Source: an uncultured virus (IMG/VR IMGVR_UViG_3300009378_001140) (Duplodnaviria; Heunggongvirae; Uroviricota; Caudoviricetes). Taken from it: a stretch of 64,000 nt of DNA. Every line of letters starts with the position of its first letter. Within the stretch, counting starts at the first letter, position 1. The stretch lies in IMG/VR virus record IMGVR_UViG_3300009378_001140; one strand, written 5' to 3'. The position numbers were made by a program, and so were the translations under genes. Below, piece by piece: positions 1 through 64,000 of the stretch. The notes under the pieces were generated by a model. That model ran no database searches, was not told where the DNA came from, and saw only the letters and a list, made by a program, of their open reading frames with translations.

Positions 1-23
1 CATCGGCTGTTAGCTTAACTCAC

Positions 24-257
24 TCAAGTTTCATCTTTTACCTCGTTTAGAAATTCTTCGCTGATCACGTCGATATTTCCATTGATCAATACCTTGTATA
101 ACGGGTTGTGCGGGTATGTGTTATAAGGTTCACTATAGTGTCCCAGGACTAGAATGACCATTCCATCCCAAGGGTTCGGCTGACAAATATCATCATACAC
201 AACGAGATCACCACTGTTCAACATCAGTTTCCTCCTTTTTGCACCGCTCCGTGTCAA
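24..257 (-). CDS. small KOW/SH3-like hypothetical protein (xxGDLV family)
   Basis: MLNSGDLVVY start motif; the true start is probably the internal Met. Confidence 0.6.
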   Translation of the reverse strand: MTRSGAKRRKLMLNSGDLVVYDDICQPNPWDGMVILVLGHYSEPYNTYPHNPLYKVLINGNIDVISEEFLNEVKDET

Positions 258-444
258 AGAAATCCCTCATCATCCCATCAGCGCACATCACACTGTAGAG
301 CGGTGAGTAATCAGTTCGATACGCCTCACCGACTTCGATGACGATACCGAAGTATATGGGAGAGTGATCCTCGTAAACTGTTGTACAATCCTTGAAGTAA
401 CTCATATCACCTGGCTTAAGTTCACTACTCATCATCTCACTCAC
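208..444 (-). CDS. small KOW/SH3-like hypothetical protein
   Basis: LKPGDMSYF...GIVIEV; overlaps neighbouring genes. Confidence 0.6.
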   Translation of the reverse strand: MSEMMSSELKPGDMSYFKDCTTVYEDHSPIYFGIVIEVGEAYRTDYSPLYSVMCADGMMRDFFDTERCKKEETDVEQW

Positions 445-659
445 TCTGGGATAGTTAGATAAAATGAGTGGTACAAGGTGATGATCGCATCGAACTCCTC
501 TGATGTGAGAGAGATGTGTTTATCACCATTGCATGACACGGTGATGTCATGCCCCTCGCCGTTGGCCCACTCAACTAGCGTGACGAAGGCGTTCTTATCG
601 CCGAAAGTACTCTTGAAGAAGAGCGTTTTGCTCTTTACATTCTGTGTTTCAATCTTCAT
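441..659 (-). CDS. hypothetical phage protein
   Basis: ORF within the coupled minus-strand run; EWANGEGHDI segment; GAGGTG RBS. Confidence 0.6.
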   Translation of the reverse strand: MKIETQNVKSKTLFFKSTFGDKNAFVTLVEWANGEGHDITVSCNGDKHISLTSEEFDAIITLYHSFYLTIPE

Positions 660-906
660 CTATCACCTCATTCTTAACAATTGGCACGGGTAGATATCGT
701 GGGTCGATAGCATCCCATGTGTACCAGGTATTATCCCTCTTCCCGTCACACCACATCACATGGTATCTCATTCCTCCGTACTCATGATCATATCTCTCAT
801 CAACGATGATACCGTGCAGCCAGTTGAGCGGGTTACCGGCACTATCACCCATGCCAGGATCCCAGATCGCGCAGAGTGAACCGATCTTGTATAGATCATC
901 ATTCAT
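649..906 (-). CDS. small KOW/SH3-like hypothetical protein
   Basis: YKIGSLCAI...GIIVD...YHVMW. Confidence 0.6.
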   Translation of the reverse strand: MNDDLYKIGSLCAIWDPGMGDSAGNPLNWLHGIIVDERYDHEYGGMRYHVMWCDGKRDNTWYTWDAIDPRYLPVPIVKNEVIDED

Positions 907-1133
907 GTTACCACCTGGAGCGCAGTTTCTGCAATGCGTTCCATTAACTTATCGTTTGCCCAGAGAACACTAATGTGACGACCAAACACCTTCTTTGCCC
1001 ACGCTGAAGCGTAGATCTCTGAGCTATTTTCATTGTCACGATCTTGGATGTCGACAATTACGCCGAGCTGATCACTCACGCTCTTTCCTCTGACCATCAC
1101 TCCGCGCTGCTTGACAATGTCACCGATCTTCAT
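903..1133 (-). CDS. small KOW/SH3-like hypothetical protein
   Basis: Start reassigned to MKIGDIVKQ (ATG at 1133), downstream of the promoter at 1152-1180. Confidence 0.65.
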   Translation of the reverse strand: MKIGDIVKQRGVMVRGKSVSDQLGVIVDIQDRDNENSSEIYASAWAKKVFGRHISVLWANDKLMERIAETALQVVT

Positions 1134-1151
1134 AGCATTATCTCTCTTTTT

Positions 1152-1180
1152 ATTATATCCTGCGACTGGGTCGTTTACAC
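1152..1180 (-). promoter_or_regulatory. sigma70-like promoter GTGTAA-N17-TATAAT
   Basis: Minus strand GTGTAA-17 nt-TATAAT; the same motif recurs across the window. Confidence 0.75.
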
Positions 1181-1378
1181 GTGCTGATCCATCACCTCCC
1201 ACAAACCTTCGTGTGTGCGCATTTGATCATTGTACCTCTCCTCCTCTTCATTGTACACATGTGGGTAGAGTTCAAAGTACACTGTGTCATCGAGTTTCTT
1301 CTTGACATCTGACCAATCGAGGCGCCGGATGACGAGAAGATGTTTGTCCTCTATGAAATCACCCGCCATGATCATCAC
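1175..1378 (-). CDS. hypothetical protein
   Basis: 67-aa ORF coupled to the upstream gene by an ATGA overlap. Confidence 0.5.
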   Translation of the reverse strand: MMIMAGDFIEDKHLLVIRRLDWSDVKKKLDDTVYFELYPHVYNEEEERYNDQMRTHEGLWEVMDQHV

Positions 1379-2097
1379 TCAACCTTCTGAAGGAAATCAA
1401 TATTATTCGCCGGGATGTTGAAGATCTCTCCGTTAGAGAACATAGAAACAGTGTGTGGCCAGAGATTCCCTTCAACTGTGACGATGTCAATGATCATCGC
1501 TGTGTTATTACCCCACTTGCACAGATCTCCAGTTCGGAACTCCTCACCATCACTTGTCATAACTGTTCTCTCATCTTTCATCACTGGCATATCTAACTTT
1601 CCTATCGCGTGTTTCATCTCGAGGATCACGTCCTGCATGCGGATATCCACGTCAAACACAGCGTTGTCAATGAAGATCAGGTCATGCTCCAGACCCCTCC
1701 CGACCCCCTTAACATCTGATGTGATGTAACACACATCATGGGTATCACTTGTCTCCGTGTCGCGCATCATGATTACACCGCGAGCGTACATGAACATCAG
1801 CGTGTCGCTTACCTGGTTCAGCCAATCTGTCATTTTGGTCGCAACGTCCTGGACGCTTCCACCGTTGTGACAGATGATGACGGGAATCTTCTGGTCGACC
1901 TTGATCGCCTTCATCGCCTTGAGGATCATCAGCGTGGTTCGACCGGTCTGGCGTAGTCCAGCGCTGTCAAGAGAACCAGATCGCTGATTCAATCTGAGCA
2001 TGTCGTTGAACCACTCACGAGGCGGGGATAGCGATGTGACCTGACCCCTGTTGTGCGTGTTGATCCTGTCCCAGCCGATTCCATCGATACACCTCAT
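1375..2097 (-). CDS. P-loop-like protein with a C-terminal KOW-like module
   Basis: RQTGRTT Walker-A-like and LIFID Walker-B-like segments, then FRTGDLCKW; start reassigned to the ATGA overlap at 2097. Confidence 0.5.
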   Translation of the reverse strand: MRCIDGIGWDRINTHNRGQVTSLSPPREWFNDMLRLNQRSGSLDSAGLRQTGRTTLMILKAMKAIKVDQKIPVIICHNGGSVQDVATKMTDWLNQVSDTLMFMYARGVIMMRDTETSDTHDVCYITSDVKGVGRGLEHDLIFIDNAVFDVDIRMQDVILEMKHAIGKLDMPVMKDERTVMTSDGEEFRTGDLCKWGNNTAMIIDIVTVEGNLWPHTVSMFSNGEIFNIPANNIDFLQKVE

Positions 2098-2447
2098 GAT
2101 GCTCTCACCATTGTCTGTTGCTGACGATCTCTTTGCAGTATCTCTTTGAGAGTTTTCTCTCTCCACGCTGTTGTGCTCGGCGACTCCCAGTGACCCCAGG
2201 GGAAACCCAGGACATCCCAACCCTTGTTTGTCAGCGTTAGCTCCCAATTTGACGTTTGTTTCACCCACTTCCGTTTCATGATCACCTCAAGGGTGTTTTT
2301 CTTTATCACCCGCTGCGGGTTCTCATGCCTGTGACACAACACGCGGTCAGATCCTGCGAACCAGAACCCACCTAGAGCTATTCGGGTCAACGCCTGACGC
2401 TGGACATCTGTCACCCTTCTCTCACTCATGATCTCACCCCTTGACAC
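2094..2447 (-). CDS. hypothetical protein (possible winged helix)
   Basis: ORF coupled to rtcB; C-terminal LTNKGW is typical of a wing. Confidence 0.5.
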   Translation of the reverse strand: MSRGEIMSERRVTDVQRQALTRIALGGFWFAGSDRVLCHRHENPQRVIKKNTLEVIMKRKWVKQTSNWELTLTNKGWDVLGFPWGHWESPSTTAWREKTLKEILQRDRQQQTMVRAS

Positions 2448-3651
2448 AAACGACAGCGCGGAGTGTATGGAGGACCTCGACCAGATCTGATTGTGCCTTC
2501 ATAACATCCTCGATCGGCTTGTAGCTCATCGGTGTTTCATCGATCACATCCTCATCCTTCCTACACTCCAATCCTTCTGTTGCGCGAGCGTGATCCTCAA
2601 CAGAGAACAGCGCCTTCGCCCTGGTCCGTGACATCGCCCTGCCTGCGCCGTGCGAACAGGAGTTGAACGATTCCTTATCTCCCTTTCCTCTCACAATGAA
2701 TGAGCTACGTCCCATCGCGCCAGGAATGATTCCCAGGTCACCTCGCTGCGCTCTGACCGCGCCCTTTCTTGTCACCCACACGCTCCTTCCGAAGTGTTGT
2801 TCCTTCGCGATGTAGTTGTGGTGACAGTTAACGACGAAATCACCGTGGGAGAACTCTCGTCGAAGCGCCCATGAGATCGAGTCAAGAGCACGATCCATCA
2901 TCAGCTCACGGTTCACCTTCGCGAATCGCTGGGCCCAGTTGACCGCCTGAACATAATCCTTGAAGTGCGGTGACCCCTGTGGGATGTACGCGAGATCCTT
3001 GTCAGGCAGGTTGATGAACCAGCGCTCCATATCCTTCTTTGCCAGTGAGATGAAGTGGGTTCCGATACGGTTCCCAACACCTCGTGAACCTGAGTGGAGC
3101 ATGACCCAAACAGAATCGCCCTCATCGACACACACCTCTATGAAGTGGTTACCTGAACCCAGGCTAGACAGGTGTCGCACGTTATTCGACTTCGCGAGGC
3201 GCGGGTGTTTATCGCAGATCACATCGAAATCATCCTTGAGGGTGTTCCACTTACGTGCGACGTCGTCAGGGATATCTCTCCACGCACCCTCGTCACGTGA
3301 ACCTCCGTGGTGGGTCCTGCCATGCGGGATCATCCGTTCAATCCGAGAGCGCACCTTCTGCATGTTGTCAGGCAAGTCGCTCGCTGTCAGAGATGTGCGA
3401 ACTGCCATCATCCCACATCCCAAGTCGACGCCGACAGCGGCGGGAACGATCGCGTTAAGTGTGGGAATGACACTCCCGACGCAGGCGCCTTTCCCCATGT
3501 GCGCGTCGGGCATCACCGCGATGTGACGATGGATGAACGGCAGGGATGACAACCTTCTCAGCTGATCCCTGGCCTGATCCTCAACGTGAACTCCCCTGGT
3601 CCACATCTTAACCAGACCAGGGGAGTTATCTAGCACATCGTAGCTTGACAT
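2434..3651 (-). CDS. rtcB: RtcB-family RNA ligase
   Basis: MPDAHMGKG, VGVDLGCG, GSGNHF, HSGSRG, HN and HGAGR motifs. Confidence 0.97.
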   Translation of the reverse strand: MSSYDVLDNSPGLVKMWTRGVHVEDQARDQLRRLSSLPFIHRHIAVMPDAHMGKGACVGSVIPTLNAIVPAAVGVDLGCGMMAVRTSLTASDLPDNMQKVRSRIERMIPHGRTHHGGSRDEGAWRDIPDDVARKWNTLKDDFDVICDKHPRLAKSNNVRHLSSLGSGNHFIEVCVDEGDSVWVMLHSGSRGVGNRIGTHFISLAKKDMERWFINLPDKDLAYIPQGSPHFKDYVQAVNWAQRFAKVNRELMMDRALDSISWALRREFSHGDFVVNCHHNYIAKEQHFGRSVWVTRKGAVRAQRGDLGIIPGAMGRSSFIVRGKGDKESFNSCSHGAGRAMSRTRAKALFSVEDHARATEGLECRKDEDVIDETPMSYKPIEDVMKAQSDLVEVLHTLRAVVCVKG

Positions 3652-3671
3652 GACGCGTTTCCTTTTTATCT

Positions 3672-3700
3672 ATTATACCCTGCCCGTGATCCATTTACAC
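3672..3700 (-). promoter_or_regulatory. sigma70-like promoter upstream of rtcB
   Basis: GTGTAA-17 nt-TATAAT. Confidence 0.75.
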
Positions 3701-3737
3701 GCGACATTATGACAATTGAGGAAAACGCGTGATCACG

Positions 3738-4244
3738 CTACCAGCGATACATGAGCGCCGTGTTCGGCAAGGGCATGATGCCGAACCCGTCAGAACCGTA
3801 TCTGAATCCGAGGGGTAGCTCGAACCTGAATAGCATGTTGTCCCAGAACGTGACTTGCATCCCGACACCTGGACCTGTCACCGCGCCCCAACCCTCATCG
3901 GTCGTTTCCTCGCAGTCGTCAGATTTCGTGTCCTCGTTCCACACGCACTCCTCATACGTGTCACGCCAGAACCCACCGGCGAGGCCAAGCGAGCCGTATA
4001 GCCCGACCTTTCCGTTCTCGTGGAAGTTTCTCTTTAGGTTCACCCCACCAAAAACTCGACCGCCATCGCTCTCGTCCCATACCGGTAATCCGGTTATCTG
4101 GTAACCCCACACGTCATTGTCATGTGAATATGATAGGCCGATACCATAGGTCCCACCCGCTGCAAATCCTAAGCTATTTGTCGTTTCCGCGTTAGCGGGT
4201 GTCACTAGAAGTAATCCAGCGAGAATTGTTATCATCTTAATCAT
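3738..4244 (-). CDS. putative outer-membrane beta-barrel protein
   Basis: Signal peptide ending ANA, alternating Gly/aromatic strands, C-terminal YRW. Confidence 0.7.
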   Translation of the reverse strand: MIKMITILAGLLLVTPANAETTNSLGFAAGGTYGIGLSYSHDNDVWGYQITGLPVWDESDGGRVFGGVNLKRNFHENGKVGLYGSLGLAGGFWRDTYEECVWNEDTKSDDCEETTDEGWGAVTGPGVGMQVTFWDNMLFRFELPLGFRYGSDGFGIMPLPNTALMYRW

Positions 4245-4277
4245 TCGTGTTCTCCTTATGAACGATCCTCACATTAT

Positions 4278-4535
4278 CTACAGCGCGGGTATCAGCGTAA
4301 AACAATCTGTGTGTAACCACTTCAGCTCGCCCTCGAATAGCACCTCGTGGTGCCAGTGGGTGATCGCGTTACCTTTCATGTCGAACATCCTGGAGTGAAG
4401 AACGTATCGTGAGTTTATCTCGATCAGATTGACACCTCGGTCGACAGGCTTAAACGTGTCGATGAACATCGCGACGCCTATGTCGTCACCATCCTGATCA
4501 ATGATGCGAACCAGGTCACCCTCCTCTCTCATCAT
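4278..4535 (-). CDS. small KOW/SH3-like hypothetical protein
   Basis: REEGDLVRI. Confidence 0.6.
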   Translation of the reverse strand: MMREEGDLVRIIDQDGDDIGVAMFIDTFKPVDRGVNLIEINSRYVLHSRMFDMKGNAITHWHHEVLFEGELKWLHTDCFTLIPAL

Positions 4536-4765
4536 ATCACCTCAAGAAAGCGCTCATTGTAGTTATACATCTCTCCGTTGTCAGCGAGGACAAGCCAGGT
4601 GTCGACGTAGATGATCTCACGCAACGCAATATTCTCTCTTATCTCTGATATGTTCTTGTACTCTGGGATCACATCTCCCGGGCGGAACTCTATGATCATG
4701 CAGATGCGACCGCTGTTATTATCGTTGGGTAGCCCGCTCACCCTGACTAGATCACCGGGTTTCAT
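4532..4765 (-). CDS. small KOW/SH3-like hypothetical protein
   Basis: MKPGDLVRV...FLEVI. Confidence 0.65.
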   Translation of the reverse strand: MKPGDLVRVSGLPNDNNSGRICMIIEFRPGDVIPEYKNISEIRENIALREIIYVDTWLVLADNGEMYNYNERFLEVI

Positions 4766-5030
4766 CGCTCTCGCTCAATATCTCGACGTGATACACATAA
4801 TTTCTCTTTATATCTCCCACCGAGGAGTAGCTGAACACCTGTGACGACTGTGACAGGTCGATCCTTCTTATGTGACCTGTGTCATCCAGGATGTTGACAA
4901 CACCGGGGTCCTCGTCGTCGTCAGTGACCAGGTCAACCACCAGACCCTTGCTCACCTCGGTTCCGCCGCCAGTTCTGTAATCTGTGATCTGTATCACCCT
5001 TATCAGGTCACCGATGTTTATTCTTTCCAC
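4752..5030 (-). CDS. small KOW/SH3-like hypothetical protein
   Basis: INIGDLIRV...VEILS. Confidence 0.6.
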   Translation of the reverse strand: MERINIGDLIRVIQITDYRTGGGTEVSKGLVVDLVTDDDEDPGVVNILDDTGHIRRIDLSQSSQVFSYSSVGDIKRNYVYHVEILSESDETR

Positions 5031-5242
5031 TCTTCGTCCGCGTGTGAGATGACCGTGATGTGTGACCTGTGGAACCTAAGCGTTGCGCCTGTCCCAGGGA
5101 ACATGATTCTAAAGATGTCATCATATCTCTCAGGCGAGATAGATTCGATGATACCCATCCTGTTGCTGGGTATATCATCCTGATGAACGACAATGTCGTT
5201 CAGAACGACATCTGACACCCTGACTAGATCACCTGGTTTCAC
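5018..5242 (-). CDS. small KOW/SH3-like hypothetical protein
   Basis: MKPGDLVRV...ITVIS. Confidence 0.65.
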   Translation of the reverse strand: MKPGDLVRVSDVVLNDIVVHQDDIPSNRMGIIESISPERYDDIFRIMFPGTGATLRFHRSHITVISHADEEWKE

Positions 5243-5568
5243 TCACAGTTCCTCCTTGTTCTTCTCACCAACATCGCACAATCAACTGCAGATTGATACA
5301 GTTCCTGTTTCATCCTGACGACGTCAACCTCGAGGTTGAGGTTTCTCTCAAGTAGCTCGGCGCACTCCTCGTCGACGTCCGGCAGGTTATCAATGATCTG
5401 ACGATGTTCCTCTGACGCCTTCTCCAATCTTGCCCTATAGTCCTGATGTAGCTCGGCGATCGTGTCATCCTTCGCCTGTGACACGAGGAAACCCCAGAGG
5501 ATCGCACCTAGCAACATTCCTGAGAGGTAATCGCTCCACTCGCTGAGGATCTTGAATAGCCTTCTCAT
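5239..5568 (-). CDS. membrane-anchored coiled-coil protein
   Basis: Hydrophobic N-terminal segment followed by a helical heptad region. Confidence 0.55.
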   Translation of the reverse strand: MRRLFKILSEWSDYLSGMLLGAILWGFLVSQAKDDTIAELHQDYRARLEKASEEHRQIIDNLPDVDEECAELLERNLNLEVDVVRMKQELYQSAVDCAMLVRRTRRNCE

Positions 5569-5572
5569 GTTC

Positions 5573-5764
5573 TTATCGTACCTCTAGCGATGACAATGTA
5601 TCTCTTAGGATCCGCATCATTCCGTGTGACATGACGTACTCTGCGTTTCTTATTTTTACCCGAACTCCGAGCGCGCTCTCGTCGATGATGACAACTGTTT
5701 CAGATCCTGTCAATCCCATCTCTAGCAGGCGCTTACGTGCGGATCTGTTGACGCCACTGCGCAT
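5573..5764 (-). CDS. feoA: FeoA-domain protein
   Basis: KRLLEMGL...G.RVKIRNAEY matches the FeoA pattern. Confidence 0.65.
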   Translation of the reverse strand: MRSGVNRSARKRLLEMGLTGSETVVIIDESALGVRVKIRNAEYVMSHGMMRILRDTLSSLEVR

Positions 5765-5942
5765 CGTTGATCCTCCTTACATCCCACCAGATCCTAGCAT
5801 ATGTCAGAACAGATCCGTCGATTAGCACCTCAGGTCCATCGTCAATCTCATCATAACCCATGTACATCCCGACATACATCGGAACCAATTCTGACCGCTC
5901 CATATCCCTTGGGTACACACCAACCAGGTCACCCGCCTTCAT
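5733..5942 (-). CDS. small KOW/SH3-like hypothetical protein
   Basis: MKAGDLVGV...EVLIDG. Confidence 0.6.
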   Translation of the reverse strand: MKAGDLVGVYPRDMERSELVPMYVGMYMGYDEIDDGPEVLIDGSVLTYARIWWDVRRINDAQWRQQIRT

Positions 5943-6208
5943 GAGATCACCTCGCTTGTTTCTCTCACGTAATCCTCATATGCCAGGCCTGACGACCTGT
6001 AATCGCTGTAGAACTCATTTCTCGTGCAGAAGGGAACATCATCATCCTCATCCCAGTACTCGTCATTGAACTCTCCGTATGAGAGAACGTGCTTGTCTGA
6101 GTTACCGTGACAGTGATCACACATGTTCCACGAGTGGCTGATTCTGAACTCCACGTTTCTCTCTGTTCCACAGATCCTGCAATACATGATACCTCCTATG
6201 TGTTTCAT
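5939..6208 (-). CDS. zinc-ribbon hypothetical protein
   Basis: CxxC...CxxC. Confidence 0.55.
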   Translation of the reverse strand: MKHIGGIMYCRICGTERNVEFRISHSWNMCDHCHGNSDKHVLSYGEFNDEYWDEDDDVPFCTRNEFYSDYRSSGLAYEDYVRETSEVIS

Positions 6209-6414
6209 TATACCTTATCCCCAGCAGGGTTACACGAAATAATCCTGTCAGGAACACGGACGATCTCTGTCCTCTCAACCTCGTGGACACCCTCATCACC
6301 GAACGACACGACATACGACGTGACATCATGCCTGACGATCACCTCAACGATGATGCCGAACGGCGGCGGGCGGTCAACCAATCCGATGTACTGAACCAGG
6401 TCACCCTTCGTCAT
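6208..6414 (-). CDS. small KOW/SH3-like hypothetical protein
   Basis: MTKGDLVQY...GIIVEV. Confidence 0.6.
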   Translation of the reverse strand: MTKGDLVQYIGLVDRPPPFGIIVEVIVRHDVTSYVVSFGDEGVHEVERTEIVRVPDRIISCNPAGDKV

Positions 6415-6698
6415 GTTAACAACTCCAATTCATCCTCAAATAATGTGAACAAACCGTTTCTATACGAGACCTCCCAGTAATCACCGTGCCTAACGATGTT
6501 ACTTTCGATTATCTCAATCTCCTTCTCGATGTCAGCGCAAACGATGTTTCCCTCAAAGTTTGACATGGTCATCAGCGTTCTCCTGAAATCCTCGAGGGTG
6601 TATCTATACACGAGGATACCGATGTCATCTCTATTGACACCAGTGGGAGGATGATGAGGGTTGTTACCAACCCACCTGACGGGATCACCCACCTTCAC
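6411..6698 (-). CDS. small KOW/SH3-like hypothetical protein
   Basis: MKVGDPVRW...ELELL. Confidence 0.6.
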   Translation of the reverse strand: MKVGDPVRWVGNNPHHPPTGVNRDDIGILVYRYTLEDFRRTLMTMSNFEGNIVCADIEKEIEIIESNIVRHGDYWEVSYRNGLFTLFEDELELLT

Positions 6699-6906
6699 TG
6701 ATCACCTCAAGATGTTTTATTCCTAAGGTCCAGCACTCAGCACTGTACTCGTCTGAGTATGTCATGATAGTTACCACGGAATTTTCGCCCTTCTCGCTCA
6801 CAAAGATCGAATTGTCACTGTCGATGACAACACCCACCTTGCCCTCGAGGTAGTTAGGAAGGTACATCTCATCGAGAGAGATCATGACAAGATCACCTGA
6901 TTTCAC
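6685..6906 (-). CDS. small KOW/SH3-like hypothetical protein
   Basis: MKSGDLVMI...GKVGVVI...LEVIS. Confidence 0.65.
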   Translation of the reverse strand: MKSGDLVMISLDEMYLPNYLEGKVGVVIDSDNSIFVSEKGENSVVTIMTYSDEYSAECWTLGIKHLEVISEGG

Positions 6907-7631
6907 GATAGATCAACGTCTAGATGTGTGTTAAACATCTGGGCACTTGGCTCATTAGGGTATCCTCTCGGATTACAGATCAGCCTTGTCACTCCGAGAA
7001 CGTCATCGAATCCCGTGTGAGTGTGACCGAAGAACCAGAACGCTGGCTTGCGATCAAGGATGAGATCAGTGTGGTCACAGACAAAGAATCTGTTCAGCAT
7101 GGAGTTCTTCCACTCCCTAGCCACACAGAACTCACTGGGAAGGTGATGCGTGATGACGATGTCACCCTCATCCAGGTTCTCCTCAAGGTGTCGCTGGAAC
7201 GCCTCCTGCTGATCATACACCCAGGGCTTGAATCCGGAGATGTGATTGAAATCACCCAAGTTCCGCTCGTAGTGAATATTTAGCGGGTCATCTCGGAACC
7301 AGCCTGTTGACCCATGGAATGTTCTCCCGTCGATCTCAACTGTGGGATTCTCTGGGTGGAGGTAGTGAAGATTGTTATTCTTGTCACTGGCCGCGGACAG
7401 GATGTCGTGTACCTTATCCGGTGACGACATGTAATACACGTGATTCCCTGGCACATAGATGACCTCGCTGAACCTCTCACAGAATATGTCGAGGGTTCTG
7501 TCAATGTCCAGACACGAGTCGATGTCACCCGCTAGAATGAGAAGATCACAACCGCTGTCAAGCCCGTCAACGAACTCACGTCGATAACCGGTGTGCTCAA
7601 GGTGTAGATCTGATAGGATCCTGACTTTCAC
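6903..7631 (-). CDS. calcineurin-like metallophosphoesterase
   Basis: SDLH, AGD, PGNH, THH, GHTH and NPRGY motifs. Confidence 0.92.
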   Translation of the reverse strand: MKVRILSDLHLEHTGYRREFVDGLDSGCDLLILAGDIDSCLDIDRTLDIFCERFSEVIYVPGNHVYYMSSPDKVHDILSAASDKNNNLHYLHPENPTVEIDGRTFHGSTGWFRDDPLNIHYERNLGDFNHISGFKPWVYDQQEAFQRHLEENLDEGDIVITHHLPSEFCVAREWKNSMLNRFFVCDHTDLILDRKPAFWFFGHTHTGFDDVLGVTRLICNPRGYPNEPSAQMFNTHLDVDLS

Positions 7632-7755
7632 TTTTTATCTCTCCAAAGATAGGTGATTCCATACACTGCTTGACAGGTTTGCAATACATCATGACCAGAA
7701 CAACGCTGACGATGATCAGAACGACAAAACCATCCTCGAGGCGCCTTCTCATCAC

Positions 7756-8079
7756 TCACTCCTCATCTTCTGCTTCATTGCAAGGATCACAAATGCCGCA
7801 ACATGCACAACAGGGTGCGCCGCATCGCTCACACTCACCAGGATCAGAGGTACCATCGCTAAGCTCAAGAATGATGTCACACGGCTCGTTATCATTTAGC
7901 CCGTAGAAGAAACACCCAACGATGTAAGTTGGGCGGCCAACATGGTAGATCACGTGATTCCACCATCGCCAGTCGCCGACTGGCTTATCGAATAGATCCC
8001 ACCACCTGAATGAGAACTCACACAGGACGTAGCCGATCAACTCACAGATCTCGTATCTAGCCTTTGATAACAGTGACAT
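7756..8079 (-). CDS. hypothetical protein with a Cys-rich C-terminus
   Basis: CERCGAPCCACCGICDPC; GGAGG RBS. Confidence 0.55.
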   Translation of the reverse strand: MSLLSKARYEICELIGYVLCEFSFRWWDLFDKPVGDWRWWNHVIYHVGRPTYIVGCFFYGLNDNEPCDIILELSDGTSDPGECERCGAPCCACCGICDPCNEAEDEE

Positions 8080-8090
8080 CTGTCACCTCC

Positions 8091-8471
8091 CTATTTTTCT
8101 ATCTTACCACGCCCTGTGTCATAGTACACGTCGCACATCATCTCTAGCTCCGCACCGATGAGAGCGATCGCCTCTCTCGTCGCGCCTGTCACACCTGAGG
8201 CGTCGAACTCATCCTGCAACATTATCACCTCATCTGTCAGCCACGAAGTTAGCTCATCATCTGTTAGCCGATCTGTCATCTCATGAACGACGCTTGCATA
8301 TCTGTCGTGGACCTCAGAAAATGTAACACGAAACTGATCATCAGAGTCCGCGCAGGCGTTGACAACGTGCGATAGTCGACGTTCCCTGTACTCTGTCAGA
8401 GCCACGCGGATGTTATCGGCATTTCTCACCTGACGCGGTAGGGATGCCTTTCCTCGGTAGAACTCATTCAC
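8091..8471 (-). CDS. hypothetical protein
   Basis: 126-aa coupled ORF. Confidence 0.55.
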   Translation of the reverse strand: MNEFYRGKASLPRQVRNADNIRVALTEYRERRLSHVVNACADSDDQFRVTFSEVHDRYASVVHEMTDRLTDDELTSWLTDEVIMLQDEFDASGVTGATREAIALIGAELEMMCDVYYDTGRGKIEK

Positions 8472-8655
8472 TGATCACCTCGCATTGTGTTAAAGAATAT
8501 GGCTCAATAGGGTTTCCATCCACCAGACATGCTACCCAATCTAAACCTGGGTTAGCATCATCAATATCATCAAATGACGTAAAGAAAACTAATCCAATCT
8601 TATGTCCACAAGGATCAGCAGGGTAGTCAATCTTTACGAGATCACCCTCTTTCAT
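8464..8655 (-). CDS. small KOW/SH3-like hypothetical protein
   Basis: Start reassigned to MKEGDLVKI; ends EVISE. Confidence 0.65.
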   Translation of the reverse strand: MKEGDLVKIDYPADPCGHKIGLVFFTSFDDIDDANPGLDWVACLVDGNPIEPYSLTQCEVISE

Positions 8656-8876
8656 TCTTCCTCCACGATCTTCACCCAGCAATCCTTCACCCACGTCAAC
8701 ATCTTTCCATCGACATCATGATCAGAGCAGAGAACATTAAGATTTCTCGTGCCATGAATGCCAACCCATCTCTCCTCTACAACAACGCCGAAGATGCCGG
8801 TGGAATGCTGGACAGGTGACAGGATCTCAACAAGATCTCCGATCTTGGCCCATGATCCGTGATTGTTCCTGTACAT
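8652..8876 (-). CDS. small KOW/SH3-like hypothetical protein (possibly leaderless)
   Basis: AKIGDLVEI; ATG at 8876 lies just downstream of the -10 box at 8883-8888. Confidence 0.6.
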   Translation of the reverse strand: MYRNNHGSWAKIGDLVEILSPVQHSTGIFGVVVEERWVGIHGTRNLNVLCSDHDVDGKMLTWVKDCWVKIVEEE

Positions 8877-8882
8877 GTTATT

Positions 8883-8911
8883 ATTATATCCTGCCATCGG
8901 TCGGATTACAT
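8883..8911 (-). promoter_or_regulatory. sigma70-like promoter
   Basis: ATGTAA-17 nt-TATAAT; GCAGG precedes the -10 box, as at 1152 and 3672. Confidence 0.7.
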
Positions 8912-8928
8912 GAAAAGTCAGATTGAGC

Positions 8929-9144
8929 TTATTTTACCTTACTTACTGTCCAATATGTGGCATCAACATCCATGACCTTTCCGCCATGCAGGACCTTACA
9001 AGATGTGATGTGCCCACCGTGAGGAAACACGTAAGAATCTCTCGGCTCCTCAACGAGAATTGCAGTATATTCATCGTAACCGCTACCAGTGTCAGGCTCA
9101 GTTAATCTTACGAGATCACCCTCTTTCAGGTCATCGTTACACAT
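8929..9144 (-). CDS. small KOW/SH3-like hypothetical protein
   Basis: LKEGDLVRL. Confidence 0.6.
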   Translation of the reverse strand: MCNDDLKEGDLVRLTEPDTGSGYDEYTAILVEEPRDSYVFPHGGHITSCKVLHGGKVMDVDATYWTVSKVK

Positions 9145-9849
9145 CTATTCACTTTTAGTTTCGAATCCACTCACATTCTTTACATGCTGACGATCTCTCT
9201 CTAGCTCATCAGCTCGCTCTTTCTTTTGCTCGTCAGTGAGATAATCAGATTTCTCTAGATCCTTTCTTCGCATATCGTAATATTTATCAAGCTCTATCTC
9301 TGTCTCGAATAGCAGTTCATAGAAGTTAGATGAATTGACAATTGCTGACTCATACTGCGGCCAGAGCCTAACGGCGTCTCGATATGTCCAGCGGTAGTGC
9401 TGAGCGTCGCGGAACCTGCATGCTTCCCTGAACTCATCAATGTCTGGTGTCTTGACCGGATAACTTTCTTGATCCTCGTATAGCTTGATCATGTACTTCG
9501 CGGGATATTCACATGAGTCAGGTGTCACAGTTCCTTGCTTCCAAGCAAAGTACCTCCTATTCTGCTCAATAATGTGAGAAATCTCCTTTACATACCTCTC
9601 CTGAACCTGTTCCTCAGATGCAAAGTGACAGTAAACTCGGACACCTCCGAACTTTTCTTTGGTCTGAGACACATGTATTGTGTTTGACCTACATAGGTCG
9701 ACTCTACATCCGTGGGTTCCCCCGACAAGAGCATAGCCGATCCAATTTGCAATCGTGCTGATATCCCACCAGTAGTTCTCATGTTCTGATAGAAGATCAT
9801 CACTCCAGTCACCATAGAAGACCTGCGGAACTTTATATTTTTTACTCAT
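9145..9849 (-). CDS. hypothetical phage protein
   Basis: 234-aa ORF containing QTKEKFGGVRVY. Confidence 0.6.
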   Translation of the reverse strand: MSKKYKVPQVFYGDWSDDLLSEHENYWWDISTIANWIGYALVGGTHGCRVDLCRSNTIHVSQTKEKFGGVRVYCHFASEEQVQERYVKEISHIIEQNRRYFAWKQGTVTPDSCEYPAKYMIKLYEDQESYPVKTPDIDEFREACRFRDAQHYRWTYRDAVRLWPQYESAIVNSSNFYELLFETEIELDKYYDMRRKDLEKSDYLTDEQKKERADELERDRQHVKNVSGFETKSE

Positions 9850-10096
9850 CTTCTTCCGCCTCTTTTCCCATCTCTCTCACATCGACAACCAGACCGCCCA
9901 TGTGCTTGCTCTGATAATATCCTGAAAAGTGATCCCAGAGAAGCTGCTGAAGTGCCTCATGGATCCCAGCAGTGTCGTCATACACCCAGGTGTCAATGTA
10001 CTCTGAGTCATTCTCATTGGGAGTTAGCACCTCCCATCCGTTACGGACGCGCCGAATAAGGACATCACCCTTTCTTATCTCTACCGTTTTACTCAT
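9842..10096 (-). CDS. hypothetical protein
   Basis: Coupled ORF; IRKGDVLIR. Confidence 0.55.
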   Translation of the reverse strand: MSKTVEIRKGDVLIRRVRNGWEVLTPNENDSEYIDTWVYDDTAGIHEALQQLLWDHFSGYYQSKHMGGLVVDVREMGKEAEEDE

Positions 10097-10400
10097 TTAC
10101 ATCATACCTCTCACAGTCGTTTGGCACGTAATCCCAGCGTCCTTCACCGCACTTCTCACAGTGATTGAACACAAAGGTTCCGTTGTCAAAAAAATGCTCA
10201 TTGATCCCGTCCCGCTGGATGTCTCGCTGTGCCATCTCAAGCTCCTCAAGAGTTTGCGGCCTGGCAACACACCAGGCAGCGTAATCACCGTCGTCGCCAA
10301 GAGGATATAGCTCAACAAGAAGATTAACCTGTGACTCAAAGTCAGTTCCCTCATCCTCGATGGCGACCTTGATCAACCCGTATTTCCAGCCATTGCTCAT
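10089..10400 (-). CDS. hypothetical protein
   Basis: Coupled ORF with CxxC near the C-terminus. Confidence 0.55.
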   Translation of the reverse strand: MSNGWKYGLIKVAIEDEGTDFESQVNLLVELYPLGDDGDYAAWCVARPQTLEELEMAQRDIQRDGINEHFFDNGTFVFNHCEKCGEGRWDYVPNDCERYDVNE

Positions 10401-10401
10401 A

Positions 10402-10617
10402 CTAAACCTTCCTTAACACGCCTGATGATATAACATATTCCCTACCATTTATTAGCACGTCGAACATCATCTCTCCATCCCATCTATGTAAGTTTACAGT
10501 TCCTATAATTCTACACTTTTCTTCGTCTGTGTACATGCGAGTGATCAATCCAACATATGTGCATATCGTCTCAAATGATCCTATCATATCGTACTGAACT
10601 AGATCGCCCACCTTCAT
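10402..10617 (-). CDS. small KOW/SH3-like hypothetical protein
   Basis: MKVGDLVQY...DVLING. Confidence 0.65.
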   Translation of the reverse strand: MKVGDLVQYDMIGSFETICTYVGLITRMYTDEEKCRIIGTVNLHRWDGEMMFDVLINGREYVISSGVLRKV

Positions 10618-10949
10618 TCTCTATTTCTCCAACAGGTCTCACTCACGTGGATCTTTTGCATGAGATCCTCACGACCGAACTTCCGCTGACGAGAGAAGAA
10701 TCTCTTTCCAACTGACACGTCAGGATCATTTGGCCTCGCACTGCCGATCGGAAACACATCATCATCACTCAGATTCCACACGTCGCCGCCGATGAGAACC
10801 ATGAACTCAGACTCGTCAGATCGTGTAGGTTTGTGAAGTGGTCTGATCTCAACGATCACGCCCACATCTTCCTTGTCATCCGTGTGATTCCACGCTGCAA
10901 CCATGTCACCAACCTGGTACATCACATCACCTTCTTGATATTTTGTCAT
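10614..10949 (-). CDS. small KOW/SH3-like hypothetical protein
   Basis: YQVGDMVAA...GVIVEI. Confidence 0.6.
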   Translation of the reverse strand: MTKYQEGDVMYQVGDMVAAWNHTDDKEDVGVIVEIRPLHKPTRSDESEFMVLIGGDVWNLSDDDVFPIGSARPNDPDVSVGKRFFSRQRKFGREDLMQKIHVSETCWRNRE

Positions 10950-11131
10950 AGACTTGCTTCTTGACTATCTACAGCACCTGCAATAGAATTAAAAACGCCC
11001 AGAAGACTTTCACATCAAAGAAGACTCGATGATCGTTCTAAGTACCATACCAAAGTGATAAAATACAATAAAGGTAACAGTATGTGCAGATGTTACTAGA
11101 AAAGAATTCATTATTGTTTACCTCTAGATAT

Positions 11132-11160
11132 ATTCTACCATGATATCGATGAAGTTACAC
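11132..11160 (-). promoter_or_regulatory. sigma70-like promoter
   Basis: GTGTAA-17 nt-TAGAAT. Confidence 0.7.
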
Positions 11161-11165
11161 GAATC

Positions 11166-11285
11166 TTATCTTTCTCTTGCCTTAATCACGTTTGAGACAT
11201 GTCTTTCCCATATGTAACGAACTAGATCTCCGACGTTGATGACGTCGCCATTAGCATAGTAGAATTCTTCTATCTCGTCAGCCAT
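11166..11285 (-). CDS. short or truncated member of the xxGDLV family (39 aa; absent from the ORF track)
   Basis: AAGGAG RBS; MADEIEEFYYANGDVINVGDLVRYIW... Confidence 0.45.
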   Translation of the reverse strand: MADEIEEFYYANGDVINVGDLVRYIWERHVSNVIKARER

Positions 11286-11322
11286 CAGCTTGACTCCTTG
11301 ACCGGTTTATGTCTTCATCATA

Positions 11323-11739
11323 TCACAGAACTAGCTCATTCCACATGCCGTTTTCATCGGTATACTTAACCCTCTTTATTCCTGCGTCTTTAATGTGAAA
11401 CATACAATGCTTACATGGCTTAGCCATTGCAAAACCGTCATCAGATCTTTTAAATCTCATAACCTCTATTTCATCACCTTCCATAGCAAATCTCAAAACG
11501 TTCATCTCAGCATGCATATGAGAGCCTGTCGTTCCATCAGGATATATTCTTTTAAATCTTGGATGAGTCTTACAAGTGTTTTCACCGATCTTAACAATCT
11601 TTCCCCGACGCCTTAAGATTGCAGCAACGTGATAAGCTCTTCCGTTATTAATTGCTAATTTACGAGCTCGATAGTACACTGGGCATGAGTCTTTCTCCTT
11701 AATATAACCTATATTACTACATTTTTTGAAGATGTTCAA
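11323..11739 (-). CDS. zinc-dependent deaminase (cytidine/dCMP deaminase superfamily)
   Basis: HAE and PCKHC motifs. Confidence 0.85.
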   Translation of the reverse strand: MNIFKKCSNIGYIKEKDSCPVYYRARKLAINNGRAYHVAAILRRRGKIVKIGENTCKTHPRFKRIYPDGTTGSHMHAEMNVLRFAMEGDEIEVMRFKRSDDGFAMAKPCKHCMFHIKDAGIKRVKYTDENGMWNELVL

Positions 11740-12043
11740 CTAAGATCTGAATCTCAACATCGCTCAAATATAGATTTGGCATTGTTGTACCGGGCTTAAC
11801 ACTATCTGGATCCCTTAGCCATCGTGCAAGATTTTCAGGAGTATTCTCAAGAACGCCGGCAATCATCTTTCGTGATGAAAATCCCGACAGGTCAGGACAC
11901 ACTCCTGATGTGTGACATGTCTTGCATGCCTTTGACTGAAACAGTCTGTCTCCTTAATCTTGCATAGATATATTTTGACTGATTCTAAAGCCCTCTGCCG
12001 GGGCGTTGAAAGCAGAGAGAAAAATTATCATTAATGAAATCAT
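11717..12043 (-). pseudogene. class I cytochrome c interrupted by one in-frame TAA
   Basis: Signal peptide from ATG at 12043, TAA at 11954-11956, then CKTCH haem motif and KPGTTMP axial Met in the same frame. Confidence 0.8.
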
Positions 12044-12046
12044 TGT

Positions 12047-12247
12047 TTAAAATGGAATATCAGGTGATGTGTTAATATATTGAATGTCTGATAGTCTGAT
12101 AATTGATCCGTCTTCAAATTTAAACATTGACGGCTCTCCGCTTTTTGAACTTTTCTTTAGCGTCGCAAGCAATTTATGATATTCACTGGTCTTTATGTGC
12201 TTAGAAATATGATGAGCTCTGCTATGAACGTACATGTCAATTATCAT
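12047..12247 (-). CDS. hypothetical protein
   Basis: Coupled ORF. Confidence 0.5.
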   Translation of the reverse strand: MIIDMYVHSRAHHISKHIKTSEYHKLLATLKKSSKSGEPSMFKFEDGSIIRLSDIQYINTSPDIPF

Positions 12248-12579
12248 TTCTTTCTCTTCTTTTTAGATGATTTTTTTATTAAATCTTGTTCAATTTCTTT
12301 CATTACACAAAGAGAATTACATGCTTTCCATATCTCCTGACTATATCTTATGACATCTGAATTGCAACTATAGTATCCCCTATGTCCCTCATTTTTTATC
12401 TTTGATTTAAGATTTTCTAAGCATTTATGCAATGATTCTATCTTTAGGCTTAGCAAGTCTAAATAAGCTTCTCTTGAGAGATAGATCTTCTCTATCATAT
12501 CCTTCTCGGTCTTTTTCATTGTCTTGTCTTCTTTTCGATATGAAAAATTAATTAAATCATTTCCATATCTTTTAGCCAT
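12244..12579 (-). CDS. hypothetical protein
   Basis: Basic helical ORF; start uncertain. Confidence 0.5.
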   Translation of the reverse strand: MAKRYGNDLINFSYRKEDKTMKKTEKDMIEKIYLSREAYLDLLSLKIESLHKCLENLKSKIKNEGHRGYYSCNSDVIRYSQEIWKACNSLCVMKEIEQDLIKKSSKKKRKK

Positions 12580-14054
12580 TTAGTTATTCTATCATTAACT
12601 TTAGGATCGTATTCTCCTTCTGGCCAGCCTCCATGAGAGCTTGGTTGATCTAGCATTAAATTCTTAACAGTACCCTTTTCATAAGATTCATCTGGATGAT
12701 AGCCTCTGTATTTTTTCTTTTTTCCTGATTCAGCAATAATCAGATGTCGTATCATGTAGACTAGCTGATCTTTGTTACTTTCATCTAATCGAGTTCTGTT
12801 TGGATTATCTAAGCCAAATCGATTAGACAGCGCATCAACAGTTATCCAGACGTCGTTATAATTCATATCGTGATGAGATGCTAGTTTTGAATAATCCATC
12901 TCATCATTCCATATGATCTGAGCTATATCTCTATCATCTACTACGTCACCTGCAAAATTATCAACTGTATATTGTTGTCGAGGTGGTAGCTCTATGCCTG
13001 CTTCTTTTCTCTTCTTATACACTCTTGACATAACAACGCTTAAGGCAGAGTTCATTGTGTCTTGTGCTGCCTCATCAAGCATTTTAAATTCATCGATTGC
13101 AGTTTTTATCATCAGCGCTGATGCAACAAGCCCTAACCCACCAGACAAATAACTTCCCGTTGCTCCCATACCTGCTGTTGCTGAGATTCCCATAGCTGTC
13201 AACCCTTTAAGAACAAGTATTCCAACGGGTATTGCAGCTAGACACCCTAAAACGACCCCTGTAAATGTAGCAGTCTTTGCCATCATTTTCTGAAACGGTG
13301 TTGCTATCTCAAGCTGTTTATCAGTTGCTGCATCATCCAACCAAGACCAACTATCAACCGCACCCTCTACAGCACTACCGCCGACATCTCCAACACCATC
13401 AGATATTGCGTTTCCAATACCGTCTGTGATGAAAGCAAGATCGTCTGGTGAAAGTGCTCTTTGAAGTTTTTCAGCGCCAAATACAAGCTTAATATAGTCG
13501 TCAATTGCTGCTCCCGCAAGAATCAAAATTACATTGTCTAAAAAACCAAAGACGAACTGATATGCGAAATCTTTTGCATATCTTATTAGTAGCTGTCGAA
13601 ATGTCGGTGGAACTGGTTTTCCAATAATTCTTTCAACTCTTTCAGTATAGTCTGATATCAGCTTAGTGTTTGTATAAGATGACTTGTATCTCCTAAGAGC
13701 CTTTTTCGCTGATGTTTCTTTTATCTCCCTAAGTTTGTCAGGTGATAAGTCATCTTGACTTTCAATTCCTGGGTTGTCTTCTATGAACTGTCTTAATTCA
13801 TCACGAATAGCATTCACATAAAGAGAGGAAAAATCACGAACAGCTCTTTCTCTCATTGCAATTCGAAGTCTTTCATCAATCTCATTTCCATGCTCTATGG
13901 CACTTGACACGACCTCTATAGATCGATCATCTCCAGCGTGAACGTCACCATACAGATTTTGGCCCATTCCAATTTCGTTAATCAGCTCTTCTTTTATTAT
14001 TTTCTTAAGAGACTTCTTAGAAAGTTTCACTCTATTGCCCTTGTGAATCTTCAT
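12552..14054 (-). CDS. membrane protein with a TMEM65-like domain
   Basis: FGFLDNVILILAG..ID...GIGNAISD resembles the TMEM65 signature; likely start at VKLSKKSLKKIIKEEL. Confidence 0.65.
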   Translation of the reverse strand: MKIHKGNRVKLSKKSLKKIIKEELINEIGMGQNLYGDVHAGDDRSIEVVSSAIEHGNEIDERLRIAMRERAVRDFSSLYVNAIRDELRQFIEDNPGIESQDDLSPDKLREIKETSAKKALRRYKSSYTNTKLISDYTERVERIIGKPVPPTFRQLLIRYAKDFAYQFVFGFLDNVILILAGAAIDDYIKLVFGAEKLQRALSPDDLAFITDGIGNAISDGVGDVGGSAVEGAVDSWSWLDDAATDKQLEIATPFQKMMAKTATFTGVVLGCLAAIPVGILVLKGLTAMGISATAGMGATGSYLSGGLGLVASALMIKTAIDEFKMLDEAAQDTMNSALSVVMSRVYKKRKEAGIELPPRQQYTVDNFAGDVVDDRDIAQIIWNDEMDYSKLASHHDMNYNDVWITVDALSNRFGLDNPNRTRLDESNKDQLVYMIRHLIIAESGKKKKYRGYHPDESYEKGTVKNLMLDQPSSHGGWPEGEYDPKVNDRITKWLKDMEMI

Positions 14055-14400
14055 CTAAAAAATATATTGTTGCATTTCTATCTGAGCATATTGGTATTAG
14101 GTCTGATTCTGACGGGAGCGGAGCAAACGATGGAGATACAAAAAATGAATATGTTGTCCACTCACGTAAGACTTGTTCATCATCAGAAAGTTTTTCATTA
14201 AAACTGACACATCTTACTTTAAACGCTCCTCTGCTTTGAGAATACCCATAATATACTGTGTCACATCCTGCCACGTCCATGTTAACAAGAAGAGAATCTA
14301 CACACATGCTCTGGCTTGGTTCAAAGTTCTTTCCGGCATAATGTAATTTTACTGAACAGCCGCATAATAAAACTAATGATGCTACAAGTGGCTTTATCAT
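14032..14400 (-). CDS. putative lipoprotein
   Basis: Hydrophobic N-terminus with an LLCGC lipobox. Confidence 0.6.
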   Translation of the reverse strand: MIKPLVASLVLLCGCSVKLHYAGKNFEPSQSMCVDSLLVNMDVAGCDTVYYGYSQSRGAFKVRCVSFNEKLSDDEQVLREWTTYSFFVSPSFAPLPSESDLIPICSDRNATIYFLDEDSQGQ

Positions 14401-14418
14401 TTTGTCACCTGATAATAT

Positions 14419-14757
14419 CTATTTCTTAACTAATTTAATGTTTTGCCTAAATACGTGATATACGCTGCCATGAACAAGAATTTCATACACGTCATACATG
14501 CTCCACCTGCCTGCCCTGCTTAGTCTGCTAGGCCTTCCGACGCATCTGATAACTGTTGCGACGTCTCCGTCTCTTACAACTATTGACTTTCCAAAAAAAT
14601 CACTGTGTGACGGATAATTTGTAAGATCAATTCTTTCATAAATTTTTAACCCACCATCTTTAGTGGGTGTTCCTGTTGAAAAACCGTCAGGTGAGTTCTC
14701 TATTACAATAACAACAATATCACCTTTGACTATATCTCTATCACCCATCTGTCTCAT
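14419..14757 (-). CDS. KOW/SH3-like hypothetical protein
   Basis: IVKGDIVVI...YEILVHG. Confidence 0.55.
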   Translation of the reverse strand: MRQMGDRDIVKGDIVVIVIENSPDGFSTGTPTKDGGLKIYERIDLTNYPSHSDFFGKSIVVRDGDVATVIRCVGRPSRLSRAGRWSMYDVYEILVHGSVYHVFRQNIKLVKK

Positions 14758-15182
14758 TTTGAAATCGTCGGAAGGCCTCTAACAATGTCACCGATGGAAA
14801 TTTTGTTTGAATCAAACCATCCATCATTGACTTCAAGCGCATACATCGCAGGGCCACTAGACCATACACGTTCATCAGACTGTGGTGACATTTTTTCTAT
14901 ATTTAATATTTCACCTGACTCATTGAGGTATGCAATTGACAGCGGAATGTACGTATTTTTCATCCAAAATGCTCTTCTGCTAGAATCTGGAAAGATAAAA
15001 AGCATGCCCTCATTTCTCTTTAGATCTGCTCTATTCATTAGGCCTACATCTCGTGAGACGTCTGTGTCAGCAACCTCAACATATAGCGGCTGAGAATTCA
15101 CATATATTTCTATCTTGTGTGAATTACGACCATCTAGCATTCTTCTAATCGTCTGTCTAAGCTGGTTTTCTGTTATTAGCAT
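14754..15182 (-). CDS. DUF192-family protein with an N-terminal leader
   Basis: VEVAD...GLM.R...GMLFIF...FWMKNT.IPLSIA...ALEVN.G. Confidence 0.9.
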   Translation of the reverse strand: MLITENQLRQTIRRMLDGRNSHKIEIYVNSQPLYVEVADTDVSRDVGLMNRADLKRNEGMLFIFPDSSRRAFWMKNTYIPLSIAYLNESGEILNIEKMSPQSDERVWSSGPAMYALEVNDGWFDSNKISIGDIVRGLPTISK

Positions 15183-15194
15183 TCTATTTATTAA

Positions 15195-15506
15195 TTATGA
15201 AATATTTTGAATAAGATTCAAATCAAGTTCAAACTCTTCTGATACTCCTAGTGTTGTATTCCATTTTTCATCTGACCATTTAACAATAATTGTTTTCATA
15301 ATTGCGCCAGTTTCAAGATTTTCACCTATCACATATTCCTTTATCTCTAGAACAAGACCAATTGGATGTTTGCCATCAGGAATCACATTGTGTGCTGATG
15401 TATTGTGATGAGAAACATACTGAACAAGATCACCTTTTTTAATTGTCATTATATTTCTACATATTTTGAATTCAAGAATATAGAAACTCAGCATATGTAT
15501 TATCAA
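15195..15506 (-). CDS. KOW/SH3-like hypothetical protein
   Basis: MTIKKGDLVQY (internal Met is the likely start). Confidence 0.55.
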   Translation of the reverse strand: MIIHMLSFYILEFKICRNIMTIKKGDLVQYVSHHNTSAHNVIPDGKHPIGLVLEIKEYVIGENLETGAIMKTIIVKWSDEKWNTTLGVSEEFELDLNLIQNIS

Positions 15507-17099
15507 ATGATCAATATTCGTAAGAGCATTATTGTTTCACTGCTCGCAGTCACTTCCATTAGTTGTATTGACTATGAGCTTTCAAACAATCCTACTAAGA
15601 TGCCTGATATACGTGTGTCACCAGACAGCGTTGACTTTGGTACACTTTTATCTGGTAACGACGTCGGTGTGCAAGAGATAGAAATAGAAAACATCGGAAC
15701 AGATGATTTAAATGTTGAAAACGTCTATCTTAAATTTTCAACAGGTGTCCACACAATTACCTCAATTAGTGATAAAAGCATAGACCCTGGAGATAAAACA
15801 GAGTTTTTCATTTATTATGAACCAAGTACATATTCATCAGATCAAAATGTTATCTTAATTGAATCAAATGATCCTACTGACAAAGTTGTTGAAGTTCCAA
15901 TTAATGGGTCTGGTGATGCACCCATAATACACGTTCAGCCAGAATATTATGACTTTGGAAACGTCATCGTTGGATGTGATGATTCTTTACCTGTCACAAT
16001 TTCTAACATTGGAAATGCTGATCTTGAAATTAGCTCAATTAACTACTTTATATCTCATCCAGTTAATCTTGACATAGACAAGAATGAACAAGTGAATGGA
16101 CTCTTTCCGTGGATTATTCCGCCAGGAAACTATGCTGAGATGTTTATCGACTATGCACCGCTAGATGATATCTTTGATGCAGGATATATTGACATTTCAT
16201 CAAACGATCCTCAGACACCTGTCAAGACTGTTGAGCAGGGTGGTGACGGTGACTATTTTGCATATGTCATAGACGAGTTTGAGCAAAAAGAAGACATAAT
16301 GTCTGATGTTTTATTTGTCATAGACAACTCATGTTCAATGAGCGGCCATCAAACAAACCTTAAGAATAATTTTGATTCATTTATAAATGTATTTTCGACG
16401 TCGGGTGCGGATTATCAAATTGCATTTATAACAACAGATAGCGCAGAAATAATTGATAATGCTATTATTACTCCATCAACACAAAACCCCATCCTGGCAG
16501 TCAATGACATCATTGATAGCATAGGAATATCTGGAAATCCAGTAGAGAAAGGTCTAAAATATTCATATGAAGCAACACTGGCGGGAGCTTCTGCAGGTCC
16601 AGGCAGTCAGTTTATGAGAAATAATGCAAGACTAGTTGTAATTTATGTGTCAGATGAACCTGATGCATCTAGCAATTACTCTCCGTGGATGTCTCCTTCT
16701 GATTACTCTTCACATCTAAGAAGCCTGAAACCTTCGAACAACTTGATTATTGCGCACGCTGTTGCAGGTGACTATCCCGGTGGTTGCTCTGGAAACGGCT
16801 ATGCACAATTTGGTGACGGATATTATGACGTTGTGAATGACTTTAACGGAACATTTATGTCAATATGTGCAACTGACTGGGGTGTTCAAATGGATGCCCT
16901 GGCAAGAGATTCAATTTCATCATTTAGCTTTTCTCTAAGCAAAACACCAATAGAGGATACAATAGAGGTTTATGTTGACGGAGTAGAGTCATTTGCGTGG
17001 TCATACAATCAATCTATAAATTCAGTTGTGTTTAGTGTATCACCTCCTGAGGGAAGCAATATTGAAATAACATATGCAATATACGGTGACTGTCAATGA
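15507..17099 (+). CDS. lipoprotein with two Ig-like repeats and a vWA domain
   Basis: Lipobox SISC; two P..DFG...I.NIG..DL...SNDP repeats; MIDAS motif DNSCS; start reassigned to MINIRKS. Confidence 0.8.
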   Translation: MINIRKSIIVSLLAVTSISCIDYELSNNPTKMPDIRVSPDSVDFGTLLSGNDVGVQEIEIENIGTDDLNVENVYLKFSTGVHTITSISDKSIDPGDKTEFFIYYEPSTYSSDQNVILIESNDPTDKVVEVPINGSGDAPIIHVQPEYYDFGNVIVGCDDSLPVTISNIGNADLEISSINYFISHPVNLDIDKNEQVNGLFPWIIPPGNYAEMFIDYAPLDDIFDAGYIDISSNDPQTPVKTVEQGGDGDYFAYVIDEFEQKEDIMSDVLFVIDNSCSMSGHQTNLKNNFDSFINVFSTSGADYQIAFITTDSAEIIDNAIITPSTQNPILAVNDIIDSIGISGNPVEKGLKYSYEATLAGASAGPGSQFMRNNARLVVIYVSDEPDASSNYSPWMSPSDYSSHLRSLKPSNNLIIAHAVAGDYPGGCSGNGYAQFGDGYYDVVNDFNGTFMSICATDWGVQMDALARDSISSFSFSLSKTPIEDTIEVYVDGVESFAWSYNQSINSVVFSVSPPEGSNIEITYAIYGDCQ

Positions 17100-17677
17100 A
17101 AAGCTTAAAAAGCCTTTTAATATATTCTGTTGCATTACTTATTGGGTGCTCATCATGCCTACCAACTCTTACAAAAGACAGCGATGATACAAATGAAGTA
17201 ATATATCCGTGGGATACATGCTCACAGTCAACGGGAGACCATCCTTGCAATTTTACTCTCTTAGACCAGAATGGAAACGAAGTATCTCTATATGATTTTT
17301 ATAGACAGCCTATCGTCTTAGACCTAAGTGCAATGTGGTGTCCACCGTGTCAGGCTGCAGCAGAGGAAATTCAGGAGACAAGTGACAAATACTCTGAGTA
17401 CAACCTATCATACATCACAATTTTAATAGAGACACCTGTGGGAACAGAGCCAACATCTGACGACTGTAAAGTGTGGGCAGATCAATATGGAATAATTGAT
17501 CCAAGAGTTCTTGCAGGAAGCAGAGACATGATAGACTATTCGTCACAAACAGGGTGGAATCTGACAAGCTGGCCCACGTTTTATTTTATAGACGATAAAA
17601 TGAAACTTGTTGATGAAATGATCGGATATAGCGAACATCTTTTAGATCAAAAAATTCAAGATCTGATTACAGATTAG
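17096..17677 (+). CDS. TlpA/ResA-like thiol-disulfide oxidoreductase lipoprotein
   Basis: Lipobox LIGC; NFTLLDQNG; WCPPC; WPTFYFID. Confidence 0.88.
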   Translation: MKSLKSLLIYSVALLIGCSSCLPTLTKDSDDTNEVIYPWDTCSQSTGDHPCNFTLLDQNGNEVSLYDFYRQPIVLDLSAMWCPPCQAAAEEIQETSDKYSEYNLSYITILIETPVGTEPTSDDCKVWADQYGIIDPRVLAGSRDMIDYSSQTGWNLTSWPTFYFIDDKMKLVDEMIGYSEHLLDQKIQDLITD

Positions 17678-18408
17678 TCCTGACACACATTTGATGATGT
17701 CAGGATGCTTCTACAAATCCCTCTAAGAATTTCATCTTCACTAATTCTACTAGACGGGGTTACCCAAATTATGTCCTCAATTATGTGTGTGCCCTGCCTC
17801 CTCTGGACGTCAATTCCCCAAAGAACGCCAACAAAGTTTCCATTAATGTCATATACACCCGATCCTGAACATCCGAACCACCCATAGGAATGAAGTATTA
17901 TTATTTCCTTTCCTGACTGATCTTTCTCATATCCGGATATCATTCCCCTTATCGTCAAAAGACTGTGAGATGATGGAAAGCCTGAATATATTATTTGTGT
18001 CCCGATGGGCGCAGCATCAGAAGTAGGATTATATTTTATCGGAGATCTGCTCCTCATTGGAGATATCAATAGAGCTGCAACATCTATGCTTTCATCCTTG
18101 TATATCAAATGACCAACTATTCTTTCATTTTCACCCAGAATAAGAAACTGATTTGATCCATCACTGACAACGTGTGCTGCAGTTATTATTACATGAAACC
18201 CTTGAATTGTTACATATGTTCCAGATCCGTGGCCTCCTCGCGACTGAACCTTGACAGCAGCTGATCTAATCTTATTCTCAACTGTTGACAAGCTTGATGT
18301 GCTTCCAACATAGTCAAGAGATAAAATCGACTTTAGATCACTAGAACCATAGCAAATATTTGATAAAATAAAAAATAGAAAAAGAAGCAAAGCAGCCTTT
18401 TTAATCAT
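17674..18408 (-). CDS. exported trypsin-like serine protease
   Basis: Signal peptide; GSG, TAAH, DVA and GCSGSG. Confidence 0.88.
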   Translation of the reverse strand: MIKKAALLLFLFFILSNICYGSSDLKSILSLDYVGSTSSLSTVENKIRSAAVKVQSRGGHGSGTYVTIQGFHVIITAAHVVSDGSNQFLILGENERIVGHLIYKDESIDVAALLISPMRSRSPIKYNPTSDAAPIGTQIIYSGFPSSHSLLTIRGMISGYEKDQSGKEIIILHSYGWFGCSGSGVYDINGNFVGVLWGIDVQRRQGTHIIEDIIWVTPSSRISEDEILRGICRSILTSSNVCQD

Positions 18409-18453
18409 TTGTCTAAACCCTAGAGATAACTATCTACAAGTCTAGTGTAAAGA

Positions 18454-18678
18454 TCAAGCTCTTTCCCATTTTGGCTTTTTAAACTTAGGTCTAAGAATGT
18501 TTTCTGTTGATTTGATTGACTCTTTCATCTCAGAGTTGTGTTTTTGTAAGTTTTGTATGCTTTCTCTGATGGTCTTTTTTAGCTCAAAATTTTCTACTTC
18601 TAGCTCTTCAAGTCGCTTTTCAAGTAATTCAACCTTATGCATCCACCACCCAGCATCACTTTCTCGACTGTCTTTCAC
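18454..18678 (-). CDS. coiled-coil hypothetical protein
   Basis: Heptad pattern. Confidence 0.5.
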   Translation of the reverse strand: MKDSRESDAGWWMHKVELLEKRLEELEVENFELKKTIRESIQNLQKHNSEMKESIKSTENILRPKFKKPKWERA

Positions 18679-18681
18679 GGT

Positions 18682-19308
18682 TTAATTCTCATGAATAAAA
18701 GTAGCAATTTTAATATTTTGATCTGTTAGCGCTATGTCTCTATCAGGTAATCGCTGCAACTGTCTAAGTCTAGCTAGACCAAAATTGTCAAATCCACCTC
18801 GATCATGTGCAGGATTCATTATGTGACTTCTTCTATTAAGGTGGCCCCACCCAAGAGAATGACCAAATTCATGCTCAAGAACTCTATCCCACGTAGCAGT
18901 GGTGTTTCTAATATACACTCTTGCACCAATTGCCTCTCTTGTATTAGGGTCATAATATAGAGCAGTCTGCCCAGAATGCTGTTCTTTCATTGAAGAACCA
19001 TTCATTTCAACTGTTATGGCTCCAAAGGGCGTGCTATTTGTAAAGCAAATTGTACCATGATCAAAAGAAATACTTCCAATCATGTACCCTAGATTTTTCC
19101 AAAACTTTAAGGCAGATCTTACTCTCTCTATTCTTGCAGGCGAGTCAGGGCAAATTTTAACCCAGGGTGTCGTTCTCCAGGATGCTATTAGATCAGGCTC
19201 ATGACTAGACACCTCTTCACCAACTGAGACATCTCGATCATTGTTGATCTTATCGTCATGCTGATTACACGATAAACCAAAAAACAGAATTGGCATCCAT
19301 TTTTTCAT
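18682..19308 (-). CDS. matrixin-like zinc metalloprotease lipoprotein
   Basis: Lipobox GLSC; HEFGHSLGWGH followed by Met-turn IMNP. Confidence 0.88.
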   Translation of the reverse strand: MKKWMPILFFGLSCNQHDDKINNDRDVSVGEEVSSHEPDLIASWRTTPWVKICPDSPARIERVRSALKFWKNLGYMIGSISFDHGTICFTNSTPFGAITVEMNGSSMKEQHSGQTALYYDPNTREAIGARVYIRNTTATWDRVLEHEFGHSLGWGHLNRRSHIMNPAHDRGGFDNFGLARLRQLQRLPDRDIALTDQNIKIATFIHEN

Positions 19309-19312
19309 CTAT

Positions 19313-19537
19313 TCACGAATTCATATTTTTCTTTTCTATTTCACTAATTAGCAGGTTGATTCTTCCTGACTTGCAAAGCTCTCTATGGACAGACATAACA
19401 GATAAAATATTCCACTCATCAGCAACTTTAACCCATGCTGTTTCGAGATCGCTATCAGAACAATTAAGCATAAATGCTACTGTACTATCAATTTCATCTG
19501 CTGTTGGACTATATTCATATTGATTTTTTTCTGTCAT
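19313..19537 (-). CDS. hypothetical protein
   Basis: AAGGAG RBS. Confidence 0.55.
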   Translation of the reverse strand: MTEKNQYEYSPTADEIDSTVAFMLNCSDSDLETAWVKVADEWNILSVMSVHRELCKSGRINLLISEIEKKNMNS

Positions 19538-19572
19538 TTTTTTACTCCTTAAAGAAGTATAACACTCGCTGT

Positions 19573-19761
19573 CTACTCTTTATTCTTTTTTTTACTCGGA
19601 TGAATTTTATCTGGATATAGGCTTTTAATGCGATGTCTTTGCACTATTTGTCTTTCAAACTCATTCCAGTCTTTTCTTTCCTGTGACGGAATCACGACAA
19701 ACAAGTAGATTAAAAGAATTATTATTACAACAGAAGATACAAACAAAAACAAAAACATCAC
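19573..19761 (-). CDS. small membrane protein
   Basis: Single long hydrophobic segment. Confidence 0.55.
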   Translation of the reverse strand: MMFLFLFVSSVVIIILLIYLFVVIPSQERKDWNEFERQIVQRHRIKSLYPDKIHPSKKKNKE

Positions 19762-20165
19762 TCTTTTTCGTTAAATTTCATCCAGCCGCACGGAATAAAT
19801 ACAGATTCGACATCTTTAATATTATGTCTTACTGGTTTAAAGTCACTATCAACTGAAACGATTATGATGTTTTCAATTATTAAAAAATCACTATTGTTTT
19901 CAATGTTTGTGACCTTTGCTTCGAGAGACAACGATGACGAACCTATATTTTTAACTCCGATCCTGACTTCTAGCATGTTATCTTTTCTTACGGGATTAAC
20001 AATGTCAATTTTTGAAATATGCTTTATTAGACATTTTAATCCAGACATCGATTCGGCATGTTTTATGAGTTCATCATATATCCAGGTAAAAAATACATCA
20101 CTTTTAAGAAGTCCACTTTTGTCAAGATCTTCCTGCCTTACAAGTCTTTTTATGTTGTATTTCAC
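19758..20165 (-). CDS. hotdog-fold (acyl-CoA thioesterase-like) protein
   Basis: VRQEDLDKSG...PVRKD...IGSSSL...VSVD..FKP. Confidence 0.7.
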   Translation of the reverse strand: MKYNIKRLVRQEDLDKSGLLKSDVFFTWIYDELIKHAESMSGLKCLIKHISKIDIVNPVRKDNMLEVRIGVKNIGSSSLSLEAKVTNIENNSDFLIIENIIIVSVDSDFKPVRHNIKDVESVFIPCGWMKFNEKE

Positions 20166-20421
20166 AGTTTTTTGATGCCTTTATTCTTTCAAGCTTTTGA
20201 GATCTGTTAAGTTTTTTAAATTTACACTCTTCTTTTAGTGCAATAGATCGTGACTCAAACTGAGCCCACCAAATTAACATAACTGGTCTTCTTGACCTCG
20301 TATACTTTGCACCTCTCTTTGACTCATTGTGCTCTTTAACTCTACGAGAGACATCTGTTGTAATTCCCGTATACAATGTGTCATCTGAACATGACACAAC
20401 ATATACAAACCACGGTTTCAC
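20122..20421 (-). CDS. GIY-YIG nuclease (YhbQ-like)
   Basis: FVYVV.C.D.TLYTGIT.D..RR...HN...GAKYTR..RP. Confidence 0.92.
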   Translation of the reverse strand: MKPWFVYVVSCSDDTLYTGITTDVSRRVKEHNESKRGAKYTRSRRPVMLIWWAQFESRSIALKEECKFKKLNRSQKLERIKASKNCEIQHKKTCKAGRS

Positions 20422-20690
20422 TATTCTATTTCAGTTAGCTTAAATCGTAGTAAAATGTCTCTACCGTCAATATCTTGAATTGTTGTCTCATAGTCGTAGT
20501 CGTCACCAGTCACAAGATCATAATACTCATCTGACTCTATCACGTCTTGTGCTGTTCTTTTTCCAGTGTGAATATTTTTAGCAAACGTCTTTTCAACTTT
20601 TTTATAAAAGCCATTCTTGCACCGTTTAAAACAAAGCGAGCTTTCAATAATAAGATCTGGAGCCGATGATCTTATCTGTTTTGTCCCCAT
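20421..20690 (-). CDS. hypothetical protein
   Basis: Coupled ORF. Confidence 0.5.
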   Translation of the reverse strand: MGTKQIRSSAPDLIIESSLCFKRCKNGFYKKVEKTFAKNIHTGKRTAQDVIESDEYYDLVTGDDYDYETTIQDIDGRDILLRFKLTEIE

Positions 20691-20887
20691 TAATCGAGCC
20701 TCATGAGATCATCAGCCCTAAACTCAACAACTTCATCGTTATTGTTGAGTTTTACCTTTATCATGAACAGAGGCTCCATTGCACCACCAACCATCCATTG
20801 TGAGCTTACCTGATGATACATGTCAATCACGACGCCCTTTTGGCTCATATTGTGAAACGGTGCAACTTTGTCTCCGATCTTTATCAT
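20690..20887 (-). CDS. small KOW/SH3-like hypothetical protein
   Basis: MIKIGDKVA...GVVID. Confidence 0.6.
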   Translation of the reverse strand: MIKIGDKVAPFHNMSQKGVVIDMYHQVSSQWMVGGAMEPLFMIKVKLNNNDEVVEFRADDLMRLD

Positions 20888-20941
20888 CTGTTTGTAACTA
20901 TATTGCTACTAACAATTTTGTATATATAACTATGAATAAAT

Positions 20942-21211
20942 TCAGTGATGATGATGTCTGTGATGATGATGTCTGTGATGATTCATTCTTGTGTGATAAT
21001 GACACTCAGTCAGCTTCCAGTGACCTCTTACAACTACACCCCTGACGCTGTGTCGTGGAATCCACTTCCATACAAGATGAGAATTGTGTCTTGCTGCGTG
21101 CTGCCTCTTGTGAGAATTATGAGAGATATCAGTGTGAGCAGATGCTGCACCCATTATCATAAAAACCGCTTGCAATAATAAAAACTTCTTAATCATGCCA
21201 CTTCCTTTCAT
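20942..21211 (-). CDS. exported His-rich protein
   Basis: Signal peptide (ASA), W.W.P.H.....V.GHW segment, poly-His tail. Confidence 0.6.
   Translation of the reverse strand: MKGSGMIKKFLLLQAVFMIMGAASAHTDISHNSHKRQHAARHNSHLVWKWIPRHSVRGVVVRGHWKLTECHYHTRMNHHRHHHHRHHHH
20945..20982. repeat. 15-bp tandem repeat (about 2.5 copies) encoding the His tail
   Basis: Unit gtgatgatgatgtct. Confidence 0.8.
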
Positions 21212-21236
21212 CTATTATAAGCATGAGAATAGAGAT

Positions 21237-21506
21237 TCATTCAGTAAATTGCTGCATCACATCTAGCTCTTCTTCAAGAAAGCTTTTCCTAGCTCCGTTT
21301 ACACTAACAGAATAACTGACTGACAAAGTGCTCTTGCCATTTGACATGCTGTCATACAATGATATCTCATATGATCCTAATATCGTCCCAGCTTCCTTTT
21401 TATCATATGTCACAACTCCATCAACAACTGATGGATTTATTAAGATGGCAACTGTATCACCTTTATTATATTTTTTAGTCACAGCGCAATTTATCCTTAA
21501 TAACAA
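21237..21506 (-). CDS. KOW/SH3-like hypothetical protein
   Basis: KYNKGDTVAI...EEELD. Confidence 0.5.
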   Translation of the reverse strand: MLLRINCAVTKKYNKGDTVAILINPSVVDGVVTYDKKEAGTILGSYEISLYDSMSNGKSTLSVSYSVSVNGARKSFLEEELDVMQQFTE

Positions 21507-21532
21507 TATCTTCTTTTATTTACACACATCAC

Positions 21533-21757
21533 TCAGCTGTCTAAGTCAATTCTATCTATAATAACAACTACCTGATATCCCATAAACGTCAGAGGCAATG
21601 ACCTTCTAACACTTTCAGAATCCTCAGGGTTTGCTACTACCTCTATCAAGGAGCCAAATGAGCTATAGCATATTTTTGCATCATATTCACATGATAGCAT
21701 CTTAGGCAATCCTTTTTTAAACTCCTTAAAGACTTTAGATATCGATTCTTTTTTCAC
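21533..21757 (-). CDS. hypothetical protein
   Basis: ORF in the minus-strand run. Confidence 0.5.
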   Translation of the reverse strand: MKKESISKVFKEFKKGLPKMLSCEYDAKICYSSFGSLIEVVANPEDSESVRRSLPLTFMGYQVVVIIDRIDLDS

Positions 21758-21760
21758 TGA

Positions 21761-22279
21761 TTAAAATCCCATCTGTTTAACAGTTTCATATAATAGTATA
21801 TTTGCGACCTGTGATGTGTTTAAACAGTATCCAACACCGGGCATGGGAATGTGAATAATGTCACTATTTCTTAGAATCTCTGCTGGGACTCCGGTCTCCT
21901 CATTGCCAACCACCAGACACACTCGACATGTAAAGTCAAATCTATAAGAGCCAATTGGTCTTGATCCCTCGCAGATTTCTGCTGATACGAGTTTGATCCT
22001 TTCACCCTCAGCCCAATCTAAAAAATCGCGAGGTGATGAGTGTTGTTTGATATCTACAAAGTCACATAGACTTCCAGACAAAGGGTTTAACATCTTTCGT
22101 TTCGGAACTGATCCGATTACATGCACTCGCTCTGCTCCAAAACATGCTGCAGCCCTTATTAGATACCCAAGATTTCCATCATGCATAAAATTAATACAAC
22201 AAAGACTAACGGGGTATGACTTAGCATTTTTCAATTTTAGGCTATATCTCTCTCTTCTAGTATTGCTTCGCGTATTCAC
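21761..22279 (-). CDS. SpoU/TrmH-family RNA 2'-O-methyltransferase
   Basis: NLG.LIRAAACFG; VGNE..GV; IPMPG...CLN.S. Confidence 0.93.
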   Translation of the reverse strand: MNTRSNTRRERYSLKLKNAKSYPVSLCCINFMHDGNLGYLIRAAACFGAERVHVIGSVPKRKMLNPLSGSLCDFVDIKQHSSPRDFLDWAEGERIKLVSAEICEGSRPIGSYRFDFTCRVCLVVGNEETGVPAEILRNSDIIHIPMPGVGYCLNTSQVANILLYETVKQMGF

Positions 22280-22764
22280 TTATCTCTCTCACTATCATCC
22301 TTTAACATCGAATCATTAGAAAGATCATCAAGATAATCAAACTGTAGCTTCTGAAGATTGCATGTAAAAAACGGATCCTTCTCTTCAAATTCCTTTAGAT
22401 ACTTTTCATCTATGATTGTCTGAAATGTTATGACTCCGCTATCTTTCATCTTTTTTACATAGAACGGATTATCATCATAATAAACAGATATGTTATGAGA
22501 TCTTATCTGATCTAGCTTGTGATCCGCCATTCTCTTAAAATGATCAAGGGTCATATCTGATTTATCATACTCAAAGCCGCACAAAATATCATCATACATA
22601 TCTTCAGTGATTTTCAAGCTATTCAGACCTTCAGATATCTCATTTTTTCTAGAAGCAGGTGTTCCAGTTACTATGTAGATCTTTCCCTTCCAAAGTCTTA
22701 TTAGCTCTATAAAAAAGTCAGGAGAATATGAAAGCGTGTCGTGAAAATCAATTCCAATGTTCAT
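22276..22764 (-). CDS. HAD-superfamily hydrolase-like protein
   Basis: MNIGIDFHDT, IVTG, YYDDNP; start reassigned because the longer ORF overlaps a tRNA. Confidence 0.7.
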   Translation of the reverse strand: MNIGIDFHDTLSYSPDFFIELIRLWKGKIYIVTGTPASRKNEISEGLNSLKITEDMYDDILCGFEYDKSDMTLDHFKRMADHKLDQIRSHNISVYYDDNPFYVKKMKDSGVITFQTIIDEKYLKEFEEKDPFFTCNLQKLQFDYLDDLSNDSMLKDDSERDK

Positions 22765-22790
22765 CTTGCGCACCTTTTTAAAGATAAATA

Positions 22791-22878
22791 TGGCAGTGAG
22801 GGTGGGATTCGAACCCACGGTGCCTTACAACACTCAGGTTTTCAAGACCTGCGCCTTAAGCCTCTCGGCCACCTCACT
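22791..22878 (-). tRNA. tRNA-Ser(UGA)
   Basis: AGTGAGG/CCTCACT acceptor, CAGGT-CT TGA AA-ACCTG, long variable arm, G73, encoded CCA. Confidence 0.95.
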
Positions 22879-22883
22879 AGTTG

Positions 22884-22950
22884 TGGAGCCTCCGGTCAGA
22901 TTCGAACTGAGAACTGGCCGCGGAGATTCTAACCACTGAATTAAGTGCCC
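22884..22950 (-). pseudogene. chimeric tRNA remnant (orphan 5' arm joined to the 3' half of another tRNA)
   Basis: GGGCACT-TA-ATTC AGTGGTTA GAAT, no anticodon arm, then TCAG TTCGAAT CTGAC CGGAGGC TCCA; the two acceptor strands do not pair. Confidence 0.75.
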
Positions 22951-22956
22951 TGAGAA

Positions 22957-23043
22957 TGGAGCTCAGAGTGGGATTCAAACCCACGACGTACTTTCGTATC
23001 AGGATTACAAAACCTGTTCCTTCGATCACTCGGACATCTGAGC
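22957..23043 (-). tRNA. tRNA-Thr(UGU) with an atypical long variable arm
   Basis: GCTCAGA/TCTGAGC acceptor, CAGGT-TT TGT AA-TCCTG, variable hairpin TAC GAAA GTA, U73, CCA. Confidence 0.85.
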
Positions 23044-23790
23044 ATTAAAATTTTTATACTTACTATAGCCTCTCCTGAAGCAATGTTCATCATAAAATTC
23101 TGGCATCAATCGTCTCAATCGCCTGCCTGTAACTTGAGAAACTTCGCCAAAACGTTCGCTAAGCTTTTCTACCCACCCAAACTTTGAAAAATCAATTTCT
23201 CCAGATTCGTGTAAATCTTTTACTTTCTCTACGAACTTCTTATTAAACTCTTCTTTCAATTCTTTCAAGGTCGATCTTTCTTTCTGATATTTTTCAAAAT
23301 CCTTGTTTCCTTTTCGAATTCTAGCTGACGTTTTCTTGTTGCTTTTCCTGCCCCAGTTTCGAAAATTTGAAGTTAGTGCATGACAATTTGGACACAAAAC
23401 CCTGAGATTATCTTTTGAATTATTCTTATGATTTCCATCAATGTGATCGATCTCTAGTATTGAACTTCCACACTTTCTCGTTTTATCAAACCCACACTCT
23501 GAACATTTGAAATTTACTTCTTGGATCAAAATATTTCTTTTAATGGCCCATCCCACTTCGTTCCATGATCTTTTGCAGAATCGATTATGAGCTGCTCGCG
23601 CCCTGTGTGTATCAAACTGTCTACTACACTCATCACATTTATGATTTCCTAGCGCGTTTAAATCTCTACGCCTTTGTATTTTTCGATTTTTTGATCCTTC
23701 TCCATTACAAGCTACTATATGCTTACTAATATTATTAGCACTAAAATAGTCATTGCACAACTCGCAGTGTTTCATTTTGTTTGCTGACAT
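23026..23790 (-). CDS. HNH endonuclease with N-terminal zinc fingers (homing-endonuclease-like)
   Basis: CxxC..H fingers; CSECG...EIDHIDGN..NN...NL..LCPNCH; stop codon lies inside the tRNA-Thr gene. Confidence 0.92.
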   Translation of the reverse strand: MSANKMKHCELCNDYFSANNISKHIVACNGEGSKNRKIQRRRDLNALGNHKCDECSRQFDTHRARAAHNRFCKRSWNEVGWAIKRNILIQEVNFKCSECGFDKTRKCGSSILEIDHIDGNHKNNSKDNLRVLCPNCHALTSNFRNWGRKSNKKTSARIRKGNKDFEKYQKERSTLKELKEEFNKKFVEKVKDLHESGEIDFSKFGWVEKLSERFGEVSQVTGRRLRRLMPEFYDEHCFRRGYSKYKNFNAQMSE

Positions 23791-23840
23791 ACATATCTAT
23801 TATATAGACAATTCGAACTTTTGTTTAGGATAAGATAAAG

Positions 23841-23867
23841 TGCAATAGGCCACTATGCGACGGAGGC
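23841..23867 (-). pseudogene. orphan 5' half of a tRNA
   Basis: GCCTCCG-TC-GCAT AGTGGCCT ATTGC-A; the acceptor strand is the exact complement of CGGAGGC at 22888-22894. Confidence 0.75.
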
Positions 23868-23903
23868 AATAAGTAAAAGAACGAAAAGAACGAGCTGTCT
23901 AAC

Positions 23904-24320
23904 TTACGAGAGCGTGGTCTCGGTGATCTCAACCCTGAAGGTTGTCTCATTGATATACTCTGGCTCCCACAGCTCATCAGCGTGGCACTGAAAGAACATC
24001 ACGAGATCACTCAGGCACGGCTCACCGTCAGCGTGGAGGTCAGCCCACTCAATCCCTGCATTGATCCGAGCAGGGATGTCACACCACATGTCCTCCTCAT
24101 TCCAGCTGTCATAGAGGTACATCTTTGTATACTCCTTTACAAGACAACGCTCAGCGTCCTCGCGGCTCTTGAACGTGCCGACAACGTTAGAGTATGTCTC
24201 AGCACGCTTGTAACAGTCGATCTCATCGAATTTTGTCACGGTATACACCGTCTCAACGGCGTCTTCCACCTCAACATTATCTGTTTCCTCTGCTGTATTT
24301 TTAAACCTAACTGTGATCAT
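23904..24320 (-). CDS. hypothetical protein
   Basis: 138-aa acidic ORF with GGGAG RBS; locally more GC-rich. Confidence 0.6.
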   Translation of the reverse strand: MITVRFKNTAEETDNVEVEDAVETVYTVTKFDEIDCYKRAETYSNVVGTFKSREDAERCLVKEYTKMYLYDSWNEEDMWCDIPARINAGIEWADLHADGEPCLSDLVMFFQCHADELWEPEYINETTFRVEITETTLS

Positions 24321-24356
24321 ACTATTTCTCCCTTATGTTGTTTTGATAGCAAAATT

Positions 24357-24441
24357 TGGTAGGCACGGTAGGACTCGAACCTACATGCACCAATTACCCT
24401 AGTTTTATGCACGGTATATAAGACCGCTGGGATACGTGCCC
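24357..24441 (-). ncRNA. tRNA-Ile(UAU)-like RNA with internally permuted D-arm
   Basis: GGGCACG/CGTGCCT acceptor, A73-CCA, perfect T-arm, GCGGT-CT TAT AT-ACCGT arm; D-arm elements are in swapped order. Confidence 0.8.
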
Positions 24442-24460
24442 AAATAATTCATCTATGTCA

Positions 24461-24489
24461 ATTATATTCTAATCGTTACACATTTACAC
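24461..24489 (-). promoter_or_regulatory. promoter directly upstream of the tRNA-Ile-like RNA
   Basis: GTGTAA-17 nt-TATAAT. Confidence 0.75.
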
Positions 24490-24496
24490 GAAAAAG

Positions 24497-24571
24497 TGGC
24501 TGGGGCGGGAGGGGTCGAACCTCCAGCTTCGGCATTAACAGTGCCGCGTTCTGCCATTGAACTACACCCCA
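24497..24571 (-). tRNA. tRNA-Asn(GUU)
   Basis: Canonical cloverleaf, CGGCA-CT GTT AA-TGCCG, G73, CCA. Confidence 0.97.
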
Positions 24572-24817
24572 TCACTGTTGCTCATTCTCATCAGAAGTAA
24601 AAGCCTCACCGATGATCTTGCTGATGCCCTTGACATATCCTGGATTATGTGTGTTGTTGACATCAAGCCAGACTCTGACCCAGTCATCCCAGACGACTTG
24701 GATCTTATCGAGTGGATAGACCTCCATGACTGTTCCAAGTTTGCCTGTTTTTTGACATTGAACTCTGTCACCGTACAGATAGTTATTTGACATCTGTGTT
24801 AGCATCTTCTTTTTCAT
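24572..24817 (-). CDS. small KOW/SH3-like hypothetical protein
   Basis: YLYGDRVQ...GKLGTV...VVWDD. Confidence 0.55.
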   Translation of the reverse strand: MKKKMLTQMSNNYLYGDRVQCQKTGKLGTVMEVYPLDKIQVVWDDWVRVWLDVNNTHNPGYVKGISKIIGEAFTSDENEQQ

Positions 24818-24828
24818 GATATATCCTT

Positions 24829-24857
24829 ATTATACACAATAGGCAAAGAAATTACAC
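24829..24857 (-). promoter_or_regulatory. sigma70-like promoter
   Basis: GTGTAA-17 nt-TATAAT. Confidence 0.75.
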
Positions 24858-24858
24858 A

Positions 24859-25929
24859 CTATAGCAACTTAATGTGAGTGGAGCTTTCAATCGCTCCTGA
24901 TGATGTCTGACAGATGAATCTTGCCTTTGCATGAAGCTCATCGATGTTTATTGCGCCGGTATATGACAAACCTGATCTGATTCCTGCGCCTATCTCTCTT
25001 AAGACGCTATCGACAGACCCCTTTGTCTGAACTATGGTTGACACTCCCTCAAGAGATGACGCGTGACCTCGCCAGTCAATTTGAGCCTCTGCAGATGCCA
25101 TTCCACGATAGGCCTTATACGTCTTATCACCTTTATAAATTATCTCACCTGGAGATTCAAGTGTGCCTGATAACATTGACCCTAGCATTACAAAGTCTGC
25201 ACCTGCCGCAAGAGCTTTGACGATATCTCCGCTATTTTTAATTCCGCCATCCGCAACAATCTGTACAGATCCAGCAAACTCTGATGACGATATGTCAAGA
25301 ATAGATTGAAATGTTGGAACACCATGACCAGTTTGAATTCGAGTGGAACATATCGATCCACCTCCCACACCTACTCTAACACTTGTCGCGCCCCACCTTG
25401 ACAGGTCATCAAACCCTTCTCTTGTTGCAACATTTCCTGCCATGATATGAACATCTCTAATCTCTTTACGAAGAGCCTCAAGAGCAGTTTTCATCATTGT
25501 GTGATGACCATGAGCAACATCAACACATAGAACTTTTACACCTGATCTCACTAGCTCTACTGCTCTATCAACATAATCACCTGTTATTCCAATAGCTGCG
25601 CCAACATTTTTTACTCCATTCCTTCGTGCGATCAAAACCTCAGACACCTGATCGTCGATTGTATTGTATCTATGAATTATTCCCATTCCACCAGATAGGC
25701 ACATCTTCTCTGCCATAGCTCCGCAAGTTACAGTATCCATTGGGCTTGAAAAAATAGGAAGACCTAATCGACCGACCCTCTCCAAAGATGATCCTATGTC
25801 TATCTTAGACCTGCTTCTAATTTCAGAGTACTGTGGAACCAACAGGACATCATCAAAACAAAGGCCTGTCATAAATTTTTCATAATTTTTCTTACTAATA
25901 AGCATGTGATCTCCCGCAATATTTCTCAC
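24859..25929 (-). CDS. guaB: IMP dehydrogenase / GMP reductase family, lacking CBS domains
   Basis: [34 protein letters not shown] and YRGMAS. Confidence 0.9.
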
Positions 25930-27542
25930 ACAAAGCTTTTCTTAAACTCTTCAGGAAACATATCTCTATTCTGTCTAAAGAATCTTTCCCAGTCAGAATC
26001 TAGAATGTACGTTACAGCACTATCATCTTCTGATCTTACACTTCGTCCTGCAGACTGAACTATCTTTTTTGCAGTCTGTAGGGGATACCATCCTTTCCAC
26101 TTATTCATTCTCTTCTTTATAAGCGGATCTCCAAGATAGGGATATGGAATCTTCATTATGATCTGAAATCTTGATAGATCACCGTGAAGGTCAACACCCT
26201 CAGACATTGAAGGTGATAGTAAAACTGTCGGCTCTTTTGATCTCATGTGCTTTCTTAGAATCTCATCCCTGTTTTCACTAGTATGAATTAAAAGCCTCTT
26301 TGACCTAATGTGACTCTTTAGATATTTTGCAATTCGATAAGTGTGGCAGTGAATAACTCCCTTCGAATTCTTGTGTTCCTTTAGAATTTCTCTAACCGCT
26401 TGCGTCATTTTCGGAAGAGACATATCAATGTTTTTAGCACTCATACTTCCAATCGGATATGATATCACGGGTCGATTCTCAACAGCAAACGGTGAGGGAA
26501 TTGAAATAAATGCGACATCAGACTCATCAAGACCTAGAGATCTACAAAATGTCTTGTGATCTAATATCGTCGCTGACATCATAAGAATCTTATCACCCAA
26601 CCTGAACAGATATTCGTCAGCAAAAGGAGACACATCAATTGCCTTGAATACAAACTTCCTCTTCGATCGACCGTATGCGCTGACACTATCCATCACCCAG
26701 TTATCTTTATCGTATACCTTGAGAAACTTTTCAATTTTTCCAACGTGAGACTTTAGCATGTCATACTGCTTTGAAAGTGATGCAAATTCCTTAATTCTGC
26801 TTTTAAGACCCGTCTCTTTAAGCGTCTTATCCATGTGGCTAAGCTGTGATTTGATCTTAGGAAAATATGTCTCCTTCATCCACTTCACAACCTGAAACTG
26901 TGTGGTGTGGACAGGCCATGATATCTTCAATGCGTGCTTAACAAACCTCTCAGAGACTGTTACTTCAACAAACTTACTCAGCTCAGATTCAATATTGTGA
27001 CACTCATCTATCACAAGAACGCGTCTAGGGGTTATCTTTCTAGAAAATGCTGCTTCTGTTAGAAAATATGGAAAATTTGTAACAGACGAAGGTGAATCTA
27101 GAAACTTTTGTTTTGCATTTTTGTATGTGCAATTATATGTGCACACCTTAAAGAAGCGACTGTCTTTGTCTTCATTTCTTATTAGCCTCTGCGATTCTTG
27201 ACATGAATTTTTTTTATGATATGAGCACTTATAATTTGACGAAGACTTTATTGACTTCATGCTCCCACGACGGCATCCGAAGTCATTTTCATATTGATCT
27301 TGCAAGATCTTTTGAGTCGTTACAAAATATGATCCAGGAGAATATTCATCGACACTGCCAAGATTGTTATTTAAATATCTTGAAACAGTTAGTCCAATTG
27401 CTGATTTTCCTGTTCCAGTTCCTGACTCTAAGATAACTAGCTTTTTTTCATTGTTGATAAATGCATTTAACGCAAAGTTAATTGCTTTAACCTGACAATC
27501 TCTGATCTTTTCGTGTGGAAATAATTTAGTATAGTCAAACAT
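25926..27542 (-). CDS. DinG/XPD-family helicase
   Basis: GTGTGKS, Cys cluster, DECH, SAT, EGVD, K.PYP and QSAGRSVRS. Confidence 0.92.
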   Translation of the reverse strand: MFDYTKLFPHEKIRDCQVKAINFALNAFINNEKKLVILESGTGTGKSAIGLTVSRYLNNNLGSVDEYSPGSYFVTTQKILQDQYENDFGCRRGSMKSIKSSSNYKCSYHKKNSCQESQRLIRNEDKDSRFFKVCTYNCTYKNAKQKFLDSPSSVTNFPYFLTEAAFSRKITPRRVLVIDECHNIESELSKFVEVTVSERFVKHALKISWPVHTTQFQVVKWMKETYFPKIKSQLSHMDKTLKETGLKSRIKEFASLSKQYDMLKSHVGKIEKFLKVYDKDNWVMDSVSAYGRSKRKFVFKAIDVSPFADEYLFRLGDKILMMSATILDHKTFCRSLGLDESDVAFISIPSPFAVENRPVISYPIGSMSAKNIDMSLPKMTQAVREILKEHKNSKGVIHCHTYRIAKYLKSHIRSKRLLIHTSENRDEILRKHMRSKEPTVLLSPSMSEGVDLHGDLSRFQIIMKIPYPYLGDPLIKKRMNKWKGWYPLQTAKKIVQSAGRSVRSEDDSAVTYILDSDWERFFRQNRDMFPEEFKKSFV

Positions 27543-27594
27543 AATCTTGTATTTTTATTCTATCCCGCTATTTTTGACACTGCTATGTTAATTG

Positions 27595-27681
27595 TGGTAG
27601 GGCGAGAGGGACTCGAACCCTCAAGGGCAAATTGCCCAGCGGGTTTTAAGCCCGCCTCGTAGACCATTCCGACATCACCCC
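27595..27681 (-). tRNA. tRNA-Leu(UAA)
   Basis: GGGGTGA/TCGCCCT acceptor, GCGGG-CT TAA AA-CCCGC, long variable arm, A73, CCA. Confidence 0.95.
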
Positions 27682-27706
27682 AAAGCTTGTATCTCATTTC
27701 AGAAAT

Positions 27707-27735
27707 ATTATACATCAGCTTCTACAGGTTTACAC
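27707..27735 (-). promoter_or_regulatory. promoter upstream of tRNA-Leu
   Basis: GTGTAA-17 nt-TATAAT. Confidence 0.75.
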
Positions 27736-27736
27736 G

Positions 27737-27901
27737 CTATTGGTCATACAACCTGTCTAATATTACTATCATCATGATGCTTGAAATCGCACCAACAGAG
27801 CTAAAGCAAAATGATGAAACGTTTGAAAGCACCGCAGAGAGAATTATTACTGATATATTTGTTGCAAGTATGAGATACCAAAATTGAAGATGTCTTAGCA
27901 A
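27737..27901 (-). CDS. small two-TM membrane protein (54 aa; absent from the ORF track)
   Basis: GGAG RBS, TTG start, two hydrophobic segments. Confidence 0.45.
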   Translation of the reverse strand: MLRHLQFWYLILATNISVIILSAVLSNVSSFCFSSVGAISSIMMIVILDRLYDQ

Positions 27902-27940
27902 TTTTACTCTCCGCTTTCATTTCTCTCAAGACACATTTCT

Positions 27941-28873
27941 CTATAGGGAGACCTTATATCCAACCTCAACAAGCTCACCATAATCAGGAATAAATCCCAA
28001 TCTCACGGCATTCATCTCTTCAATATATTCCCAGTCATGTGTCTGAACTCTTTCGACATAAACCACTATTGATTTAACGACTGGATCATCGGAACTCAAA
28101 ACTATGCTGTCTCTCATCTGCGTTATAAACGATGATTCAGATAACCATAAAGACCAGTCATCTGCACAAATATCAATCGAATCCTTTCCATATAGACTAG
28201 CTAGCTCTGTGTACTTATATCCATATTCCCACGTATACGGACACTCGCTGTCGCCGCTATCAATTGTCGTTATTGACACAACATCATGGTCAACGTCAAC
28301 AAATGACGCGTCCATCCAATCTTTAAAAATAGATGGAGTTATATTACTTTGTTCATCCTCGTCAGAAATAAAAAATAGTAAAAAATCAGACTCATCTCTT
28401 GAAAATTCTACACCTTCTGACGACGTTAAAAACGTGTATGTTGCTGCAAAGCCTTCCTCATAGAATGTTGAGGGTAAGAGGCTTGGTGCCATCAACATGT
28501 CTAGGGTACCTGAGTTGATGTCATATGGTCCTTGATATCCCAGATTTGTTGAATCAGCCGTGATATATCCAAACTGGTAATTGGATGTAAGCATCTCAAT
28601 ATCTAGTCGAAGAAGATCCATTCCGCTTGCAACTGTTGAAAAGTTATCACTCATGCTACATGACGTGTCAAGCACAACAAGCACATCAAGACTATCTATT
28701 TTATCAACCTGTGTAAATGAATCAACAATGACACGAGTTTCAGACTGATCAGTCATCTTAAAATCGCTACTGCACCCAGACAGCATAAAAAGCACGCCAG
28801 CAAGAGACAATATGAACATGCAGGTCTTTTGACAAGCTAAAGACAGATAACTATCGGGCAGACCCAGCTGCAT
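27941..28873 (-). CDS. vWA-domain lipoprotein, paralogue of 15507..17099
   Basis: Lipobox LSGC; DTSCSM, ITADS, ISDEDEQS and ICADDW. Confidence 0.8.
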   Translation of the reverse strand: MQLGLPDSYLSLACQKTCMFILSLAGVLFMLSGCSSDFKMTDQSETRVIVDSFTQVDKIDSLDVLVVLDTSCSMSDNFSTVASGMDLLRLDIEMLTSNYQFGYITADSTNLGYQGPYDINSGTLDMLMAPSLLPSTFYEEGFAATYTFLTSSEGVEFSRDESDFLLFFISDEDEQSNITPSIFKDWMDASFVDVDHDVVSITTIDSGDSECPYTWEYGYKYTELASLYGKDSIDICADDWSLWLSESSFITQMRDSIVLSSDDPVVKSIVVYVERVQTHDWEYIEEMNAVRLGFIPDYGELVEVGYKVSL

Positions 28874-28933
28874 AACACCCTCAGATATACATATGTGCTA
28901 TGCGTAAAATGTCGATCTAGTCTTGTCTAGACT

Positions 28934-29122
28934 CTACTTAAAATTAACGTAAGGAGAGAGAATATCATCAATTTTTTTAATGACACTTTCACACATCGCA
29001 GCAACGTTTTGCTGCTTAATGACCGACACTGATGGACTTGACCTTCCATCAAGAGAGTTATATGCATTTAAAACGATATTTCTTACATCAACTATTTTAT
29101 CTATATCTTCTTTTTTCATCAC
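28934..29122 (-). CDS. hypothetical protein
   Basis: 62-aa ORF. Confidence 0.45.
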   Translation of the reverse strand: MMKKEDIDKIVDVRNIVLNAYNSLDGRSSPSVSVIKQQNVAAMCESVIKKIDDILSPYVNFK

Positions 29123-29239
29123 ACATGTTCCTGTAGCTGATTATTATTCAGCTCTGGGCAGCCACCAAGCCATTCATCTGATGTGATTATCATTAAATGA
29201 CCCAGGAGCTTACAGAGACAATTCTACATAGGCTGGATG

Positions 29240-29713
29240 CTAATCGTAAATTACATCAAGAATTTCAAAATACTTTACGCCACTCGGTGCGTCGATCTCA
29301 ACATCATCACCAACAGATAGCCCTATTAGCTCAGATGCCAGAGGAGACTTATAGCTTATCTTTCCACCCTTTATATCAGACTCTGTCTCACCTACAATTC
29401 TATATGTTACCTCTTTCTCTGTGTCACAATTAAGAAGCTTGACTTTGACACCGAATACGACCCTTCCGTCTCTTGGTAAGCCGATATTGTAAATCACCTC
29501 TGTCTCACTGAGAAAGTTTTGTATCTGATTAATTCTCATCTCATTTTGCTGCTGTCTATCCTTCGCATATGTGAACTCTGCATTTTCACTGATGTCGCCA
29601 TATTCACGCGCTACCTCTATCTCTTTTGCTATCTCTAGTCTTACAACAGTTGATAGATTGTTTAGCTCTCTTGCAAGATCATTATATCCGTTCTGTGTTA
29701 TTGGATGTCTCAT
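29240..29713 (-). CDS. greA: transcription elongation factor GreA
   Basis: AREYGDISENAEF; YRIVG..E.D...GKISY.SPLA..LIG. Confidence 0.96.
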   Translation of the reverse strand: MRHPITQNGYNDLARELNNLSTVVRLEIAKEIEVAREYGDISENAEFTYAKDRQQQNEMRINQIQNFLSETEVIYNIGLPRDGRVVFGVKVKLLNCDTEKEVTYRIVGETESDIKGGKISYKSPLASELIGLSVGDDVEIDAPSGVKYFEILDVIYD

Positions 29714-30183
29714 TATTTCTTGTCCTCTATTTTATCTCTCATTCCTCTGTGGTCATTGACAAGTGTGCTACTACTTTGCACCTTTTTTCCACCAACATTC
29801 CACAGAAGATCAATTCCTAACTTTTTACATATGCTAATTTCAGGAGTGTTTGTGTTAATTCTATCACCCCCGTTTGCAAAATACGTAAGATCAACACTTT
29901 CTTTTAGCGTATTTAGCGCATCGCATACTGTTCTATCACTATCATTAACTGACACGACATCCACAACTCCCTTGATTGATCGCAATATCTCTGCCCTCTC
30001 ATCCCAAGGCATGAACACATATCCTTTTTTATTTCTAAGCCACCTATCGCTATTAAGGATCACTATCACCTCTCCGTGCCTCGCCGCATCTAATATCATC
30101 CTAACGTGACCAACATGAATCGGATCAAATCCTCCGCTTACTGCCACAGTATCTCTACACTTCTTGCCCATAGCTTTCTCCAA
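29713..30183 (-). CDS. cytidylyltransferase-like (HIGH-motif) protein
   Basis: SGGFDPIHVGH, NSD, FANGGDR and SSS. Confidence 0.9.
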   Translation of the reverse strand: MEKAMGKKCRDTVAVSGGFDPIHVGHVRMILDAARHGEVIVILNSDRWLRNKKGYVFMPWDERAEILRSIKGVVDVVSVNDSDRTVCDALNTLKESVDLTYFANGGDRINTNTPEISICKKLGIDLLWNVGGKKVQSSSTLVNDHRGMRDKIEDKK

Positions 30184-30382
30184 TTAAAATAAGGTCCTCC
30201 CTAAAGAACATCTCAGATTTTCCTGACACCATAACTATCATGATCTCAGGAAACTTCTCATCCATCTGCATGATATCTGAGCCGATCACTATCCCGTACA
30301 TCCCGCCAGGTGAAGCACTAGGCTCCCAACCGGCTGATAACATCGCAGACTCAGACAGTCTTACAAGACTTCCTACAACCAT
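30155..30382 (-). CDS. small KOW/SH3-like hypothetical protein (possibly leaderless)
   Basis: MVVGSLVRL...GIVI; ATG lies 7 nt after the -10 box. Confidence 0.55.
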   Translation of the reverse strand: MVVGSLVRLSESAMLSAGWEPSASPGGMYGIVIGSDIMQMDEKFPEIMIVMVSGKSEMFFREDLILIGESYGQEV

Positions 30383-30389
30383 AAGGGTA

Positions 30390-30418
30390 AGTTTAACACA
30401 TACGTTAAACTTTTACAA
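30390..30418 (-). promoter_or_regulatory. sigma70-like promoter variant
   Basis: TTGTAA-17 nt-TAAACT. Confidence 0.55.
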
Positions 30419-30429
30419 GGATAAGAGCT

Positions 30430-30879
30430 CTATCCCACACCTTCAAACTTAGAGCTCTGATAGTTGTTGTTGCTTCCAGTTAGTGTTCCTGTGAGAACTG
30501 GGAACTGATCGCTTTGGATTCCCGTTAGGCCGGCAACAAGGCTGAAACTTGCAGGAGCTGTTCCAGCATCCGCAGCAAACCACAGCTCCTTGCACCTTAG
30601 CTCAAGACGCGGAGTCGCCTGATTTCCTGAGACTAATAGATAGTTATTTGTCTCTTTTGAACCCAGAGTTCCTGTAACACCATTTTCAGAAAATCCGACA
30701 CGGAGCCAGTTTTGACTTGTGTTCTGGACAACAAAGAAGCGAGTTACATATGGAAATTTAACTCGAACTGCCTCAGTCACGACCTCACTTGCTGCTGAAC
30801 TAGTGACAAAAGGAACACCTGAAACCTCATATGCTGGAGTAAAATTTACTCCCTGTTTTGCTCTATTATCAACGCCCAC
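30430..30879 (-). CDS. hypothetical beta-rich protein (possibly virion-associated)
   Basis: GAGGTG RBS; Ser/Thr/Gly-rich beta composition. Confidence 0.55.
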   Translation of the reverse strand: MGVDNRAKQGVNFTPAYEVSGVPFVTSSAASEVVTEAVRVKFPYVTRFFVVQNTSQNWLRVGFSENGVTGTLGSKETNNYLLVSGNQATPRLELRCKELWFAADAGTAPASFSLVAGLTGIQSDQFPVLTGTLTGSNNNYQSSKFEGVG

Positions 30880-30957
30880 TTATAACACCTCACTCATGCA
30901 ATATTAATTATATACCCACAGATGAAATTGTGAATTTCATTTCTTTATGATTTTGTC

Positions 30958-31548
30958 TTACAGCTTAGACTCCCTATATGCATTGACCATATCATGACAG
31001 TCGTCTTCATCTTGACTTTCTGGCGGAATACCACACTGTGCCATGTAAAAGTGAGTCAGCTCATGAACAAAGATATCATCTGCAGACTCATCACAGTCTG
31101 AACAGATAAATGACCATGCGATATCTGGATAGATATATGTCGTAATTCCATAGAATTCCTTTCCAGGCATTCTATCTTTTGTAAATGTCATAACAGATCG
31201 ATCATTCAGCTTATCATCAGAAATAATGTGAACATTGATAAGACCCTTTCTACATGGCTGATCATCTATCAGGCTGGCCACATGATTAGATACAAACATC
31301 ACAGCTTCAGATACAACATTATTCAAGTCGTCAAGGTCTTTTTGGGTAGAGCCTTGAATCTGGACAATTGTCTCTCCGGTGACTGGAAGTACAAATGTCT
31401 TCTCAGACCTGACGTATGGACCTGCGTTAATTCGAGACTGTGAAACAAGTGATGTCTGGCTTGGCTCAGAGCATGAAAAAAGAGAAAGAATAAAGGAAAG
31501 CTTTAGAATCATCAGTATTACCTCTTGCTTAGATAATACCATACGCAC
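30958..31548 (-). CDS. putative zinc metallopeptidase lipoprotein
   Basis: LFSC lipobox; HELTH (HExxH). Confidence 0.65.
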   Translation of the reverse strand: MRMVLSKQEVILMILKLSFILSLFSCSEPSQTSLVSQSRINAGPYVRSEKTFVLPVTGETIVQIQGSTQKDLDDLNNVVSEAVMFVSNHVASLIDDQPCRKGLINVHIISDDKLNDRSVMTFTKDRMPGKEFYGITTYIYPDIAWSFICSDCDESADDIFVHELTHFYMAQCGIPPESQDEDDCHDMVNAYRESKL

Positions 31549-31573
31549 TAGGCGCTTGCATGAAATCAGGTAG

Positions 31574-31987
31574 TTATTTTACCCACACAATCATTGAATC
31601 AGCTATAGCGGGATCATCACCAAATTCTGCGTCTTGCTCTTTTGCCCATGAAATAGCCTTAAGTTCGTCTCGTTCGCGATGGCCATCAAACATAGCAGCA
31701 AGAACATCTCCCCTTAGGCCAGGAAAGTTGACAGAGTCTGCCAAGGCTTCATATGCACTTTCAGGTGTAACATTAAACTTAGCACCCTGATCAATCACTG
31801 ACTGCCAATCACCGCCCTCTAAGGCACTTTTCATCGTTCCATGCTTAACTGTATTATGTCTGCTAGGGAGGGCTGCATGAACAAGTCGAGCTGCCGCCTC
31901 AAGCTTATCATCACCGGCTTGTTCAAATAGATGTCTTTCTAATTCTTCTCTAATGACCTGTCGAAGCTGGCTTTTTGTAATTCGCAT
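31574..31987 (-). CDS. hypothetical protein with MRITKSQLRQVIREEL leader
   Basis: GGAG RBS; leader motif shared with other proteins in the window. Confidence 0.65.
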   Translation of the reverse strand: MRITKSQLRQVIREELERHLFEQAGDDKLEAAARLVHAALPSRHNTVKHGTMKSALEGGDWQSVIDQGAKFNVTPESAYEALADSVNFPGLRGDVLAAMFDGHRERDELKAISWAKEQDAEFGDDPAIADSMIVWVK

Positions 31988-32053
31988 TTGTTTTATCTCT
32001 CCAGAACATTATTAAATATGTTATGATTGTGAAACTTTCCCTTCTTTTCGATC

Positions 32054-32305
32054 CTAATTGTCGTATTCATCAGGTACATCTGGCTTTCTTATGAGAAATT
32101 CCTTTTGATTTTCTCCATCTGTTATTTTTCCAGTTATGTATCTATCATCTTTAAGAAGAGACTTACGAGACTCTTCAACCTCATCGCAAAAGCTTAAAAA
32201 CTCTTCAACGGGAAATGCGATAGATGTCCTGTCAATTGATATAACCACTACGTCTGTGTCAGTGTCTATCCATATATTTTCTGTTAAGATCGTAAGACTA
32301 TTCAC
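32054..32305 (-). CDS. hypothetical protein
   Basis: GAGGTG RBS. Confidence 0.55.
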   Translation of the reverse strand: MNSLTILTENIWIDTDTDVVVISIDRTSIAFPVEEFLSFCDEVEESRKSLLKDDRYITGKITDGENQKEFLIRKPDVPDEYDN

Positions 32306-32355
32306 ACTGCACCTCTAAATGTGATGATCATAGAATATCTATGTTAACAATGATG

Positions 32356-32934
32356 TCAGATATCTATTTTTTTAAAGACATACAGCTTTGATCTGTGGTC
32401 AGGGACAACCTCAATCTCTTTCATCTTATTGATGCTTCCAAACAGTCCTGGAACAACTTCATCGTCGTGTGAGAAGATCAAGTCATAATCCTTTAGCGTC
32501 TTTTTTATCTCACGCTCAGACAACAGCAACCCACGAATATATCCGTTTGAATTCTCGTATTCCTCATATGAAGCCCTCTCCCATGTTTCATCATGTGCGA
32601 TCATTGTCTTAATGATTATGTATGACGGTGAAATTCTTCTCCACAGAGATGCCATTGCATGAAAATACTCAAGAGACGGAAAGTGATAGATCACAGAAAA
32701 TACTGTTAAAAGGTCTATCCTTGTAGACCCTAGTACGTCAGACACATCTTTAAATGTTGACGTACTATCTATAAGATACGTAGTTGCTGCTGGAATCACA
32801 GCAGCTGCGACATCAAGAACATCCTGTGACACGTCAACAAGGTGAACATCCCTTCCATCACTTATCATCTCAGACGTCCAGCACGATCCAGGTCCCCAGT
32901 CTAAGACTGATGTGATATCGCTCATGTCAATCAT
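32356..32934 (-). CDS. class I SAM-dependent methyltransferase
   Basis: VLDWGPGSC, LVDVS and SVIYHFP; the frame stays open upstream to about 33050. Confidence 0.8.
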   Translation of the reverse strand: MIDMSDITSVLDWGPGSCWTSEMISDGRDVHLVDVSQDVLDVAAAVIPAATTYLIDSTSTFKDVSDVLGSTRIDLLTVFSVIYHFPSLEYFHAMASLWRRISPSYIIIKTMIAHDETWERASYEEYENSNGYIRGLLLSEREIKKTLKDYDLIFSHDDEVVPGLFGSINKMKEIEVVPDHRSKLYVFKKIDI

Positions 32935-33044
32935 CTCAATACATCTTGAAAATGATCTTTGAACATGGTGCTTTTTCTTTCTTACCGCATCTCCAGGAGG
33001 CTTAATGTGCTTCCACCCTGGTGAGACGTCTTTCCACGTATCAT

Positions 33045-33323
33045 TTATTTTTTTGTGGATGTCTCTTTTTTTTTGTTATTATTTTTTACCTTCACTGATT
33101 TTTTAGCAAGATTACTTATGACTTTTTTCGGTCTAAATAGATCAGGATTACCCAAACCAAATGATGATAGTAAGCTATCTACTGTGTCATCATCCGGTGC
33201 ACTGATGTCTTCTGCAAGAAGCACATCAATAAACTCCTCTCGTGTTCGAATGTTATTCTTTTTAAAAAACTCCTGAACGTTCACCCTTCTTCTTCCTACA
33301 AAAAAATTCCAACTGATACCCAT
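33045..33323 (-). CDS. hypothetical protein with a basic tail
   Basis: GGGAG RBS. Confidence 0.55.
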   Translation of the reverse strand: MGISWNFFVGRRRVNVQEFFKKNNIRTREEFIDVLLAEDISAPDDDTVDSLLSSFGLGNPDLFRPKKVISNLAKKSVKVKNNNKKKETSTKK

Positions 33324-33362
33324 AACAGACTTTCTCTCCCTATAACATTAACTATTCAAAGC

Positions 33363-33644
33363 CTAGTCTAACAGCTTTAACATGTCAAGAATTCCAGACT
33401 GGAACCTGGGATCAGATGAGATTCTCTTTACATTTTCATCTGTTAGTTTGATGTCATATAGCCTACAAGTATTCTCAACAAACTTTGTCATCGCAGATAG
33501 AAAGATGTTTCTAGCCGTAGAGTGATTCATTTTGTGACCCATTGATGTCATCATCTCAGCGATCTCTCTATATCCTAGACCATCATCTTGAGATCTAACA
33601 GTTGCATATCCATGATCAGTTTTATAACCTTTTGGCATTGACAT
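33363..33644 (-). CDS. putative helix-turn-helix protein
   Basis: GLGYREIAEMM...STARNI; start reassigned to MSMPKG (GGAGG RBS). Confidence 0.55.
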   Translation of the reverse strand: MSMPKGYKTDHGYATVRSQDDGLGYREIAEMMTSMGHKMNHSTARNIFLSAMTKFVENTCRLYDIKLTDENVKRISSDPRFQSGILDMLKLLD

Positions 33645-33648
33645 ATCT

Positions 33649-34410
33649 TTATCCCTCCACAATCTTGGCCACAGCGGCTTCATCGATATCAAATTCATCT
33701 GTACTGTTAAAATTATCAGATATTCCAAATCTAAGTCTTAGAATTTGCTCTTCTCTCTGCGAGAGTCTTGACAGACATGATTTGATCATGATTAAAACCT
33801 TTTCCTTGTCTAGAATACTATCAACATCTACATTATCATTATCAGCGATGACCTCAATAATTGACCTTCCGCCTTCATCATTTCCCATTGTGCTATCAAT
33901 TGAAATCATATTTTGAAACTTTATAGACTCAAGGCTTGCCTTGACCATATTCTCTGTAACACCGAGAAGTTCAGATATCTCAGCAATGCTAGGCTTCTGT
34001 CCAAGATCGCTCTCATATTCCTTCATGATCATTCTGACCTTATAGGCCAAAGATGCTGTGTGTGCTGGAACCTTAACTGTGTTTCTATTTGTGCTGATGT
34101 GTCGACAAACAGACTGCTTTATCCACCAGCATGCATATGTGCTAAACTTGAAGCCCCTTCTCCAGTCAAACTTTTCAACAGCTTTCATTAGGCCGATATT
34201 TGACTCTTGGATGAGGTCTTCCATATCACATCCGCTTTTATAATATTTTTTTGCTATACTAATTGCAAGACGAAGATTAGATTCAATCATAATGCTTCTG
34301 GCTTCTGCGTCTCCTTTTTCAATTCGCTTAGAGAGAATTACCTCCTCCTCTCTTGTTAGAAGGCTTGTTTTTGAAACATCTTTAAAGTATGAATCAAGTG
34401 ATTGCGACAT
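33649..34410 (-). CDS. sigma-70-family RNA polymerase sigma factor
   Basis: SNLRLAISIAKKY, DLIQE.NIGLMKAVEKFD..RGFKFSTYA.WWI; region 4 appears truncated after LRLRFGI. Confidence 0.93.
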   Translation of the reverse strand: MSQSLDSYFKDVSKTSLLTREEEVILSKRIEKGDAEARSIMIESNLRLAISIAKKYYKSGCDMEDLIQESNIGLMKAVEKFDWRRGFKFSTYACWWIKQSVCRHISTNRNTVKVPAHTASLAYKVRMIMKEYESDLGQKPSIAEISELLGVTENMVKASLESIKFQNMISIDSTMGNDEGGRSIIEVIADNDNVDVDSILDKEKVLIMIKSCLSRLSQREEQILRLRFGISDNFNSTDEFDIDEAAVAKIVEG

Positions 34411-34432
34411 TATAAACTCCGATTCTTAGATC

Positions 34433-34461
34433 ATTTAATCGCTGATTGTGAAAAGTTACAC
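34433..34461 (-). promoter_or_regulatory. promoter upstream of the sigma gene
   Basis: GTGTAA-17 nt-TTAAAT. Confidence 0.55.
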
Positions 34462-34519
34462 GAAAATACGTGTTCCTAATGATTAATATAGACACCCATC
34501 TAGAATAGAAAAGGGGTAT

Positions 34520-34753
34520 TTAGAAAGATGTATTTCGACGCCTGTTTTCTAGTGATGCTGTGTAGTTTATGTGAGCAATCTTTCTGGCACGTCTCACCTC
34601 TAGCTCTCTGTGAACATAGCATAGTTCAGTCTCTAGAAACTCTCTACTGCCTCTGTCTCTTGTTCTTTCAATTCGACGTGTCAGATTATTGAAGATCCTG
34701 TTAAGCTCATGCTCATCCATCTTCAGAAGCTCATCATAGTCTAGTCTTCTCAT
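34520..34753 (-). CDS. hypothetical protein
   Basis: AAGGAGG RBS before MRRLDY. Confidence 0.6.
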   Translation of the reverse strand: MRRLDYDELLKMDEHELNRIFNNLTRRIERTRDRGSREFLETELCYVHRELEVRRARKIAHINYTASLENRRRNTSF

Positions 34754-34780
34754 GCTACCTCCTTTTAACGGTGCATGTTT

Positions 34781-34809
34781 ATTATACCAAAGCAAAGCTA
34801 AGTTTACAT
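34781..34809 (-). promoter_or_regulatory. sigma70-like promoter
   Basis: ATGTAA-17 nt-TATAAT. Confidence 0.7.
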
Positions 34810-34813
34810 GAAA

Positions 34814-35047
34814 CTAAGAAACATTTACAAACGTTCCAAACCTATCCTTTATTAGCAGGTGTAACTGTGATTTTGGAATTCGTGTCCTGACGGAGACAGC
34901 ATACTTTTTTACACCCTTGTTGCCTATCTCTCTAATTTCACCCATTGAAACTAAGGCCTTATTTAGCTTTGCCCACCTTATCGCTAACTGCAAGTCTGTT
35001 ACATATGTTGCAATAATTATAGATTTTTTTGAATTGGGTCTTTTCAC
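34814..35047 (-). CDS. hypothetical protein
   Basis: ORF abutting its neighbour. Confidence 0.5.
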   Translation of the reverse strand: MKRPNSKKSIIIATYVTDLQLAIRWAKLNKALVSMGEIREIGNKGVKKYAVSVRTRIPKSQLHLLIKDRFGTFVNVS

Positions 35048-35431
35048 TTAGATCACAATCGGCTTTCCATTATATAAGACCTTCTTATTGTTTAGCGTCA
35101 AAACTGTTACAATCTTAACGCCAGGCAGGCCCTTTATTAACTTTCCTATAGATTTTAGATTTTTTAAATCGCTTCCCGCTCTCGGTAAAAATTTAACGTA
35201 CACCTCAAGAATCGTATTTTTATCTCCTGCTCTCTGAACAGGTTCCTTTTGTCCAACAACAGCAACCGTTGGTAGAACCCTGATTCTTGTAAGTGTGTCA
35301 GGAACGTGAGCGTCACTAACCATTGTCAGTCGACAAGTTATGTTCACAAGATCAGACTTTAATCTAAGACCAGCAGACTGCTCGCTTAAAATCATCTTAA
35401 CAATGCTTTTTAATAGATGGTTTTCTGACAT
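35048..35431 (-). CDS. hypothetical protein with LKSIVKMILSEQ leader
   Basis: 127-aa ORF. Confidence 0.6.
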   Translation of the reverse strand: MSENHLLKSIVKMILSEQSAGLRLKSDLVNITCRLTMVSDAHVPDTLTRIRVLPTVAVVGQKEPVQRAGDKNTILEVYVKFLPRAGSDLKNLKSIGKLIKGLPGVKIVTVLTLNNKKVLYNGKPIVI

Positions 35432-35488
35432 GTCTAGGCGTTTTTCACTTCCACATAGATAGGTATGTCGACCAAATTGAAATAAAGA

Positions 35489-37400
<1,912 letters not shown>

Positions 37401-37404
<4 letters not shown>

Positions 37405-37808
37405 GTAAGACCTTCGATATTAAAACTCGCCTTCGTTCCGTCTCCTAGATCTACAGATATTTTTTCAGAGTATTCATCACTGCCCGGAGTCTGTGATAAA
37501 TCGACATCAGGTGCATCATCACCAAATATATTCTTTTTCATCTCGTTTGCCGATAGCACCATACTATTTACTGTCTCTAGCGCATCACTTATCAGCTTTT
37601 CCTTTAGCTCATCGAGAGATGTAAACACATCGACATCAAGATTGTCAAGAGAAACACAGCTCATTTTTTTATCAGGCAGCTTCACGACATACGACACCTC
37701 CTCAGATTCAAGAGTTCTTCTTGACACCTGCTCAGTGATCAATGATGGAAAAATACGAGAATTCTTCCTTGACAGTAAATACACTATCTGACCAACACTA
37801 TAGCCCAT
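37401..37808 (-). CDS. hypothetical protein (KOW-like start)
   Basis: YSVGQIVYL. Confidence 0.6.
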
Positions 37809-37857
37809 AACCTCTCCCGTTGAAGGAAATATACATCATAAATCATCAATAATATAC

Positions 37858-37892
37858 AAAAACAGCCCACCTTTTTAAAGGCAGGCTGTTTT
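37858..37892 (-). terminator. intrinsic terminator
   Basis: Minus strand AAAACAGCCTGCCTTT-AA-AAAGGTGGGCTGTTTTT hairpin (two G-U pairs) with a U-tract. Confidence 0.75.
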
Positions 37893-37915
37893 ATCTGGAG
37901 GTATACTAACGAATC

Positions 37916-38359
37916 TTACTTAAATCCAATTCCAGGAAATGCGAGATTTATCAATCCCTTTCTGCTGTTGGAGGGCTGATTTTCACCATACAGCCACTTA
38001 CTATCACTTTCAAGCATTCCAAGATCTTCAAGAACAGTTCTTATCTCTCCTCGAACTGCCTCGCGAAGTCGTGACTCTTCAAGATTTTGTCTTCTCATGC
38101 TTAAAACGGCCTCTCTTAGTTCATTCTCATCAACCTCAAGAACCTCATCTTCATCAATAGATTCACCTTCTTCTAAATCACCCTCTTCATCAGATTGTAA
38201 CTCATTTAATTGTTCAGCCTGATCTGGGTCATCGACACCAGGGTCATCATGTCTGCTTCTATTCTGCGCTTCTGTTAGCATCTCAGACTCAGAAGATGGT
38301 AATCCTGCTAACTTAGAAAGCCTATTTACGTCAAAGTTCATATTAAATTTCTCCAGCAT
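37916..38359 (-). CDS. acidic hypothetical protein (possible head/scaffold protein)
   Basis: RLSKLAGL..., MLTE, LEE and ESRLREAVRGEI. Confidence 0.55.
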   Translation of the reverse strand: MLEKFNMNFDVNRLSKLAGLPSSESEMLTEAQNRSRHDDPGVDDPDQAEQLNELQSDEEGDLEEGESIDEDEVLEVDENELREAVLSMRRQNLEESRLREAVRGEIRTVLEDLGMLESDSKWLYGENQPSNSRKGLINLAFPGIGFK

Positions 38360-38401
38360 AGATTAAATATGACCCATTAAAAAAAACATCCCTCACTATT
38401 G

Positions 38402-38752
38402 TCATGTTTCAAGATTATTTTTAACATTACTTGATATCGCTTGGCCTTTTTTAACAGCTGCGGCCAGGGGGTCTAGGCCGAGAGAAACTCTCACAACATC
38501 GTATGTATCTCGATCAAGCCTCTCCTTAAGAACAGCCATATCAGCATATTGGTGAAGATCCCACTGTGAAACAGGTACGTCTTCTCCATCTAGACCTGGC
38601 TCAAACTCTCCTGTCTCTCTTGATTCAAAAATGTACAAGAAGGTCGGCATGTCTTCATCTTCAGGAACCATTACAAACGGAATGCTTGAAGATGATCCGT
38701 CAGTATTTTCCTCATATAGTATCTCTGGAACCCAATTAGATGTATTGCTCAT
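38402..38752 (-). CDS. hypothetical protein
   Basis: AGGAG RBS. Confidence 0.6.
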   Translation of the reverse strand: MSNTSNWVPEILYEENTDGSSSSIPFVMVPEDEDMPTFLYIFESRETGEFEPGLDGEDVPVSQWDLHQYADMAVLKERLDRDTYDVVRVSLGLDPLAAAVKKGQAISSNVKNNLET

Positions 38753-38807
38753 TTAATCTCCTAATAGAATAAGTGAATTATTTCACACACACCCTGAAAC
38801 GTTTATG

Positions 38808-39572
38808 CTAAATGCTACCTTCTAATCCCAGTGTAACCCTGGCATCATTAAAAATCCCTTTAATAGCTGCAGCCTCACCGGGAAAATCCTCTGTCATATC
38901 TAGGAACGAAGACTCCCAAGACGCAATCAGAAGGGTAGAAATTGCAGGAATCACATTTGTAACAATAATATGTCGAAGAGAATCGATCTGGTCGACATCT
39001 AGCTTTGATAAAATTTCTCCAATTATTCTTTCAGCATCTGATTCAGACTTCGCCATCTCGTTGAGTTCATTAACTATCTCGCTCACAGTTCCGTCGGAGA
39101 TGCGTGACAGCATAGATGTTATCTGTTCAACATCCTGACTAAGAGCAGGAATAAATCTTCCAAGATTCCCTTCCTCTATTGTTTCAATATCATCACCAAT
39201 TTTACCTCCGAGCACCTCACTAACTCTTGGAAAGTGATCACCGAATAGCGAGCCAGACTTCTGAAAGATGTCATTAAACATATCAATAAGACTTTTTGTA
39301 ATAAAGTCATCTTCAAGACCGATTGTATTCTTGATCTTTTCATACGTCTCTGGTCCATAGACGCCTAAGAGACCTATGATTCCTCCAGCTCTGCTAATAA
39401 TTGAGCTCGGTATGAATCGTCCAAGGCCGCTGGTTTGGACCTCTCCAAACATCTCAAAAAAGCTATCATTTCTATTTGTCTGTCGTTGGGCTCCGAGAGT
39501 GAAGCCTATATCACCCATTATTTCACTTATTACCCTAGAAAGTCTCACATTGTCATATTTTTCTGATGTCAC
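38808..39572 (-). CDS. hypothetical protein
   Basis: 254-aa helical ORF. Confidence 0.6.
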   Translation of the reverse strand: MTSEKYDNVRLSRVISEIMGDIGFTLGAQRQTNRNDSFFEMFGEVQTSGLGRFIPSSIISRAGGIIGLLGVYGPETYEKIKNTIGLEDDFITKSLIDMFNDIFQKSGSLFGDHFPRVSEVLGGKIGDDIETIEEGNLGRFIPALSQDVEQITSMLSRISDGTVSEIVNELNEMAKSESDAERIIGEILSKLDVDQIDSLRHIIVTNVIPAISTLLIASWESSFLDMTEDFPGEAAAIKGIFNDARVTLGLEGSI

Positions 39573-39831
39573 CGAATAACTCCCTTCTTTCTGCTAGTGT
39601 TCTTAGCTTTAGGTCAACCCCTGTTAGATCCTTATAATAACTAATCAGATATATCTCAAAGTCATTGAGCCACTGCTCCTTTGTCTTTTGATCCCTTCGT
39701 GAAAAATTCTTTCTTAAGTGAGATGGTATTCCAAGCATTATCTGTTTTTTTATCGTAACCCAGTCATCACAGTCACCGGCATAGCTTGCAACAAACTCGA
39801 CCTGCTCTCTTATTCTATCATTAATTTGCAC
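39553..39831 (-). CDS. hypothetical protein
   Basis: Coupled ORF. Confidence 0.55.
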   Translation of the reverse strand: MQINDRIREQVEFVASYAGDCDDWVTIKKQIMLGIPSHLRKNFSRRDQKTKEQWLNDFEIYLISYYKDLTGVDLKLRTLAERRELFGDIRKI

Positions 39832-42800
39832 TTACAGCCTTCTCGTACACAACATATCTTCCCTGCGTTGTTCTCTTAACAAATAGCCTCTCTTTAGGAG
39901 TAAACGAAAGCCTTCCCTTGTGATACCAGATAATTCCCTCAACATCCTTCAATGCTGTGTCTCTGGCGTCTTGAGACAAGACATCTAAAAATCTCTCAGC
40001 CGTCTCTATTACGTCGCCGGTATCATCCTTTATAGAGAATTGACTTACAACATCACGTGCAAATGACTTTAAGGCCACTGAACCGATATCACTAAGGTCG
40101 CTGTGATAAAGGCCCAGGGACATCAATCTCTTGTAAAGCCTTCCGTCTAAAACCTTTTTTCCCTTTGCTGATCCTAGCTTTATTCCATTTGACTTTTTTG
40201 CTGCTTTAACCTCCCAGTTTAATCCGCCTATTGTAACATCAAATGGAGCTGTGCCGACTGAAACACTGGCATCGTTAAATAAAAATGGAACAATCAATTC
40301 ACCGGCACCTGTTTGACTTCCTCCTCTTCTTGTCGATCTATACTCAGCAAGAGGTAGAAGCTCCTCAGGAACTATAACTCTCTCGCCGGGTGTAGCTGAA
40401 AAGAGAGCGCTGTTTATATTGCCGCGGAGTTGTGACAGGATTTCCATTGTAACTGTTTGTAGACTTTTTGGTATGGAGTTTTTCATCACATTTCTCACCC
40501 TTTCAGCATTTGTATCATCCAGCATTAGTAGAAACGATTCAAATCCAGACTCAGGCGTAAACTTATCAATCTTTAGATCGTCTCTAATATATTTTATAAC
40601 AGAGAGCACCTCTAGGTCTGACATGTCAAATGCGTCATCTCCTAGTTTAATAATTGCTTCTTTGATGAGTGATCTCACCTTTGACTCAGACAAAGCTGAC
40701 GACATCGACTGATTGACATAACTAACAGCCCTTTCAGACTCCTCAGCCGGCAGGTATCCAGGAAGATATTCCTCAAATTCATCTAACGCCTGCAACAGTA
40801 TTTCATCATTAGACTTTGACATGTGATCGACTAGCTCTTCAAATGAGTCAATTTTAAACTTATCAATGCCGCTCAAGCCTATCAGCGGAAGATACTCATC
40901 TGGATCTCTGATCCTCTTAACCTCCTCACCGTTTATATTTTCTGTATATCCTCCTGGCCATCTTAATGTCACCTTTACGACATCGTCAGGCGTTGTTCTG
41001 CTTCTTCCCGTGATGTTTGCAAGAAGAGATAGCATCAGATTTCTATACACACCCTTTACCTTTCCCTTATGTCCGCCCCTTAACTCCCACCATGTATCAC
41101 CAGCATGTTCAGGTCTCTCAGAGACAAGATCTATTTGAAATAGCTCATCTTGCAGAGGAGCACTACTGTCATCAGAATCAGGATCTCTAAGCATTACACT
41201 CACCATGCTTCCTCCGACAACAATGTTAGAAACCCCTGGCACCAGCTCTTTCTGCAGGAACGGTGAACTACGAAGCATTGCCTCTAGTGTTTCCTTTACA
41301 GGATCATCTTTCCTCTTTTTCTTTTTTCTCTGCTGCCTTAGCTCTTCTACATCGCTAGAATATTTGTCAATCATGTCATCTGTAATGACTGCCAGCAAGT
41401 CTATATCACCCAAGATGTCTGCATCTGTTCCCGTGCTTCCAAGAAGGCTATTTCCAGACTCACTTTTCTCTATGTTGAGATCAATTCCAAGAGGATCTAA
41501 GACGTTCTTTTTTAACGATGAGATAAGTCTGTTTGCCTGGTCCCTAGATATCTTTTCCTGTGATGTGACAACAACCTTTTTCTTCTTTCCGTCGGCATCA
41601 ATTATCGATCTCTTGAAGGCCTTTCCTCCTTCAGACAAGATCTTTTTAAATATCTTTAAAGCTTCTGATAGCGCCTCTTCATCAGAGTCAGACATGTTTA
41701 CATCTTCAGGTTCATCAATAAAAAGAACTTCACCCCTAGACGGATATCTAAACAGCGTTACAAGCCTATGGACCGGTGTAAACATTCCTGTTAACTTAAC
41801 AGATATATCTCTACCCTCTTTTCCTGGGAGCCTGAGGACGACACCCTCAACAGCCTTTTTAAACATAGACATCTGTTCAACTCGTGAAATCGACGTATCT
41901 AGCTTTGTTGCCCAGGCTGTGTCAACGATGTCGCTTATCTCACCACTTTCAACATTCCTTACATGTATGGTGCTAGACTGTAACGCACTTTGTATTCTAT
42001 CAACCTCGCTTGCGAGATCAGCTGTAACACCGTCATTTGTCGCCAAGGTAAATTCTAGCGTCTCAAAGAAATAGTATCCTAATTTTTGAATAATTTTTTC
42101 AAGATCAACAATTGCAGCAACAACGTGTGCTGTTGCCATCTTATCAATTTTTTGAAATACCTTCCAGTGAACAGAATCCATTTCTCGACTTGAAATTCTT
42201 TTTTCTATAAACTTTTCAGAGCCTACGTGAAATTTATCTAAAAGTCGATGAACTGCCCTGGTTCGTATGTCATCAGGCATGCTATCTAGCTCAGGAGCAT
42301 AGTGACTTAGATAGTCTTTCATCACAAGCGTTGCATACTCACCTACTGTCTTGGGTGGGTGATCAAATCTTTTTAAAAGTGAATCAATTTCACCTTTGAG
42401 CTCATTTATCTGGCCTATTATCTCTGATGCGACCTGCTTTGTCTGCTCTAGTTTAGGAACTGTACCGACAGACCACGATCTGTCAGAATTATCCTGTATC
42501 TCAATATCATCATTCATAAAGAGGTCATTGTATATATCAACATCTATGTCGATATCTGGATATGGAGATGAAGGTCTTATAAATCTAAAGTGATTCTCAG
42601 TATAGGGAATCGTGTTGGGGTTTATTGGTGTGAGTATCTGACCCTCTACAACAACCTTACCATTTAAAAATAACTGTCTTACTTTGTTTATGTCTAGCTT
42701 TTTTACATATTCATCTAAGACATCATAGGCTGAGGCAAATGCATCTTTTGTCTTTTCTCCCCACGTCTGAATGTTTCTTATGTCATCTCTTCCCTTTCCG

Positions 42801-43918
42801 CCTTTTTCAAGAGTAGAAACTCTTGGACCTTTTCCGTACTGTCGTATTTCGCCATCGTCTAAAACTGTAAATGTGAAATTTTGACCATCCATCTTTTCCT
42901 CGATGTGATCAATTCTTCCGCTAAGAACATCCTCTATTAGCTGTTTCAGATTATCAAACGTAAGATTCATATCTTCAGTTAGGCCCGGGATGTGACCTTC
43001 TGGTCTCGATGTTGCCTCTCTAATCGATTTCATCGCAGTAAATCTAGATGCTGCCCTTAGAATCGTTGAGCTGCTTATAGCTGATGATAAACGTGACTCA
43101 CTGACATTTTCATCACTGATAATTATCTTGACAATCTCGTCTTTTTCAGCATCGCTTAAAACACCCGGAAGATATCTCTTAAATGACTCGATGTCACCAG
43201 AGCCAATGAACCCTCGAACGTCAGTTCCCCTAACATTGATCATCTCCTCAGATGCGTCTGGATGATAATCTTTCAATAGGTTTACGAGGTCCGATACATT
43301 AGACATGCCTGATTTAAATGATATCTTTCCTTTGTCAATTAGCTCATACACCTTTTCTCCGATGACTGCGTCACCTCTTTCAGCCCTTTTTTTCATTCCT
43401 AACAAAAAGGCATATGAGTTTATCTCATCGTCTCCTGCATACACGGTTATGCTATCTACTGCAGATAGATCTATGTCACCCTCAGGACTGCTATGTTTTG
43501 TCGTGAGATTTCCAACTGCAAGCGCCGGGTTTCTTGACTGTCCTGCCTCGTCTTTAGCTCTCTTTCTTTCTTCATCTGTTAGATGGGCGTATGCGAACCT
43601 GTCAAGAATATTGTGAATATTATTGATTGGAGACGTGTGCTTTGCAGAAATCACATCAAGCTTGTCAGGATATCTATCCTGTAATGCTTTTTCATACACA
43701 GCAAATACAGCGTCCTGGAGAGGTTCAGTATATAGCCTGCCTGTATCTCCAAATGTTCTAAACTTTGTTTTTAAAGGCTTTCCTTTTTTATTTAGCTTTT
43801 GCTTTTGAATCCCAAAAAAAGAAAGAACCTTATCATTCTCACCTAAAGCAAGAAGCAATTTTGAAAAGTGACCCGTGTGAAACGGTTTAAATCCACCACC
43901 ATAGAGACCTAATTTCAT
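39821..43918 (-). CDS. multidomain protein: HIGH nucleotidyltransferase, ligase-like (KxDG) domain, pol-beta-like nucleotidyltransferase and PD-(D/E)XK-like nuclease
   Basis: GGFKPFHTGH; EEKMDGQN...EGVVLR...VKLTG; LGSTG...GDIDL...QIDL; GAGEL...FDV...WEVK. Confidence 0.75.
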   Translation of the reverse strand: MKLGLYGGGFKPFHTGHFSKLLLALGENDKVLSFFGIQKQKLNKKGKPLKTKFRTFGDTGRLYTEPLQDAVFAVYEKALQDRYPDKLDVISAKHTSPINNIHNILDRFAYAHLTDEERKRAKDEAGQSRNPALAVGNLTTKHSSPEGDIDLSAVDSITVYAGDDEINSYAFLLGMKKRAERGDAVIGEKVYELIDKGKISFKSGMSNVSDLVNLLKDYHPDASEEMINVRGTDVRGFIGSGDIESFKRYLPGVLSDAEKDEIVKIIISDENVSESRLSSAISSSTILRAASRFTAMKSIREATSRPEGHIPGLTEDMNLTFDNLKQLIEDVLSGRIDHIEEKMDGQNFTFTVLDDGEIRQYGKGPRVSTLEKGGKGRDDIRNIQTWGEKTKDAFASAYDVLDEYVKKLDINKVRQLFLNGKVVVEGQILTPINPNTIPYTENHFRFIRPSSPYPDIDIDVDIYNDLFMNDDIEIQDNSDRSWSVGTVPKLEQTKQVASEIIGQINELKGEIDSLLKRFDHPPKTVGEYATLVMKDYLSHYAPELDSMPDDIRTRAVHRLLDKFHVGSEKFIEKRISSREMDSVHWKVFQKIDKMATAHVVAAIVDLEKIIQKLGYYFFETLEFTLATNDGVTADLASEVDRIQSALQSSTIHVRNVESGEISDIVDTAWATKLDTSISRVEQMSMFKKAVEGVVLRLPGKEGRDISVKLTGMFTPVHRLVTLFRYPSRGEVLFIDEPEDVNMSDSDEEALSEALKIFKKILSEGGKAFKRSIIDADGKKKKVVVTSQEKISRDQANRLISSLKKNVLDPLGIDLNIEKSESGNSLLGSTGTDADILGDIDLLAVITDDMIDKYSSDVEELRQQRKKKKRKDDPVKETLEAMLRSSPFLQKELVPGVSNIVVGGSMVSVMLRDPDSDDSSAPLQDELFQIDLVSERPEHAGDTWWELRGGHKGKVKGVYRNLMLSLLANITGRSRTTPDDVVKVTLRWPGGYTENINGEEVKRIRDPDEYLPLIGLSGIDKFKIDSFEELVDHMSKSNDEILLQALDEFEEYLPGYLPAEESERAVSYVNQSMSSALSESKVRSLIKEAIIKLGDDAFDMSDLEVLSVIKYIRDDLKIDKFTPESGFESFLLMLDDTNAERVRNVMKNSIPKSLQTVTMEILSQLRGNINSALFSATPGERVIVPEELLPLAEYRSTRRGGSQTGAGELIVPFLFNDASVSVGTAPFDVTIGGLNWEVKAAKKSNGIKLGSAKGKKVLDGRLYKRLMSLGLYHSDLSDIGSVALKSFARDVVSQFSIKDDTGDVIETAERFLDVLSQDARDTALKDVEGIIWYHKGRLSFTPKERLFVKRTTQGRYVVYEKAVSAN

Positions 43919-44559
43919 TTATTCCTTCCGTCCTGTGATCTGTTTATCGTTGAATAAATATGTTCAATGACACCTGAAAAATCATGAACATGCACAGCGA
44001 TGTGAGACCTAATCATATTTCCGCTTACATGACTATCACACCACACATTGTCATCTCCACACTTTTTAACATTTAGCATCGCTATTTCATCAATTGAAAC
44101 AGGTGTATAGTTCCATAAGTCTGAGCAGACATTCACCCTGCCACCTCGAACCCTTTCTCCCTTGTGGATGTGTCCGTGAATTAATACGTCAAATCTTTCA
44201 AAGAGAGGCTCAGGAAGGGGGTGATGCTGGACCAGGGCATTTTTTCCACACGGCATATCATATTCTATAGATCGATGATATTCATCAAACCCTGCTTCGA
44301 TCATTCTTCTTTTAGACTGATCATGGTTTCCTTTTATAAGGATCTTATATCCATTTAATCTGTCTATTATACCTTTTGGATCGTCACACCCTCTAAGAAA
44401 TGCATCTCCTACAAGAAAAACCCTATCATCGTCTGTTATAACACTGTTCCAGTTGTCAATTAACGAATCATTCATCTGATTAACGCTGTCGTATGGACGA
44501 TCACAGTACTTTATGATATTCCTATGGCTAAAGTGCGTGTCTGCTGTAAAGAAATCCAC
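43915..44559 (-). CDS. calcineurin-like metallophosphoesterase
   Basis: ADTHFSH, VGD, GNHD, H.P and HGHIH. Confidence 0.92.
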   Translation of the reverse strand: MDFFTADTHFSHRNIIKYCDRPYDSVNQMNDSLIDNWNSVITDDDRVFLVGDAFLRGCDDPKGIIDRLNGYKILIKGNHDQSKRRMIEAGFDEYHRSIEYDMPCGKNALVQHHPLPEPLFERFDVLIHGHIHKGERVRGGRVNVCSDLWNYTPVSIDEIAMLNVKKCGDDNVWCDSHVSGNMIRSHIAVHVHDFSGVIEHIYSTINRSQDGRNK

Positions 44560-45875
44560 TATTGCTTTCCATTCATGCTAAAGATATCCCCTACGATGCT
44601 TAGAACACTATCATTTAATCTTTCAAGTTGTTTATATTTTTTATCATCTATTCCAAGAGAAAGCTTTTTATCAATGTTCTTTCTTAAGCCGTCTTTATAC
44701 AGCACAAGAATTTCATCAAGCATCTCATTAGAAGATGATATCACATCATTTTCAGCAAGTGTCAGTGCAAGACCCTTTATTCCAAGAGATAGACTTCTGA
44801 TTGTGATATCTTTAGGGTCAACACCGGGATATTGTGTCAATAATTCATTTTCTGTAAACTCATCACCAATAAATTCCCTTGCAATATCTCGTAAAAATGT
44901 TTTGATATTCTTGCTAACCAAGACCAAAGATGTATCTTTTCTCTGTCTAAACGGAACTATCTCACCGTCTCTTACCTTTGCAAGAACGCCTCTGTCTCCT
45001 ATTGACATGTTGAAATAGCTTCCAAGTGCTGTATAGAGATTTCCTATCGTATATCCCTTCTTCCCTTTTTCAGGAATCCATCTCCACGGCATCCATCCCG
45101 ACTCATCTTGAGATGAATCGTCCTCTTTTACATAGAGCGGAAATGTAACAATCGTATCTGCTTGAACGTGATCACCGCTTGGCAGTCTCAGTATGAGCAA
45201 AAGAGCTGAATCTGGGTTTTTATCTGCTCCATGAAGAGTTGCTGCAGTGTTAACATATTTTTCAATCTCAACAGACTGGTTTAAAAAATCAATCAATGAA
45301 GAGACATACTTCTTCTTTGTCAGGTTTTCTGCTTTCCTTATCTCATCAGGTGATGCACCAGACTCGACACCAACAGGAAATGACACTGATACGTCTATGT
45401 CACCATACTCTGCATCGGGATCGTCAACAAGATGATAGTAAGATGATCCCACAGTAGTCACCACCTTGACGGCTTCCATTCCTTCAGACTCAAGATGCTT
45501 ATTCCACATGTCAATGACAATCCTATAGACGTCAAATGTCATTGAAACTATCTCTGGATCGATCTTTACATGAGATGTGAGATGAGGGGCCTTGAGACCA
45601 CCCTCCTTCAGAATTCCTGATTTTATCCCTTCTCTCTCTGCTACTTTCTTTAGATATCTTAAGGCACCTATGGCATCTTGAATTCTATGCATCTCTTTTC
45701 TATGCTTCAGCCTATTAGGGCCTTTTCTCAAAGAGTTTTTTACGAGAATTAATCTTGATATCATAGACTCTAAGTCATCTATGTGAACTCTAGACCCATA
45801 GTCTGCTGCAGTGCCATCTGACATCGACACAAGAGACTCTGCCACTTGCCTCATTACGTCACTATAGTCACCCAT
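44559..45875 (-). CDS. pol-beta-like nucleotidyltransferase with an N-terminal extension
   Basis: VGSSYY...YGDIDV...VQAD. Confidence 0.7.
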   Translation of the reverse strand: MGDYSDVMRQVAESLVSMSDGTAADYGSRVHIDDLESMISRLILVKNSLRKGPNRLKHRKEMHRIQDAIGALRYLKKVAEREGIKSGILKEGGLKAPHLTSHVKIDPEIVSMTFDVYRIVIDMWNKHLESEGMEAVKVVTTVGSSYYHLVDDPDAEYGDIDVSVSFPVGVESGASPDEIRKAENLTKKKYVSSLIDFLNQSVEIEKYVNTAATLHGADKNPDSALLLILRLPSGDHVQADTIVTFPLYVKEDDSSQDESGWMPWRWIPEKGKKGYTIGNLYTALGSYFNMSIGDRGVLAKVRDGEIVPFRQRKDTSLVLVSKNIKTFLRDIAREFIGDEFTENELLTQYPGVDPKDITIRSLSLGIKGLALTLAENDVISSSNEMLDEILVLYKDGLRKNIDKKLSLGIDDKKYKQLERLNDSVLSIVGDIFSMNGKQ

Positions 45876-45917
45876 TAGAGAACGCCTCCAACGATAAATA
45901 TGTTTTAATATTAGTGT

Positions 45918-46130
45918 TTATGATTCATCAACAACAACCCAGTCTGGATCTGATTCAACATTATCAAGGGCCGACTTTACACTTCCGTGAATAAACATCC
46001 TTATATCATCATCAGTTACATCATCGCCATCAGGAATTTTAAAGTGATTTCTTACATGCAGCAAGAATGACTCAGTCAGATCTACCTCAAGACTACCACC
46101 ACCAGGTAGCTGTATTATTTTTTTCTGCAT
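45918..46130 (-). CDS. hypothetical protein (possibly leaderless)
   Basis: ATG lies 5 nt after the -10 box. Confidence 0.55.
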   Translation of the reverse strand: MQKKIIQLPGGGSLEVDLTESFLLHVRNHFKIPDGDDVTDDDIRMFIHGSVKSALDNVESDPDWVVVDES

Positions 46131-46135
46131 GATTT

Positions 46136-46164
46136 ATCATACAGGGCTTTCTTTAAAAGTACAC
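46136..46164 (-). promoter_or_regulatory. sigma70-like promoter variant
   Basis: GTGTAC-17 nt-TATGAT. Confidence 0.6.
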
Positions 46165-46169
46165 AATTA

Positions 46170-46850
46170 TTATAGAGACATCAAGCTTCTTACTTTCTCT
46201 CTTATCTCATTTACCCTCTGTTCTCCAACTCGAATCGGAGGAGATGTATCTTCTGGGCCGTGCTTCTCTTCTTCTTCCTCTTCATCATCTGTATGATCTA
46301 TCCCTGCTGTATCTTTCTCTGGCTCTTGAACAATGTCTTCTTCTCCAGCAGACATTTTTATATTTTCTGGGGGCTCACTAGGATCTTGCGCATCTGCACC
46401 GGTCACTGATCCTGTCAATATCCCAGCAAATGATCTCAAGAAAATTAGAAGGACCTGCCTCTCTTGATCATCTAGTCTGTCAAAATATGTTCTCATCTGA
46501 GCACTTATTTGACTATCATCAACAGACCTTCCGCTTCGTAGAGTCTTGATTGCATCTGCAACACTATCAAGAGATACCTCTATGTCATTTTCATCGCTTT
46601 CAGGCTGCGTAGGCTCATTATCGTCTTCTGATTTTGTAGACAGCGATAGATCATCATCTACGTCACCTGATTGACTGTCTTGTTCATCAACCTTATATAC
46701 ATCTTTATCAACCTTAAGCATGTCAGAGATTCTACCTTGCATAGGATCAACATTTGACACTGCAGACGTCGCCTCTTTTACACTTTCTTCAGCTAAAATC
46801 TTTAAAAACATCTCAACATCATCGGTGCTCTTAAGTCTTACTGTGCTCAT
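46170..46850 (-). CDS. acidic hypothetical protein
   Basis: FLKILAEE leader; LRSGRS core between acidic linkers. Confidence 0.6.
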   Translation of the reverse strand: MSTVRLKSTDDVEMFLKILAEESVKEATSAVSNVDPMQGRISDMLKVDKDVYKVDEQDSQSGDVDDDLSLSTKSEDDNEPTQPESDENDIEVSLDSVADAIKTLRSGRSVDDSQISAQMRTYFDRLDDQERQVLLIFLRSFAGILTGSVTGADAQDPSEPPENIKMSAGEEDIVQEPEKDTAGIDHTDDEEEEEEKHGPEDTSPPIRVGEQRVNEIREKVRSLMSL

Positions 46851-47023
46851 TTTTTCTCTCCATACTTTATTCTATTTTGCCATAGCTCACGATATAGACG
46901 ATTATACTGTCTCTGGGGAATCTCTTCAGGCCTTCCTGTATCTTCATTTGTCATATTGTGATCAATCTTTTCCCGGTTGCATATATCATCGATAAACTTA
47001 TCAAAATTAAATTTTTGGCTCAT
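46847..47023 (-). CDS. small hypothetical protein (58 aa; absent from the ORF track)
   Basis: MSQKFNFDKFIDDI...; ATGA overlap with the next gene. Confidence 0.55.
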   Translation of the reverse strand: MSQKFNFDKFIDDICNREKIDHNMTNEDTGRPEEIPQRQYNRLYRELWQNRIKYGEKK

Positions 47024-47053
47024 GTAATCACCCTTTAAAGATAACTATTTGTG

Positions 47054-47455
47054 TTATTGGTTCGTTACTGTTATCTCACAATCATATTCATCTTCACCAA
47101 TAAAGATCGACGACTGTCTCATAACATTTACGCTGTCTAAATTAAGCGACGAACCAGAGCTTGTCTCTAGTATCTTAATTTTTTTAATTCTTCCAGAAAG
47201 AAGGTTCATCGCCTTAATTGCATTGCATGAAAATGATATCGTTATCTCATCTTGCTTCTTTTCTATCTTTTTAACATAGCGCTCAATTTTATCGTTTTCT
47301 AAGATAATTTTGCACATTATGCTAGCTTCTACATCATTATAGAACTGTGTGATATCAATCTTTTCAACCAGTGAATCGCTCATTATTACAGATTTTTTAT
47401 TAATGTTCGTCATCTTATAAGCTGATATATCTTGTGTCATCATATATCTCATCAC
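47054..47455 (-). CDS. hypothetical protein
   Basis: Coupled ORF; start uncertain. Confidence 0.5.
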   Translation of the reverse strand: MMRYMMTQDISAYKMTNINKKSVIMSDSLVEKIDITQFYNDVEASIMCKIILENDKIERYVKKIEKKQDEITISFSCNAIKAMNLLSGRIKKIKILETSSGSSLNLDSVNVMRQSSIFIGEDEYDCEITVTNQ

Positions 47456-47810
47456 AAAATCGTGATATTTTCTGATCCTGTTCTGTTACACCGTTTACAT
47501 CTTTGGTAAATGTCTCAATTCTAACTAACAGGCCATCGACGATGATCATAATATCGTGATGTATTCTTTTTTGCTCACCTAGTACCTCATTAATAAAGTA
47601 TCTTGCTCTGTCATAGTTATCAAACTGAAAGCCTTTGACTAGCCTCTCTGGCTCATGTAAAACCTGCCATGATGAAATAGAAGCCTTTATCGGAGAATCA
47701 CTAGATGGCATTCCAACAATTGACTCAACAATTCTCTCGCTTCTCTTGCGATCTCCTCGACACTCTATAAATTTTTTATTATCAATCAGGTCTAAAAGCG
47801 TTCTCATCAC
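47415..47810 (-). CDS. pterin-4-alpha-carbinolamine dehydratase-like protein
   Basis: W......L.K.F.F..Y..A..F......HH.......V.....T....GVT..D. Confidence 0.75.
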   Translation of the reverse strand: MMRTLLDLIDNKKFIECRGDRKRSERIVESIVGMPSSDSPIKASISSWQVLHEPERLVKGFQFDNYDRARYFINEVLGEQKRIHHDIMIIVDGLLVRIETFTKDVNGVTEQDQKISRFCDEIYDDTRYISL

Positions 47811-49612
47811 TACCTTCTAAACTTTGAAACACGCTTTGGAGCTGTAGCGAGAGCCTTCTCTAACATCCTATATGAAGCCTCTTCATCAAAAACAATATTT
47901 TCAATATCATTGATTATTCCTATCATATAGTCATCATATTTTTCTGATGAATAAATTTCATCATCGCTAGATCGCCTAAATACACCATCGGCATTGAGCT
48001 GTTGAATAAATGCACGGACTCCACCCTCTTTTGCGCCTTTTGTCTTGTCTGCATCAAGGACGTCTTTTGCAACCTGTTGTATAAATGCAACAACAGACTC
48101 AAATGCATTTCTTTTATCAATATATGACTGTGACTCAACATCAACGTCTCTTGTGTTGATGGCAGTGTTTTGAACAACAAGATATCCACCAAGTCCATCA
48201 GGATCATCAGGATCATCAGAGTCAACATCTGGAAAAATGGAATTGTCTGCATCAAGAAGATCATTGACAATTGTCATCTCAGCGTCATCATCATATCCAA
48301 CTGACTCGACATAATCTCTTAAAACAGACCTAAACACATTATAAATTGCTGCAACTATCTGATCTTGCGCCTTTAATTTCAGCGGATCATATGTTGATGG
48401 AATCTTCTTTGTCGTCGGAAAGCCCAGCGTAGCTGCATCTTCTGGATCGAATCCAAAAACCTTTAAATCATCATATAGAATGTTCTGAATATTGTTTGTC
48501 TTTAATCCCGTCTCATCAGATATTCTATCCTTTAATGCTTGCATTGCTTTTTGTGACATTTGCAATCCAATTCCCTCATCCTCAAGAATCTCATCTCTCA
48601 GCTGCCTTCTTATCTTTGCTGCCTCATCTGGGTTTATATTTTCATCGGCTGCGATCTGATCAACGGTATTTTCTGGCTCTCTTGCTTCTTGTTCTGTCTC
48701 ATCAGCAAGAGCTTTGAGTCTTTTTGCTCCTTGCACATCACCCTGGGCCGCGATCTCATCTGCCCTGGCCCTAAGAGCACTAGCCAAGTTAACACCTGTT
48801 AGACCTGTTTCCTTTCTAATCTTTGCAAGCTCTTTGGTTGATGATCTTGATTCTGCCTCTTCTTTTCCTGCTGCAACATATCCAGCAACCTCTTCAGGGG
48901 TGACATCTCTGCTTCCAAGAACTGATGATAGATATTCTAAGACCTTTCCCCTAACCTCTTTCTTTTCATCATCAGAGAGGTCTTTCATCATCTGCTTAAT
49001 TCTTCGATTATTTCTCATCTCTCCGATTGCCTTAAGATGAACTAATCTTGTGTCAGTTCCTCTAACCACAGAGTGACCAGTCTCAGAATCTATATCAACA
49101 TTGGCAAATAGCGCAGGATTTTTCATAAAATAATCAACAATAGCATCAGTTGCAACCTGAACATCATCTTCTATGCTAAGCGGTCTGTCAAGATCATCAT
49201 CTAGATCATCAAGCATTCCCTCAACTATCTGCCTAAACGCTTTCTCATGAATCGTCGTTTGATCATCATCACTTTTTCCATAGACTTTTTCATCGTGCTT
49301 GTCAATGGACAGGTCTAGAAGCTGATGTAATCGTCTATAGAAAAATTCTATTTGATCAGCAGGAACCTCATTAGATATCACAGATGACGCCCTCGATAGC
49401 TCCTCCTGATTTGATGGAATGTACTCAGGATCATCAACAGGAGGAATGTCAGCAGATAGCTGGACAGCCATCTGGGGGGTTGGTTCTATTGGCTCTTCAT
49501 CACTCTTCGCTGGGATGTCGCTGATATTGCTAGACTTCGGACTTCTATCTTCAGATAGAATTCTTCCTATTGCATCTCTCAGGGCACGCTTATTTACTAT
49601 GACACGCATCAA
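47810..49612 (-). CDS. large acidic hypothetical protein with LRDAIGRILSED leader
   Basis: 600-aa ORF. Confidence 0.65.
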   Translation of the reverse strand: MMRVIVNKRALRDAIGRILSEDRSPKSSNISDIPAKSDEEPIEPTPQMAVQLSADIPPVDDPEYIPSNQEELSRASSVISNEVPADQIEFFYRRLHQLLDLSIDKHDEKVYGKSDDDQTTIHEKAFRQIVEGMLDDLDDDLDRPLSIEDDVQVATDAIVDYFMKNPALFANVDIDSETGHSVVRGTDTRLVHLKAIGEMRNNRRIKQMMKDLSDDEKKEVRGKVLEYLSSVLGSRDVTPEEVAGYVAAGKEEAESRSSTKELAKIRKETGLTGVNLASALRARADEIAAQGDVQGAKRLKALADETEQEAREPENTVDQIAADENINPDEAAKIRRQLRDEILEDEGIGLQMSQKAMQALKDRISDETGLKTNNIQNILYDDLKVFGFDPEDAATLGFPTTKKIPSTYDPLKLKAQDQIVAAIYNVFRSVLRDYVESVGYDDDAEMTIVNDLLDADNSIFPDVDSDDPDDPDGLGGYLVVQNTAINTRDVDVESQSYIDKRNAFESVVAFIQQVAKDVLDADKTKGAKEGGVRAFIQQLNADGVFRRSSDDEIYSSEKYDDYMIGIINDIENIVFDEEASYRMLEKALATAPKRVSKFRR

Positions 49613-49644
49613 AACCTCTCAACAATAGGTATCTAAGATGTCGC

Positions 49645-50085
49645 TTAATTTGCTGTATTTGCCTGAGAAACAGCCCAAACTCCAACAGATGTTGCTAGTA
49701 TTCCTGTCAAAATTCCTCCTACATACCATGCTGACACTGACGGGCTATTTCTTTTTAACATCTCATCAGTTAAAAGCTCTATGTGATCATTCTTTAGATC
49801 GATTATTTGACTGCTTCTTTCCTCACAGGATTCTGCTTTAACTCTTTCAACATCAATAAGATATTGTGTTTCTGCTTCTTGAACGTCTAAAGCCTCACTC
49901 ATCTTAAGCTCACAAAGCTCCTGTGAGCTTTCTAACTCAATTAACAATCTTGCTGATGCATTTGTGCTAAATAGAGTTCCAGAAAACGGTGCTTCCTCAC
50001 CTGCCTGAATAGTTGTGACCTGCTCAGAGTCCTGTGCGTATGATGATCCACACAAAGGGAACAGAGAAAATAAGAAAAACATCAT
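49645..50085 (-). CDS. exported coiled-coil protein with a C-terminal TM segment (possible spanin component)
   Basis: Signal peptide, coiled coil, hydrophobic C-terminus. Confidence 0.5.
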   Translation of the reverse strand: MMFFLFSLFPLCGSSYAQDSEQVTTIQAGEEAPFSGTLFSTNASARLLIELESSQELCELKMSEALDVQEAETQYLIDVERVKAESCEERSSQIIDLKNDHIELLTDEMLKRNSPSVSAWYVGGILTGILATSVGVWAVSQANTAN

Positions 50086-50486
50086 AGCATTATCTCAAAG
50101 CCCGTGATGTCTGCAAGCCTTTTTGTAATTGTATCTGGGTCATCAAGATTTTCCTCAAGAACCTTCTCAACCTCTTTTCTTTTTTTCTTATCAAGCTTTT
50201 TATTTTCAAGCTCATATTTTTCCTCTATCTGTTTTATAGCTACCTTTCTTACATTTTCAAGCTCAAGCATTTTTTCAATTTGACTCTCATATGATGAATT
50301 TATCACATTTATTTCATCATTATATAGCTGTCTTGTTTTATCAAGAGCTTCACTTAATGATCTAGTTTTATTTCGAGATACTACACTAATAATAGCAAAT
50401 GAAAGGATTGCTAGCGATAATTCCCAGTGAGACTTCACCCAGACGCTAATTTTTTTTAATACGTGCCTAAGTTTAAAAAATTTCAT
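50082..50486 (-). CDS. N-terminally anchored coiled-coil protein (i-spanin-like)
   Basis: One TM segment followed by a long coiled coil. Confidence 0.5.
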   Translation of the reverse strand: MKFFKLRHVLKKISVWVKSHWELSLAILSFAIISVVSRNKTRSLSEALDKTRQLYNDEINVINSSYESQIEKMLELENVRKVAIKQIEEKYELENKKLDKKKRKEVEKVLEENLDDPDTITKRLADITGFEIML

Positions 50487-50487
50487 T

Positions 50488-50676
50488 TTAGCTATTGTGT
50501 CGGTATGCCTTCATGGCATCAACCGCAGCCTGACTACCGATGTACACTATTGCTATCATGCCCCATGTTTCAGACGTCAATCCATCCCACACCATCAGGC
50601 CTGTTGCTGATAGAAACACTAACAGCTTTCTAGAGATCATCTTTTCTAGAAGGCTGTCTAAATGACCTTTTATCAT
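50488..50676 (-). CDS. small two-TM protein (holin-like)
   Basis: SRKLLVF...W..IA.VYIG.Q..VD. Confidence 0.5.
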   Translation of the reverse strand: MIKGHLDSLLEKMISRKLLVFLSATGLMVWDGLTSETWGMIAIVYIGSQAAVDAMKAYRHNS

Positions 50677-50677
50677 A

Positions 50678-50911
50678 TTAGTTCTCGTTTTCAGTTGTCT
50701 CTGTGTTCGCCTCAGCCGTCTCTGCGGCCTCTGCGGCCTGTGTTGTAGTTTCTGTTGTCTCTGTTGCTACCTCGACTGTTTCAACATCATCTGACTCGAC
50801 AGCCGACGGTTCATATACACATTTACCATATGTAGTTGCAACAACGAGAGCACCACCTACAAGATAAACCTCAACCTTCCACTTTTTTAATAATTCTTTT
50901 AAGCCATTCAT
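50678..50911 (-). CDS. small protein with a Glu/Thr/Ala-rich tail
   Basis: AGGAG RBS. Confidence 0.55.
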   Translation of the reverse strand: MNGLKELLKKWKVEVYLVGGALVVATTYGKCVYEPSAVESDDVETVEVATETTETTTQAAEAAETAEANTETTENEN

Positions 50912-50973
50912 GCTTATTCTCCTGTTTGATTAAAAATTATATATAGAAGTAGTGAAAATATAAAATTTCTTAA

Positions 50974-51297
50974 TCAATTAATTAAATCATCGTCGACATC
51001 TGGTATTGTGAATATGATACTCCCTGTCCCACCCTTTCCAGCAGTCTTCTGATCAAACATAGATATCGTATCAAGAATTTCATTTTGAACAGCACCAAGC
51101 GTCGATATTACATATGACTGCTTTATAATGACAGTTTCAAGATCATAAATCACATCTTCAAGAGATGATATCTTTTTCATTATCTCATCTCTATTACTAG
51201 GCACACTATCTTTGCCATTGCTTGTAGAAAACCTTTTAAAAAGATTATTTAAAAAACATCTTATCTTCTGAAACATTAGCTTAATCCTTCTTATCAA
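50974..51297 (-). CDS. hypothetical coiled-coil protein
   Basis: Coupled ORF. Confidence 0.5.
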   Translation of the reverse strand: MIRRIKLMFQKIRCFLNNLFKRFSTSNGKDSVPSNRDEIMKKISSLEDVIYDLETVIIKQSYVISTLGAVQNEILDTISMFDQKTAGKGGTGSIIFTIPDVDDDLIN

Positions 51298-51571
51298 GAG
51301 GATTATCTGCAGCTATTATTTCAAATAATGACTCTGCATCAGTCCTTGATAACTTCTTAATGATTTTATCACGTTTTTTCTGCGAGAGCTCTTCCATCAT
51401 TCTCATCATGTCAGGAGACTCAGATGCTATTCTCTGTGATATTTCTTCAAATATCTCTTGCATCGATAATCTATTTTTAAAACAAGCTATTCTTACGGCA
51501 CTATGTGTTTCTCGAGTTGTTGTGAAGTGAATTGACTTCTTTGTTTCAAAATCAACATAGTCTTTGCTCAC
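51281..51571 (-). CDS. hypothetical protein (possible ribbon-helix-helix)
   Basis: Start reassigned to GTG (AGGAG RBS); KKSIHF strand followed by two helices. Confidence 0.5.
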   Translation of the reverse strand: MSKDYVDFETKKSIHFTTTRETHSAVRIACFKNRLSMQEIFEEISQRIASESPDMMRMMEELSQKKRDKIIKKLSRTDAESLFEIIAADNPLDKKD

Positions 51572-52167
51572 ACCGCTCCTCCACCACCGCCGCCAAGGCC
51601 TCCCGTGCCCCCAGCCCATGCACCTGTAGCAAACGGAGCTACAGGATGATCGGCATCGTCGTCAATGCTGATGTCAAACTGTGTGTGTAGTATTTCCTTC
51701 ATCTCACTCACATGATCATTGTCGTAATGATCTGCAAGAAAACTTGATGCTCGATTCACGATCGCTGCCTTTATGTCAAGAAGAACCTCATTATTCATTA
51801 CAAGTCTTGCAACTCTCTTTGTAAAGGCGTCTATGTCAATAGGGGGCTTAGGCGGCTCTAGAGACTCATCACTCTCTTCGCTATCTGTCTCACTGTCATC
51901 ATCTACCTCCTCTTCATCATCAGCAGCACCCTCTTCACCCTCTTCAGCATCCTGTTCTAAAAATAGCTTTCTAAGAGATGTTGACGACATTGACTCCATC
52001 ATCATATCATCATCAGATGACATTGAATCCTTTTCAAACTTTATTAAAAATGCATCAATCTGATCATCAACAGAGTCAGCTGATCTTTTTTCATCACTAC
52101 TGTCAGGTGACATCATCTCATCCATCTGCTCAAGTATTAGTCTTCTAAGTGTCTTTTTGTCAATCAT
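51568..52167 (-). CDS. acidic hypothetical protein with LRRLILEQ leader
   Basis: LRRLILEQ and LRKLFLEQ motifs; Gly-rich tail. Confidence 0.6.
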   Translation of the reverse strand: MIDKKTLRRLILEQMDEMMSPDSSDEKRSADSVDDQIDAFLIKFEKDSMSSDDDMMMESMSSTSLRKLFLEQDAEEGEEGAADDEEEVDDDSETDSEESDESLEPPKPPIDIDAFTKRVARLVMNNEVLLDIKAAIVNRASSFLADHYDNDHVSEMKEILHTQFDISIDDDADHPVAPFATGAWAGGTGGLGGGGGGAV

Positions 52168-52168
52168 G

Positions 52169-52876
52169 TTATGTCCTTAAGGCATTCTGAATTTTTTCTG
52201 CCCTGTTAACTCTTCCCTCGATCACAGTCCAATTTAATTGTTTCATCATTGCATGAACATATGTTCTTACATCTGTTAAATAGTCTCGATAGTACGCATG
52301 TTGCCACAGGTCTAAGGCTATGATCGGATATGAGCCAACAGGAACTTGTATGCTGTGAAGGTCAACGACGCAGTTCATATATCGCTGAAGATATGAATTA
52401 TACACCGTCATAGCCCAGCCACATCTAGATGACATGCAGCATGCTATGAAGTCCTCTTGCCAGGCATCAAAGGTCCCAAAGTCTCTAGAAAGCCGCATAT
52501 ATGAAAGTGAATCCATTGATATATTGCTATGAAGATCACTTATATTTGAGAAGTATAGCTCATGCAAATAAGCTGCGTTCATATTGTGAACTTCATCAAT
52601 CTTTAACGATCTAAACTTAGAATAGTTTGAATCTGCCTCTGATCGATTAACAGCGTCTAGCTCAGCACTTATCCTATTAAATTTTTCAACATAGCCCTCG
52701 TATAGTGCGACATGGCTCTTTTTATTTGCCATGCTTAAAAGCTCTGTAGGAAGATCATGATGCTTTGGCTGTGCAACATATGCCTCATCTAGAGTCTTGT
52801 CGTCTCTAGCATCATTGTCTAGACCAAGTGAATCTCGTATGTTCTTTCTTAGATCATCATTTGTAAAGCTTGACAT
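52169..52876 (-). CDS. Fe/Mn superoxide dismutase family protein with an N-terminal leader
   Basis: H..LY.GYV, LHELYF, RDFG.FD.W, GWA and LDLWQHAYY. Confidence 0.9.
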   Translation of the reverse strand: MSSFTNDDLRKNIRDSLGLDNDARDDKTLDEAYVAQPKHHDLPTELLSMANKKSHVALYEGYVEKFNRISAELDAVNRSEADSNYSKFRSLKIDEVHNMNAAYLHELYFSNISDLHSNISMDSLSYMRLSRDFGTFDAWQEDFIACCMSSRCGWAMTVYNSYLQRYMNCVVDLHSIQVPVGSYPIIALDLWQHAYYRDYLTDVRTYVHAMMKQLNWTVIEGRVNRAEKIQNALRT

Positions 52877-53184
52877 TATTTCCTCTCATAGTCTTTAAAC
52901 TCTTTCTTTTGTATCTCTATTGTCATACCAGGCCTATTACATATAACTTTTGGATTTGACCTGTCTGATACGTCAACATATACAACTGTATAGTCGATTC
53001 CTGTTTCTTTATGCTTTATCTTCAGCCCAGGTCTTACAATTAATCTTTTATCGTCACCTTTTCCGACAAAGAGATCTAAGCCTTCAATCACACGAGGCCT
53101 TATTTCATTAACAATATTTTGTATATCATCTTTTGTGTATGTTTCCAACACTTTCTCCGTGTGATGCCTCAATATAAATATCAA
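52876..53184 (-). CDS. hypothetical protein
   Basis: PGLKIKHKETG.DYTV. Confidence 0.55.
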   Translation of the reverse strand: MIFILRHHTEKVLETYTKDDIQNIVNEIRPRVIEGLDLFVGKGDDKRLIVRPGLKIKHKETGIDYTVVYVDVSDRSNPKVICNRPGMTIEIQKKEFKDYERK

Positions 53185-53204
53185 GAATTCTTGGTTATTT
53201 AATT

Positions 53205-54434
53205 CTAAAAGTCAAGTCTGACCCTGAGAGACAAGCTCTTCTCATTGTTTTTTTCAACGGGTCTGCTTAGTTTAGCAACTGCAAGAAGATTATCGTGTGC
53301 ATCATATAGCCCTACAGATGTAAAAAATGTAAATGATTGCTGCCTGTTCTCCACTCCTCCCTCAAGCACGTTTATTGTGTCGCTTTCATCTGTATATGTT
53401 GGATTCGATGAATAATTAAACTCATCTGATCCCACCCTACAAAAAATCAAGGTCGAATTAATATTTGTTGCATTTTGAAATGTCATGGCTGTGTATGTTC
53501 CAGAGCTAAATCTACATGTACAGACATGATCAAGAATATCATCAACTGACGCAGACACCATGAGATCTGGAATATATCTCGCCTTAGGGTTGCCTGATCC
53601 CGATGACCCTATTACCATAGTTCCAGCGGGTGGTCCAACAGCCGGACTATTTTCATTTATAGCGCATATTACACCTGAAACATGCTGTGATCCTGACATT
53701 ATCTTATTTAGATCTAAAACGGCTATTCCTTTTTTATACCATAGAGACCCTACTATCTTTTTTGTAGGATTGTCTGCATTAGCTATATGACCAACCTTTC
53801 CACCAAACATCGTTGTCTGTGTGGCTGTTGATCCAACGTCTGTGAAGATGTGAGATCCTGTCTCTGATGTAACGCTTAAATTAAATCCAGGATTATGAGG
53901 ATGATCGACAACTGACGCGGTTGAAAAAAACTTCATCGCAAATGTCTCAGGTTTTATCTCATCTCTGGTAAATTGACGCTTAAAACTTATAAACAATGCC
54001 TCATCTATCTTATCAGACTCAAGTGTGCCAGTTACAGGTGATCTGAACTGAATATCTGCACTACCAAGAAGAAGCTGAGAATACTGTCTGTATATGTCTA
54101 TCTTCTCATTCATCATAACAGACTGCGATGAAAATAAAAATTTCCCATAATAATCTACGCTTGTCACTGCATCTGTTACAGTTGTGCTTCCGCTATATAG
54201 ACCAACTGTTATGTCAAAGACAGGATTAGCTGAGTGTAGAGAAAAATTATTATCATAGACTGTCTGAAATAATGATGATGTTATGCCAGGACCCTGGCCT
54301 CCTGTCATAAACGTCTGACGCTTCTTTCTTGATGACGATCCAGATATTCTCTGCTGGGATATATCAACCAACTGATGAAGAAACGATCTTCCCGCACGTA
54401 TATCAGACTGCGGTATTTCCTTAAAGATTGCCAA
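53205..54434 (-). CDS. putative virion structural protein
   Basis: Ser/Gly/Thr-rich; C-terminal EFNYSSNPTY...VGLYD...LLAVAKLSRP...RLDF, a pattern I associate with phage tail/ring proteins. Confidence 0.65.
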   Translation of the reverse strand: MAIFKEIPQSDIRAGRSFLHQLVDISQQRISGSSSRKKRQTFMTGGQGPGITSSLFQTVYDNNFSLHSANPVFDITVGLYSGSTTVTDAVTSVDYYGKFLFSSQSVMMNEKIDIYRQYSQLLLGSADIQFRSPVTGTLESDKIDEALFISFKRQFTRDEIKPETFAMKFFSTASVVDHPHNPGFNLSVTSETGSHIFTDVGSTATQTTMFGGKVGHIANADNPTKKIVGSLWYKKGIAVLDLNKIMSGSQHVSGVICAINENSPAVGPPAGTMVIGSSGSGNPKARYIPDLMVSASVDDILDHVCTCRFSSGTYTAMTFQNATNINSTLIFCRVGSDEFNYSSNPTYTDESDTINVLEGGVENRQQSFTFFTSVGLYDAHDNLLAVAKLSRPVEKNNEKSLSLRVRLDF

Positions 54435-54494
54435 CTGGACTCTCCAAACTTCTCACAATGTTTTATTATACCAATATATTAAGTATGAGAAATA

Positions 54495-54905
54495 TCAGAT
54501 AAGTTTTTTAACAATGATATTGCTATCTGTGAGAACGCTTAGCCCACTGGAATCCCTATATTCTTCATCATATATCACCTTTTTTATTCCTGCATTAATA
54601 AGGGCCTTGCTGCACATTCGACATGGACTTAAGGTGACATACATTATTTTGTCCTTTGGATTGTTATAGTCCATCTTAAGCAGTGCATTAATTTCTGCAT
54701 GTAGCATTCCAGACTCACCTGGTGTTAGTGACTCCACCTCATTTGGACCACCTTTGTGATCCCCGTTATATCCTACTGCTAAGACCTGCGTGTTATCTGA
54801 CGTTACAACAATTGCACCGACCTTGTGTCTTGGATCAATCGACCTTCTTGCAATTGAATGTGCAAACTCCATCCAGATCTGATCCCATTTCGGTCTATGC
54901 TCCAT
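54495..54905 (-). CDS. dCMP deaminase
   Basis: KVGA, GYNG, HAEINA and TLSPCRMC. Confidence 0.93.
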   Translation of the reverse strand: MEHRPKWDQIWMEFAHSIARRSIDPRHKVGAIVVTSDNTQVLAVGYNGDHKGGPNEVESLTPGESGMLHAEINALLKMDYNNPKDKIMYVTLSPCRMCSKALINAGIKKVIYDEEYRDSSGLSVLTDSNIIVKKLI

Positions 54906-54919
54906 TGTAACCTCCCGAA

Positions 54920-55147
54920 CTAAAAGGGATTCTCCTCACAGTATCGAATTATCTCCATGATGTCATCAACAAAGGAGTCATCTAGATCCTTATAAGACTC
55001 ACCTAGAATGTCTCTGATTGTCTTCCAGATGTGTGCATGGGCATTCCTACCTTTTGGATGCTTCGAGGTCTCTGGCAGCTTACTGCTTAGGCTTCTTGCT
55101 GCTTCTTCGACCCTTTCCTGCACTCTTTTTTGGTTTTTTGGGCTCAT
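54920..55147 (-). CDS. hypothetical protein
   Basis: HPKGRNAHAH. Confidence 0.55.
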   Translation of the reverse strand: MSPKNQKRVQERVEEAARSLSSKLPETSKHPKGRNAHAHIWKTIRDILGESYKDLDDSFVDDIMEIIRYCEENPF

Positions 55148-56132
55148 CCTTTTTCTCTGGCTTCTCTAGCTCATCTAGAAGTGACTCAAGACCTTCGACG
55201 ACGACGTTCTTGTCAGTGTCACCCTTCTTCTCAAGTGACTCCTTTATCTTTTTTATCTCCTCACGGGCACTTGACGTGTCAACCTTCTCCTCAACAACAT
55301 CAAAGAGATTGTCAACAATTGTGTTTCCAGTCAGTGTAAATCCTGCTGCCTTCGGATGCCCGCCGCCGCCAAACTCCTTTGCAACCTCTGACACATCGAC
55401 CTTGTCGTGAAATGCCCTAAGGCTCACCCTGATGTTCCTCTTCTCATGGTCGTAATACCATATCACCGCAAAGTCACAGTCATGTGATAACCTTGCACCG
55501 ATCTCAGACATCCAGTGCGATGCATTGACGACAAGAACATCATGACCCATGTATTTTCTCGGTTTTGCTTTCTCACACACCTTTCTAACAACTGACTTAG
55601 AATACTCAAGGATGTAACTACCTTTCTTAACTGCTGCGTCAAACACTGAGTCATCTTCAAATTTCTCAAACTCCTCAAAGTCAAACGGAACCATGTCAAA
55701 TGACGCTGAAAATTCTTTTGAGTAAGGTAGTTCCCACTTCCACAGGTCACGATCCTCGATATACCTAAGGAATTTAGGTGGTTCCTTTCCTGGGTGGAAG
55801 AAATTCCATGAGATTATCGTCCCAGAATGTTTCAGGTCAAATATTGTCTCCGTGATATCATGTAGCTCAACAACTGCTGACTTGTGATGATCAAGAACAA
55901 TTAATGAATTTGCCTTTTCAATCAGCTCCTTTGTTGTCTCATTGCTAAAACTGAAATCGCAGATCGCGACGTTTTTTCCCTCGACGTCTGGCGGAGCATC
56001 TCCATGAGCACATGCAACATATGCTGCTCTATTACCAAGCAGCTTCCATGCTGCATATGCACTTCCCTGCCCATCACTACAGTTCTTATGATAGATCACC
56101 AAATCTACGTCATTTGGATTAGGTCTTGCCAT
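55080..56132 (-). CDS. DHH/DHHA1 phosphoesterase
   Basis: YH..C.DG, DFS, LDHH, SLR and GGGGHPKAAGF. Confidence 0.92.
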   Translation of the reverse strand: MARPNPNDVDLVIYHKNCSDGQGSAYAAWKLLGNRAAYVACAHGDAPPDVEGKNVAICDFSFSNETTKELIEKANSLIVLDHHKSAVVELHDITETIFDLKHSGTIISWNFFHPGKEPPKFLRYIEDRDLWKWELPYSKEFSASFDMVPFDFEEFEKFEDDSVFDAAVKKGSYILEYSKSVVRKVCEKAKPRKYMGHDVLVVNASHWMSEIGARLSHDCDFAVIWYYDHEKRNIRVSLRAFHDKVDVSEVAKEFGGGGHPKAAGFTLTGNTIVDNLFDVVEEKVDTSSAREEIKKIKESLEKKGDTDKNVVVEGLESLLDELEKPEKKDEPKKPKKSAGKGRRSSKKPKQ

Positions 56133-56135
56133 ATA

Positions 56136-56702
56136 TTAGTCCAGATTGTTTACAAAACTATGATATTCCCAACAGCGAGGCTCATATAAATCTGATCCAC
56201 CAATGGTTATCTCATCAATACAATCACTTTTTCTATGAGTGTAATATGCATCTCTTCCTGTTACTGGACAAACTGCCGGACATATCTCGATCTTTGTTGC
56301 CCAGGGCATCATGTCTCGAACCTCTTCAAATACCTTTCCTGTCGCAGATAACTGTAGAGATGAAACGACAATCGTCTTTCCCTTTCTAAAAAGATAAATA
56401 AGAGCTCTAGCAACGTCATCGATCATAAATGCCTCATCAACAGCAATAACATTAGCTGAGCCATCTGAGCTCTTGACGTGATTAACTATATCGTCTCCGC
56501 TCTCAACTATTATAGCCTTCAACATTCCACCATTATGCGTTGTTATATCTCCGCTTGCATACCTATCATCTAACTTTGGCTTAAACGATAGAACAGTTTT
56601 ATTCTGATACCTGAATCTATCAACTGCGCCTAACAGTCTCGTTGTCTTTGATCCAAACATTGGTCCTGTAAATATTATAAACTCAGGCGATCTCACTTGC
56701 AC
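56136..56702 (-). CDS. tdk: thymidine kinase
   Basis: GPMFGSKTT, KP..D.RY, VDEA and IGG...YEPRC. Confidence 0.93.
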   Translation of the reverse strand: MQVRSPEFIIFTGPMFGSKTTRLLGAVDRFRYQNKTVLSFKPKLDDRYASGDITTHNGGMLKAIIVESGDDIVNHVKSSDGSANVIAVDEAFMIDDVARALIYLFRKGKTIVVSSLQLSATGKVFEEVRDMMPWATKIEICPAVCPVTGRDAYYTHRKSDCIDEITIGGSDLYEPRCWEYHSFVNNLD

Positions 56703-57094
56703 GTTCTCCCATAGTCATCATCTAGTCTTGTGAATTGACTTTTCTTATTATTTCCTATTTCAATAATCTCACTATTTTCAATTGCAGTAATTCTATACGG
56801 GCTACATGACTGGACGTGCAACACATCACCTGGAAAAAACTCATCAATCACATACGGCCTTTCATCCTCTTTTGTCAATGTCAATTGATCTCCATGCTGT
56901 ATTAAAACCTTTCCGCTAAGCACATATAACACCTCATCCTTATGATTATTATATTTTAAACTTGTTCTATTTCCTGCTTCAATGGATAAAATTTTTCCAT
57001 GAACTCCTGGTAGTGCACTCCAGACAATCTCATAACCCCATGGCTTTTTAACTTTTTCACTGCGTCCTTTCCACGAGCACTTATTCATCTTCAT
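56693..57094 (-). CDS. cupin-fold protein (mannose-6-phosphate isomerase-like)
   Basis: KPWG.E, SL.Y...KDE..YVLSG and RL.DDYGR. Confidence 0.85.
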   Translation of the reverse strand: MKMNKCSWKGRSEKVKKPWGYEIVWSALPGVHGKILSIEAGNRTSLKYNNHKDEVLYVLSGKVLIQHGDQLTLTKEDERPYVIDEFFPGDVLHVQSCSPYRITAIENSEIIEIGNNKKSQFTRLDDDYGRTCK

Positions 57095-58115
57095 TTACTC
57101 CCCACCACCTAAGTGTTCTCTCAAGACCTTCCCAAAATCTCACTTGCACCTCATACCCGAGATCTCGCTGAACCTTAGAGATGTCTGCCTGTGTATGCAT
57201 TACATCTCCAGGACGCCACGGAGCGTGTCTAACAACAGCATGACTAAACCTATTAGTAAAAAAGTCAAGAACTTCCTTGTTAGATGTCCTATCTCCACAC
57301 GATACATTATATGCACTTCCTAAAAATGACTTGTTAGATGTTGCTGCTAAGACGTTTGCCTCAACTGCATTGTCAACATAGCACATGTCTCTTGACTGAC
57401 TTCCATCACCGTCACTTCTTAGCGGGAGACCATTTTTAATTGCATTACACCACGCTGATATCGCTGTGGAGTATGGTGAATCTCCATACTGTCCTGGCCC
57501 GAATACATTAAAGTATCTTAAACACACGATGTCAAGATCATAAAGGTCGCCAAATAGCCTTGCAGCATCCTCTATTGCACTTTTTTGCCAGGCATATGGT
57601 GACTTAGGTGATTTTTGTGTTTCCTCTCCTGTAGGAAGAACTTCTGCGCCGCCATAGACTGACGATGATGATGCCCACACGACACGGTCGACGTTATTCA
57701 CGCATGCCTCAAAGAGCCTAATAGTCCCTGCTATATTTACATCAGTTGTCAGCGATGGATTTTCAACTGAATATGATACCCTTGGAATCGCTGCCTGATG
57801 AAATACCACATCATACATTTTTTCTGATATGTTCCTAATGATCTCCTTATGAGAAAAATCTCCCTGTATCACGAGAACTGCCTTATCATCTCTATCTGTT
57901 ACAGCACTGTAAAAATTTTGCAATAAATCTACAGGAACAACTCTCATGGCTACACCTTCAAGCAATTCAAGATGTCCATTTGACATATCATCAACTACAT
58001 CAACCTTCCAGCCATCACTCACAAGACGCTTTGTTAGATTTGATCCAATAAATCCGCAACCTCCGGTCACTAAAGCTCTTTTCATCTTTTCTCCATTCTC
58101 ATTAATTTTACTCAA
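57081..58115 (-). CDS. NAD-dependent NDP-sugar epimerase/dehydratase
   Basis: TGGCGFIGS, SSSSVYG, YAWQK and LRYFNVFGP. Confidence 0.93.
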   Translation of the reverse strand: MSKINENGEKMKRALVTGGCGFIGSNLTKRLVSDGWKVDVVDDMSNGHLELLEGVAMRVVPVDLLQNFYSAVTDRDDKAVLVIQGDFSHKEIIRNISEKMYDVVFHQAAIPRVSYSVENPSLTTDVNIAGTIRLFEACVNNVDRVVWASSSSVYGGAEVLPTGEETQKSPKSPYAWQKSAIEDAARLFGDLYDLDIVCLRYFNVFGPGQYGDSPYSTAISAWCNAIKNGLPLRSDGDGSQSRDMCYVDNAVEANVLAATSNKSFLGSAYNVSCGDRTSNKEVLDFFTNRFSHAVVRHAPWRPGDVMHTQADISKVQRDLGYEVQVRFWEGLERTLRWWGVNEDE

Positions 58116-59019
58116 TTATGTGCGCAGAGTTTAAATTCATTCTAATTCTCGCAGATGTACAATTTACACCAATTCTTTTCCAACATTCCGACGCAAGATA
58201 GTAAAGAAACCTTAAGTCGTGTTCAAACAGCCTGACAACATCGCATGATCTTATCACACAATGAAAATCCATTATTTTATTTCTCTGACTAACTTGAATA
58301 AATGATATACAAGAATCATCAGTGTATACAAACCTTCTAGAAAAAATATCTTCCTTTCTCAGATACTCATTTTCTCCTGACATCTCTGATTCTATCTTTT
58401 TAAGAAGTGCTAAGAATATCTTTATGTAGTATTCTGACTCTGGCTCAAATTCTAAACTTTTTGGTGTTGCTTCCCTAAATTCTCCGTCGTCATGCAGTGT
58501 CAGCTGGAGCGGGAAGACCTCACTCCTCTCTGTCTGTCTTACAACCTTAGCTACAATACCTGCAACATCTTTGAGCTGAAATTTTTCATGTGACGTTAAT
58601 TCATCTATAACATGATCAGCTATATCATTTATTGGTGAGCTTTCAGATGTTATTCTTACAGCTAACGGATGATCATTTAAACGCTTAAACTCTTTTTTAA
58701 ACGACCTATGAACAGACTTTAAAGATCTAGCGTCGTGGATCTCATCTCCTCTCTTTTCAAATCTCTTCTTTATTACCCTAAACGGCAGATCGATGATAAC
58801 ATACCTGTTATTTAAATTGTACATCTCTCTGTGTAGATGGTCTTCCATATAGTCAATAGACCTACCATACATCTCTGAAAACACCTTTCTAGATAGCTGT
58901 GATCTATCCATGAGGTGCCACCGATACCCAGTTTTTTTATGAATCTCCCGAATCAGAGACGTCTTTCCTGAACAGTCTGGACCCTCTACAAATATTGTAT
59001 GTGCTGGAAATGATAACAC
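58108..59019 (-). CDS. nucleotide kinase fused to a truncated thymidylate-synthase-like domain
   Basis: EGPDCSGKT and DRS; then SRR, SCISFIQ, RSCDV.....HD and SAHI. Confidence 0.8.
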   Translation of the reverse strand: MLSFPAHTIFVEGPDCSGKTSLIREIHKKTGYRWHLMDRSQLSRKVFSEMYGRSIDYMEDHLHREMYNLNNRYVIIDLPFRVIKKRFEKRGDEIHDARSLKSVHRSFKKEFKRLNDHPLAVRITSESSPINDIADHVIDELTSHEKFQLKDVAGIVAKVVRQTERSEVFPLQLTLHDDGEFREATPKSLEFEPESEYYIKIFLALLKKIESEMSGENEYLRKEDIFSRRFVYTDDSCISFIQVSQRNKIMDFHCVIRSCDVVRLFEHDLRFLYYLASECWKRIGVNCTSARIRMNLNSAHIIE

Positions 59020-62000
59020 TATGCCACGTTCACCTGTTTCATCTTATATGACGACGTAGAACACCCCCACGATTCACTGGACGAAACCTCAGCCAGCCAT
59101 ATTGTGTACAAGCCTGGGACAGTTTTAAACTTCGTCCACACGCGAAGCCAGGCGCTTTCTGAATTATTGTCACATACCTTCATTCTATAGAACACCTTTC
59201 CATTTTTTGTAGTTCTCTCTTCAATAGATTGAATGCAGAACCATGCAACTGTCTTCTCGCTTCCACTCATGCTAACAACTGACTTCACGCCAGACTCATT
59301 TATCTTTTTCATAAGCTGTGGAGGAAAAATTAGATCCTCATCTGCACCTGCCATTAGATCAACACACATCTCAATTTTTTCAGACCTTGACCAGTCGCTA
59401 AGATCGTGACTTTCAAGAATCTTCTCGTTGATAAAGACAGGAACTCGACCTGTATCTTTTATCATTCTCTTCACAGCTGTTTTTGTCATACCGTGTCTAC
59501 CCTTCTTAAGAAGATCATAATTTCCAACAATTATCTCATGAAGCTGTCTATGATTTAAGATCTTTCCACTTTTCATCTCATCAAGAGATCCAAATGCCTC
59601 AACCTTACAAAGTGAATCGAAACACGTCTTATTCATCTTTGAAGGTTTCCACGTTCCTTCATCGGTAAATAGCATCTGGTCTATGCATGTAAATGGCCTT
59701 CGCATCATTATTTCCTGAACTGCTGACTTACCCACACCCTTTATTGCTGTGAGAGGAGGAACAAATCCTTCTCGATCATCACTGTAAACCCAGACGTCAG
59801 ATGATGTATTGATGTCAGGAGGAAGAAACTTATATCCAAGAGATTTTATTTCCGCCATTATCTTTCCAAACTTTGGTGAGCCGTTCCACGTCTGAAGGCA
59901 TGTCGCCAGCCACTCTTTTTCATAATATGTGTGAAGCCATGCAGAGTAATATGAGTCAACTGCATACGATACAGCGTGACTTGCGTTAAAGCCATATCCT
60001 GAGAAATATTCTATTGTCTCATATAGCTTCTCGGCCTTTTCCCTATCCATTCCGCTTAGGTTGACTGACCCATCTACAAATTTCTTTCTAAGATCAATTC
60101 TTTCCTGAACCTTTGCTGCGTTTGAATCAAGAGATTTCTTTACAAGAGTCTTTCTCATCTTGTCAGACTCACCTTTATCAAACCCTGCTAGCTTCTGTGC
60201 TAACATCATAAACTGCTCTTGAAAACACAGATAGGAATATGTCTTGCCTGTAACCTCCTCTATGACAGGATGGTCGTATGATATTTTCTTACCGGCATCA
60301 ACTTCTTGCTTAGTCTTTACATACTTCTTATCGACCTTTGCTGCTAAAGGTCCTGGACGATATATTGCGGTAATTGTAGCAAGATCATCAATCGATCGTG
60401 GCTTTGCATTTTGACAAAACTTTCTTGCACCAGAATTTACAAACTGAAAGATTTGAACGAATCGCCCACCATGATACACATATTCCCACACCCTTTGATC
60501 ATCCATGTCATGATATCTGCTGTTTAAGTGATCATCAAAGAACTTATTTATCTGATCGAATGAAGGATTTTCAACACCTTTCTTTCTTAAAACTAGCCTA
60601 ATGGTGTCCTCCACCATCTTCAATGTCGCAAGACCAAGAAAGTCAAACTTTAGAAATCCATTCTCTTCTAGATGCCTAAAGTTCATTCCTTCAGACCACG
60701 GTGTCTGCAACTCACCTCTGACTTTGACTATCGGCATGTGGGTCTCAAGATCAGGACACACCAAGACGCCGCCAGCGTGTCTGCCAATAGACCTCAACTC
60801 CATAAATAGTGTTTGAACATGCTCAGAAACCTTAGGGTATTTTTTCATAAACTTCTGGTATGGTTCACTATATTTCATGCAATCCTCATGAGTCAAAACA
60901 TATGTTGATTTTTCCTCGTGGTCTCCCATAGCACGAGGCATCACCTCTCTTTCTAAAGGGTTTGTGAGCTTATTGACTTCATCAAATGGAATCCCGTAAA
61001 ACTTAGACACATCTTTGATCAATGATTTGAGTTTTAATGTATTAAAATTTGATACAGGAATTACAGAATCGTCTCCAAAGAGCTCTCTTGACACATCGAT
61101 TAAAACATCTCGATCTCCGACGTCTGTATCAATATCAGGCCAGCTTGCTTTATGAAGACCCAAAAATCTCTCAAAGAGAAGATTATACTTTATTGGATCA
61201 ACATGAGTTATTCCTAAGACATAATTAACAAGACTACCCGCACCTGATCCCCTTCCCGGACCTATCAGGGTTTGATTCTTAGCCTTATCAAACACTTTAG
61301 TTAAGGTTAAAAAGTAGTTTTCAAACCCTAGTTCTTTAATGACAGAAAGCTCTTCTTTGACCCTGACGAGATATTCAGGCTTCTCATGAAGGTCTGACTT
61401 TATCATTCCTTCCTTTACCTGATCAACTAATTGTCCGAATGCTGACCTTTGGGGTGTTGTAAAGTCTGGAAGTTTTGCGCTGTTACCGTCAAACCAAACC
61501 TCATCACACATATCCCACGCAATGCCATAGGTTCTCCCAATTGAATCCTTTACTGTGTTCTCATGACCGCGATAGAAGTCATATTGATCATAGCCTTTCT
61601 TAAATGACTCCCACATCTGTTGAGCATTCTTTGGGTATAGCTCGCACTTTAGCTCACTCTTCTCTGGAAGTTTTGGCATCTCATCATCTCTAGATCCCAT
61701 TCTTCCTAAAATTTTATACATCTCTCGTGCCTCCCACATCTCAGGCCTGCAATAATGTGAGTCAGCAGTTGAGATAAGCGGGATACCAGTTTTATCTGAC
61801 AGCTCTAGAAGACATCGATTTGTAAGGTGTTGTGCGACAAGATCGTTAAATTGCAACTCTAAAAAGAAATTTTCTCTGCCAACAGCATCAACAAATCTAT
61901 CAGTCATGTTCTCAAGCTTTCTCATCACTGACTTGAGAACATAGGGATCATCAACTAATCCTGGTGATAGCTCATCAAATTGCTTATCTGGAAATTCCTG

Positions 62001-62621
62001 GAATATGTGACCTGATGCTCGGCCTCCCACACATGCTGTAGATACAATAAGCCCATCAGAATTTTCCTTTAGCATCTTGAAGTCAATCCTTGGAAATCTA
62101 TAAAACCCTTCCTTATATGACATCTTAATAAGCCTAAAAAGATTTTGGAGACCTTTGAAATTTTTCGCTATAACAACAAGATGATATCTCCTCTTCCACT
62201 CTGGGTATTCACCTCTATCTTTCTTTGTCTCATTTTCATTTTCAACAATGAGACCCTCACTTTCGTCTCCGTCATCTACAGAGATCTTTCTTTTGGTCTC
62301 TCTCTCAAGCCTAACCCTCTCACGATGCTTATTGTAGTCATTTCTCCATTCTGATAGATCATCAACGAAATAGCACTCACATCCGTATATGTGCCTATAC
62401 TGCTTCCCTTTTGTCTTTAGCTTCTTTGCATAGTTATGCGCATGAGCTGCTGAATTCATGTGACCGTGATTTGTTAAGGCTAGAGAATTCATTCCGTTCT
62501 CAAGAATGAAATCGATGTGCTCATTAGGATAGCCTAGACCGTCATAGACACTTGATCCATCATGTGCATGTAATCCGACAAATCGTCTGGGCGGAGAAAT
62601 TTTATTAATTGACATTAGCAT
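59019..62621 (-). CDS. dnaE: DNA polymerase III alpha subunit (family C)
   Basis: PHP domain (H.H...S..DG, DSHY), GRGSGAGS, PDIDTD, HAGG, KFDFLGL and GFNASHA. Confidence 0.97.
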   Translation of the reverse strand: MLMSINKISPPRRFVGLHAHDGSSVYDGLGYPNEHIDFILENGMNSLALTNHGHMNSAAHAHNYAKKLKTKGKQYRHIYGCECYFVDDLSEWRNDYNKHRERVRLERETKRKISVDDGDESEGLIVENENETKKDRGEYPEWKRRYHLVVIAKNFKGLQNLFRLIKMSYKEGFYRFPRIDFKMLKENSDGLIVSTACVGGRASGHIFQEFPDKQFDELSPGLVDDPYVLKSVMRKLENMTDRFVDAVGRENFFLELQFNDLVAQHLTNRCLLELSDKTGIPLISTADSHYCRPEMWEAREMYKILGRMGSRDDEMPKLPEKSELKCELYPKNAQQMWESFKKGYDQYDFYRGHENTVKDSIGRTYGIAWDMCDEVWFDGNSAKLPDFTTPQRSAFGQLVDQVKEGMIKSDLHEKPEYLVRVKEELSVIKELGFENYFLTLTKVFDKAKNQTLIGPGRGSGAGSLVNYVLGITHVDPIKYNLLFERFLGLHKASWPDIDTDVGDRDVLIDVSRELFGDDSVIPVSNFNTLKLKSLIKDVSKFYGIPFDEVNKLTNPLEREVMPRAMGDHEEKSTYVLTHEDCMKYSEPYQKFMKKYPKVSEHVQTLFMELRSIGRHAGGVLVCPDLETHMPIVKVRGELQTPWSEGMNFRHLEENGFLKFDFLGLATLKMVEDTIRLVLRKKGVENPSFDQINKFFDDHLNSRYHDMDDQRVWEYVYHGGRFVQIFQFVNSGARKFCQNAKPRSIDDLATITAIYRPGPLAAKVDKKYVKTKQEVDAGKKISYDHPVIEEVTGKTYSYLCFQEQFMMLAQKLAGFDKGESDKMRKTLVKKSLDSNAAKVQERIDLRKKFVDGSVNLSGMDREKAEKLYETIEYFSGYGFNASHAVSYAVDSYYSAWLHTYYEKEWLATCLQTWNGSPKFGKIMAEIKSLGYKFLPPDINTSSDVWVYSDDREGFVPPLTAIKGVGKSAVQEIMMRRPFTCIDQMLFTDEGTWKPSKMNKTCFDSLCKVEAFGSLDEMKSGKILNHRQLHEIIVGNYDLLKKGRHGMTKTAVKRMIKDTGRVPVFINEKILESHDLSDWSRSEKIEMCVDLMAGADEDLIFPPQLMKKINESGVKSVVSMSGSEKTVAWFCIQSIEERTTKNGKVFYRMKVCDNNSESAWLRVWTKFKTVPGLYTIWLAEVSSSESWGCSTSSYKMKQVNVA

Positions 62622-62641
62622 CTTACCGCATGAATATCATA

Positions 62642-62670
62642 ATTTTACCACACGCATGCAAGATGAACAA
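62642..62670 (-). promoter_or_regulatory. possible promoter upstream of dnaE
   Basis: TTGTTC-17 nt-TAAAAT. Confidence 0.45.
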
Positions 62671-62688
62671 GAATTATGACTTAAATCG

Positions 62689-64000
62689 TTAGTCAACCTC
62701 TTCATACTCTGCTTCAGAGAAGTCATCGCTTTCATGAGATGTCTCTTCATTTTTTGATGCATTCTCATACATTTCCCTTCCGGCATTTTGAGATACCTCT
62801 TCAAGCTTCTCAAGAGCGCTTAAGAGAGCCTCTCTGTCATCCCCAGACAACGCATCCTTGGCATCAGCAACTGCAGACGTAATATCAGCAAGAGTCTGAT
62901 CTGATATCTGCCCACCTGAATCCTTTGTCATTTTTTCAACCTGATAGACTAGACTGTCGCATCTATTTCTATCTTCTACGTCTTTCTTTCTAATTGCATC
63001 TTCCTCTTCATGTTGCTTTGCATCATTAATCATTCTTTCAATATCGTCATCAGACAGTGATCCTTTACCCTCTATTCTAATAGACTGATTTTTTCCTGTC
63101 GCCTTGTCTTTTGCTGAAACACTAACAATTCCGTTTGCATCGATATCAAATGTAACCTCGATCTGCGGGATCCCTCTCGGTGCGACTGGTATGCCGTCTA
63201 GCCTAAACCTTCCAAGACTCTTGTTGTTCTTTGCAAACTGCCTTTCACCCTGAAGAACATGAATATCAACAGACGTCTGACCATCAGCTGCTGTGCTAAA
63301 TGTCTCATTTTTTGAACACGGTATTGTTGAATTTCTATCAATTAGCCTAGTCATAACACCGCCCAGAGTCTCAATTCCAAGAGACAAAGGTGTTACATCT
63401 AGCAAGAGAACATCGTGAACATCACCTGAGAATACCCCTCCTTGAACTGCTGCACCTAATGCGACAACTTCATCAGGATTTACAGAGCTGTTAGACTTTT
63501 TGTCAAAGAGCTTCTCAACTGCAGACTTAACTGCAGGGATTCTTGTTGATCCGCCTACGAGTATTACCTCATCAATGTCACCAACATTTAGCCCTGCATC
63601 CTTTAGGGCTCTCTTTGTAGGCTTCAGCGTTCTTTCAACAAATGACTCAATCATCTGTTCAAATTTTGACCTTAGAAGCTCAACTTGAAGATGTTTTGGC
63701 CCTGTTGAATCTGCTGTTAAAAATGGCAAGTTTACCTCTGTTTTTTGGGTGCTGGAAAGCTCTATTTTTGCCTTTTCAGATGCATCTTTTAGTCGCTGTA
63801 AGACCATCTTATCTCCGCTGACGTCGATACCTGTTTTGTTCTTAAACTCTTCAATCAGCCATGATATTAATATCTGATCAACATCGTCGCCGCCTAGTCG
63901 AGTATCTCCATTTGTGCTAAGCACCTCAACAACGCCTTCTGCTATTTCAAGAATTGATATGTCAAATGTTCCACCTCCGAGATCAAATACAGCAATTTTT
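62689..64000 (-). CDS. dnaK: chaperone DnaK (5' part lies outside the window)
   Basis: [12 protein letters not shown] at the window edge; [32 protein letters not shown] and [14 protein letters not shown]. Confidence 0.98.

Follow-up and report, generated by a model that had tools for sequence, protein, structure and literature searches.

The window analysed here, a 64,000-nucleotide (64-kb) stretch of DNA, is part of a marine jumbo-phage genome, and it contains a tRNA gene (referred to as X) whose two ends are separated by an HNH homing-endonuclease gene and an intact tRNA-Thr(UGU). From its sequence organisation and its parallels in other genomes, we consider this arrangement the probable outcome of an intron-free homing event, in which an HNH cassette would have entered gene X together with a companion tRNA.

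Anatomy of the locus

All features of the split-tRNA/HNH locus lie on the minus strand and are given here in the order in which they would be transcribed, flanking features included.

24357–24441, minus strand: flanking, unusual tRNA-Ile(UAU) without a normal D-arm
23904–24320, minus strand: flanking 138-aa ORF, which matches no family and has no relatives among viral contigs
23840–23867, minus strand: 5′ remnant of the split tRNA X, consisting of GCCTCCG, U8-C9, the D-arm, A26 and C27
23791–23839, minus strand: non-tRNA spacer of 49 nt between the X remnant and the HNH start, with one TTCGAAT inside
23026–23790, minus strand: HNH homing-endonuclease gene, 254 aa, apparently intact (ORF, Pfam, PHROG)
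22957–23043, minus strand: companion tRNA-Thr(UGU), 87 nt, with a long variable arm, U73 and an encoded CCA (ARAGORN, Rfam)
22896–22950, minus strand: body of a tRNA(CAU), positions 1–64, with a 9-nt deletion (BLAST against L126 and L127)
22884–22895, minus strand: 3′ remnant of tRNA X, consisting of position 65, CGGAGGC, U73 and CCA; departs from L126 at position 65
22791–22878, minus strand: flanking, normal tRNA-Ser(UGA)

A sequence-only reading made earlier had placed an HNH gene and a tRNA-Thr between tRNA pieces, with the tRNA overlapping the HNH stop codon. Both genes are present, as judged by ORF calling, Pfam and PHROG for the first and by ARAGORN and Rfam for the second, and the overlap amounts to 18 nt, the first 18 nt of the companion tRNA coinciding with the end of the HNH ORF. 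The 254-aa ORF (23790–23026) matches the Pfam HNH family (E 6.1e-5; 23.5 bits against a cut-off of 21.4) as well as the HNH family PHROG 14736 (E 1.4e-17), and its product has at least 494 homologues, the best of which is 62% identical. The ORF is free-standing, with its own start and stop and outside any self-splicing intron or intein, and since the predicted protein retains every invariant catalytic and zinc-binding residue of the family (C96, C99, H116, N128, C133, C136 and H137), the gene is apparently intact.

The companion tRNA (23043–22957) is assigned the anticodon UGU by ARAGORN and scores 51.3 bits against the Rfam tRNA model, for which the gathering score is 29; it has a single U-U mismatch at the end of the anticodon stem. 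It belongs to a class of tRNA-Thr(UGU) with a long variable arm that we define here from 14 phage and bacterial sequences. Across these 14 sequences compensatory changes are found in 18 of 23 pairs, among them every one of the three that form the extra arm, and G1-C72 and C2-G71 are present in every member. These two pairs, together with U73, are also common to the split and the inserted tRNAs of the window, a likeness already pointed out in the sequence-only reading and read directly from the sequence. As a separate observation, the HNH family is near-constantly paired with tRNA-Thr(UGU) in the genomes of Patescibacteria and Eremiobacterota.

Outside the ORF and the tRNAs, the insert holds only about 50 nt and 6 nt (some 56 nt altogether), and the region around the 49-nt spacer (23785–23870) is no more stably folded than its shuffled versions (z 0.69). 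In the flanks, the G+C content of the 138-aa ORF rises to 0.52, above that of its surroundings, and the tRNA-Ile(UAU) has a counterpart in phage G002, where it stands 15 nt upstream of an intact tRNA(CAU). No further tRNA was found in the rest of the record (G001), which extends 37 kb beyond the window. We also observed phage tRNAs of a class in which the D-arm is rearranged and which standard tRNA finders miss or mis-call.

The split tRNA and its chimeric 3′ end

The 5′ piece of X runs from GCCTCCG through TC and a D-arm, with a stem of 3–4 bp and GG in its loop, to A26, and was too short to give an Rfam tRNA match, including when it formed one end of the sequence searched. The 3′ strand, CGGAGGC, is complementary to 23861–23867. 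Within the 64-kb window, CGGAGGC or its complement is found at just two sites, exactly those of the two X pieces, against 1.76 expected by chance over the whole window. Complementary acceptor strands without an anticodon arm had been described in the sequence-only reading, and the 7-bp match is indeed perfect; X is broken after position 27, and neither piece adjoins an anticodon arm.

Although its isotype has to be judged without an anticodon, X was probably a Thr-type tRNA of the long-arm class, because its positions 8–28 are identical at 19 of 21 sites to the intact long-arm tRNA-Thr(UGU) of contig L177. This agrees with the sequence-only reading, in which the split gene had been guessed to be a tRNA-Thr. 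U8-C9, U73 and the encoded CCA are likewise common to X and the L177 tRNA, and Thr is the isotype of 12 of the 18 ARAGORN-called IMG/VR tRNAs that have X's acceptor stem followed by UCCA (38 matches to this pattern were examined, 20 of which are not tRNAs). A contig of sequencing run X1 (depth 9.14) joins 22 letters resembling X's D-arm to a Ser(GCU) anticodon arm and a long variable arm, so that this type of D-arm is not exclusive to Thr.

The 3′ end of the locus is a chimera. BLAST aligns 22951–22896, the tRNA(CAU) body with one additional base on its 5′ side, to the intact tRNA(CAU) of viral contigs L126 and L127; 55 of 56 bases are identical, and a 9-nt gap between 22921 and 22920 removes the anticodon loop. 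The chimera diverges from the L126 tRNA(CAU) at position 65, where the 3′ strand of X is fused to the tRNA(CAU) body inside the T-arm, and it scores only weakly as a tRNA in Rfam (11.9 bits, E 3.7). The junction between X and tRNA(CAU) is marked by a C49-C65 mismatch and lies within a 15-nt stretch, TCAGTTCGAATCTGA, that we infer to have been common to both. Since 22951–22896 is tRNA(CAU), the T-arm is also that of tRNA(CAU), and only about 12 nt (22895–22884) come from X. The 3′ half proposed earlier (22910–22884) therefore holds X's acceptor strand and TCCA, as had been claimed, but its T-arm is not X's, while what had been taken as the separate orphan 5′ arm of a third tRNA (22926–22950) is continuous with that half, the two forming a single tRNA(CAU) body.

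Because the 3′ half is chimeric, two tRNA genes have been wrecked rather than one. Both appear to be dead, X because it has no anticodon arm and tRNA(CAU) because its acceptor stem is mismatched and its anticodon loop gone, and of X, tRNA(CAU) and the companion tRNA-Thr(UGU), only the companion is predicted to work.

A proposed route to the locus

In the explanation that we favour, a free-standing HNH gene would have been copied into the resident tRNA gene X, and the donor DNA following it, comprising the long-variable-arm tRNA-Thr(UGU) and most of a tRNA(CAU), would have been carried along. The nuclease would cut the tRNA gene, and the break would then be repaired from a genome already carrying the cassette, with the left crossover just past X's D-arm, at position 27, and the right crossover inside the T-arm, in the 15 nt presumed to have been common to X and the donor tRNA(CAU). 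Such an order of events would leave the 5′ end of X upstream of the cassette and weld its last 12 nt to the tRNA(CAU) body, and the companion tRNA-Thr(UGU) could replace X if X read Thr codons. Counting against this explanation, the tRNA(CAU) body does not fit a simple scheme of one target and one spare.

Recurrence of the arrangement in other genomes

In phages and in uncultured bacteria alike, the HNH family shows a tight association with tRNA genes. We found tRNAs in 63 of 80 viral loci of the family; in 40 of the 80 a tRNA on the same strand starts less than 100 nt from the HNH stop, and 21 share with the window an HNH stop codon located within the tRNA. Among 80 bacterial or MAG loci, 74 contain tRNAs, and a tRNA-Thr(UGU) lies within 450 nt of the HNH core in 61, on the same strand in 52.

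An upstream 5′ tRNA piece that pairs at all seven positions (7/7) with a downstream 3′ end was detected in 14 of 59 loci, a count that leaves out the window's own locus, against 1 of 59 in a reversed-strand control. On inspection, seven of these 14 (L141, L149, L155, L157, L161, L166 and L192) have the layout of the window, two are group I introns (L138 and L181), and the other five were either chance-like or outside the inspection. Altogether, tRNA pieces are paired across an HNH gene in at least seven viral loci and one MAG contig, and the order of 5′ piece, HNH gene, intact tRNA and 3′ piece is found again in other loci. An nhmmer profile of tRNA 5′ halves was dropped as too insensitive (16 matches, compared with 401 called tRNAs), and a loose D-arm motif, which was noisy at 139 orphan matches, was used only to guide inspection by eye.

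Three of the loci are close parallels. In L141 the broken tRNA and the spare are of the same isotype (Ala/Ala), the break falls exactly between U34 and G35, and the insert starts and finishes with the cassette. L192 probably also carries a same-isotype spare, its target presumably being a Val tRNA, which it resembles when judged against E. coli tRNA-Val. In L212, whose HNH protein, at 42% identity, is the closest full-length relative for which genomic context is available, a tRNA-Thr(UGU) broken after G35 encloses a tRNA-Thr(CGU) and the HNH gene.

These loci bear on the strongest of the competing explanations, namely that the pieces arose by ordinary recombination or decay of clustered tRNAs and that the HNH gene merely sits between pseudogenes. 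Orphan tRNA pieces are indeed common in phage tRNA clusters away from HNH genes (34 short matches are listed), the right junction requires only 15 nt of common T-arm, and the HNH homologue of the T4-like phage CM8 stands cleanly upstream of a tRNA-Leu. We nevertheless regard a bystander role for the HNH gene as unlikely, given how much more often paired pieces flank HNH genes than the reversed-strand control; moreover, the precision of the L141 break, around an insert that is cassette from end to end, and the loci in which the HNH stop lies inside the next tRNA argue that the nuclease gene is itself the inserted unit.

The sequence-only reading had offered a different alternative, in which the two halves pair and wrap the HNH mRNA in tRNA-like ends. 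Developed further, this idea has the distant pieces form an acceptor/T-arm/D-arm top half in the transcript, somewhat as in tmRNA, which would guide RNase P and 3′ processing and make the HNH message more stable. The perfect 7-bp complementarity, the encoded CCA and similar pairs of ends in other loci are all in keeping with such a scaffold, as is the minimum-energy fold of the 1011-nt RNA, which pairs both ends, although a shuffle control is impossible at that length. The other loci make it improbable, however, because their layouts vary (a piece and a full tRNA, a full tRNA and a piece, or both pieces) and because L140, a close relative of L141, has kept a decayed 5′ piece and lost the 3′ piece, so that the tRNA pieces look like relics rather than parts of a conserved scaffold. 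Furthermore, the 3′ strand is part of a complete tRNA in L161 and L155, the 3′ strand of the window can pair locally with CUCCG of the chimera, and the T-arm comes from another tRNA and includes a C-C mismatch, while recent relics would be just as perfectly complementary.

Leftover Thr pieces are present in only 2 of 56 bacterial loci with a same-strand tRNA-Thr(UGU), and splitting is therefore not the general mode of the HNH family.

Relation to introns

Relatives of the HNH protein are found in group I introns in six loci (L138, L143, L181, L206, L135 and L232), where the hosts are the anticodon loops of tRNA-Leu(UAA), tRNA-Thr(UGU) and an Arg-like tRNA. That such relatives exist, and that the phage encodes RtcB, would suit an explanation in which a group I or other intron is spliced out of the locus to give a working tRNA. 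This is very improbable for the window, and already contradicted by its sequence: an Rfam search of 22000–28500 detected no group I or other intron family at E up to 10, there is no ribozyme core, the break falls after position 27 and outside the anticodon loop, and the two pieces, once joined, would have no anticodon arm. The earlier statement that a group I intron core has no room here is borne out by the roughly 56 nt to spare. Of the earlier proposal as a whole, that an intron-free element destroys its target tRNA, the intron-free character thus stands, with neither a match to a ribozyme nor space for one, whereas the loss of a single tRNA has given way to the wreckage of two.

Taking the intron-borne and the intron-free loci together, the HNH family might colonise tRNA genes harmlessly in two ways, either within a group I intron or by breakage accompanied by a same-isotype spare ('replacement homing'), a generalisation that we put forward tentatively.

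Assembly support and the search for an uninterrupted allele

Single Logan contigs span 21500–25500 with 0 differences in three separately assembled runs (X1, X2 and X4), which may belong to the window's source study. In run X5, from an independent study, one contig covers 23685–23978, including the whole 5′ junction, with 0 differences, and a second contig, differing by 9 letters, covers 22276–22930 and hence most of the 3′ side; an IMG/VR record is 100% identical over 22700–24400, though it may represent the same data. An assembly artefact joining unrelated tRNA-bearing fragments is accordingly barely credible, even though tRNA repeats can mislead assemblers and the window may itself derive from the three runs that gave full-length contigs.

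The sequence-only reading had suggested looking for an intact allele of X, and k-mer and pattern searches of viral and metagenome contigs returned none. The exact 26-mer of X has 0 matches in viral contigs, and the 20-mer has two in metagenome contigs, both chance matches to unrelated high-GC coding DNA with no tRNA. The acceptor-pair pattern has 38 matches in viral contigs, of which 18 are tRNAs, none with X's D-arm, and 0 matches in genomes G002 and G003. Among the four sequencing runs there was no HNH-free contig, bearing in mind that contigs drop rare variants. One joint in run X5, skipping from 24358 to 22951, was considered as an HNH-free allele and rejected: its 14 inserted letters, three base differences and 9-nt insertion match G002, and it therefore represents another, G002-type phage. 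A joint in run X1 from 22824 to 23840, whose shorter side comprises 22 letters and whose contig raises the depth of its bin by only about 1.5, was taken to be a Ser(GCU)-type tRNA of another genome.

Searches with the flanking ORFs, with DNA and with the HNH protein found no close relative of the phage. In viral contigs, neither the 138-aa ORF nor the HNH protein alone led to a relative of the locus, and a 162-aa ORF has three relatives at 60–63% identity that are not syntenic. A blastn-short comparison with 80 IMPDH loci yielded nothing like the split tRNA pieces or the tRNA-Thr(UGU), the only similarity being an 18-nt match to the odd tRNA-Ile; among GenBank phages compared by DNA only the tRNA-Ser matched, and the chimera used as a query gave no match.

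Implications

Homing endonuclease genes are thought to survive in self-splicing introns and inteins or between genes. If our explanation holds, disrupting a tRNA gene while providing its replacement would add a third mode of survival. The reshuffling, duplication and replacement of phage tRNA sets would then also have a concrete mechanism, a matter that bears on the escape of phages from tRNA-cutting host defences. Should replacement homing be real, the conserved sequences of tRNA D-arms and T-arms would serve as portable homology arms, the host would come to depend on the tRNA of the element, and many bacteria (Patescibacteria and Eremiobacterota) would owe to a homing element the tRNA gene with which they decode ACA. 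The HNH family tied to tRNA-Thr(UGU), the long-variable-arm tRNA-Thr class and the phage tRNAs with rearranged D-arms are leads that can each be tested separately.

Comparison with known systems

In the open-access literature we found no account of a split tRNA gene that houses an HNH cassette equipped with a spare tRNA, and known systems resemble the window in part. In Nanoarchaeum and other archaea, the halves of split tRNAs hold the whole tRNA between them and are joined after bulge-helix-bulge cleavage. Like X, these tRNAs have 5′ and 3′ halves that are encoded apart and carry complementary acceptor strands; in the window, by contrast, a third of the tRNA is missing, with the anticodon arm absent and the T-arm borrowed from tRNA(CAU). 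The insertion of the homing endonuclease MobE into nrdA of phage Aeh1 makes a gene in pieces, the two protein halves of which still work together. There too a free-standing homing-endonuclease gene has inserted into a host gene and split it, whereas the halves in the window have no anticodon arm and cannot form a tRNA.

Group I introns with HNH genes in tRNA anticodon loops involve the same HNH family and the same kind of host gene, and the breaks in L141 (U34/G35) and L212 (after G35) place an intron-free cassette at or next to the classical group I intron site. The window differs from such introns in that the ribozyme is absent, splicing cannot restore the tRNA, and the insert instead contains a separate tRNA gene. 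A full-length homologue, 27–30% identical, is found in T4-like coliphages such as CM8, 7 nt upstream of a tRNA-Leu, and in CM8, unlike in the window, no tRNA remnant is visible beside the HNH gene.

The nucleases of the T5 tRNA cluster belong to the HNH family. Nuclease ORFs lie within tRNA gene clusters, as in the window, both in T5, where F-TflI, II and IV are encoded in this way (PMC2330249), and in mycobacteriophages with an HNH gene (PMC6409571). SegB of T4 is likewise a free-standing nuclease gene among phage tRNA genes (PMC2330249), and it drives the inheritance and rearrangement of neighbouring tRNA genes (PMC2330249, PMC13096335). It is a GIY-YIG rather than an HNH enzyme and sits between tRNA genes, and the accessible parts of these papers describe neither a split tRNA with remnants on both sides nor a same-isotype companion (PMC2330249, PMC13096335). 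In those accounts, SegB breaks combined with microhomology recombination rearrange tRNA loci and so let phages escape tRNA-cutting host defences (PMC13096335), and SegB recognises a conserved T-arm motif and cuts inside tRNA genes (PMC2330249); in the window, too, the right junction lies in the T-arm.

Architecture of the split tRNA locus

Every feature discussed lies on the minus strand. The sequence, the ORF and the tRNA calls together confirmed the arrangement proposed in the sequence-only reading, in which tRNA pieces with complementary acceptor strands flank an HNH gene and an intact tRNA:

23867-23841 (-): 5' piece of the split tRNA (X), read from the sequence as 7-nt acceptor strand, U8-C9, D-arm and A26
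23790-23026 (-): HNH gene, an ORF of 254 aa with HNH-family matches
23043-22957 (-): companion tRNA, anticodon UGU, its first 18 nt overlapping the ORF end
22910-22884 (-): downstream 3' piece with T-arm, exact complement of the 5' 7-mer, U73 and CCA

Within the 64-kb window, the acceptor 7-mer and its complement are confined to these two sites. A search for intron families detected none at the locus, where the sequence-only reading had seen no room for a group I intron core. Since Logan contigs from three sequencing runs cover 21500-25500 with 0 differences, and the 5' junction is matched exactly by a run belonging to a second study, misassembly, which had been raised as a concern, is unlikely.

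The downstream piece is a chimera

When viral contigs were searched with the 26-nt 5' arm at 22950-22925, matches were found in two, one of them the complete 161-kb phage G002, and both contain an intact tRNA(CAU) 15 nt after a tRNA homologous to the odd tRNA-Ile(UAU) of the window. Window positions 22951-22896 are identical to this intact tRNA(CAU) at 55 of 56 bases, with a 9-nt gap at the anticodon loop. tRNA position 65 is C in the window and is followed by CGGAGGC, U and CCA; in the two other phages, tRNA(CAU) continues here with a strand that pairs with its own 5' end. Because 22951-22896 equals tRNA(CAU) except for the anticodon gap and the departure from position 65, the presumed 3' half is a chimera, with the T-arm of tRNA(CAU) and only its last 12 nt from X. 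Thus, this piece does end in the acceptor strand of X, as first proposed, but its T-arm belongs to tRNA(CAU), and the arm at 22926-22950, previously taken for a separate orphan of a third tRNA, is part of the same body as that T-arm, namely tRNA(CAU) without its anticodon loop. A C49-C65 mismatch sets the junction within a 15-nt stretch, which we infer to be common to X and tRNA(CAU). Loss of the anticodon loop from the tRNA(CAU) body may reflect no more than decay once its acceptor stem had been disrupted.

A contig from run X5 that skips from 24358 to 22951 was considered as an HNH-free allele and rejected; it shares the spacer and the base differences of G002 and retains the 9 nt, and so derives from a G002-like phage present in the X5 sample.

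Split tRNA X: probably a long-arm, Thr-type tRNA

The companion tRNA-Thr(UGU), 22957-23043 (-), has a long variable arm, and a search of GenBank phages matched it at 81% to another long-arm tRNA-Thr(UGU) with U73, in a 595-kb uncultured phage. We gathered 14 such sequences from phages and Eremiobacterota-type MAGs among the fetched loci (window 22957-23043 (-), L129:2981-3063, L136, L146, L153, L177, L226, L250, L255, L256, L274, L282, L288 and L289). Their fold is a cloverleaf with an extra 3-bp arm, with compensatory changes in 18 of 23 pairs; the extra arm covaries, and G1-C72 and C2-G71 are present in 14/14. The extra arm has a 3-bp stem and mostly a GAAA loop, the D-arm is type-II-like, and these tRNAs, found in huge phages and Eremiobacterota-type MAGs, often adjoin an HNH gene. 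A literature search turned up no description of a long-variable-arm tRNA-Thr(UGU) class.

The 5' parts of two class members, L177 and L153, are almost the same as that of X (19/21 identical to L177 at positions 8-28, with U8-C9, U73 and CCA also in common), and 12 of the 18 IMG/VR tRNAs with the exact acceptor stem of X plus UCCA are Thr tRNAs. X is therefore probably a long-arm Thr-type tRNA, which fits the original guess, with the caveat that in a contig from run X1 a similar D-arm is followed by what reads as a Ser(GCU) anticodon arm. In this contig, of depth 9.14, 22 letters resembling the X D-arm (23840-23861) lead into 26 other letters, readable as the Ser(GCU) anticodon arm and the start of a long variable arm, and then, at the joint to 22824, into a T-arm resembling that of tRNA-Ser(UGA); it probably represents a type-II tRNA from a different genome in the same sample.

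Split layouts recur beside related HNH genes

We scripted a scan for a T-arm and 3' acceptor strand downstream of the HNH gene, together with a fully complementary 7-mer, then U8 and a D-arm, upstream of it. Excluding the window, it was positive in 14 of the 59 viral loci having any downstream 3' end, versus 1/59 in a reversed-strand control. In two positives (L138, L181) the HNH gene sits in a group I intron that interrupts tRNA-Leu(UAA), and seven have intron-free layouts; L159, L169, L200, L205 and L210, not inspected or chance-like, were left out.

Intron-free layouts
L141: HNH and a different intact tRNA-Ala(UGC) break a tRNA-Ala(UGC) between U34 and G35
L192: 5' piece, HNH, intact tRNA-Val(UAC), 3' piece; no anticodon arm
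L149: 5' piece, HNH, tRNA-Val, Phe-type tRNA
L161, L155: 5' piece, HNH, complete tRNA of the same kind
L157: complete tRNA, HNH, 3' piece
L166: 5' piece, HNH, 3' piece; no spare tRNA

L149, in which the 3' strand of the Phe-type tRNA is complementary to the distant piece instead of to its own 5' strand, is the closest parallel to the window. Among HNH relatives with genomic context, the closest full-length one is on a genome contig, L212, where tRNA-Thr(CGU) and the HNH gene are enclosed by a tRNA-Thr(UGU) broken after G35. In L140, which is closely related to L141, the 5' piece is decayed and the 3' piece is absent.

A wider scan added further intron cases (L143, L206, L135), and same-family HNH ORFs lie inside group I introns of tRNA anticodon loops in viral contigs (L138, L143, L181 and L206, tRNA-Leu UAA; L135, Arg-like) and in a Mycoplasma MAG (L232, tRNA-Thr UGU). 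HNH-adjoining tRNA genes at L155:2274-2391 and L205:2285-2445, for which ARAGORN makes no call, are interrupted in the anticodon region by extra sequence of ~40 nt and ~80 nt, respectively, which may represent small introns or scars.

The HNH protein has 494 homologues and keeps all family-invariant residues. A profile-guided scan of viral contigs yielded 80 loci sharing the HNH core; the genome-contig loci (L212-L291) are mostly Patescibacteria, Saccharibacteria and Eremiobacterota MAGs.

tRNA genes around the HNH core
Viral contigs, tRNAs within about 2 kb: 63/80
Viral contigs, same-strand tRNA start within 100 nt after HNH stop: 40/80
Viral contigs, HNH stop codon inside tRNA, as in the window: 21/80
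Viral contigs, tRNA end within 100 nt before estimated HNH start: 38/80
Genome contigs, with tRNAs: 74/80
Genome contigs, tRNA-Thr(UGU) within 450 nt of HNH core: 61/80
Genome contigs, such tRNA-Thr(UGU) on the same strand: 52/80

T4-like coliphages encode a full-length homologue (27-30% identical) 7 nt upstream of tRNA-Leu. From these counts and homologues, the pairing of HNH gene and tRNA-Thr(UGU) is a widespread module; leftover Thr tRNA pieces were seen in only 2 of 56 bacterial loci.

Genomic setting and unusual tRNAs

The window encodes a DnaE-type DNA polymerase, GroEL, Hsp70, RtcB, a SpoU methylase, IMP dehydrogenase/GMP reductase and a helicase, and 22700-24400 is 100% identical to a 97-kb IMG/VR viral record with completeness rated 32%; on this basis the window is assigned to a jumbo-phage genome. 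It is present in runs from marine or seawater metagenomes. RtcB, a tRNA-splicing/repair ligase (2434-3651 (-), Pfam E 1.3e-125), and the SpoU-type RNA methylase near the tRNA cluster (21761-22279 (-)) would fit a role in repairing tRNAs or in shielding them from tRNA nucleases of the host. A 138-aa ORF (23904-24320 (-)), flanked by the odd tRNA-Ile and the split tRNA, has no family match and no relative among viral contigs; its G+C reaches 0.52 versus about 0.33-0.43 in its surroundings.

The odd tRNA-Ile is one of five members of a phage tRNA class in which a normal D-arm is missing:

Window 24357-24441 (-): tRNA-Ile, anticodon UAU
L126:3901-3985: anticodon UAU
L128:2496-2577: anticodon UCU
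L203:2265-2344: anticodon UAU
L154:1178-1257 (-): anticodon GAU

In these tRNAs, three bases located 3' of the anticodon arm form a helix with positions 11-13 and are followed by a conserved UAAUNGG-like segment. Across the five, 99% of cells are paired, with compensatory changes in 12 of 20 pairs, and in 2 of 3 in the new helix. The window copy is mis-sized by ARAGORN (99 nt) and aligned without a D-arm by Rfam. Matches occur in 111 GenBank phage records. The AYO145A annotation lacks the Felixounavirus copy, whose anticodon is UCU; in the genome paper on Felix O1, a tRNA for AGA is described as expected and not found (PMC3185647). Phage tRNA clusters also contain 90-95-nt tRNA-Ile(UAU) with a normal D-arm and a long variable arm (L190:502-596, L212:4240-4334, L134:1681-1770).

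Homing into tRNA genes and comparison with known nucleases

The locus is most simply explained by homing, with a double-strand break in a tRNA gene being repaired from a donor: the HNH gene, its companion tRNA and whatever followed them in the donor would have been copied into the tRNA gene, with crossovers in short sequences common to tRNA genes. The other proposal, that the halves form an RNA scaffold around the HNH mRNA, sits poorly with the varied layouts and with L140, which lacks a 3' piece. Because outcomes vary and pieces are lost in relatives, the tRNA pieces fit relics of homing events, not a conserved scaffold.

Searches of open-access text found no report of an intron-free HNH cassette that breaks a tRNA gene and carries a same-isotype tRNA; nuclease genes in phage tRNA clusters are known. 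The tRNA-cluster nucleases of phage T5 belong to the HNH family. Such nucleases are encoded in the tRNA cluster of T5 according to PMC2330249, and HNH genes are noted in mycobacteriophage tRNA clusters (PMC6409571). SegB, like the window HNH a nuclease encoded among phage tRNA genes, is described as recognising the T-arm motif and cutting within tRNA genes (PMC2330249), and as driving conversion and rearrangement at them (PMC2330249, PMC13096335).

Follow-up and report, generated by a model that had tools for sequence, protein, structure and literature searches.

An uncultured giant marine phage carries, within its tRNA cluster, a tRNA-Ile(UAU)-like gene whose 5' D-arm half is displaced

Can a tRNA work when its parts follow one another in an unusual order along the chain? 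To our knowledge, all known working tRNAs share one arm order, and the exceptions we know of involve either loss of an arm (in mitochondria) or rotated genes that are reordered as RNA. The question is raised here by a minus-strand gene within a 64,000-nucleotide stretch of an uncultured virus (IMG/VR record IMGVR_UViG_3300009378_001140; hereafter the window). We put at roughly 40% the probability that the product of this gene is a working, AUA-reading tRNA in which the D helix is re-formed by long-range CCC/GGG pairing. The gene is laid out as follows, where RNA position i equals window coordinate 24442-i:

24357..24441, minus strand: the whole RNA gene, tRNA-Ile(UAU)-like with a displaced D-arm half; 85 nt including the encoded CCA
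24435..24441, minus strand: 5' strand of the acceptor stem (RNA 1-7); 7/7 pairs with 24361-24367
24428..24434, minus strand: 7-nt connector UAUCCCA (RNA 8-14), read as U8, A21, UCCC = 22-25 and A26
24411..24427, minus strand: anticodon arm (RNA 15-31), 5-bp stem GCGGU/ACCGU and 7-nt loop CUUAUAU
24418-24420, minus strand: anticodon UAU, inside the loop CUUAUAU
24402..24410, minus strand: 9-nt linker GCAUAAAAC (RNA 32-40), whose first four bases repeat the variable-loop GCAU
24389..24401, minus strand: displaced 5' half of the D arm, UAGGGUAAUUGGU (RNA 41-53); 13 bases, a copy of D-arm positions 8-20
24385..24388, minus strand: variable loop GCAU (RNA 54-57)
24368..24384, minus strand: T arm (RNA 58-74), 5-bp stem GUAGG/CCUAC and loop UUCGAGU
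24361-24367, minus strand: 3' strand of the acceptor stem (RNA 75-81)
24357-24360, minus strand: discriminator A73 and encoded CCA (RNA 82-85)
24466-24461 and 24461-24456, minus strand: TATAAT overlapping TTGACA, 15-25 nt upstream of the gene; seen by eye, not a spaced pair

The minus-strand sequence quoted in a first-pass annotation of this DNA proved exact, and so did the anatomy that it described, with half of the D arm displaced and the rest in order. In the usual tRNA numbering, the chain runs 1-8, 21-43, linker, 8-20 and 44-76. All seven acceptor pairs (RNA 1-7/75-81) form, one of them, G1-U72, as a wobble; the acceptor, anticodon and T helices have zero mismatches, and the acceptor stem, T arm and CCA are intact, as had been claimed. 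The anticodon loop is fully canonical (7 nt, U33 and a purine at 37). A D hairpin is absent between canonical positions 9 and 26: in the Rfam alignment, 4 nt take the place of 15 D-arm positions, and the variable region, which spans 26 nt from the anticodon arm to the T arm, receives a 23-nt insertion. Within this region, UAGGGUAAUUGGU reads U8-A9, GGGU (10-13) and AAUUGGU (14-20, including G18 G19), while the CCC of the connector (AUCCCA, RNA 9-14) would supply the D helix with its 3' strand. The RNA has every defining tRNA feature except the D hairpin.

There are several ways to read such a gene, and the best-surviving rival to a working tRNA is a dead one: a rearranged tRNA-Ile(UAU) in which a copy of the D half was inserted at the variable loop and the original was deleted, leaving a remnant that has not yet decayed. 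We consider this somewhat unlikely. The missing D hairpin is what such a remnant would show, and so is the Rfam tRNA score (RF00005) of 34.2 bits, against 51-66 bits for the neighbouring tRNAs; on the other hand, two separate changes would have had to keep every structural piece, three mismatch-free helices and the CCA.

The score is nevertheless above the RF00005 cut-off of 29, with a UUCRA T loop, a 7-bp acceptor and CCA present, and ARAGORN calls Ile(tat) at the locus, albeit with the wrong ends (24361-24459); the expectation that standard tRNA finders would miss this gene was mistaken. We rejected the 99-nt ARAGORN model itself, which places a mismatched acceptor stem further upstream. Rfam families other than tRNA gave zero matches at E up to 1.

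What does the displaced segment contribute? We un-permuted the gene with a script that joins slices of the window (acceptor 5' strand, RNA 41-53, RNA 9-31, then 54-85), leaving out the duplicate U8 at RNA position 8 and the linker. From the reordered sequence ARAGORN returned a complete 75-nt four-arm tRNA-Ile(tat) with a GGG(U)/(U)CCC D stem and a AAUUGGUA D loop. A14, A15/U48, G18, G19, A21 and A26/G44 (usual numbering) are all in place in that sequence; these are residues with tertiary roles, as expected of a working tRNA. To gauge chance, random 7-nt connectors were paired with random 26-nt inserts in a Monte Carlo run of 2,000,000 pairs, judged by a lenient criterion of resemblance: a U-R-N4-A-R-Y-Y-G-G-Y word whose N4 pairs with the connector at 3/4 positions or more. 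Only 1,466 of the 2,000,000 pairs (~7 in 10,000) matched. Thus, the displaced D half is not a chance resemblance and is a genuine feature of the gene.

Most likely, the gene derives from a normal tRNA-Ile(UAU) whose positions 8-20 now lie after the anticodon arm and before the variable loop. The complete GGGCACG acceptor occurs in four metagenome tRNAs with the anticodons GAU (3) and CAU (1), which fit an isoleucine ancestry; a 23-mer covering T arm and acceptor found 24 loci in metagenome contigs, all of them ordinary tRNAs. Two related phages have a CAU tRNA whose positions 1-20 agree with the first 20 nt of the gene at 17/20 bases, and under the alternative ancestry that this match offers, UCCC-AGCGGUC would be a D-stem 5' strand followed by a D loop. 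Since AGCGGUCUU also serves as the anticodon stem in a relative's tRNA-Ser, the likeness to the CAU tRNA leaves the history undecided; the same secondary structure is on offer under either ancestry.

The sequence is reproducible. One 30-kb contig of run X1 and two contigs of run X5, a run from another study, repeat it with 0 differences, and we rejected an assembly artefact because the same sequence came from two studies (record G001, 100% identical over the locus, is the same phage and not independent). Two runs labelled metatranscriptomic yielded nothing for the locus, and no RNA run was among those listed as containing it. Run X5 also has a diverged copy: a 151-nt contig of lower depth, with 7 substitutions and 1 insertion in its alignment to 24358-24430 (~10% divergence). 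The swapped layout is retained in this copy over RNA 12-84, the 5' 11 nt being missing. The changes listed are A9 to C and U17 to C, both at tolerant sites, and one extra G within the linker; zero changes are listed in RNA 51-84, and the other five substitutions would fall towards the end of the contig, in RNA 12-41. None of the listed changes touches the T arm, the acceptor 3' strand, GGG, A14 or G18 G19. Divergence of ~10% with these parts unchanged indicates that a copy of the same layout has persisted, which argues against a dead gene, as does the fact that the DNA of that contig past the RNA 3' end is unalignable.

A further argument against a dead gene is codon demand, which is high for AUA in this phage: ATA makes up 331 of 882 Ile codons (38%) in 36 ORFs (12,610 codons) of the window. 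Other tRNAs of the cluster likewise read A-ending codons that the phage favours (ACA, 58% of Thr; TCA, 35% of Ser). Transcription is less well served. The gene had been credited with a dedicated promoter, but a consensus scan found no spaced sigma-70 -35/-10 pair upstream, the TATAAT and TTGACA merely overlapping, and this result favours a dead gene. The earlier argument against decay stands in part: the three perfect helices, the CCA, the diverged copy with its layout and the AUA usage speak for it, but the promoter has to be withdrawn from it.

The window comes from an uncultured giant marine phage. IMG/VR contigs with relatives of its helicase measure 200-290 kb, and the nearest polymerase of a cultured phage is only ~30% identical. 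Between 29243 and 63924 we noted cell-like genes for GreA, sigma-70, a GroEL-type chaperonin, a DnaK fragment, Pol III alpha, Fe/Mn superoxide dismutase, thymidine kinase and two cytidine/dCMP-type deaminases. The gene studied here is a real gene within a phage tRNA cluster, where five minus-strand tRNA-type genes, all with encoded CCA, comprise Ser(UGA), Thr(UGU), the Ile(UAU)-like gene, Asn(GUU) and Leu(UAA); an HNH endonuclease ORF (23026-23790, minus strand) lies between Thr(UGU) and the Ile(UAU)-like gene. The Thr(UGU) tRNA (22957-23043, minus strand) is itself aberrant: 87 nt long, with a long variable arm, a 3-bp D stem, a U discriminator and the T loop UUUGAAU (U at position 56), it resembles the adjacent tRNA-Ser(UGA) closely when the two are aligned, in the D arm as well as in the anticodon and T stems, and differs from it in the acceptor stem. 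A tRNA-Ser paralogue of class-II shape, it combines the form of a serine tRNA with a threonine anticodon. The cluster may therefore tolerate decay, and the U at T-loop 56 and the class-II shape of this neighbour, as hints of relaxed constraint, count towards a dead Ile(UAU)-like gene as well. Elsewhere the window encodes an RtcB RNA ligase (2437-3651, minus strand; Pfam E = 1.3e-125; 21 kb from the gene), a calcineurin-like phosphoesterase (6906-7631) and a SpoU methylase (21761-22279), which suggests functions of the phage in tRNA repair or modification.

Folding calculations give the proposed D helix little help. The sequence permits CCC/GGG pairing around the anticodon hairpin, as the first-pass annotation had it, but the helix has 3 pairs only, adds 0.9 kcal/mol and reaches a pair probability of ~0.04 in nearest-neighbour folding, so that its rebuilding of the D helix stands as a permitted structure with a folding probability of about 4%, in models that ignore tertiary contacts. 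A rival hairpin, GCAU/GUGC (RNA 32-35 with 52-55; 4 weak pairs closing a 16-nt loop), reaches 0.28-0.40. The fold as a whole shows no stability gain over shuffled sequences (z = 0.05), another point in favour of a dead gene.

These numbers bear on a second rival, a different fold or role: the RNA may lack a D arm in the manner of animal mitochondrial tRNA-Ser, its 26-nt variable region being floppy, or it may be a non-decoding decoy for a host tRNA-cutting defence or a modification enzyme. We find either improbable, and more so than a dead gene. The minimum-free-energy structure does consist of acceptor, anticodon arm, a weak hairpin at the variable position and T arm, without the long-range helix; yet the insert is D-arm-like exactly at the bases of tertiary contacts, a likeness needless in a mere spacer, and the 1-nt insertion of the diverged copy falls within the 5' strand of the rival hairpin. 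As for a decoy, RtcB and SpoU in the window suggest that the phage handles tRNA damage or modification, and phage tRNAs that evade anticodon nucleases are described in extracts of PMC10264068 and PMC11464382. The fully canonical anticodon loop speaks against this second rival in either form. Least credible by far is repair at the RNA level, in which the transcript would be cut and rejoined into a canonical tRNA, for example by the RtcB encoded 21 kb away and in the manner of the permuted tRNA genes that are cut and ligated in red algae and archaea (PMC3978253, in extract), because four cuts and three ligations would be required to restore the order, the ends as they stand already pair as an ordinary acceptor stem with CCA, neither a bulge-helix-bulge-like motif nor an endonuclease came to light, and the contigs examined, DNA contigs only, contain no joints.

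On the reading that we prefer, a working tRNA with a long-range D helix, the transcript would be made, trimmed at normal acceptor ends and used as an AUA reader. Coming from the elbow end, the connector would form positions 21-25 in the D helix and continue into the anticodon stem, after which the chain would return via the linker to positions 8-13, where GGG (10-12) would pair with CCC (23-25), and the D helix would take its usual place stacked on the anticodon stem. At the elbow, the displaced AAUUGGU (14-20) would contact the T loop (G18/G19 with 55/56), keeping the L shape, and the 4-nt variable loop would lead into the T stem. Three backbone junctions would be rewired (8 to 21, 43 to 8/9 and 20 to 44), all in the compact core. 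The residues at these junctions are neighbours in known tRNA structures, and engineered circularly permuted tRNAs tolerate backbone breaks. That the RNA is transcribed, folds, is charged by IleRS and decodes is what we infer. The fuller proposal, a natural tRNA with a non-circular change of topology in which the 5' D half and the block of D 3' strand plus anticodon arm have been swapped, with the L shape, Ile charging and AUA reading, we advance tentatively.

The Ile determinants that had been pointed out, A73 and C4-G69, are indeed present, but the RNA has 6 of the 12 elements of the bacterial tRNA-Ile identity set listed in PMC9976931. Those present are A73, C4-G69, A35, U36, A37 and U20. 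At the other sites the RNA has G12-C23, G29-C41, U38, U16, A21 and U34, where the listed set, which may not suit the host's IleRS, has U12-A23, C29-G41, A38, G16, U21 and C/G34 (PMC9976931).

If the layout works, does it recur? None of 15 related phage records contains a similar tRNA, an absence that again favours a dead gene. Across these records RF00005 gave 42 matches above the cut-off, all of at least 54 bits, with no tRNA match between the cut-off and 54 bits; four matches below the cut-off scored 14-16 bits, and two of them resemble tmRNA 3' ends. Viral contigs yielded 0 matches to the exact 19-mer of the anticodon region, 0 matches to a 21-mer spanning D loop, variable loop and T arm, and no relatives of two small flanking ORFs. 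A blastn search of the 401-nt region against cultured phages found tRNA-Asn matches only.

We then consider the layout itself. Four scans for an architecture pattern, three of them in viral contigs and one in species genomes, yielded at least 185 loci. In the viral contigs, (i) the first scan gave 21 loci, of which 1 fits, (ii) the second gave 25 loci, of which 13 were scored by a stricter script with 1 fit and 12 were left unscored, and (iii) the third gave 19 loci with 1 fit, which is the same sequence, G007:9445-9518; in the species genomes at least 120 loci were found, and 0 fit among the matches listed. The sole candidate among the at least 185 loci is thus G007:9445-9518 (= L107:9445-9518, minus strand; L056/L074), 74 nt long. 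In the swapped layout it reads as an Arg(CCG) tRNA, in which the 7-nt connector is of the same type and a word resembling the D half has a stem strand complementary to it. An ordinary cloverleaf, its anticodon loop 9 nt long, can be drawn just as well and is the structure that Rfam prefers; the cloverleaf has an energy of -29.5, the swapped layout -27.9 and the minimum-free-energy fold, which uses the CCG hairpin, -33.6. Cultured phages contain no match to it. As the normal cloverleaf is equally drawable, we treated this locus as ambiguous and did not count it as a supporting homologue. A family of such RNAs did not emerge from the four scans, and the swapped layout has so far been seen in one phage lineage.

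The viral contigs contained other unusual tRNA-like genes. The 42-kb contig that carries the ambiguous locus (L107, G007:1-20000, and L108) has ~34 tRNA matches and a tmRNA; its Asn(GUU), Met(CAU) and Lys(CUU) tRNA genes are 84-88 nt long and have extended variable arms, and the D arm is poor in an Ile(UAU)-like gene at 11722-11797. Contig L070 (match 151-181) has a tRNA with normal acceptor, D and T arms and ~50 nt between the two anticodon-stem strands, too short for a group I intron. L053 and L068 carry related elements of ~115 nt, in which an acceptor-like stem is paired and two hairpins resemble T arms; on L068 a tRNA-Arg(acg) predicted by ARAGORN at 110-195 overlaps the element, and on L053 ARAGORN makes no call. 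On L057 a tRNA-like gene combines a perfect acceptor stem with an anticodon loop of 9 nt and 5 additional nt ahead of the D arm.

How, then, should the evidence be weighed? We favour a working tRNA because (i) the pieces reassemble into a perfect four-arm tRNA, at the chance level given above (1,466/2,000,000), (ii) the helices are mismatch-free, CCA is encoded and both zero-difference copies and a diverged copy exist, and (iii) ATA is used heavily, the acceptor is shared with GAU/CAU tRNAs and no other Rfam family matches. The same reading is weakened because the CCC/GGG helix is weak, has a rival hairpin and lies in a fold at the level of shuffles; because the layout was found in 0/15 relatives and at 1 ambiguous locus among at least 185; and because there is no spaced promoter, 6/12 Ile elements are present and the Thr(UGU) neighbour is aberrant. 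The first interpretation of the locus keeps its anatomy and some of its evidence against decay, but loses the promoter and the evasion of tRNA finders; the roles that it proposed, in TilS-independent AUA decoding or as a nuclease-resistant tRNA or decoy, are speculative.

Compared with canonical bacterial and phage tRNA-Ile (RF00005; UAU and lysidine-modified CAU readers of AUA), the RNA shares the acceptor, A73, C4-G69, anticodon arm, T arm and CCA, and its acceptor strand is identical to that of metagenome tRNA-Ile(GAU) genes; the canonical molecules differ in their D hairpin at 9-26, which is absent here, the D half following the anticodon arm instead. The class II tRNAs (Leu, Ser, Tyr) have a long stretch between anticodon arm and T arm, like the 26 nt found here, but keep the D arm and have a well-paired variable stem, in contrast to 4 weak pairs and a 16-nt loop. 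D-armless tRNAs are known from animal mitochondria, for example tRNA-Ser(AGY) (PMC4013460, PMC9427863 and PMC7609411, each in extract). As far as those extracts go, a short connector replaces the D arm there, like the 7 nt of our RNA, but the D-arm sequence is wholly lost, the variable loops are short and the genes are organellar, whereas the phage-encoded RNA retains the D-stem strands, A14 and G18 G19 elsewhere.

A non-standard order of parts is shared with the circularly permuted tRNA genes of Cyanidioschyzon merolae and Thermofilum pendens (PMC3978253, in extract) and with the YrlA Y RNAs (RF02553). In the accounts available in part, these genes and mimics are rotations of the whole molecule, with the 3' half first and the ends rejoined or capped; the ends of our RNA are normal, with an open acceptor stem and CCA, and two internal segments are swapped. 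RF02553 itself does not match the RNA at E up to 1. An internal swap of D half and anticodon arm was not described in the literature searched, which includes the extracted part of a review of non-canonical tRNAs (PMC7609411). If functional, the chain layout of this tRNA would be one not described before.

Should the gene be dead, it is a curious rearrangement only. If the preferred reading is true, a swapped-segment tRNA would change the picture of a fixed arm order, and the tRNA core would tolerate three rewired backbone junctions in nature. It would offer a natural test of shape against chain connectivity for RNase P, the synthetase, EF-Tu and the ribosome, as well as a new scaffold for the design of orthogonal tRNAs. 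Real phage tRNAs would, moreover, be among the sequences that gene finders and pseudogene filters throw out.
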